From Haliotis rubra (lineage: Eukaryota): 64,000 bases of DNA. Below, in pieces: positions 1 to 64,000 of the stretch. The stretch's first letter is position 1, and the number at the start of each line of letters is the position of its first letter. The stretch spans positions 124,001 to 188,000 of the forward strand of contig NW_025765204.1 of NCBI RefSeq assembly GCF_003918875.1, in the 5' to 3' direction. The notes beneath the pieces are model-generated. The model worked only from the letters and a program-made list of their open reading frames with translations. It was not told the origin of the DNA and made no database searches. The translations under genes were made by a program, and so were the position numbers.

Positions 1-24741: not shown

Positions 24742-25011
24742 ATGTCTGAGAAGAAGGCTGTGATGAAGAACGCCGACATGGGCGAGGACCAACAGCAAGA
24801 TGCTGTTGACTGCGCCATGATTGCTCTTGAGAAATACAACATTGAAAAGGACATCGCCGCCCACATCAAGAAGGAGTTTGACAAGAGGTACAACCCAACC
24901 TGGCACTGCGTCGTCGGTCGCAACTTTGGCAGCTACGTCACCCACGAGACCAGGAACTTTGCCTACTTCTACATATCCCAGGTGGCTATTTTGCTCTGGA
25001 AATCTGGATAA
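24742..25011 (+). CDS. DYNLL: Dynein light chain LC8 family protein (89 aa)
   Basis: [13 protein letters not shown]...[41 protein letters not shown]...AILLWKSG is an unmistakable LC8. A polypyrimidine/CAG acceptor lies immediately before the ATG (5' UTR intron); AATAAA at 25304-25309. Confidence 0.97.
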
Positions 25012-25396
25012 CGTTTGACCATGCAAGTGCTTATAACCATGGCGTCGCGGAGGACTGTGTAGTTCTTAGTGGAGACATGATTGTGTCTTAAAGGCGGTCT
25101 CGGACCTGCCGGTCAAGATGGGCTGCCCACAGAAACATACGTCGCTGTAGTTACGACGCTGTATAGGACTGCCCTTGGCTGACACCTCTTGTGTGAGAAT
25201 GTATCAACAGGTAGAGAAATCGTTAGGTCATTAACTGTGATCCTCCGACTGAACATGGACATGTTGACTATTTATCTATGACATTCGCTATACATTTGTC
25301 TCAAATAAAAAGAAAACATACCGTTTACCATGTTATATTTTGAATGATTCTGATCTATGTTTCCTGTTTTGGTGGTTGAAGTCTTTTTCCTCTTTT

Positions 25397-25742
25397 GTGA
25401 GGTGAGGTGAAATTGGGTTTTACGTCGTGCTTGAGAATATTTCGCTCATATGACGACGTGCATGCGTGTGTATGTGTATGTGCGGCTGCTTGTACTAGTC
25501 CAGACTTAAGCTGGTTTTATAGTGCTAGCCCACTGAGATACCATGCCACAGTGAAGCATGAATACCCCACTCAGACACATTTTTCTGACTCCGAGCCGAC
25601 CAGTCCTTGTTGTACCCATTAATGCCGAGCGCCAGGCAGGGACCAACAAGTACCATATTTTAACGTCTTTTGGTTTGACGCGGTCGGGGATCGAACCCGC
25701 GACCTTCCGCTCTCTGGGCGGACGCTCTAACCACTACACCAC
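25397..25742 (-). mobile_element. tRNA-headed V-domain SINE
   Basis: Minus strand: tggtgtagtggttagagcgtccgcc...ggttcgatccccgaccgcgtcaaaccaaaagacgttaaaatatggtacttgttgg (V-domain-like), with a (TCACC)n-type tail. Confidence 0.7.
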
Positions 25743-25907
25743 NNNNNNNNNNNNNNNNNNNNNNNNNNNNNNNNNNNNNNNNNNNNNNNNNNNNNNNNNN
25801 NNNNNNNNNNNNNNNNNNNNNNNNNNNNNNNNNNNNNNNNNNNNNNNNNNNNNNNNNNNNNNNNNNNNNNNNNNNNNNNNNNNNNNNNNNNNNNNNNNNN
25901 NNNNNNN

Positions 25908-26935
25908 TATGCGTGTAAGTGTGTATGTTGTGTATGTATATGCGTGTGAGTGTGTGTTTTGTGTATGTATATGCGTGTGAGTGTGTATGTTGTGTATGTA
26001 TATGCGTGTGTGTGTGTTGTGTATGTATATGCGTGTGAGTGTATGTTGTGCATTTATATGCGTGTGAGTGTGTATGTTGTGTATGTATATGCGTGTGAGT
26101 GNNNNNNNNNNNNNNNNNNNNNNNNNNNNNNNNNNNNNNNNNNNNNNNNNNNNNNNNNNNNNNNNNNNNNNNNNNNNNNNNNNNNNNNNNNNNNNNNNNN
26201 NNNNNNNNNNNNNNNNNNNNNNNNNNNNNNNNNNNNNNNNNNNNNNNNNNNNNNNNNNNNNNNNNNNNNNNNNNTGTGTATGTTGTATATGTATATGCGT
26301 GTGAGTGTGTATGTATATGCGTGTGAGTGTGTATGTTGTGTATGTATATGCGTGGGTATGTTGTGTATGCATATGCGAGTGAGTGTGTGTTTTGTGTATG
26401 TATTTGTGTGAGTGTATGTTGTGTATGTATATGCGTGTGTGTATGTTGTGTATGCGTGTGAGTGTGTATGTATATGCGTGTGAGTGTGTGTTGTGTATGT
26501 ATATGCGTGTGTATGTTGTGTATGTATATGCGTGTGAGTATATATGTATGTGCGTGTGAGTGTGTATGTTGTATATGTATATGCGTGTGAGTGTATGTAT
26601 ATGCGTGTGAGTGTGTATGTTGTGTATGTATGTATGTATATGTGTATGTATATGCGTGGGTATGTTGTGTATGTATATGCGTGTGAGTGTGTATGTTGTG
26701 TATGTATATGCGTGTGAGTGTGTATGTATATGCGTGTGAGTGTGTATGTTGTGTATGTATATGCGTGGGTATGTTGTGTATGTATATGCGTGTGAGTGTG
26801 TATGTTGTGTATGTATATGCGTGTGAGTATGTATGTATATGCGTGTGAGTGTGTATGTTGTGTATGTATATGCGTGTGAGTGTGTGTGTTGTGTATGTAT
26901 GTGCGTGTGTGTATGTGCGTGTCTGCCTGCCACTA
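25908..26935. repeat. Complex TG-rich micro/minisatellite (tatgcgtgtgagtgtgtatgttgtgtatgta)
   Basis: Direct inspection; flanked and interrupted by gaps. A pure (TG)n tract lies at 27403-27490. Confidence 0.95.
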
Positions 26936-27399
26936 TGCGTGCGTTCATTCGTCCGTCCGTACATGCGTGCGTATGTATGTGCTGTTTGAACTTCAGATTG
27001 CTTCGTACCTAGGTTTGTTAAACCTTTTCATTCGTTTCATAAGTCAACGTAGCACTACGTTTGTCTTCGTAAGGACGTAGTACTTACAATCTCCTTAAAG
27101 CTACTATAACATTGCGTGATCTCTGGTTCAAGTAAAGGGTGTGTGTCGAGGCAGAGACCATTTCTCTGGTTGAGGGTCCATCTAATATTCTGCTGACATC
27201 GGCCAGAGTGACAGGAACGAGGGGCAGTAAGCGTGTGGGGGAATGTTGTTTTATGCCTCTGATCAACAAAACCACTGGTTGACAGGCTGCAAGAGAAACG
27301 AATCATGTCGTAAAATATTATGACATGACGACAGCATCAGCCAACAAAATATAGTTACGATATTCAATTTACAGGGTGCAGTTTTGACGTAGAGGGGTG

Positions 27400-27474
<75 letters not shown>

Positions 27475-29423
27475 CGTGCGTGCGTGTGTGTGGAGGTGGT
27501 GGGGAGGGATATGGGTTTATGGTGTGGAGGGCTCAGTTAGGTTTCTGTTGTTGAGTGGTGACTTGGAATCGTGATGTGGAGCGGTGATATGGGTTCATGC
27601 TGTGGAAGGGTGATGTGGGTTTATTATATAGGGTGTGGATATGGGTTTATGATGTTATATGAGATTATGACGACATGACTGTGTAGGCATACTTAAGTTT
27701 TAAATATACCCTTTCTGCCTTCTAAATTCATCTATACACACAATTCCACTTTGTATATCCATTTACGCTGGATCCAAACTGCCGGTCAAAAGTACATGTA
27801 TTAGTTTTGGAACGCCTCAGAGGCTAGCCCATGTTTGGGGTGCTGCATAAAACAAACACCAAACATCTTTATCCGAATTCATTGTATATCGGACCCGTGA
27901 AGATCCGGGTTAGAACTGGCAATCCATTCTTGTTGTAAAAGGCGACTAACGGAATCGGGTGGTGAGGCTCGCTGACTTGGTTGACACGTGTCATTGTATC
28001 CCAGTTGCGTAGATAGATGCTCATGATGTTGATCACAGGATTGTGTGGTCCAGACTCGATTATTTACTGGCCGCCGCCATATTGTTGGAATATTGCTGAG
28101 TTCATGACAACCATATTCACGACGACACTGTCACAGTTTAGACAAGTCACCAATTATAAATTCTAGACCGCCGTGATATTGCTGGAATATTTCTAAAAGC
28201 GGCGTAAAACTAAACTCACTCACTCCAGTCCTGCAGGGTTAGGACATTGAACTGTTGTATTCATAATCAGGTACTCAAACCATTTGATTGTTCCTAGGGT
28301 CTCGCCAATTGCGCAGATCGATGCTCATGATGTTGATCACTGGATTGTCTGGTCCAGACTCGATTATTTACAGATCGCCGCCATATAGCTATAATATTGC
28401 TGAGTGCGGCGTAAAACTAAACTCACACACTCTCTCGGATATTTCACATGTAGAGTCCAGTGGATTTTCACCCGAAGAGTACATTGCACATCTGCCTCTT
28501 TTTTGTTTTGTTTGTATTTTTGCCGTTTGGTCATGATTAAAATGACATATCGTCAACGTGAACGTTTTATTGACATTTTTCAGGAACATATGCAGGTAAC
28601 ATATTCTTACATAATGTATTATGACCAGATAAGTTTATTTTAGAGACAGTTTTACATCAATTACGTAAGGCGTGTATGGTATCATCGGAAGAAATGTACC
28701 TAAGTATTTTAAAGTGAATTATAATATATTCCATCATTTTCGGCACAAATGCAATAATATGCCAATATTTACACTTTTCAAATTAAATCACTGCAATTAC
28801 TGTATACACAGGCAACACAGACAGGAACAATGATGTTTATGATGTTTATGCACACACGGCCTTAAAAAAGATTAGCTGACTATTAATGCTTGTACCGGAA
28901 CTAATTGCTTTATCTGGTACAGTACAGTTTGGGGTGTGTGAAATAAGTGCGTTCAATTGAAAGTGCGTTTGGTCTTAAAGCAGTGATTAATCGTGATCAA
29001 TTTGTCAGTGCAGGTTGCATAAAGAAGCTACGCTTTTAAATACTTATTTCTCAATACATATATTATTTTGTTTGTCTTTTCAAAGCATATACTGCACTAG
29101 AAACTGTCGGGCTGTCGAGATATACAGTGATTCATTCTCATGGCATTTGCGGTTGTCAATAAACACTTACGCAGAGTTACCTCCCCTAACTCTTTCATCG
29201 CGTGATGGACATGCCCGTGTGTGACTACCACCACCAGTATTCGATGATACATAATGGCAAAGAAGCCGTGTATTGAGGTCTGCGGAGTTTACTTACCTTC
29301 AGGGTGCTCGTAGATAGCTTTGAATAACATCTCTAAAGCAAGAATATTGTGTATGTGAGCTCGGAAGCTACACTGACACCAAGACATTGAAAGTTCCCTT
29401 CAGTACGCACTGCCTGTTTCAAT

Positions 29424-32400
29424 ATGGACGCATTTTTGAGGGCCGTTCGAAAGAGCCCGACAGTCTCAGGCAAATCAAGACATAAAAGTAAGTTAAGTTT
29501 GAATATGAATGACATATATCTCATCTTTAAACTTGACTTCGTATGTGGACTATTTGGATTGTTTTCAGAGAATCATCTCCAACCGGAATGCGGGTATAAT
29601 CTCATTGTTTATGTCGTGTGGAAATGTCACCTATTTGGTATTCCATCAGCATGATCGGTACATACACACAGCAGTGGCCTAGACTGTTAAGAGTGGAATA
29701 CTGACACGTAACATATTTTGTCCCATACATCACGACGATAATTATATTGTCTTAATCTCACTCGGGTTCAAAATTTACTTTCATGAATCCCTTTAAACCA
29801 GATGTAACCAATGTCATTTGAAGTCACACGATTTGACATGCTTACCCAGAGAGACCACTCCTCTAAAGTTTATCAGTGACGGCGGGATAAAAATAAAGAA
29901 GCATGTCACTCTCTAAATTCGGAAGGACTTCAACCCGAATCCCCCCTTAAATTTCATTCTGGTCAAATCATGTCACCTGAATATATATTACTCATCTGAT
30001 AACAATGCGTTTTAACATGTTTCTTTCTTTAATTGTATCTTAACTTACTGAAAGACATATCCAACTTCTAAAATGCCACTCAAAGACATTTTTCCTCATT
30101 GCTAAAATGTAGGGGGGGGGACAAAGTGACATGCGGTTATGGGAGGGTAAATGTTTTCAGTTTTCAGACACCATTTTTCATCATTTCATGTGTTACAGCA
30201 TTTTTTTATCTCTAAACATGCTAAAAGTTGCTCATTGAATTCAAATCATGCATAACATATTTATAGGGGATAGATCGTTGACCGTTCTAGAACATTGTTT
30301 GTAAACAATGTCCATAAGTACACGTTTCTGCTCCATTGACTACACTGCTGGTGTAGGCTTATCACATGGTGGACTTTTCCTGGTATGTAAACAATCTGCT
30401 CTTGTTCTGAAATAATAGCAAACAGGCCAAATTCTTTATGCTTTGTTTTTCCTCCCATGTTCTATGAGATAATAAATACTTCGACATAATACATTTATGC
30501 CGCTCTTAGCAATATTCCAGTAATATCATTGCGGATGTCACCAGAAATGGGGTTCACACATTTACCAACGTGGGGAATCAAATCTGGGTTTTTGGCATGA
30601 CATTGACAAGCGAATACTTTAACGAGTAGAATGCCCAATCACCTCGATGATGGGAAGAGATAATATGGTTCGGGAACTGTGAGACAGACTAACAAACAGA
30701 CGTCCTTAATCTTTAAGAGTGCCTGTGAGTCACTGAAGAGGAAGTAGAATTTGTTTTTTATAAGTTCAGTCAACAACCTAAGAATGCATTGTATGCTGAT
30801 TTTTAAATTGTTATTATGTGTTTTGTGTTTATGATTTGCTTTAACTAAAAAAATTAATTTTGAAATAATGTACTGGAAGAATGTGACTGAGAGAGGTTTT
30901 AAACCGCTTTTAGGCCCAATAGTGTGATGTGATGTGTTTCCCTGTTAACTGACTGAACATAACCATGGTAACACAAGATTTCAGTTGTGATTACTGTTGT
31001 TGACAATACAAGCTTTTTAGGACATAGCAATCCAGAAGTAGAAAGAGGCATTAACAAAAATCTTCATACACCATACCTGTGAATTTGATAATTAATCCCA
31101 TGTTTTAACTACAAGCCTAATCCATCTTCCAAAAGCAAGGGGTCAAGCCAAGGACATAAGACATCCTCCCTAGAAAAAGGGAGTTAACTCTCTACATAAG
31201 GCCTGTTTCCATCATTGGCAATATTACCAGTAGGCTGAAATTTTTCAGCATTATGTTTTGGCTGGATTAACAAGTCTAGTCACTCTGGGTAGCCTAATGG
31301 TTAAATCGTTGGCTCGTCACGCTGAAGACCCGGGTTCGAATCCCCACATGGGCACAATGTGTGAAGCCCATTTCTGGTGTCCCCCGCCGTGATGTTGCTG
31401 GAATATTGCTAAAAGCGGCGTAAAACCAAACTCAGTCAGTCAGTCTAGTCACTCTGTAGCATAACTCTGAAACTTCAAACTAGTTTCATGAGGGTGAAAA
31501 CTGGATTTTTATAGTATGTTTCCTCCCTTGCCAAGGGAAGATGTTTTTTCTCTTGACCCGTGAACTATGTTGTGGTGTGTAATGTTCTGGTTGTTTCTGC
31601 TGCAGAGCTTGGCGAAGGATGGGGAGAGTCGGAGAACAATGAGGTTGTGGATCAGGGTGTGACGTTCTACATGAAGTACCTGGGCTCTATACTAGTGGAG
31701 GAACTGCCTGATGATGAGAGCTACGGAGATGGCATCAGTTCACGGGCTGTCCAAACTATTGTTGCTATGGTCAGTAGACTCTGTCCAAATCCTTGTTCCC
31801 TGTGTAGGTCATTGTTAGAATAGGGCTTGTAAAGTCTTACTTCCTGTACCAGTTCCGGTGACAAGCGTATATCCAAGAACCAGTTCTGGTTCCAAATTGC
31901 GTGACCGCCAAGTATGAGTTTACTAGACCGGACCAAGTGTACAACCATGCTTGGCTGTCACAGCTGTTGACAGTTGTAATAGGTGGCTAATTTGGGGGTG
32001 GTTAGTTCAGAAATTTGTTATTCCTGCGAGGATTATAGGTTCCTTACTGTCAACTGACAACAAGTGACATTTGTGGGAGACTAGGGGTTAAATATCAGGT
32101 AGATAAAAACTTTTTCCTGGTTGACTTCCAATTGTATTATAACCTATCAGTTTAAGGCAACCTAGTAGCATGTTGTTATTGTTTACTAGTGATATGATAA
32201 TTAATTTCTAACCCTTATGGAGGTGACGATATCTTAGACAGTAGACATGATCTTTGATGATATCAATCATGTTGAGTGATCAGGGCTCCATATAGGGCCG
32301 TATCGGCGTATGTACGGATAAAAAATATGCACGATGCGGTAGGTAATAAATAAAAACGTAGCAGATACGCACCACAGCAATGGTCTACGGACTTAGAATC

Positions 32401-35400
32401 ATTTACAGATGTACTTATCTGAAAAGTATTGTTTTATTGCATATTGACCTGTTTACACAACAGGTGCACATATGAAACGAAACACAAGATCACATACTCC
32501 ATTTAAATTCCATTCAGTACTCTAAATGTACTTAAGTTTTTCCGGTACTCCTGATGTTGAAAAATTATCTGGAGCCCTGAGTGATGGTTAAAGATCATGA
32601 GCCATTGTTTGGTAGAGAATCCTGTTATCACGGTTATGTCAACAAGCCTATCAGGAAGATATGACTGTTACTGATATGGTATAAGGTGCGGACTTCCTTT
32701 AACTTGTTGATGGTTTTGTTGCATACAGTGTTTGTGTTGCATTGAAATTTGAAACAAAGGGCTTAGGCACTGGAGAAAGTTGGGGACATGTACAAAACGA
32801 TGTAGCAGGGTTTTACATAGACTTCGAAAAATGAGAATCATGATGACTCACAATGAATGTTTTGGGGAATCATTTCTAAATTTCTGAGTCTTGAAAATAT
32901 TTTGTCAATAAGATATTTCAATTATTATTTCTAAATGGAGCAAGGGCTGTGAAAGCACATTTTGTGAAATTGTCCTGCGTTGTAAGTAATCTGATGCAGT
33001 GCATCTGTACCTATATATATTTAACCCATGAAGATCCGGGTTAAAATTGATCTTCAGCAACCCATGCTTGTCGTAAGAAGCAAGTAACGGGATTGGGTGG
33101 TCAGGCTCGCTGACTTGGTTGACAGATGTCATCGTATCCCAATTGCATAGATCGATGCTCATGCTGTTGACCACTTTATTGTTTGGTCCAGACTCGATTA
33201 TTTACAGACCTCCGTCATATAGCTGGAATATTGCTGAGTGCTGCATTAAACAACAGTCAAGCAAACAAACTAATTTATATTTAGTAATTAATTCATTCAA
33301 GGTACCCTCATATTTTGTCAGATGTGACTTGTATCAAAATATTTTGGGAGTATTTTGAAAAATTGTTAAGTCAAATATGCATGAATTACATGGATACAAT
33401 GTAAGGTTGGACTGAGATGGTTTACAGTATTTGTTCTGCAGTTGAAACAAGTGTATTTCCATGTATATGTGGGGCGGTGGGGTAGCCTAGTGGTTAAAGC
33501 GTTGGCTCGTCATGCTGAAGACCCGGGTTCGAATCCCCACATGGGTACAATGTGTGAAGCCCATTTCTGGTGTCCCCGCCCGTGATATTGCTGGAATATT
33601 GCTAAAAGCAGCGTAAAACCAAACTCACTCAGTCAGTCCATGTTTATGCACCAGGCACCTGTTGTTGTCATTTTCTTGTCACAATTTGCCTGAAACACTG
33701 CTCAGCTGTAACTTGCTGTGCATGTACCCATACTTGCTTTCTCAAATATGCTTTGTATCCAATTAAAATATTACTGCACAAATTTGATTTAAATATATTC
33801 ATGATATACCAATATGATTTTAAATATTTGCAAAACCTACCCTTGCTATGTGGATAAGGATAGAAATATTTGTGATTATGTTAGTACGTAGACAGCAAGG
33901 AAGACCTGTGTTGGTCATAACAGGATCCAACTTCTTTTGCTTATCATACATATGGTAGGAAGCAACAGTGTATAAGTTCTCTGGTAATTGTTTTGTCGGG
34001 AATATGGTACAGAAAGGAAACATAACAATTCACATACAAAAATAAAAACACTTAACATGTTCAGTGTTTGTGTCCGTTGAAATCAATAAACTAGAACAAC
34101 GATGTTTACATGTAAACATGAAACATGTTTTTGCTTTAAATTTGCTGAATTTTAGTAATATTTAGTTGCTCTGATCCATCACCAAGTTTCAATTTTTTTA
34201 GCATTGAGTAAATACTTCAGGGTATCATGGGACCCTCTATTATCGCGGTAGTTAATGTTGTCTCCATCGGGATTAAGAACGGCTACTGACATTTAGCATG
34301 TTTTATATATTTTCAGTTGACTGATGTTTAATCTTCATTTCTGTCACAAATAATGTGACACATGGTCACAACTCGTTTAATACCATTGCGGCAATCCCGA
34401 TTGTCTCGTTTGACCCGGAAATTGAAGCAACTCTCTATTATCGAGGTATTGCTATTGTCTTACTATGGCACACAGTACAAGCCGATGACACTGTGAAATG
34501 TTTACTAAGACAAGTAACGAATCTAAATAGTTTGATCATTAAAAAATATTTAGGAATTTCATTCACATTAGTAATATCATCATGTTTTTAACCCAAACAT
34601 CAGAAACTTCTTTTCATCTGGATACACGGTAACAATAACGTTACAAAATATTGTTTTTCCGGCTTAAAACGTACCATACAAGTTGCTGCCGTGTGCAGAG
34701 TGAAGTTGCATAATACGTCACTTCCTGTTATATTTTTAGCACGGAAAATACGCAAATGACCTTATAGTTGTCGCAGGATTGCTCTTGATGAAGAAAGTTT
34801 TGATTCATGCTAGATGTAATGGCAGTAGGGGTCATACTAGTTTCAAAATGTTCTAGAACTTACTGAAAAGATGAATGCTTTAATATTTCTCCGATTACAC
34901 ATAACAATCAAATGAAATAGATGACTTTTTCAAGAGCGATGAATATATTTTACGTAATTTGCATATGTAAACAGCCGATGCAGGGCGTGGTGTTTCTGCT
35001 TTCCCGATGTTTTCGCGTGCCGCGATAATAGAGAATCCCAATATACATGATATTTACAAATTCGGTTTTACATAGTTTTCAATGAAATACCGTTACCAAG
35101 TAGTCTCCAAAAATATTGTGTCGTACAATTCTGTTTCTGCTTCTGACCTGGGTTAAAGCGTTTGCTCATCATGCCGAAGACCTGGGTTTGATTAACAACA
35201 CAGGGAAAGAAACCTTTTTAAACTGTCCCACTAGACCACAGGACCATTGAGTGGACAATAATTAGTGGCCCTGTCTGTACTTCACTGGTCCAAAATAACA
35301 TTCGTATACTTACTTAACTATTAATACAAAATTCACTGGCCACCAGGACCAGTGGAAACATTTAGTGGTCCTGGTGAATTTCTACTAGCCAGGGACCACA

Positions 35401-38400
35401 GGGCCAGCGTAAATTTCGAACTCTGCAACATGGGTACAATGTGTGACTGTGAAAACTGGTGGCGTAAAACCAAATTCACTCACTCACTCTGATCTATGGC
35501 CAACACAAGTATATTTAGTACAACTTATGTGCTTATCTAATGAAAATATTGTTATTTAGTACAACTGAACTTATCTGCATATCAGGTAAAAACATGGTTA
35601 TCATTACTACTTCTTATTTAATACAGTTTATCAGGTAGGAACATAATTACCACTTATAGTTAAACGGTGAGATTGACTCACCAAGAACAAACACAGCAAA
35701 AATTGCAGTAAAATCAAAATCAATTATCTTACTTTACTCTCATGCCTCGACCTTCATCAAAACTCATACAAGATAGCATCACATTAATATCAGTGATTAT
35801 CTTTCAGGCTAAGAGTGCTGGCAAGAAGCTGAAGAAAGTGTCTCTAACTGTCTCCCCTACAGGGATCCGAATGACCGACCTACTGACCAAAGAGGTCTCC
35901 ATTGACATGTCTATATACAGGTCAGTTGGTCATGTTGGTTGACCGATGATGCCACATGGCTGTCACAGCTTGAACATTTCTAGTTCTTGAATGTAGTTGA
36001 AAGGGATTTAGAAATTGGACGAACATGAATACATGACAAGTTTTTATGGGCAACAACTTCTTTTTATTCTTTATACAGCTAATTCTTGCTCCTTCATCAA
36101 GATGAATACAAGATGAATTAGCAAGAATTAGCTCTGAAATGTTGTATAAAGAATAAAAAGAAGTTGTTAAAAACATGTCATGTATTAATGAATATTTCTA
36201 GTCTAGATTCACTACATAGTTGTGTTGACATTCATTGAAACTCAACAAGTGGGACAATTGTTGTCAAAAAATAGGTCAATGTGTGTTAAAAGCTAGGTCA
36301 GTGGGCGTGGCACTTCCTGGAACTGGCAGTAGCAGAATGAAGCCACATGGTGAAAGGGTTCCCAACATTGGCAAGGAATGGTAAAAAAACAATGCGAGGC
36401 TTTTGTTATGGAGTGCGTAATTCCATGAATGTGGCTGTTTACAAATCGGCATTGTAGAAATCTATACAGGGGCATGCAGCAGCATGTGGGTTGGGTTTCA
36501 TGTGGAACATATTTGTCAGAATCTGGAATAACATTTGAAGATAGATCTGTTTATTCTTAGGTCATTGTGACATGCAACTGGGATAACGTGTGAGTGAGTG
36601 AGTTTAGCTTCGCAGTAAGACCTGGGCAGGATGGAAAATAATGCAGAGATGCAAACCCTTACGCTTTAGGGGTAATTATTATGATTTTGACCATTAAATT
36701 ACGCCATTACACTGAATCTGCGAAAATTACGCTTTTCTGCTCGTTTTACGAAAATCAATAAAGTGGATAGATTTTCACAGGGAAGTGTTTCGAAACGCAC
36801 AGGTGCAGGGATGCAGAAATGGCCTTGCACCGATAGGAATCGCTTACTCTTAGCATCGCACTCATTTCTATTAACTTGCAAGGAAAAGTATTTTGAGTCA
36901 CATGACCAACAATTTTCGATGTATGGAGCTTCATTGTGATTGGTCACATGTGTTTCTGCCCAGAATCTTCCTTTCGTGAAACCGTGTACCATGTTGAAGC
37001 GATCGGCAGACACGTATTACACTTTTTAGGTCCAAATTACACTTTCTGACCTCTAGTATTACACTTGGGCCAAAAATAGGGTTGGCATCTCTGAATAATG
37101 TGGTTCAGGAACTGTGGGACAGACTACTTGTCTGACTAACTTCCTTGTTGAACAGTCACCATAAAAACAATGATATATGTCCTGTGACAATCACGGGTTA
37201 GAACTGGACCCTGGTAGCCTATACTGGTCAAAGTACAGGTTGGGTAGCCTTGTGGTTAAAGGGCCAAATACCCAGGTTCGATTCCCCACTTGGGTGCTCT
37301 GTGTGAAGCCCATTTCTGGTATCCCCTGCTGTGATATTGCTGGAACATTGCTAAAGACGGTGTAAAACCCAATTCACTAGCTCACGATACTGATCAAGTA
37401 AGTGATGAAATGATCACAGGGAATGTCGCTGAGTGAGGCTTAAACACATGGATTTGATTAACATTTGTTCTGCCTCAATGTCGCAAATATATTTCAAAAG
37501 TAAAGTGTGTATGTTTTTGTTTTTATCATCATGATCAATATTGGTATTTGCCCAGCATTTGAGAGAAGTGTTGTTGCTACTGCACTTGTTTGATCATGTC
37601 AACAGCTGTGGTTTGTTGATGGTGAGTGTATCTCACCTGCTTCGGTTTGTTGTAGAATCTCCTTCTGCACAGCTGACAAAAACCATGAGAAGGTGTTTGC
37701 TTTCATCGCCAGGAACTCCATCAATGAGACAATGGAATGCCATGCTTATTTCTGCGCCAAAAGGAAATTGGTAAGGAGAGTGCAAATGTGCCTAATATAA
37801 CAGTGTGGTCCTGTGGTCCCTGGCATGTAAAAATTCATCAGGACCACTAAATGATAAGTTTGCAGGGGTCCTAGTGGCCAGTGAATTTTGTATTGATAGT
37901 TAAATAAACCTTATTTTGGACCAGTGAAGTACAGACAGGACCACTAATTATTGTCCAATCACTGGTCCTGTGGTCTAGTGGGAAATTTTGAAAGGTTTCT
38001 TTCCCTGAATATATGTTGTATCCAAGTTGCATCTGATTGTTATTCTCACGTGCAACCATGATGTTTTATCAGGTTGGTCCATTTGTTCTTTCTGGATCGG
38101 GGCGGTGGGGTAGCCTAGTGGTTAAAGCGTTGGCTCGTCACGCCGAAGACCCGGGTTCGAATCCCCACCTGGGTACAATGTGTGAAGCCCATTTCTGGTG
38201 TCCCCCGCCGCGATGTTGCTGGAATATTGCTGAAAGCGGCGTAAAACCAAACTCAGTCAGTCAGTCAGTCTTTCTGGATCGTTCCAGGAAATGTATACCC
38301 CAACGTGGGATGTGTAGTTTTATTGATTATACACAAGAAAATATCATTGTAATAGGTGTTTGATTCATATATGTCAATCATTTTTAAAGTTATGTTCGCC

Positions 38401-41400
38401 TATATATTTGTACCATGGTTACCATGGTAACTGTAAAAAATCTATTCTTCTCTTCTTTATTTACTTGTTGGTGTCATCTACCACAGTGTTGTGGTATCAT
38501 TTTGTGTTGTGTTTCCAAAGTCTGGTATTAAACAGATCTTATTTGCATTAAAACACTGAAAAAGTGCTGCCTAATCAATTTCATACACACATGTATTTAC
38601 ACAGGATTTTTCCCTTACTGTTGTCAGGTAACAATGTGCTGTAATCAATAATTATGGGATTGCATAAGGTACATTTCAAAAACTGAATCAGATTTTCCAG
38701 AATCAATCTTGCTGGGCTGAATGCATTCATATTGGCTGTGGTGTGAAGTGAATAGAGTGTTTGAAATATCAGTGTTATGGTATAAAGCATTGCATGCATT
38801 TTCAAGACAAAAAGTAACTATTTTGATTCTGAGTGGTAGTACATGTTAGACTGTGGATTTTAATCATTCGGTTATCGCTGGATGGAGTTAAGTTCATGGA
38901 TCTACTTCGTATATGATGCAAAACAAGAATGTGTTTATCTGTTAAGGAATCACTTTGCATGCTTGAATCAATAATTACTAGATTTTTCATCCTGAGCCCA
39001 TTTCACTATCAAACACAAGCATTGCACATATGGAGTTGTCCCATATTGTCCTGTTGTAACCCAAGCAGATTCTTATTCTAGAGAGTAGGTGGACTATAAA
39101 AAGGGAATCAAAATTCTGAAGGATGAATGGATGGTCTTTGTCTCTTACACCACCACCACAAATAATTGTGTCCCTTAATCATACTCGTCATGCCAATGAC
39201 CAGGGTTCAATTCCCCACATGGGTACAAAACAATGTGTGTAGCCGATTTCTGGTGTCCCCCATCGTGATATTGTTGGAATGCTGCTAAAAGCAGCGTAAA
39301 ACTAAATTCACTCACTGTCTATCTAGGGGCGCTTTACAAATTTTTCCTGACGTTTGTCAGCTGCATTTATCGGAGTAATCATACTGTATTTTAAAGACCA
39401 TCCATATTCAGTCCCAATTTCCTATGTGTTTAGGCACAGGCGGTCACTCTGACAGTGTCGCAGGCCTTCGGTCTGGCCCAGGATAAGTGGGAGAACAAGC
39501 AGAATACGAAGACCCAGAAGGATATAGCCAACCACCAGAAGGTATGTGCAGCACCTTTACTCAAGGATAACTCTGGCTGGGATACCAGGGTGCCGATCCA
39601 CAAAGTGTGTGTAGCACTATGATGTAACTCTAAACTTTATCATAGACTTGTGGGGCAGTACGGCAGCCTACTGGTTAATAGTGCTGGTATTTGCATACAA
39701 CTTGCGATACGATACATCACGATCTATTGACAAAGTATCGTGCACTGAAGCTGCGATACGATACGAATCTCGATATAAGGTTGACGATACAATACGTATC
39801 ACGATACTAAAATATTTAATTCTAACACCTACTATAAAACACCTGAATGTCAAAACAAAACCATTTTAAAGTATTTCGTCAAATTCCGCCAGTGTTTTTT
39901 TTTCAATGTTCATTCGGAAACGAGATAATTAAGTTTATACACGGACTTTGTGAATGATAATAACATGTGAGCGCTATGTCGGACACAGTTCTTGACGCAA
40001 GAATTTCTGAGAAAACGTTTACTTATGAAGGGAAAATAAGTACCGGGTAAGCAAATGTTTAATCATCAAACAAAAGTGAGTCTTTTTTCTTGACAGATAT
40101 CGCGATTCGGCAATATTCAAAGTTAAACATCGATGTATCGTTGCCCATTTGAAGTATCGTATCGGGATATACGACAGTGTAAAACTTTGTATCGATTCAC
40201 TGTATCGGCGGCCCATGGATCTATGTATCGATGCCTATCGATGAATCGCCACACCACTAGTGGTTAAAGCGTTCGCTCTTTACGCCGAAGACCTGGGTTT
40301 GATTCCCCACATGAGTACAATGTGTGAAGCCCATTTCTGGTGTCCCCCGCCATGATATTGCTGAAATATTGCTAAAGGGGCATATTCCTAAACTAACCAT
40401 CACTCACTATCATAGACTTACGAATGGCGTAGTGCTATGAACTTCTATGGCTAGGGTTAGAAAAGGTCCCCAGCTACCAATACTGGTCCACCTGTGAATA
40501 TCTGGGTTAGAATTGATCTTCGGTAACCCATGCTTGTCATAAGAGGCGACTAACGGGCTCGGGTGGTCAGACTTGCAGACTTGGTTGACACATGTCATCG
40601 TATCCCAATTTTCTAGATTGATGCTCATGCTGTTGATCACTGGATTGTCTGGTTCAGACTCGATTATTTACAGACCGCCGCCATATAGCTGGAATATTGC
40701 TGAGTGCCGTGTTAAACAACAAACAAACTAGTCAATGCTGGTTATAGACGGTGACTGAAAAATAGTCTGACTGGAAAATTGTCTTGTCAGGTTCAGTGAC
40801 CTGGTGGTGCCATCATACCCCAACAGCATATCATTGGTAACAAATATGTCACTTGATTGTCTGGTCCAGCCTTCATTGGACTATTAATAAGTGCAACTTT
40901 GAACCTGGTGAACTTTAAATACTGAGGTTTGTGTCTTTGAACGGCATTTAGAAGTGACACACATGAAGGCGGATATCTTTGGATGTCAACTTCTTTATTT
41001 TGAGGGACATGACGTTTTGCTTATTCTCACTCATCAGGTGACATGTTATTTGAGAAACACTGAGATTTGTGTTGATAATCTTGTTGCAATGTTGTCACTG
41101 TAAGTTATATATGGTTTCATACATTGTTGTCGAAAGTGCGACAATATAACCGGTTTACCGGTATTTACCGTTCAGACATGAAAATAATACGTATTGCGAT
41201 ACGCTGATCCCAAAACCGGTATTTTGTATTGCGTTCGGAAAACCTCCTAACACTCAGAAATCTTCAGATATTACCTTGTTTTATTTGTGCCAAACATTAT
41301 TTACATTTTTATTTGTCATGAATTTAGTTAAATTTAATCGAGCATAGCTATTTTGTTGTTTTTGCTTCATGAATCAAGCATTAACATGATTATAAGTAGT

Positions 41401-44400
41401 TTTTTGTTTAAAATACTTCTTGCAATATATTGCAATACATATCACAATACATGCTTTCGCATTGCAATATATTGCAATATGAAAATTCTCTGCAATACCC
41501 ACCCCTAGTGGAAAGAAATACAACCAGGTTCTTATCTTTAGAACTCCATAGATAAACTGGCGTAACACTAAACTCACTCACTCACTCACTCCATAGATAA
41601 ACATGCCAATCTTGTTTCAGATAACGAAACAGGATAATTTTACGAGGAGTCACGATGTCATAAAGCCGCTGGCAGGTCACACCGGGTCAACAGCTGCAAA
41701 CTACGACCCTTTCCTAGGTTAGACTCTAAACCACAGGTTCTATTGTTTTATTTGAAGGGCTTGAAGTCAGCAATAGATAACATGTTTGCTTGTCCGAGAT
41801 TTCGAAAAGCACAAGACAAGTGATATTTCCATCTGAACTACATGTACTACTTTTAAGCTTAGATCGCCTGGCTTGCTAACGTATCTGTCATGTCTTTAGT
41901 AGATATTTTTAGTCAACTATACATGTATAGAAAAAAGAAAATATTTTCTAATTTTCTCTTTCATGGTTATTTTACATCTTCTTATGAAGTAACTAGAAGA
42001 CACTTCTCATTAAATCCATGATTGGTATATTATACTTTACTGTACTTCAAAACTGAACATTTTGAAATGGTTGCAAAATAAGTTTGGACAAAAAGCAAAG
42101 AAAAAGTTGAGTTCAGTGTATTTGTGATCAGTGATGATGTAAGGAGAATTATTGGTTGGAAATTGGTGTTGTGGTAAGTCTGAGAATCACTGTTGTATCC
42201 CGTAGCTTTAGTTTGTGCTATATGTTTCAGCGATCCCCGGCCCACCCCAGGTCCAGACACCAGGCAATACCAACAAGCGACAGTGGGTAAGTACACTGCT
42301 TTATGGAATCACCAAAATATTGTGTCCTTCACAATGTGTGTAAAGATCCAGGTTAGAATTAGGGGTCTTTAGTAACCCATGCTTGTCGAAAGAGGCGATC
42401 GGGATCGGGTGGTCAGGCTCGCTGACTTGGTTGACACATGTCATCATATCCCAGGTGCATAGATTGATGCTCATGCTGTTGATCAATGGATTGTCTGGTC
42501 CAGACTTGATTATTTACAGACTGCTGCCATATAGCTGGAATATTGCTGAGTGTTGCGTAAAACTAAACTCACTCAGTCACTCACCATGTGTGCTATCCCT
42601 ACTTTTCACAACTCTGTCGCTGAACATCTTCAATGAGATGTGTTTACCAGTGTTAAGTACTCATTCTTTCCCACCCTTGAGTTTTAATGCAGTTAGGTAG
42701 TATTGTTTTATGTCACTTTTAACACTTGTCCAGCAACATCAATGCAGACTACACCAGTGAAAGGCTCCCACATCAAACCCTAGTTTCAATGTGACAAGCG
42801 AATGTTTTAACCACTAGGCTTCACAACCCCTTTCCTCTTTTAATGCAGTGACACATTTATTTCTGTTAAAACATATTCCCTTTTTCAAGTGTATATGTTT
42901 TGTCTTTCAGCAAGAATTTGGTGATAGAGAGGAAGACTTGGAGGATGATTTCTCCAGGTGAGTAGGGCAGGACTTGATCAGTCAGTGATGTCTGTCAGTT
43001 CAACGTTATGTATCGTAGGTATATCTGATGTCCTGATGGCTGTTGTTTCAAATGTTGAAAGATGAAGACAGTCTGACACTTATCCAGGAGAAGATATGAG
43101 ACCATCTGTGACCCAGGCAGGGGTAGAGGGAGACCATCTGTGACCTAGGCAGGGATAGATGGAGACCATCTGTGATCTAGGCAGGGGTAGATGGAGACCA
43201 TCTGTGATCTAGGCAGGGGTAGAGGGAGACAATCTGTGACCTAGGCAGGGGTAGAGGGAGACAGTCTGTGACCTAGGCAGGGGTAGACGGAGACAATCTG
43301 TGACATAGGCAGGGGTAGATGGAGACAATCTGTGACCCTAGGCAGGGGTAGATGGAGACCATCTGTGACCTAGGCAGGGGTAGAGGGAGACAATCCAGAC
43401 CTAGGCAGGGGTAGAGGGAGACAGTCTGTGACCTAGGCAGGGGTAGACGGAGACAATCTGTGACATAGGCAGGGGTAGATGGAGACAATCTGTGACCTAG
43501 GCAGGGGTAGAGGGAGACAATCTGTGACCTAGGCAGGGGTAGAGGGAGACAGTCTGTGACCTAGGCAGGGGTAGATGGAGACAATCTGTGACCTAGGCAG
43601 GGGTAGAGGGAGACAATCTGTGACCTAGGCAGGGGTAGAGGGAGACAACCCAGACCCAGGGGGTAGATGGAGACAAAAGGCAGGGGTAGATGGAGACAAT
43701 CTGTGACCCAGGCAGGGGTAGATGGAGACCATCTGTGACCCTAGGCAGGGGTAGATGGAGACAATCTGTGACCTAGGCAGGGGTAGATGGAGACAATCTG
43801 TGACCTAGGCAGGGGTAGAGGGAGACAATCTGTGACCTAGGCAGGGGTAGAGGGAGACAATCTGTGACCCAGGCAGGGGTAGATGGAGACAAAAGGCAGG
43901 GGTAGATGGAGACCATCTGTGACCTAGGCAGGGGTAGATGGAGACAGTCTGTGACCTAGGCAGGGGTAGATGGAGACAATCTGTGACCTAGGCAGGGGTA
44001 GAGGGAGACAATCTGTAACCTAGGCAGGGGTAGAGGGAGACAATCTGTGACCCAGGCAGGGGTAGATGGAGACAAAAGGCAGGGGTAGATGGAGACAATC
44101 TGTGACCCAGGCAGGGGTAGATGGAGACAGTCTGTGACCCAGGCAGGGGTAGATGGAGACCATCTGTGACCTAGGCAGGGGTAGATGGAGACAGTCTGTG
44201 ACCTAGGCAGGGGTAGATGGAGACAATCTGTGACCTAGGCAGGGGTAGAGGGAGACAAGTGACCCTAGGCAGGGGGTAGAGGGAGACAATCTGTGACCCA
44301 GGCAGGGGTAGATGGAGACAAAAGGCAGGGGTAGATGGAGACAATCTGTGACCCAGGCAGGGGTAGATGGAGACCATCTGTGACCTAGGCAGGGGTAGAT

Positions 44401-45370
44401 GGAGACCATCTGTGACCTAGGCAGGGGTAGATGGAGACCATCTGTGACCCAGGCAGGGGTAGATGGAGACAATCTGTGACCTAGGCAGGGGTAGATGGAG
44501 ACAATCTGTGACCCAGGCAGATGTAGATGGAGACAATCTGTGACCTAGGCAGGGGTAGATGGAGACCATCTGTGACCTAGGCAGGGGTAGATGGAGAACA
44601 TCTGTGACCTAGGCAGAGGTAGATGGAGACCATCTGTGATCTAGGCAGAGGAAGAGGGAGACAGTCTGTGACCTAGGCAGGGATAGAGGGAGACAGTCTG
44701 TGACCTAGGCAGGGGTAGAGGGAGACAGTCTGTGACCCAGGCAGGGGTAGAGGGAGACCATCTGTGACCTAGGCAGGGGTAGATGGAGAACATCTGTGAC
44801 CTAGGCAGAGGTAGATGGAGACCATCTGTGATCTAGGCAGAGGAAGAGGGAGACAGTCTGTGACCTAGGCAGGGGATAGAGGGAGACAGTCTGTGACCTA
44901 GGCAGGGGTAGAGGGAGACAGTCTGTGACCTACCCACAGGTAGATGTAGTGTAAAGGTAAGATAAAGCAGAGTTAATAGTTGCTGTTTTTCCTGTCTTTT
45001 ACGGTAAACTACAGTTGATACGAACTCACAAGATCGCTGATTGTATCTCATTATCACCGAAGTTCCTTATAATTAAACAGCAAATAGACAGGACTGCCAA
45101 AGCAGTGTGTTATATATGTCAGTTTGCCAGATCATGTTTAATGAAAACATAATTCACATGCATATTGATATGGATAAAATAATGTTGATTACAACCTGCA
45201 ACCTTTGGTGTTCCAGACTTGCCCAGAACAGAGGTCGACGCCTGCATTCTTTCAGCACCGACCTCTGCAAGGAAGATGTAGATGAGAGCGTCCAGCAGTA
45301 TATGGACGGACAGAGGTGCTTCGAAGAATTCTCACGACAAAAATCTATTGAAGATTTGCTGAATTTATGA
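29424..45370 (+). CDS. LDLRAP1: LDL receptor adaptor protein 1 (ARH), PTB-domain clathrin adaptor, 9 coding exons, 305 aa
   Basis: Exons 29424-29487, 31606-31769, 35808-35920, 37656-37770, 39434-39541, 41621-41717, 42231-42286, 42911-42957, 45217-45370, all GT-AG with consistent phases (918 nt). Protein MDAFLRAVRKSP...RHKKLGEGW...FYMKYLG...AKSAGKKLKKVSLTVSPTGI...SIYRISFCTADKNHEKVFAFIA...MECHAYFCAKRKLAQAVTLTVSQAF...LEDDFSRLAQNR parallels human ARH, including the AP-2 beta2-binding motif. Exons 6-7 are supported by splice sites and phase only. Confidence 0.92.
32281..32579. mobile_element. hAT-like MITE, 6-bp TSD
   Basis: TIR CAGGGCTCCA/TGGAGCCCTG; AGTGAT on both flanks. Confidence 0.7.
34228..35040. 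mobile_element. Non-autonomous DNA transposon (pogo/Tigger-like TIR)
   Basis: TGGGACCCTCTATTATCGCGG / CCGCGATAATAGAGAATCCCA inverted termini; TSD degenerate. Confidence 0.55.
35201..35425. mobile_element. hAT-like MITE inserted in a family-A SINE, apparent 5-bp TSD
   Basis: CAGGGAAAGAAA...TTTCGAACTCTG; CAACA on both flanks; internal ggacca repeats; inverted sister copy at about 37801-38007. Confidence 0.65.
36644..37093. mobile_element. MITE with CAGAGATGC(A/C)AACC TIR and 7-bp TSD
   Basis: CAGAGATGCAAACC / GGTTGGCATCTCTG; AATAATG at 36637-36643 and 37094-37100. Confidence 0.8.
39679..40259. mobile_element. hAT-type MITE (TAGTG...CACTA, 8-bp TSD) nested in a SINE nested in a Harbinger-type MITE
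   Basis: TSD ctggttaa/gtggttaa; many cgata/tatcg subterminal repeats; host SINE 39650-40407 has the 12-bp TSD tatcatagactt. Confidence 0.8.
43097..44932. repeat. 32-bp G-rich minisatellite (about 55-60 units) in the last LDLRAP1 intron
   Basis: Unit ggagacaatctgtgacctaggcaggggtagat with variant and deleted units. Confidence 0.97.
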
Positions 45371-48300
45371 CAAGGACGGGGACCGTAGTTAGTTTGAGTC
45401 AGTTTTTGCAGTTTTTTAAATTGTGACAAATCTTTACTAAATCACATTTAAATGACTTTTCCTGTTAGTCTTTCCTGTACATAATATCAAGTTCACAAGT
45501 AATTGTCAGAAATTTAAATCCATCTCTGGCTGTCATTTGTAAGAGACACATGGAAGTGGACATGCAGGATGTCCTTGTCTAAAGTGTTTGTACTTAAGTT
45601 GCCATAGCAACAGCTGTCTAGATGTTTAATTGACATCCTGTTTTTTGACAGAAGGATACACACAGTGGCAACAGGCATTTACAATGGGGTCTAGAGTGTG
45701 TGTTTATATATAATGTTTCACTTATGATGTCGGTTGGTGACAGCTTGGCAGTTGTATCCTTTCAAGGTGCAAGAAATTCTCTGTATTCAGAAACCTACAC
45801 TTCCCTTAAGGTCAGATTTCCCGAGAGTATAATACAGGAACGACAATGGTAGTTCGATGACATCACTGCAGTCCGAGAGTTTCAAAGCAAATCTCTACAT
45901 GTGTCTATGTAAGTTGACTGATTTTCATTAGAACTGTGCGGGGTGGTGGGGTAGCCAAGTGGTTTAAGCATTCACTCATCACATCCAAGACCCGGGTTTG
46001 ATTCCCAACATGGGTACAATGTGTGAAGCCCATTTCTGGTGTCCCCTGCCGTGATATTGCTGGCATATTGCTAAAAGCGCAGTAAAACCAAACTCACATA
46101 TTCGAAACTGCTGACCAGTCCTATATTAAACATAGTGTTGTAAGACCATTTTGTTTTCAACAATAACAATGTATTTTTCTATTCAGAAGTAACAAATTAT
46201 TGTAATAATGAAAACATCAGAGGATTTGGAATTTTCATGTGGGTTTGGAAAGGCTGATGTGCTTGTCAGATAATACACTGGTATTGCCATGTGTCATTTT
46301 AGACTTCCTACCCTGTACGATCAGACAATCTGAAAACCATTAAGAATTGAAAAAATGTTTATCACTGTCCTGCATATTTCAATCATACCATATTTCATGG
46401 CGATAGAAAATCCCATAGGTATGAGTTCTGTCAGTGTTGGAATTGTCTGGATGGCAGATGTTGCATTTTTAAGCTCACCCATATTTTGTCAAATCTCCAA
46501 TGACGTCCAACTACCTACTACTGCTTTCAGTAGGATAAGTTACCTTGTTTTCTGTGTAGACATTCAGCCTCCCATTCTGTAGGTTCAAATCCCAGACCCA
46601 GGAGATTAGGATCCTTGGTTACCACAATATTGGGTTTGTTGGTTCCAGCAGAATGGTAAGCAGAATGGTAAACAACCATGTACGGGCTGTTTACCAAACA
46701 ACCTAAGGTTGTACCAAACAACCTTAGCGCTAAGACTACCTTAAGTCTATGTTAAGGTATAGGACTTATGGTCACCTTAGAGCTAAGTTCGCTTTGTACA
46801 ACAGCACCCTTGTTTCTCACCCACATGTAGCAGACATGCCTTGAAATATTGCTCGAAATTCAACTCTTTCACTAACTTTCAGAGACAAGTTAACTAAATG
46901 TCGACTCATGTAACAGAGGGATGAGTGAATGCATGAATGTATGCAGCTTCATACATGGTGGACACCCATAGTAGCCTTTGCATATTCTGTCTATTAAGGA
47001 ATCAAATTTTGGCGATAGTAGCGTTGAAGCAGAGCTGTAACTACTTCATTACAACACCTCCCATGAACCAGTAGGAAAGGGTTTTAGTTCACTGAAAAAA
47101 ACCCACCATTTCCAAAGCTTCTCACAGGCATTCATTTAAGGGCAGGGGCAGTGGGGTAGCCTAGTGGTTAAAGCTTTTGCTCGTTGTCCTGAAGACCTGG
47201 ATTCAGTTCCCCATGGATACTGTGTGTGAAGCCCATTTTTGATGCCCCCTGCTGTGATACTGCTGGAATATTGCTAAAGGCAGAGTAAAACTAAATTCAC
47301 TTATTTAAGGGTAGATCTGTTTAATATTACTAAAGTTACATGCTTTAATGAAGGGACAATACTGAATAGGAGATGACAGTTTTCTTCAACATGTTCAATT
47401 TACACCTTTGCATTTTTAACTGAAGTCACTCGTGTTTGTACAGTCATATATTCGAAGTGTATATTTTGAGTTGATTTCATGACCTCTTGCATGTTTCAAG
47501 CATATTTTGTCAATTGAGAATTAACCATACAAGTCTTTATTATGTTATTTATTTCATCACTGTCCACATACTGATTCTGCATGTAATTATAGAATAGGGC
47601 AGCCTTGTTATTTAATTAGAATTTGCATGCAATTTATTGGATTGCACGTTTGACATATTACATTTATAACGTTCTTCGTGGAGTGCTTGGCAGGTTGATC
47701 TTGTCAGAATCAGCTTTAGTAAGTACTGTTCATAATTATTTGGTTTATTGTTTATTGTTAAAATTCAGTCTTGATGAATTCAAATTGTTTCTTTCAATGT
47801 CATACCTCACTGCATGATCATCTCACTAACTGACTCAGCAAGTCGCTTCACATGACATTTCTTATCAGCCAATCTGCATCAAGGCTCCATGATCCTTGGT
47901 ATGAGTTAGCATAGCGCTCTTATCAGAATTTGATACACTCGTTGTCTCTGAGCACCAAGCACCGCTGTATACTACAATAATCAAGTTTTTGGGGAATATT
48001 TGTGTTGTGTGTGGATTTTAATTTTATTTTAAAGGTATGCATTAGGATAGTGACATCTTAAAGAGTAATGTTGGTTTTATGTCTGATACAGCTGTGTCTA
48101 ATACAACTGTAAATATCTGATACAGCTATGGATGTCTAATACAGTTGTAAATCTTGAATACAGTTGGGTCTGATACAGCTGTAAATGTGGGATACAGCTT
48201 CGGTTGCATTTCGTTATCTGTAATATTCCCATCCTCGATAATCTCCAGGGTATATGTTACGATAAATCTCCACTATACCCTGGATGCATCTAAGGCTCGA

Positions 48301-48833
48301 CCTGATGATTTTATTACCTCCCTTGGCTGGCTTTTTATCCAATCAGGTGTCTAAGCTGGAAAGTTGAGCATACCAATCACAACTCACTTTCGCTTCTTAA
48401 ATTATCAAACCAATTAAACTTTGCAACGCAATTGTTGCAGAGGTACTCTGAAAGAGGTAGAAGGAGTTCTTGCATATATATTTTTAAGTTTCAGACCTGT
48501 CAATTTGTCTGTATGATTTCCCCAAAAATCTGAGTTGCACTGCGAACAAACCTTCGCAGCTGCCTCCGCTATCTTTGTTGACACTGGCAAGCTCATTTGT
48601 AATGGCGGCTTAGCTGACTGGCTACTGTGAGAATGCGGAGCTAGCAAAGGGAGGTAATAAAATTATCGTAGAAGTCACTTTGATCACACCACTGACAATG
48701 TGAACTGTTTAGATTGAGATATGCAGCAGCACTGCTGACTGACGCACTGTTGGAAGTTTGTATCTGTTTGCACTAGCACAGTTATCGTTGTTTCACTTAT
48801 TAAACACGATTTGGCATTGCATTATTAAAGTAT

Positions 48834-49312
48834 TAGGGACCGGTCCTTATTGGACGGGGTGGAGCTGTAGGAATCAGATTAGGGTCACCAAAAGCAAGTA
48901 CAGTCTCAAAGTAGGAGCCCTTAAACATACTACACACATTCATGTTAAAAATGGAAAATTGCTTTAAATTTAATGTGTTTTTTTTTCTCTTAAATGAGGG
49001 AGGCAGTGGGGTAGCCTAGTGGTTAAAGTGGCATTCGCTTGTCGCCCCGAAAACTTGGGTTCGATTCCCCACATGGGTACATGTGTGAAGCCCATTTCTG
49101 GTGTCCCCCACCATGATAATTCTGGAAAGTTGCTAAAAGTGGCATAAACTAAACTTACTCACTCACTTAAATGAGGGTCATGAATAAAATCTGAAAGGAG
49201 TCGTGATATTTATCAAAATGTAGGAATAAGGGGAGGGTCATTATTTTCAGTACCCTACAGCATCAGAGACTTCACAACCAACCCACTCCTGTAATTTAAG
49301 GACCGGTCCCTA
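48834..49312. mobile_element. MITE with TAGGGACCGGTCCTTA termini carrying an internal family-A SINE
   Basis: TAGGGACCGGTCCTTA / TAAGGACCGGTCCCTA; internal SINE 49000-49167 with TSD cttaaatgaggg. Confidence 0.65.
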
Positions 49313-50290
49313 CAACGGATCCATGCGTCACAGTTTCAAACCACATCTTCTCATCATCGGACATGATACCTAGTTTCTGTGTGTCACAGTATATCAGTTA
49401 GTTTTTGTGAATCATTATACTTTTGCCGTGTATGAAATTATTTTCAGTGGGTTTAAGTTTTCTGAGACATTCTGCATACACCACTTCACAGGTGTTTTTC
49501 TTTATGAAATTATTCAATGTTTTACTGAAATTGAGACTTTTTGTTTGAATATCAGATGATAAATTATATTATCTTCAGAATCTTGGAATGTTTTCTGCTA
49601 AAATGTGTTAGCAATCACTCACTGGTCTCACTTGGGATGTAGTACAAGAAATTAATTGGTGCATTGTTCAGATCTGGAATGTAATCAGTAGCCAGTCAGA
49701 TGTTTAACACTTATTGACAGTTGGGTTATACTACATGCACTGGTATTTTCTGAAACAATAAATATATAGTCAGTCCTAAATAGATTTCTGACACTTCTGG
49801 CTTTTTTTTTAATATTATTATTAATGTTTGCATGGCATTTTATTTCAATAGGTCTGTTCAGATGTGCTTACAGGGAATTCTCGCTTATTCTGACAATAAT
49901 AATCAAGGTAATTTACTTAATTGATTTGCAAATTTATGTCAAAATCAGGTTCAAGTTTTGTTACAAAAACACATTGGATTAAGTAAGATGGTGAAAAGTT
50001 TTACATTTGTTGATGTGATCAGCTGGAAAACAATGAAAGTTTACGTGGCTGAAAACCAATAATATGGGGATATCGAACTGGTGTGTTTTATCTGACAATA
50101 AACATACATGAGGATGTTCAAGAGGACGGACAATTTTTTGTTGGTAAACAAGATGGAATTGTATATCAATTAAAAATATTTTTTGTAATGCCAACTTCAT
50201 ATATTATCATAATGATACCTGTCACTGTACTAAACACTACTAACATAACAGTGTGCTGAACATCAAACTATTAATGTCTCTGTGCAGACA

Positions 50291-50428
50291 GTGCTAGTAA
50301 GATTGTCATTGTTAAGACAATGCTAGTAAGATTGTCATTGTTAAGACAATGCTAGTAAGATTGTCATTGTTAAGACAATGCTAGTAAGATTGTCATTGTT
50401 ATGACAATGCTAGTTCAATGTCATTGTG
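50291..50428. repeat. 29-bp tandem repeat (about 4.5 copies)
   Basis: tgctagtaagattgtcattgttaagacaa repeated. Confidence 0.9.
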
Positions 50429-53400
50429 AACAAGATTTCAAGGATGAGTTTGAATGCATTACCTCAAAACATAGTCATGTCAGACATTATTTATTTTCCC
50501 TAGTCGGGGATGTGTGGATAAACGACATTCAACTGTACATAAAGCGCACTTTTGTTTACTGCTGTTTATTTCAGGTACAAGACCAACATCGCTGCCTTTA
50601 TAAACATTGTGAATGCCAGGCAAGGTCCATATTTGTGTATAGTGATAGTATTTTGGTGCTATGTTCAATTTCCCTCAAGAAAAGGTTGCTCCAAGAAGCA
50701 GGATGTAGATGAACCCAAAGCTTGCTTCTTGTTGCTTCTGTGGTAGTGTGCCAATATATACACCAATATGCGTAGCTTGTTTCCATAAGCTCGGAAGGGA
50801 ATAATTGTAATAATAATAATAATGTTTGAACCTTGTTATTCTGGACAGTAAACTTAAACCTGACTGTTTGGATTAACACGTTTCAAGACTTAATCAAATA
50901 TCCTGCACAAAATGGTGGATGGGGTGATGTGGATATCATTTACATGCTTTTAAAATGGTAGAGTTATAAGGAATTGCTGACTTTTCAGTGAATGAGTCTT
51001 AAGCTTCGCTCATGGGCCAGAAAATCTTTAATGAGAATGGTGTCATAAATATTGTTCTCAAGTTGTTGCCTGAGCAATTTGCTTGAACTCGCCATCACAT
51101 ATGAGAACTTAATTGCAAAATTGGAAAGTCATTGTGCTCAATCTGTCAACCTTAAAGGTGATTTTAAGATTTTCACGTTTCACAGTCTATTTATCATGTG
51201 AGTTGCTCCATGCACAATGCATGCTCAAAGTGCCCAAACAATCTGATTATTACCCCAGATAACAGAATCTGCCTGTTAAGCGCTGGAAGGTATTTATAAA
51301 GCCTCAGCATCAGCTGTTATCATTCATGAGATCATGTTGCTCGAATGACTAGATTTGTTACAAGCATTGTCAACATAATTGTCATCCGTAGTACATTTAT
51401 GGGGATGGGGTGGCCTAATGACTAATGCCTGGTTCCCCTTATTGGTAACAAACCCCACCCCCTCTATGTACATTAAATAGTTTAAAGATACAGAACTGAC
51501 TGTAAGCATGGTGTTTTTAGTCTATTTAATTAAGTTGGGGAGCTTATCAGATAAAACAGAAGCTTTTTATGTTTGTTGTTTCCCATTGATGTGGCTGTGT
51601 CTTGCAGACATGGATACAGAAGAGCAAAATTGCATGTTTGGAATGACATGCTTTTATAACTAATCAATATAGGCAATAGATTTTTTTACAAATAGGCACA
51701 GATTCTTGTCTGGCGGAGTCTCTGCAGAAAGTGTTGTTTTATTGCAAGTCATGTATTGTGCACCATTGGCATGCATGATGGTGTGTGGCTTTTATAAAAA
51801 TAAATGCATGTGTTTACTGAGAGTGTCTGTTGTTTATTAGAAAAATATAGATCCAGATGTGGTAGCCAGTGAAGAAGATCCCGAGAGCCTGCATTTAATG
51901 TGAGTTGTTTGAGCTGTGGTCTCCCATGCCAGGAGTTGGGACTGATTTGGGTTGAGGCTCACGTCATGGACTCGAGTATCCAACCAGGGGAGATAACTCA
52001 CACGTTCACTTCTCTAATGCCTGTTGCAAACATGTTAGGTTTTGCAGTCAATCTTGACTATCAAAGTGTTACCCAATACGTATCCGTGTTTGACAACTGA
52101 GTCGGTTTTGCAAGTGTTTAAGACGGGTCGGAGGGTAAAGAGACGCTCACCTTTTCGCGAATACCTGGTATCATCACTATTTGATAACATGGAATGCCTT
52201 TTAAGAATGCAACGACGGAAGCACCTGAGTAAATTAAGAAATTTAGTGAGAAGGACGCGAGATGATTTGGGAGGAGAAGCTGATTCCGTCTGTTAGAGAC
52301 TTACTTCTATTAGAGATCGGTACTCGCATCACAAATATGGTACTCTCATCTCCAGTATATGACATTTCATACCAAAGGTTAGCGTTGCGGTCCTATCCAA
52401 GACCAGGTTCTATACTCACATAGGTTTACTCAGTCCCTCTTCATGACAAAACGACCTGTGAAGATCCGGGGTAGAATAGGTCTTCAGCAACCCATTCTTG
52501 TCATAAAAGGCGACTATACTTGTCGTATGAGGCAACTAACGGGATCGGGTGGTCAGGCTCGCTGACTTGGTTGACACATGTCATCGGTTCCCAATTGCGC
52601 AGATCGATGCTCATGCTGTTGATCACTGGATTGTCTGGTCCAGACTCGATTATTTACAGACCGCCGCCATATAGCTGGAATATTGCTGAGTGCGGCGTAA
52701 AACTAAACTCACTCACTCACTCACACTCATTACAAACCCGTGAAGGTCCGGGTTAGAATTGATCTTCAGTAACCCATGCTTGTAAGAGGCGACTAACGGG
52801 ATCGGGTGGTGAGGCTTGCTGACTGGGTTGACACATGTCATCGTATCCCGTAGATCGATGTTGATGCTGTTGATCCCTGGATTGTCTGGTCCAGACTCGA
52901 TTATTTACGGTCCGCCGCCATATAGCTGGAATATTGCTGAGTGCGGCGTTAAACTAAACCCAATCACTCACTCACTCACTCACTCACTCAATCTTCATTA
53001 CAAGGTGACTCGGACTGGAAGGATATAGGGCGAGTTCTTTACCAAACGTGGAACTGCAACGATTGCGATACGAACGTTCTGCTGACTTTGAAACCACTTA
53101 GTGTTGACGGTGTCTTTTTTAAGGTGTTCGAGCCTGCTCCGCCCTGGTCACATGTCCTGATACAATATTTATGATTCGTTACATCATTCCATGGTTTCAT
53201 GTCGTACCTCGTTATCAGAGAATTACTGTAAACTATCCATCGGTGATTCACCGTTAAATACTTTAAGAGTCTCCTGCATTCTGTTACTCCACAGTTATTA
53301 TGTTCAATTATTTTATTATATCTCTTGACTAATTACCAAGCAGTGATAGCATCCATTCTATCACCAAATAACCGCAATTCTCAATAACGGGTTTGTTATC

Positions 53401-54799
53401 CTTGTCTTGTGTAGAAGATGAATTTTTAACCTTATAACGCTAGTCGTAAAATGGCCATAAGATAGGACTGCGTCGCTGATTCGACTTGTCCCGGAATAAC
53501 ACGTGCTGATCACGAATGTTTCAGAGAATGTACGTGACGTCATTTCCTCTGATTGCCTGTTCTTGTGACGTCATAATAGAATGTGCTGCAAACAGAATAT
53601 GAAATGTCTGTGCCTTCATGTTGGCACTTCAAGTTCAGTAAGAGTGATCCCCACATGATTTGATATGTTCTCGTCTATCGGAACTGGTGTAGCTGAGATT
53701 GTCCTTGGTTACACCTATGGCGTCACGTCAGATACAGTCACAAAAAAATCTAATATCGCCTTATCAGCTCAAGGAGCTCTTGTCGTCTTCGTCCATGCTC
53801 TTCTATGTTTCCGACCACGTTGAAGCAGGGACGTTCCTGTTCGTTGTTCATCTCCCCTGACACTCACACCTGATGTAGCATCGAATTCATTCTGGAACCG
53901 TAAAGGAATATTTTGAGTCCTCCAAGCTGGGCTTTTGTTTATGGGTAAGTTCTCTTCTGGGATGACCAGGTTAGAATATTAATTATCCGTCCGTCCGAGA
54001 TGATGGCGACAGATTTTCTCAGTTACCGTTACAGATAGGGAAACCTTTCCCAAATGTGGTATGTGTTTTCATGACATGAATCTTGTGGTGGAGTTTAAAA
54101 ACAGGAACCAAATGGGATGAGATGTTGATGACCATGTCTTCCTGTTTTACCTAAACCCCAAACCTCCTCAAAATAACCCTGCCCCTAATAAATAAAATAA
54201 ATTGAACGAAGCGGCACGAAAATGGCTGACGTGTCCAGTGTAGTGCATTGATAACTATACCTTTCTACATTGTCATGATTGTCAGGTTGCCCTATACATA
54301 ACTGATTATGTTTAACCTCTTGGGTGTCGAGTTATAGTCGAGTGAATTTTTGTGCGTGGTGTTTTATTTAGTTACAAAGTGATGGTTGAAGAGAGTGAGT
54401 GAGTACGGCAGTACGCCGCTTTAAGCAATAATCCAGCAGTATCACGGCGGGGGACACCAGAAATTGGCTTCATCCTCTACCAATGAGTAGGTAATGGAAC
54501 CCGGGTCGGCGTGACGAGAGAACACGTTAATCACTATGTTACCCTACCGCCCCTGCTGGTTGAAGAGATGGACATTTATAAGAAGGTCCAGGCAAAAGTC
54601 CCATTGGTTGATGTTGCCCTATTGTTTTTACAAACAGCTAGTATATTTAATCTGAAAACGTTCTTTTTTGTTATAGAGACTACTTTCCGTACGAGGATTG
54701 CTGATGCCACTAACAAATGCCACAAACTGAGTCCAGATACCTTCGTATAAAGCTGCCGGAATGTAACACACAACAGTTTAAAGTGGTGAAAGGTAAAGC

Positions 54800-57700
54800 A
54801 TGGTAGACCGAATCCACGTGTTAATCAAACTTCATTTGGACCAGCTGGAGAATATGGGCATGGCCACCGAGTATTATACCACACACAAACAATGCTGTTC
54901 TCTGATTGGACAAAATGAATACCGGGCTGAACATCAGGACATACCTTCCACCGGGAACTTATCATGTCGGTTCTGTCTGAGGATAAATCACGGCCATAAC
55001 GTATCAAGGATCCGTTTGTACATGGATCAGAATTATATGTTTTCGTTTTGTGTTTACGATTGCAACGAAGACAGCGCCAGTCTCAACATGAACAATAACA
55101 GTAATTATACTGATTCAAGTAGCTGTGGCGGGAAAGTACAATCTTCCCGATCCATGACATCCGTCCCAACCAGTACGTTCACTGGATACTTGATGAGTTC
55201 GCGGCTGCTTGGGTCGAGGTCACGAGACACCTCCAACGGCTACGGCATTGTGTACAGATCGCGCAACACACGAAGAGATACACGTCATTCATTATTCGAT
55301 GTACGTGCTCCAGCGTTGTCCATCTTGTCTAGAGCAGAGGGTCTGACAGATATTTACGCCAAGACCAAGCAGCAGCAGTTACGTACCCTGGGTAAGGTGG
55401 GGTCGGCTGGAGGAACACCCGTCGACAAGGTTGGGCAGGAAACAGTGTTTTCAAAGAAACCCAGGACAACCCCTACCATTTTGACTGGTGGTTTAAGGGT
55501 TATAAATACCGGTACTCGGTCTGATCTAGAGATTTCTGGTGCTGCTGTACAGAACATCCACGACTTCCGGTCTGGTCTAGACATCACAGATAGTTTTGTA
55601 CAGAACGTCCACGACCTCCGGTCTGGTCTAGACGTCATAGATAGGTCTGTACAGGCCATTCACAGCTTTGAGCCTGGTGCAGCCGTCACAGATTGTTCTG
55701 TACAGACCATCCACAGCGTTGAACCTGGGGCAGACGTCACACATAGGTATGTACAGACCATCCACCACAGCTTTGAGCCTGGGACACACGTCACAGATAG
55801 GTATGTACAGACCATCCACAGCGTTGAACCTGGGGCAGACGTCACACATAGGTATGTACAGACCATCCACAGCTTTGAGCCTGGGACACACGTCACAGAT
55901 ATGTACAGACCATCCACAGCGTTGAACCTGGGGCAGACGTCACAGATAGTTCTGTACAGGCCATCCACAGCATTGAACCTGGGGCAGACGTCACAGATAA
56001 TTCTGTACAGACCATCCACAGCATTGAACCTGGGGCAGACGTCACAAATATTTCTGTACAGACTATAAATAGCTTCCTTTCTGGTGTGGACGTCTCAAAT
56101 ACCTGTAGTTCTGAACAGACCATCTACAGTTTTCAGTCTGATCTGCCACAACGATTTGATCATAACTCCAATAAACCTGTGCTCGACGTTTCACGGACAC
56201 GGCAGACTAATGGAGATATATTGAAGATATCTTCGATTGCAACAGCAAGGCAAACGGCATTGGTAGATGCGGACTTGGCGAGTACTTCTTGGATACATCA
56301 TAGCAGGTACGACTGGTTCCGTTCGTTGGTCACAAAGGAATCGTCCATTTGATATGTCCTTATTCCCTTATACACACAAAGTATCCTGTAGTCGGCCTCT
56401 AAAGAGTATGGTGTTATATGTTTCTCTTGTTAGAAATCCTTATCTGTTTTCAGAGGATTTTACTCTGCGTTGTAACTATAGGTATATGCTTAAACATGTA
56501 TAACAGCTTGTAGAAGCGTCTCTGTACGACGCTGGGATAATCTAGTTATTATACTATGACAGTCCATTGTCAACAGGTTTCCACAACGGTGTCTTAGGGG
56601 GTTAGATCACTGACTTTGTCCGACCAATGCTTGACTCTGAGAGTGTGGGTGCGAATCCCGATTTTACTCAACCTACCAAAAGTACTAAAATCTGTACTTT
56701 ACTGGAAAAGTGTAATCTCAGATATAACATATATTTACATAACAGGTTTTATACAAAATTATAGTTGTTATAATAACATTATCAGATCACCGCTATAAGG
56801 ATGCATTATGGCCGATGCGGTGTAGCCTTTCACTCACTCACTGACTAATGTCGCTTTCTTGTCCCTATTTCCAGAAGAGCTCTTCACAACTCACTAAGAC
56901 CCTGTGGCTGCAACACATCAGGCCAGGAAAGACACTGCTACAACAAAGAGAAGCCTTTCACATCGCAGTTTGTGTTCAAGAAGTTGTTTGGTCCAGATTT
57001 CCGTGTAGCTAAGCACTACTGGCATATCGAACCTCCTGTCCTTCCACCACCATGTGTAAAATACAAAGGCAAATGTGATGTATTTCTAAACCATATTATA
57101 GGTCGGGGAACGTTTGCAGAGATTGCCATAGCAACACTGCACGTAGACAGACAGTGGAGGTACGTTGTGCTCAAGGAACACTACACTGACATGGTTTCAA
57201 AGGACCATGTGTTCCGTGAGGCAAAGATGACTATGTACTTGGAACCTACTGGTTGTGTACCAGTATGTTATGGCCTAATTCAGGACGGAATTGGTAGTCA
57301 TAGTGTTGTCCTGGAACTCGTCGGAACAGGCTCCACCTTGAGCGATGTTCTGGGAAAGGAAACCCTGTTGAAGCAACATTGGCTGAGCATTGCATGGCAG
57401 CTGGCAGAGGGCCTGAGTAAGATCCACGAGATGGACATTCTGATCAACGACGTCAAGCCGGACAACGTGTTGGTGGATCTGTCCAGCCCAGTCCCTGTCG
57501 TGAAGTACTGCGACTTTGGATGTGGGTCCTATAGGTATGGCATTGTATTCACGGATCCGGACATGGAACAGTTTGTCCACCTAGCTCCTGAAGTTCGTGC
57601 GGCTGGTCAGACATCAAAGGCTAACGACGTGTACGGTTTAGGGAGAATGTTGGGACAGATTGTTGATGTGTCTGGGATTTCGGCAATAGTAACACCGTGT

Positions 57701-58015
57701 CAGAGATGTATGGATGACAACCCTGATCTCCGGATCTCAGCTGGGGAGGCAAGTGCGTGGCTGAATGCTGTTCACAAAGAAGTGGAAGACACGTCAGATC
57801 CATACGTCTCCAGCGGCTACGGGTCGGCGTCATCTTCCTCCTACACCTCTCAGTCAGAGCACCCTACAGGTCGTAACTGTTCGAATCCAAGTGACACGCG
57901 GCATCAGATTAATGTGTCAAGTCTAAATATTCTTATCCTACTAATCCTCATGATAGTCATGGCATTGCATCCGTGGGTTATTGGTCCCTGCTGTTACTAT
58001 AAGTGCTGCATATAG
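54800..58015 (+). CDS. Two-exon gene: disordered N-terminus, 17-aa tandem repeats, divergent protein kinase, C-terminal TM and Cys-rich tail (one frameshift in the repeats)
   Basis: Exon 1 about 54800-56306 (start ATG uncertain: 54800, 55022 or 55088) with phase-2 donor AG|GTACGA; exon 2 56875-58015 after the tttccAG acceptor, phase-compatible and open. Kinase motifs GRGTFAEI, VVLK, INDVKPDN, DFG, HLAPE, DVYGLG. A 4-nt deletion at about 55899 shifts the frame between ORF 54800 and the 56086 ORF. Confidence 0.72.
55546..56140 (+). repeat. 51-bp coding tandem repeat (VQTIHSVEPGADVTDxx, about 12 units)
   Basis: gtacagaccatccacagcgttgaacctggggcagacgtcacagatagttct units; diverged outer units keep the frame and the V-Q-x-I-H-x-F pattern. 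Confidence 0.9.
56586..56843 (+). mobile_element. tRNA-headed SINE in the kinase-2 intron
   Basis: Degenerate A/B boxes (cttagggggttag / gtgcgaatccc) and a (CACT)n tail. Confidence 0.5.
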
Positions 58016-59176
58016 TTCCTTCCTAGGGGAACGGGGGCGGTGGGGTAGCCTAGTGGTTAAAGTGTTCTCTCGTCACGCCGAAGACCCGGGTTCGATTCCC
58101 CACATGGGTACAATGTGTGAAGCCCATTTCTGGTGTTCCCCGCTCTGATATTGCTTGAATAGTGCTAAAAGCGGCGTAAAACTATACTCACTCAATCCTA
58201 GTGAAACGAGCATGTGTCCTTTATCCGTGCCAGGATTCTTGCGGTGTCAGCATTACATATTTGCTCGTTTCACCAGTCTCATTTGAACACCTTATTAGTG
58301 AGTTGTTTTCCCCTATGTTGATCGAGACTCACAAACACTAGTTTGCCTTTCCAAGCACCGAACAGACTTTGATTGTCGCCGTGAACTGACATTAATATGC
58401 CGACGACGGAGACTGTCAACCATTCATGGAGTGACCCACTTCGATATGTATATATCCGCTTATAACCTGATATAATCACATTGTCTAGTATCACTACCAA
58501 AATATAAATCATTGGCACTTGCACATCAATCCACGTTTCATAAACAGTTATACAATGTCATATAAGAAGTATTTGTTAGAAGATATACTGTATTTATTTT
58601 TCTATATATTCTACATAATTGTTCAATATGTATTTTCCCTAGCTTTTGATACCCAATTACTGGAATTGAATATATGTGTGAAATAGTTAATAAATGTATG
58701 TGATTTTCTTTAATTACTGAGAGAAAAAACTGCCAGACAAAAGACCGATGTTTGATGGTGGCCAGAAATCTCAATATCACATGACAAAATCAGTCACATG
58801 TCCTGAATGCCCCAACGTATTAAATGTATGCTTGAGTTAATCGCAGTTTGTGGTTTTTAACATTCAAAACCAGGGGCCGGATTCACTAAACTTCTTAGAA
58901 TTTTCTTAGATTTATGCTTAAGTTTCCTTAAGGAATTCTTAGCTGAGAATTTATCTTAAGTAGCAATCCACCAAGCCACTAAGCATAAATCTTAGCTGAG
59001 ATATTTTAAAATTCTTAGAATTTTCTTAGTGAGAAACGCATGGGATTATGGGATACAAATTTATGCTAAGAATATTCTTAGATGACGTATTGGAAATCCC
59101 CGTATCTATTAATAGCATAGTTGAACTCTCCTCGCGTGGAGATAGAAAAAAACATACGCAGACGACAACAATCAGA

Positions 59177-62100
59177 ATGGAGAAGAAAAGTGTCAGAAAA
59201 CCCAACTGGACGGCCGAACAGACCTTGTATTTAACTCGCCTTGTTGAGGAAAACAAGGCTGTGTTACTCGGCAAGTTTGGACCGGGCGTGACATCTGCGC
59301 GAAAGAAGGAAATTTGGACACATATTACTATGCAGATCAATGCCACCTTCACAGGTAAGTGACGATCGTAAATTTTGAGTGCACTTTAAAATGTTATCAC
59401 CTTGTATATGTAACTGTAAAGTATTTGCCTCCTACAATAATTAATGTATTTTTATTGATTTGTAAAAGAATTTAAACGTTGAAGTAAGTGCAAGTTTAAA
59501 AGCGAGATGGTTCATATGTGCTATTTTCGATCACCAATCTCAAAACGGAAGGATTTCCGCCCGTAACCCCCGTATTTATTTCCAATCATTATTTGCCTGA
59601 GGATATCCGCCTATGTTTTTTATAAACAGGCTATACCTAACCTAAAACCCTAAAATCCAACCCCAAACATTACCCTAAACCCTTGAAATAATCCTAATAA
59701 ATAGAATACATTTCAAGCGGGGGTTACGGGCGGAACTCTTACCATCAAAACTTTGACGAGTGATATTGGATTTATGCATTCAAACATCATATTGTTTGTG
59801 CATATCAACTGATTATAATCATTTGAAGTAACAAATACTGAAATCAAATGTTACACATCTTCTGTTGTAACAGCTTACAAGTATACTACAACCGACATGC
59901 TTAGTATGTTCATTGAAATAGTAATGTATTTGGGCCAGTTTTTTTGTATCTAGTCAAATGTCAATGAAAATGATAACAGTGAATTAGGGTTGGTTTGACA
60001 TGTTGATAATTCTGTAAATTTATCTCAGAAATATAGGTTGATATTCAGGTATTTATCAAGGCAGGTAAGATATTTCTATCGCAGGTTTTCATGTGAAGGA
60101 ATCACACATGAAACATTCTATTTCACCCAAGTGCGAAGTAAGCACACATGTATCATTTTATTTTACCCAAGTGTGAAAGACTCACACATTTTCATTTTAT
60201 TTTACCCAGTGTGAAAGACTCACACATTTTCATTTTATTTTACCCAGTGTGAAAGACTCACACATTATCATTTTATTTTACCCAGTGTGAAAGACTCACA
60301 CATTATCATTTTATTGTACTGCAGTACTTTTCATGAAGAAATGACCCATTTGTTTTGTTGTGTTTGCAGAATATTTCTCATGTGTACCATTATTTTATTT
60401 AATCAAACACTGACCCTATGATTTATTGTTCATTATTTTGACTCCCTTAAAGCTTTTGAATGGCAGTCCATTATGTGGAGTTGGTTCAATTCCAACCAGA
60501 GGCATACACAGAGTCAACATTTATCTGTTTTCATGTTAATATTAACAATAGTATGTTGAAAATAGCACTAATATTGTGAAATGTGACTAATATTAGTGGG
60601 CCAAGTGGGCCCTTATCATACCTTCAGACTGAACCTTTGTTAATATCATAATTGGGTTGTCAGTACCATTACATAATAAATTTTAAAATGTGAATTTAAT
60701 GTAAATGAAAATATTTGATTTCATATTTGTGTCCTCAATTGTTTCATGAAATGTTTTTTTCATTTTTTCCCAGGATGTGTCAGGACAAATGACGAGGTGG
60801 AGAAAAAGTGGCATAATACCCAGTCGAAGTCCAAGTCTGAAATTGCAGCATATAAGAAAGGGGCTGTATCTACAGGTAAGAGCTCAAATATAGATTTATG
60901 GTCCATACTTATTGATTTTGGACAGTCTGTGTGTGATGAAAAGTGATTACTTTGAAGGAGTATAAATTGAGTAATAAATGGTCATGGGTGTAACGGGTTG
61001 TGATGGGTAAGAATGACGTTCAAACACAGGCTATGGGTGTGAGGTTTTATTTGCAGTTAGAGAGGTAACGACACCCTGCAATACACAAAACAATAACATA
61101 AGGCAATATCATAAAAACATGATGCATCTTTCACATACGAGTACCTTACAATTACACATTCACATTCGCATATAATATATTTGTTAATGAGGCATAAAAT
61201 CATTGTCTTGATTACATAAAGAATTCATCAAGGGCGATAACTATATTTATGGGTACTATACATGAGGTATACAAATGTACAATGAACATGGATCATTGTT
61301 ATAAAGTACATTACATGTTCTCAATACAATAATTAATTATCACTTTGTGGCACCAATGATACAGATGGCAATCAGTGATACATATGTATCATAATATGTT
61401 ATTTACAATATATACTATTCACAACAAACTATTCAGAACTGGTGTCTGCCACAATGGTAATAATAATAATGAGAGAATGATGTATGAGTATAGATTATAT
61501 AGGCAATGTCAGATCATATTATTACTTACTAGTATGTGACATTATTTAGAGCTTACCAAAAGAAGTGCAAGTGATAAATGACATTGGTCAGTGTGCAAAT
61601 TAGGCTGTTTACAGGGTCTTGAATTGAACAAAATATATTCACCCCAAAAATCCCCTGACAAAATAAGTTGAATAGACCGTCATGAAAAATATGAATTTAA
61701 ACTACGTCTGATTATGTTTCAAGCCATGGGTAATTATGAAATTATCTATACATTGCAGGTGGTGGGCCGTCACCTTGTCCACTTTTAACTGAAACAGCAG
61801 AAGTCGTGTGGGACATACTTGGGAAGGACAATGTGTCCATATCAGGAATACCAGATTCAATGGACTCAACTCTACTGCAGATAAATGAGTCTACTCAGTC
61901 AAGGTTTGTCAAAACATTCAGCTTTACTGTATGTCATTAGATAATTCCTTCAATAAAATTGGTTGCATTACATTCCAAATATTGATAACAAATTTTATTT
62001 CCAAAATAAACTATTGATGAAATCCAAAATGTAAAAATCACATATCAAGAAGATTATAAAGCTCTCTTTCCAACATTTATCCCTTTACTGCCTTTAATGT

Positions 62101-62413
62101 TTGATATTTATAATTGAATACATGATAACAAGTAAAACTGATTATAGTTTATTTACATTTCAGTGATGCCATGTCATTTTTAGACATCCAGGCTCTGACA
62201 GCAGTGGGAGGGTGCCTGGAAATGGTCACCAGTGTGGCAGATGTGGCAGATGTGGCGGTTACTCCAAGCAATCCGAGTGATGCAGCAGTTCCCACTGTCA
62301 AGGCCGTACACACAGTCCCTGCAGCAGCAAGTGGTGGAAGATGTGCTCCACCAGCAAGGAGATCAATCTTGAACCATGCCTTGAATGTGATGAACTGTAT
62401 CATAAGAAGATGA
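59177..62413 (+). CDS. Harbinger-associated Myb/SANT-like DNA-binding protein (NAIF1/MSANTD-like), 4 exons
   Basis: Exons 59177-59354, 60774-60875, 61759-61903, 62164-62413 (phases consistent): MEKKSVRKPNWTAEQTLYLTRLVEENKAVLLGKF...KKEIWTHITMQIN...RTNDEVEKKWHN...STGGGPSP. A coiled-coil C-terminus (…KKMKLEIEVLELKKKMMEHKLKKFMEE*, to 62487) lies in another frame, suggesting a frameshift. Confidence 0.8.
59547..59743. mobile_element. Merlin-like MITE in intron 1 of the Myb gene
   Basis: TIR GGAAGGATTTCCGCCCGTAACCCC / GGGGTTACGGGCGGAACTCTTACC; 8-bp TSD ctcaaaac/atcaaaac. Confidence 0.65.
60100..60320. repeat. About 38-bp tandem repeat (about 5 copies)
   Basis: cacacatt(t/a)tcattttattttacccagtgtgaaagact repeated. 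Confidence 0.85.
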
Positions 62414-62579
62414 AATTAGAAATTGAGGTTCTTGAACTAAAAAAGAAAATGATGGAACACAAACTAAAGAAATTTATGGAAGAGTAGAAGACTACTCATG
62501 CTTCTCAAAATGTACATATTTCTTAATAGCTGGCCAAAATACTTGTAACAATATGGTTCTTGCAAATATTTTCTTAAAG

Positions 62580-63235
62580 TCAACAAATCTACTTCATTAA
62601 ACATGGTTCAAGCCTAATGTAGGTATCCACATGATGCTTAAGGCACTCGATGAGTGTGGGAGAAGTACATGCGCTAGTAAGGTTAAACATATACGGTACT
62701 GTTTCAATTTGGTTTGGGATTGGGTTATGCTTGGCTTAGTCACAATGTTGCAGATTCAAAGGCTTTCATATCTATGTTCAAACAGAGGTTATGTGATAAT
62801 TTACAGGAGTCATGGTACTCCTCTGTGGAATCTTCACCTAAATGTTATCTCTACAAAGCCCACAAATATTTTTTTGAATGTTGAAAAGTACTTATGTTGT
62901 GATTTACCTTTACATGTAAGGAATGCTATTCCAGATTTAGATGCTCAAATTTTAAAATTGCCATAGAAACAGGAAGATACGCTAATGCTGATAGACATCT
63001 AAGGCTGTGTAGCCACTGTAAAAAAAGAATAATGTCAATATTATTGAGGACATATATCATATTTTGCTGGAATGTGCACTATATGTTGATATTAGAAACA
63101 AATACCTTATTGACATATATAATGATATGTCTGTTGTTAATATTTTAAAAGATTCAAACACAATTACTGTATATAATGTTGGAAATTCCCTCTATCATGC
63201 AGAGCAGAGGATCAACTTAAAATATGCTCAGTAAC
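62580..63235 (+). mobile_element. Degenerate RTE-X-like LINE 3' fragment between the two Harbinger genes
   Basis: RFRCSNFKIAIETGRYANADRHLRLCSHC and IIEDIYHILLECALYVDIRNKY: same C-terminal CCHC region as the 14262 element. Confidence 0.75.
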
Positions 63236-63562
63236 TGAAATCTAATGATGTTTGTATTTTGGGCCTGACTCCCCTTTACCCTTTCTTGGTGAATGTGGCA
63301 GATTCCCTCTTCAACTTACTTATATGTCAAGGTCAGGTTAATATTTGTGTAGACTTTTAACTCTTCCAAGTTGTAGATTACCTCATCAATTTTATTTAAT
63401 GTTAAAGTCTTTGGATGAATGTGGACATATAGCAACCACAGAATGAAAACATCTATTACATTCTTTGTGAGTTTTAAATGATGTTTATATTAAAGTTAAA
63501 TTAATTTGGTACTAAATCTTTTACTGTCATGTTGATGAAAATATCCAATAATTTGCCTTACC

Positions 63563-63730
63563 CTAGAAGTGAGTGTTGGCAAAGTGATCCCTGTAAATCA
63601 GGTTATGTCCAGACAACTGTGGCACAATCTGTGGTTGGTCGCCGTCATCTGGGTCAATCGATTCACCATCAGGCAAGGGGATGTTTCGCAACTTGCATAT
63701 GTTGTGCAAAACTGCACAACATGTGATCAC
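63563..63730 (-). CDS. Last exon of Harbinger (HARBI1-like DDE) transposase
   Basis: After a ttttcacaacAG acceptor: VITCCAVLHNICKLRNIPLPDGESIDPDDGDQPQIVPQLSGHNLIYRDHFANTHF*; CCxxLHNIC followed by an acidic stretch and R..(F/I)...F is the characteristic HARBI1/PIF C-terminus. Confidence 0.8.
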   Translation of the reverse strand: MITCCAVLHNICKLRNIPLPDGESIDPDDGDQPQIVPQLSGHNLIYRDHFANTHF

Positions 63731-64000
63731 CTGTTGTGAAAAATAATTATATGTAAATAAAAGTTCTTTTCATTTCAAATTGTTATCTTGTTATTATTTT
63801 GTGAATAGTGTTGTGTGGGGCCACATACCGGTAAGATATCTTGTTTCTCATTTCTGTATATTACTTCTAATATATTTGTACATGTTTCGCTGGAAGACCA
63901 TCATTCTGAACATGCTTTATCTGTTGTCATTTCTACGAGTTAATTTCTGCTGATGAACAATATATTAAAACAACACCGACATCCAAATGGACCATATTTT

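Follow-up and report, generated by a model that had tools for sequence, protein, structure and literature searches.

Three open reading frames in a 64,000-nucleotide stretch of abalone DNA (the window; contig NW_025765204.1, positions 124,001 to 188,000) raise the question of whether a tandem repeat, a protein kinase and a hydrophobic C-terminus belong to one protein, given that the reading frame breaks inside the repeat. The frames do begin at 54800 (running 54800–56068), 56086 and 56972, as listed in a preliminary description made from the sequence alone, which had joined them into a single hidden gene. Hidden it is not. The source genome is that of Haliotis rubra and the locus is LOC124266837, which RefSeq model XP_046557596.1 covers as a 700 aa “uncharacterised protein”; the orthologs and paralogs are also named, though uncharacterised. 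Residues 322–700 of this protein match the kinase exon with 100% identity. Searches were run with each exon on its own, and with the RefSeq protein and its orthologs when a query of full length was required. H. rubra LOC124266837 is a genuine protein-coding gene with two coding exons, and we regard it as likely that the whole is best explained as a gene for a tail-anchored non-RD kinase with a disordered, repeat-bearing front, in which the frame break is not a feature of the gene. All elements described below lie on the forward (+) strand, with coordinates given in the window.

Two coding exons and a tandem repeat

In the longer of two possible models, coding exon 1 (54800–56306) opens with an ATG, runs for ~1.5 kb up to its donor and contains one frame break, while coding exon 2 (56875–58015, including the stop codon) carries a pre-kinase extension, the kinase, a linker, a transmembrane helix and a Cys tail. 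Between them lies a phase-2 GT-AG intron (56307–56874), as had been proposed, with donor CAG/GTACGA and an acceptor formed by a pyrimidine tract followed by CAG/A. The 56306/56875 junction is exactly that of the RefSeq protein, the donor context AG/GTACG is also found in H. cracherodii, and the one mapped paralog has a phase-2 intron at the equivalent position, likewise splitting an Arg codon. The union of repeat exon and kinase exon in one gene is borne out by the H. cracherodii ortholog, a two-exon CDS with a matching donor whose exon 1 comprises 478 uninterrupted codons; the H. asinina homolog of exon 1 is also uninterrupted. Exon 1 is single-copy in the genome.

The first 249 codons (54800–55546) encode a Ser/Thr/Arg-rich region outside the repeat, which retains 48–73% amino-acid identity across species with dN/dS of 0.43–0.66, the value of 0.66 being that for H. 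rubra against H. asinina and indicating weak constraint on exon 1. When the RefSeq protein is mapped exactly onto the window, its start falls on an internal ATG at 55193–55195. However, the RefSeq orthologs of H. rufescens and H. cracherodii begin ~130 residues upstream of that start, and the frame from near 54800 is kept open in three species. The longer model is thus supported by the syntenic orthologs of H. asinina and H. cracherodii and by the same-clade protein of H. rufescens. Exon 1 also contains a motif in common with the paralogs (E = 1e-5 and 4e-4), of which H. rubra and H. asinina have lost 16 residues. No significant Pfam match was obtained for the N-terminal region, exon 1 or the repeat, and exon 1 contains no hydrophobic segment (maximum 19-residue hydropathy 0.6–0.7). 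A feature search of the ESM Atlas with exon 1 and the repeat returned no usable match, all structural hits having TM-scores <0.5.

The tandem array (55547–56163) consists of 12 units of 51 nt, each encoding 17 aa of the type VQTIHS[VF]EPGADVTDxS, with the last unit degenerate; TRF placed a 51-nt array at 55517–56063. Read in register from 55547, nine units measure 51 nt and the others 54, 57 and 47 nt. The array is confined to this locus within the genome. The VQT frame is the sole forward frame open throughout in H. rubra, H. asinina and H. cracherodii, and units at matching positions are conserved at the protein level between species, in agreement with the earlier proposal that the repeat is coding. 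Its copy number is variable, as had also been suggested, with 5, 10, 11 and 12 units in four species (12 in H. rubra), and shifts fast among abalone species. Unit 55700 matches unit 55805 exactly, and unit 55751 is almost the same as unit 55856, which suggests that a two-unit (105-nt) block was duplicated recently. AlphaFold, named in the preliminary description as a check on the fold of the repeat, returned periodic strands at a pLDDT of 39.5, too low for the model to distinguish a beta-solenoid from disorder. Upstream of the kinase the product carries a long, apparently disordered stretch with a 17-residue tandem repeat; this Ser/Thr/Asp-rich repeat may have a docking or auto-substrate role.

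Origin of the frame break

The break itself was correctly located near 55899. It lies in a 47-nt repeat unit (55856–55902) that is 4 nt short at ~55899–55902 relative to its twin at 55751–55804, and there the VQTIHS frame moves from frame 2 to frame 1. Because frame 1, open from 55879 to 56352, is closed before 55879 and frame 2 closes at 56068, the switch must fall between these points. All other length changes in the array are multiples of 3. Assembly of the H. rubra genome used Nanopore reads at ~30x, polished with Racon and a single Pilon round (PMC6774278). Most likely, the break reflects a small indel error in this Nanopore-based assembly, or else a variant confined to one haplotype, rather than a feature of the gene.

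Were the 4-nt gap instead a true deletion in H. rubra, the locus would be a very recent pseudogene or would encode a 422-residue N-terminal fragment without a kinase. The sequence as assembled, with its stop at 56068 in frame 2 and frame 1 closed upstream of 55879, fits such a reading, as do the prior loss of part of the exon-1 motif in the H. rubra/H. asinina lineage and the relaxed dN/dS of exon 1 between these species. We nonetheless consider it unlikely, since the kinase exon is free of stops and frameshifts and has a dN/dS of 0.25 against H. asinina, since the remaining length changes in the array preserve the frame, and since small indel errors are to be expected within a near-identical tandem repeat when a Nanopore assembly has received a single round of short-read polishing.

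A second possibility, which we also judge unlikely, is that the RefSeq transcript is correct, with its start Met at 55193 and a real 152-nt intron (55747–55898) that cuts out three repeat units, drops the defective one and restores the frame. RefSeq models are frequently based on RNA-seq, no other GT-AG placement yields XP_046557596.1, and the donor of this interval is a good one (AG/GTATGT). Its acceptor, however, is without a pyrimidine tract, and the array offers 130 frame-restoring GT-AG pairs, so that the availability of one such pair is no evidence of splicing. The excised interval also equals exactly three units, as would result from a difference in copy number or from a predictor avoiding a frameshift, and the ortholog models contain no such intron and conserve the open reading frame upstream of the RefSeq start. 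The RefSeq model is therefore probably too short at its 5' end and contains an artefactual intron masking the frame break or assembly error.

That the repeat is non-coding (5' UTR or satellite), with the kinase exon alone translated, is barely credible: the missing Pfam match, the low-confidence model, the variable copy number and the partial openness in H. rubra of more than one frame and of the opposite strand would be compatible with it, but in three species no forward frame other than VQT is open, the changes in unit length preserve the frame with a single exception, the H. cracherodii exon is one uninterrupted ORF with positional units conserved as protein, the array occurs nowhere else in the genome, and the frame of exon 2 stays open back to the acceptor without a start codon that could serve that exon alone.

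A non-RD kinase with a predicted C-terminal membrane anchor

Exon 2 encodes a conserved pre-kinase extension (56936–57055; KPFTSQFVFKKLFGPDF...WHI..P.LP) that is common to the paralogs and is modelled by AlphaFold as packed against the kinase with pLDDT of 83–96. The protein kinase domain follows at 57056–57805, supported by Pfam, AlphaFold and conserved columns. It matches Pfam Pkinase (PF00069/PF07714 superfamily) with E = 8.2e-18 and 65 bits against a cut-off of 31.7, is modelled at pLDDT >90, and is matched by Foldseek to many kinases with a probability of 1.00. The catalytic residues are in place: Lys (57173–57175), Glu (57218–57220), the I-N-D loop (57443–57451), Asn (57464–57466), DFG (57512–57520) and APE (57584–57592), which in exon numbering correspond to the beta3 K100, the alphaC E115, catalytic D192, N197, D213-F-G and A237-P-E; the Gly-rich loop is represented by G76/G78. 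Across 51 relatives the columns for K, E, N-D, N, D-x-G and P-E show no variation, and the full set of residues, Gly-rich loop included, varies little or not at all. The Arg that precedes the catalytic Asp in RD kinases is absent, and the Asn of the loop is invariant across the clade; its I-N-D catalytic loop thus makes this a non-RD kinase that retains its catalytic residues, as the preliminary description had proposed. Judged on these residues, it is probably catalytically competent. The exon is uninterrupted by stops or frameshifts, and comparison with the orthologs gives a dN/dS of 0.25–0.33, which is rather high for a kinase and implies modest constraint.

Placement within the kinases is diffuse. 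The best sequence matches in the PDB are CAMK, STE, TKL, TK and bacterial kinases with similar scores, and the top Foldseek matches are tyrosine kinases at 14–19% identity. Separately, relatives carry Dictyostelium-type names (“DDB_G”, “shkC”), which imply the TKL group.

Downstream of the kinase, a Ser-rich linker (57809–57913) predicted to be disordered (residues 312–346 at pLDDT <50) leads to a 22-residue C-terminal transmembrane helix (57914–57979), identified from hydropathy, AlphaFold and conservation in four species, and then to an eleven-residue tail, IGPCCYYKCCI (57980–58012). The hydrophobic helix noted earlier was recovered as a single segment, modelled by AlphaFold as a helix at exon residues 347–368 and followed by the GPCCYYKCCI tail, which was also noted. 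Kyte–Doolittle hydropathy exceeds 1.6 only at exon residues 343–374 in the whole protein, and the predicted helix ends 11 residues short of the C-terminus. With a lone transmembrane segment near the C-terminus and no signal peptide, the protein has the sequence hallmarks of a tail-anchored protein. We infer that the protein enters the membrane as tail-anchored proteins do, leaving its Cys tail on the lumenal side. The single helix would tether to the membrane a Ser/Thr-type non-RD (I-N-D) kinase that faces the cytosol and is probably active.

This topology bears on the fate of the paired cysteines, which the preliminary description took for a palmitoylation site. Cysteines adjoining transmembrane helices are common palmitoylation sites, and GPCCY is invariant in four species (C693, C694 and Y695), so that S-palmitoylation beside the helix might help to fix or sort the kinase. 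However, ~850 residues precede the only helix, there is no signal peptide, and the cysteines follow the helix; the only plausible topology, drawn from topology rules, therefore places them lumenal or outside, away from the cytosolic DHHC enzymes, which makes palmitoylation improbable. The second Cys pair is not conserved, moreover, and the paralogs end after the helix without Cys. For the Cys pair, a disulfide on the lumenal side, such as one linking a covalent dimer, is no less likely than palmitoylation.

The tails of the other orthologs end in ...SKC or run on into SINE sequence. In H. rubra, blastn places a dispersed SINE-like repeat after the stop, in the 3' UTR (58034–58197), with further copies in the window at 49002–49165 and 54393–54554 and several in one compared sequence (L026); the insertion at this site is present in H. 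asinina and absent from H. cracherodii. The sequence past the stop codon has a tRNA-like look; ARAGORN found no tRNA there, and the element behaves as a dispersed SINE. Rfam gave no match over 53500–59500.

A Haliotis family and its possible roles

The proteins of H. asinina, H. rufescens and H. cracherodii have the same layout as that of H. rubra, with synteny established for H. asinina and H. cracherodii and H. rufescens placed by protein clade. The ortholog group receives 100/100 support in the tree, and the four orthologs and nine paralogs form one clade at 99/97. The architecture, which the preliminary description did not recognise from any named family, is not unique to this gene, since about ten H. 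rubra paralogs also have the pre-kinase extension, an xND loop, repeats of their own and a C-terminal hydrophobic end. Haliotis paralogs, for example those of H. rubra (LOC124287862, LOC124292020) and H. rufescens (LOC124149148, LOC124149186), are named “uncharacterized protein” or “probable serine/threonine-protein kinase DDB_G02...”. They are 43–48% identical to our gene over kinase and extension and likewise have two exons, a phase-2 intron ahead of the extension and the conserved motif of exon 1. They also contain long stretches of low complexity, in which tandem repeats of their own occur, and finish in a hydrophobic tail at the extreme C-terminus. The repeat is N-terminal to the kinase here and C-terminal in the paralogs, the linker to the helix spans ~35 residues against 300–500, DFG stands in place of the paralogs' DMG, and beyond the helix comes a tail with Cys residues, whereas the paralogs stop right after the helix.

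Beyond the genus, matches to the xND clade were found in Lingula, Lottia, Argonauta, Nucella, Mactra, Solemya, Potamilus, Liolophura, Mizuhopecten and Pecten. These mollusc and brachiopod kinases are 30–42% identical to that of H. rubra and share the invariant Asn-Asp and the other catalytic residues, but have other flanking domains, some being multi-kinase or very long proteins. No C-terminal hydrophobic anchor was detected in xND clade relatives outside Haliotis; the anchor is seen in Haliotis only, and the earlier view of a lineage-restricted, tail-anchored kinase is upheld. Our gene belongs, as an old and divergent member, to a family of tail-anchored kinases restricted to Haliotis, which is nested within a mollusc and brachiopod kinase clade whose hallmark is the invariant Asn-Asp of the catalytic loop. 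The oyster kinome paper lists only 28 unclassifiable “oyster-specific” kinases, and literature searches on the locus names and on tail-anchored kinases with VRK2 found nothing.

A tail-anchored kinase of similar layout is human VRK2A, which has a cytosolic kinase domain and a single C-terminal transmembrane helix and resides on internal membranes. The likeness is one of layout only, the cytosolic orientation of the Haliotis kinase being predicted from its sequence; VRK2A is also without an N-terminal repeat region, and no VRK chain appeared among the PDB sequence/profile or Foldseek matches listed. The non-RD kinases of innate immunity include IRAK1, Pelle and the plant XA21/FLS2 class, and they too are missing the Arg before the catalytic Asp. 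Unlike them, the H. rubra gene encodes neither a death domain nor an LRR nor any other domain of immune type, and its PDB sequence and profile matches, about equal over many groups, point to no specific kinship with innate-immunity kinases. An innate-immunity link for this kinase is one of analogy only. It is conceivable, though highly unlikely, that the Haliotis xND tail-anchored kinases, with our gene as one of them, form genus-specific signalling platforms on organelle surfaces, in which a constitutively primed non-RD kinase becomes active when its fast-evolving repeat scaffold clusters, for instance during defence against viruses or bacteria. If true, molluscs would have evolved independently a functional equivalent of pairing tail-anchored immune adaptors with IRAK-type kinases.

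The immediate value of these results is for annotation, the RefSeq H. rubra model probably being short at its 5' end and burdened with an artefactual intron. They also define a new, abalone-restricted family of some ten non-RD kinases, predicted to be tail-anchored, with fast-changing repeat regions. As an undescribed family found in abalone only, it is a modest curiosity rather than a new kind of system, and no new mechanism is indicated yet. Tail-anchored kinases are uncommon, however, so the Haliotis family could help to show how kinases specific to one lineage become connected to membranes.

Gene model and orthologs

LOC124266837 had been described from sequence alone as a hidden gene. It is annotated rather than hidden: searched exhaustively against cluster representatives, the kinase exon matched XP_046557596.1 ('uncharacterized protein LOC124266837 [Haliotis rubra]'), which is 700 aa long, at 100% identity over all 379 residues, with the match starting exactly at the predicted acceptor. 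The three ORF fragments joined in the preliminary description are all present on the + strand, starting at 54800 (422 aa), 56086 (88 aa) and 56972 (347 aa). The proposed GT-AG intron at 56307–56874 has a canonical donor (CAG/GTACGA at 56306/56307) and a canonical acceptor (a pyrimidine tract, then CAG/A, at 56874/56875), both in phase 2, and the RefSeq protein mapped back onto the window uses this intron too. The RefSeq model starts at an internal Met at 55193 and crosses a frame break in the repeat array through a 152-nt intron (55747–55898) that takes out exactly three repeat units. That intron carries no weight, because its acceptor lacks a pyrimidine tract and the frame could be restored by any of 130 GT-AG pairs within the array.

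Word searching from the RefSeq protein identified a single ortholog in each of three further abalone species: H. asinina (669 aa), H. rufescens (829 aa) and H. cracherodii (859 aa). The layout is the same in all, with an N-terminal region and 17-residue repeats, then a kinase containing ILINDVKPDN, and after it a Ser-rich linker, a hydrophobic helix and GPCCY, which is invariant. Synteny comparison covered the H. asinina and H. cracherodii loci, both of which are syntenic with the window and have flanking non-coding DNA that can be aligned to it. The H. cracherodii CDS has two exons, the first running for 478 uninterrupted codons that include all repeats and ending in AGC AG/GTACGT, the homolog of the window donor, which places repeat and kinase in one gene as proposed. 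The H. asinina N-terminal frame is open and begins MSDRIHML, homologous to MVDRIHVL at 54800, in agreement with the start codon chosen there. Nei–Gojobori dN/dS is 0.25–0.33 for the kinase exon and 0.43–0.66 for the 249-codon N-terminal region, where stop codons are absent in every species compared. Given the ortholog exon structure, the open N-terminal frames, these dN/dS values and conservation of the repeat frame, the two-exon model (54800–56306 and 56875–58015) and its start codon have stronger support than the RefSeq model for H. rubra.

Two differences among orthologs fall near the end of exon 1. Sixteen residues (LKDHLVQRIC.LLIHG in H. rufescens and H. cracherodii) are deleted in frame in both H. 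rubra and H. asinina, between ~56190 and 56200 (columns ~447–462 of the protein alignment A1), taking out the core of an exon-1 motif conserved across the paralog family. The H. asinina annotation (~7530–7600 of the fetched locus L025) takes a GC donor, ACA AG/GCAAAC, homologous to window ~56251. Seventeen codons (51 nt in H. asinina) further downstream lies the counterpart of the GT donor of H. rubra and H. cracherodii (56250–56307 region), which in H. asinina reads GG/GTAAAA. Both sites are in phase 2, so the H. asinina ortholog may possess alternative 5' splice sites.

Repeat array and frame break

Tandem Repeats Finder places a 51-nt array at 55517–56063. Counted in register it comprises 12 units beginning at 55547, matching the estimate of about 12 VQTIHS-type repeats: nine of 51 nt and one each of 54, 57 and 47 nt. 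The 47-nt unit (55856–55902) is a close copy of the unit at 55751 without 4 nt at its end, and this gap, present in the assembly as first reported, shifts the VQTIHS reading from frame 2 to frame 1. The switch must lie between 55879, before which frame 1 is not open, and 56068, where frame 2 ends. Complete identity between the units at 55700 and 55805 suggests that a two-unit block was duplicated recently.

The VQTIHS frame is the sole frame open across the whole array in the H. rubra, H. asinina and H. cracherodii genomes, so the coding frame of the repeat is conserved among orthologs. Unit number varies as anticipated (H. rubra 12, H. asinina 5, H. rufescens 10, H. cracherodii 11); the first and last units are positional orthologs across species and the inner units are species-specific. 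On this comparison the array is a copy-number-variable coding repeat that evolves through unequal exchange. Both the repeat and the N-terminal region are confined to this locus within the H. rubra genome. AlphaFold modelling, suggested as a way to separate a beta-solenoid from disorder, gave regular, periodic short strands, but at a pLDDT of 39.5, too low to interpret.

The likeliest reading of the frame break is an assembly or haplotype artefact. The H. rubra assembly (PMC6774278) was built from ~30x Nanopore reads, polished with Racon and once with Pilon; the break sits inside a near-identical tandem duplicate, all other length changes in the array are in frame, and the kinase exon is undisrupted and under constraint. 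A real and very recent disabling deletion ranks second. Least likely is a real deletion rescued by splicing as in the RefSeq model, given the poor acceptor of the 152-nt intron and the many equivalent splice pairs.

Elsewhere in the window, a CA/TG-rich low-complexity repeat at 25660–26964 contains long spurious ORFs on both strands and is broken by masked N runs; further N runs lie at ~3.4–3.7 kb and 11.3–13.0 kb.

Kinase domain and predicted C-terminal anchor

Exon 2 matches Pfam Pkinase (E = 8e-18) and holds the beta3 Lys, alphaC Glu, I-N-D, Asn, DFG and APE, so that the description of a non-RD kinase with I-N-D for HRD and retained catalytic residues stands. An AlphaFold model of the kinase exon, with an alignment of 51 relatives as input, has a mean pLDDT of 82, rising above 90 for the kinase and its N-terminal extension, with a disordered linker (residues 312–346 of the kinase exon) and a terminal helix (347–368). 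Foldseek and PDB sequence and profile searches matched kinases across many groups; no family stood out as nearest, and the product cannot be placed in a named kinase family. The product belongs to the eukaryotic protein kinase superfamily and, descriptively, to the non-RD class. It is predicted to be an active Ser/Thr-type kinase because its catalytic residues and D-x-K-x-x-N catalytic loop are conserved. Speculatively, the non-RD loop suggests regulation that would not depend on activation-loop phosphorylation, and the Ser/Thr/Asp-rich repeat could serve as a docking or auto-substrate scaffold; a link to innate immunity would be by analogy with other non-RD kinases.

The product has a sole hydrophobic segment, followed by GPCCYYKCCI, as the preliminary description had recognized. 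Some 850 residues without a hydrophobic segment precede this 22-residue helix, which ends 11 residues from the C-terminus, making a tail-anchored topology the only plausible one. In this arrangement the kinase and repeat would be cytosolic and the IGPCCYYKCCI tail lumenal. DHHC palmitoylation enzymes act on the cytosolic face, which argues against the palmitoylation proposed for the tail cysteines; the cysteines could instead form a lumenal disulfide. Tail anchoring has precedent among kinases, as in human VRK2A, and the LOC124266837 product is predicted from sequence to share this arrangement; a literature search on VRK2A-type tail-anchored kinases returned nothing.

A SINE-like dispersed element of ~160 nt lies at 58034–58197, ~20 nt past the stop codon, with further copies at 49002–49165 and 54393–54554 (inverted). 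The copy after the stop codon is present in H. asinina and absent from the orthologous H. cracherodii site, and the last residues of the protein vary by species exactly there (...YYKCCI, ...YSKC, or an H. asinina model reading into the SINE). Two adjacent ORFs of 201 and 181 aa at 14266–15417 (+) resemble reverse transcriptase fragments of a non-LTR retrotransposon.

The window also holds a second, intronless kinase ORF at 7260–8345 (+, 361 aa) with canonical HRD/DFG/APE and a long hydrophobic C-terminal stretch. It has a 53%-identical copy just upstream of the window (120903–121940 of the same contig) and dozens of more distant copies across the genome, and forms a separate family from LOC124266837 (~24% identity).

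Paralogs and wider relationships

Searched with the kinase exon, the H. rubra genome yields ~10 paralogs at 43–46% identity, plus more distant ones; one paralog ORF matches a RefSeq protein of H. rubra at 100% identity, and RefSeq proteins of the paralogs span 885–1142 aa. Shared across the paralogs are the exon-1 motif, the pre-kinase extension EPFPSEYVFKR.CGPSF, an xND catalytic loop, long low-complexity regions each with its own tandem repeats, and a hydrophobic C-terminal end, so the architecture is not unique to this gene. In one paralog that was mapped, a phase-2 intron interrupts an Arg codon at the corresponding position, and the end of H. cracherodii exon 1 aligns to the paralog motif (E = 1e-5 and 4e-4). 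In a maximum-likelihood tree the four orthologs form one clade (support 100/100), itself within a 99/97 clade with nine Haliotis paralogs.

A representatives search with the kinase exon recovered 191 clusters at E < 1e-10, and all named clusters outside Haliotis are from molluscs or the brachiopod Lingula. The lineage restriction suggested for the kinase holds, with its clade extending beyond Haliotis. Across the 51-relative alignment the catalytic-loop Asn-Asp is invariant, as are Lys, Glu, Asn, D-x-G and P-E, and among the mollusc and Lingula relatives examined the C-terminal anchor appears in Haliotis members only. A literature search found no paper mentioning the locus or its paralogs, and an oyster kinome study notes just unclassifiable lineage-specific kinases. 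LOC124266837 is an annotated yet uncharacterised gene in an undescribed family restricted to the genus Haliotis.
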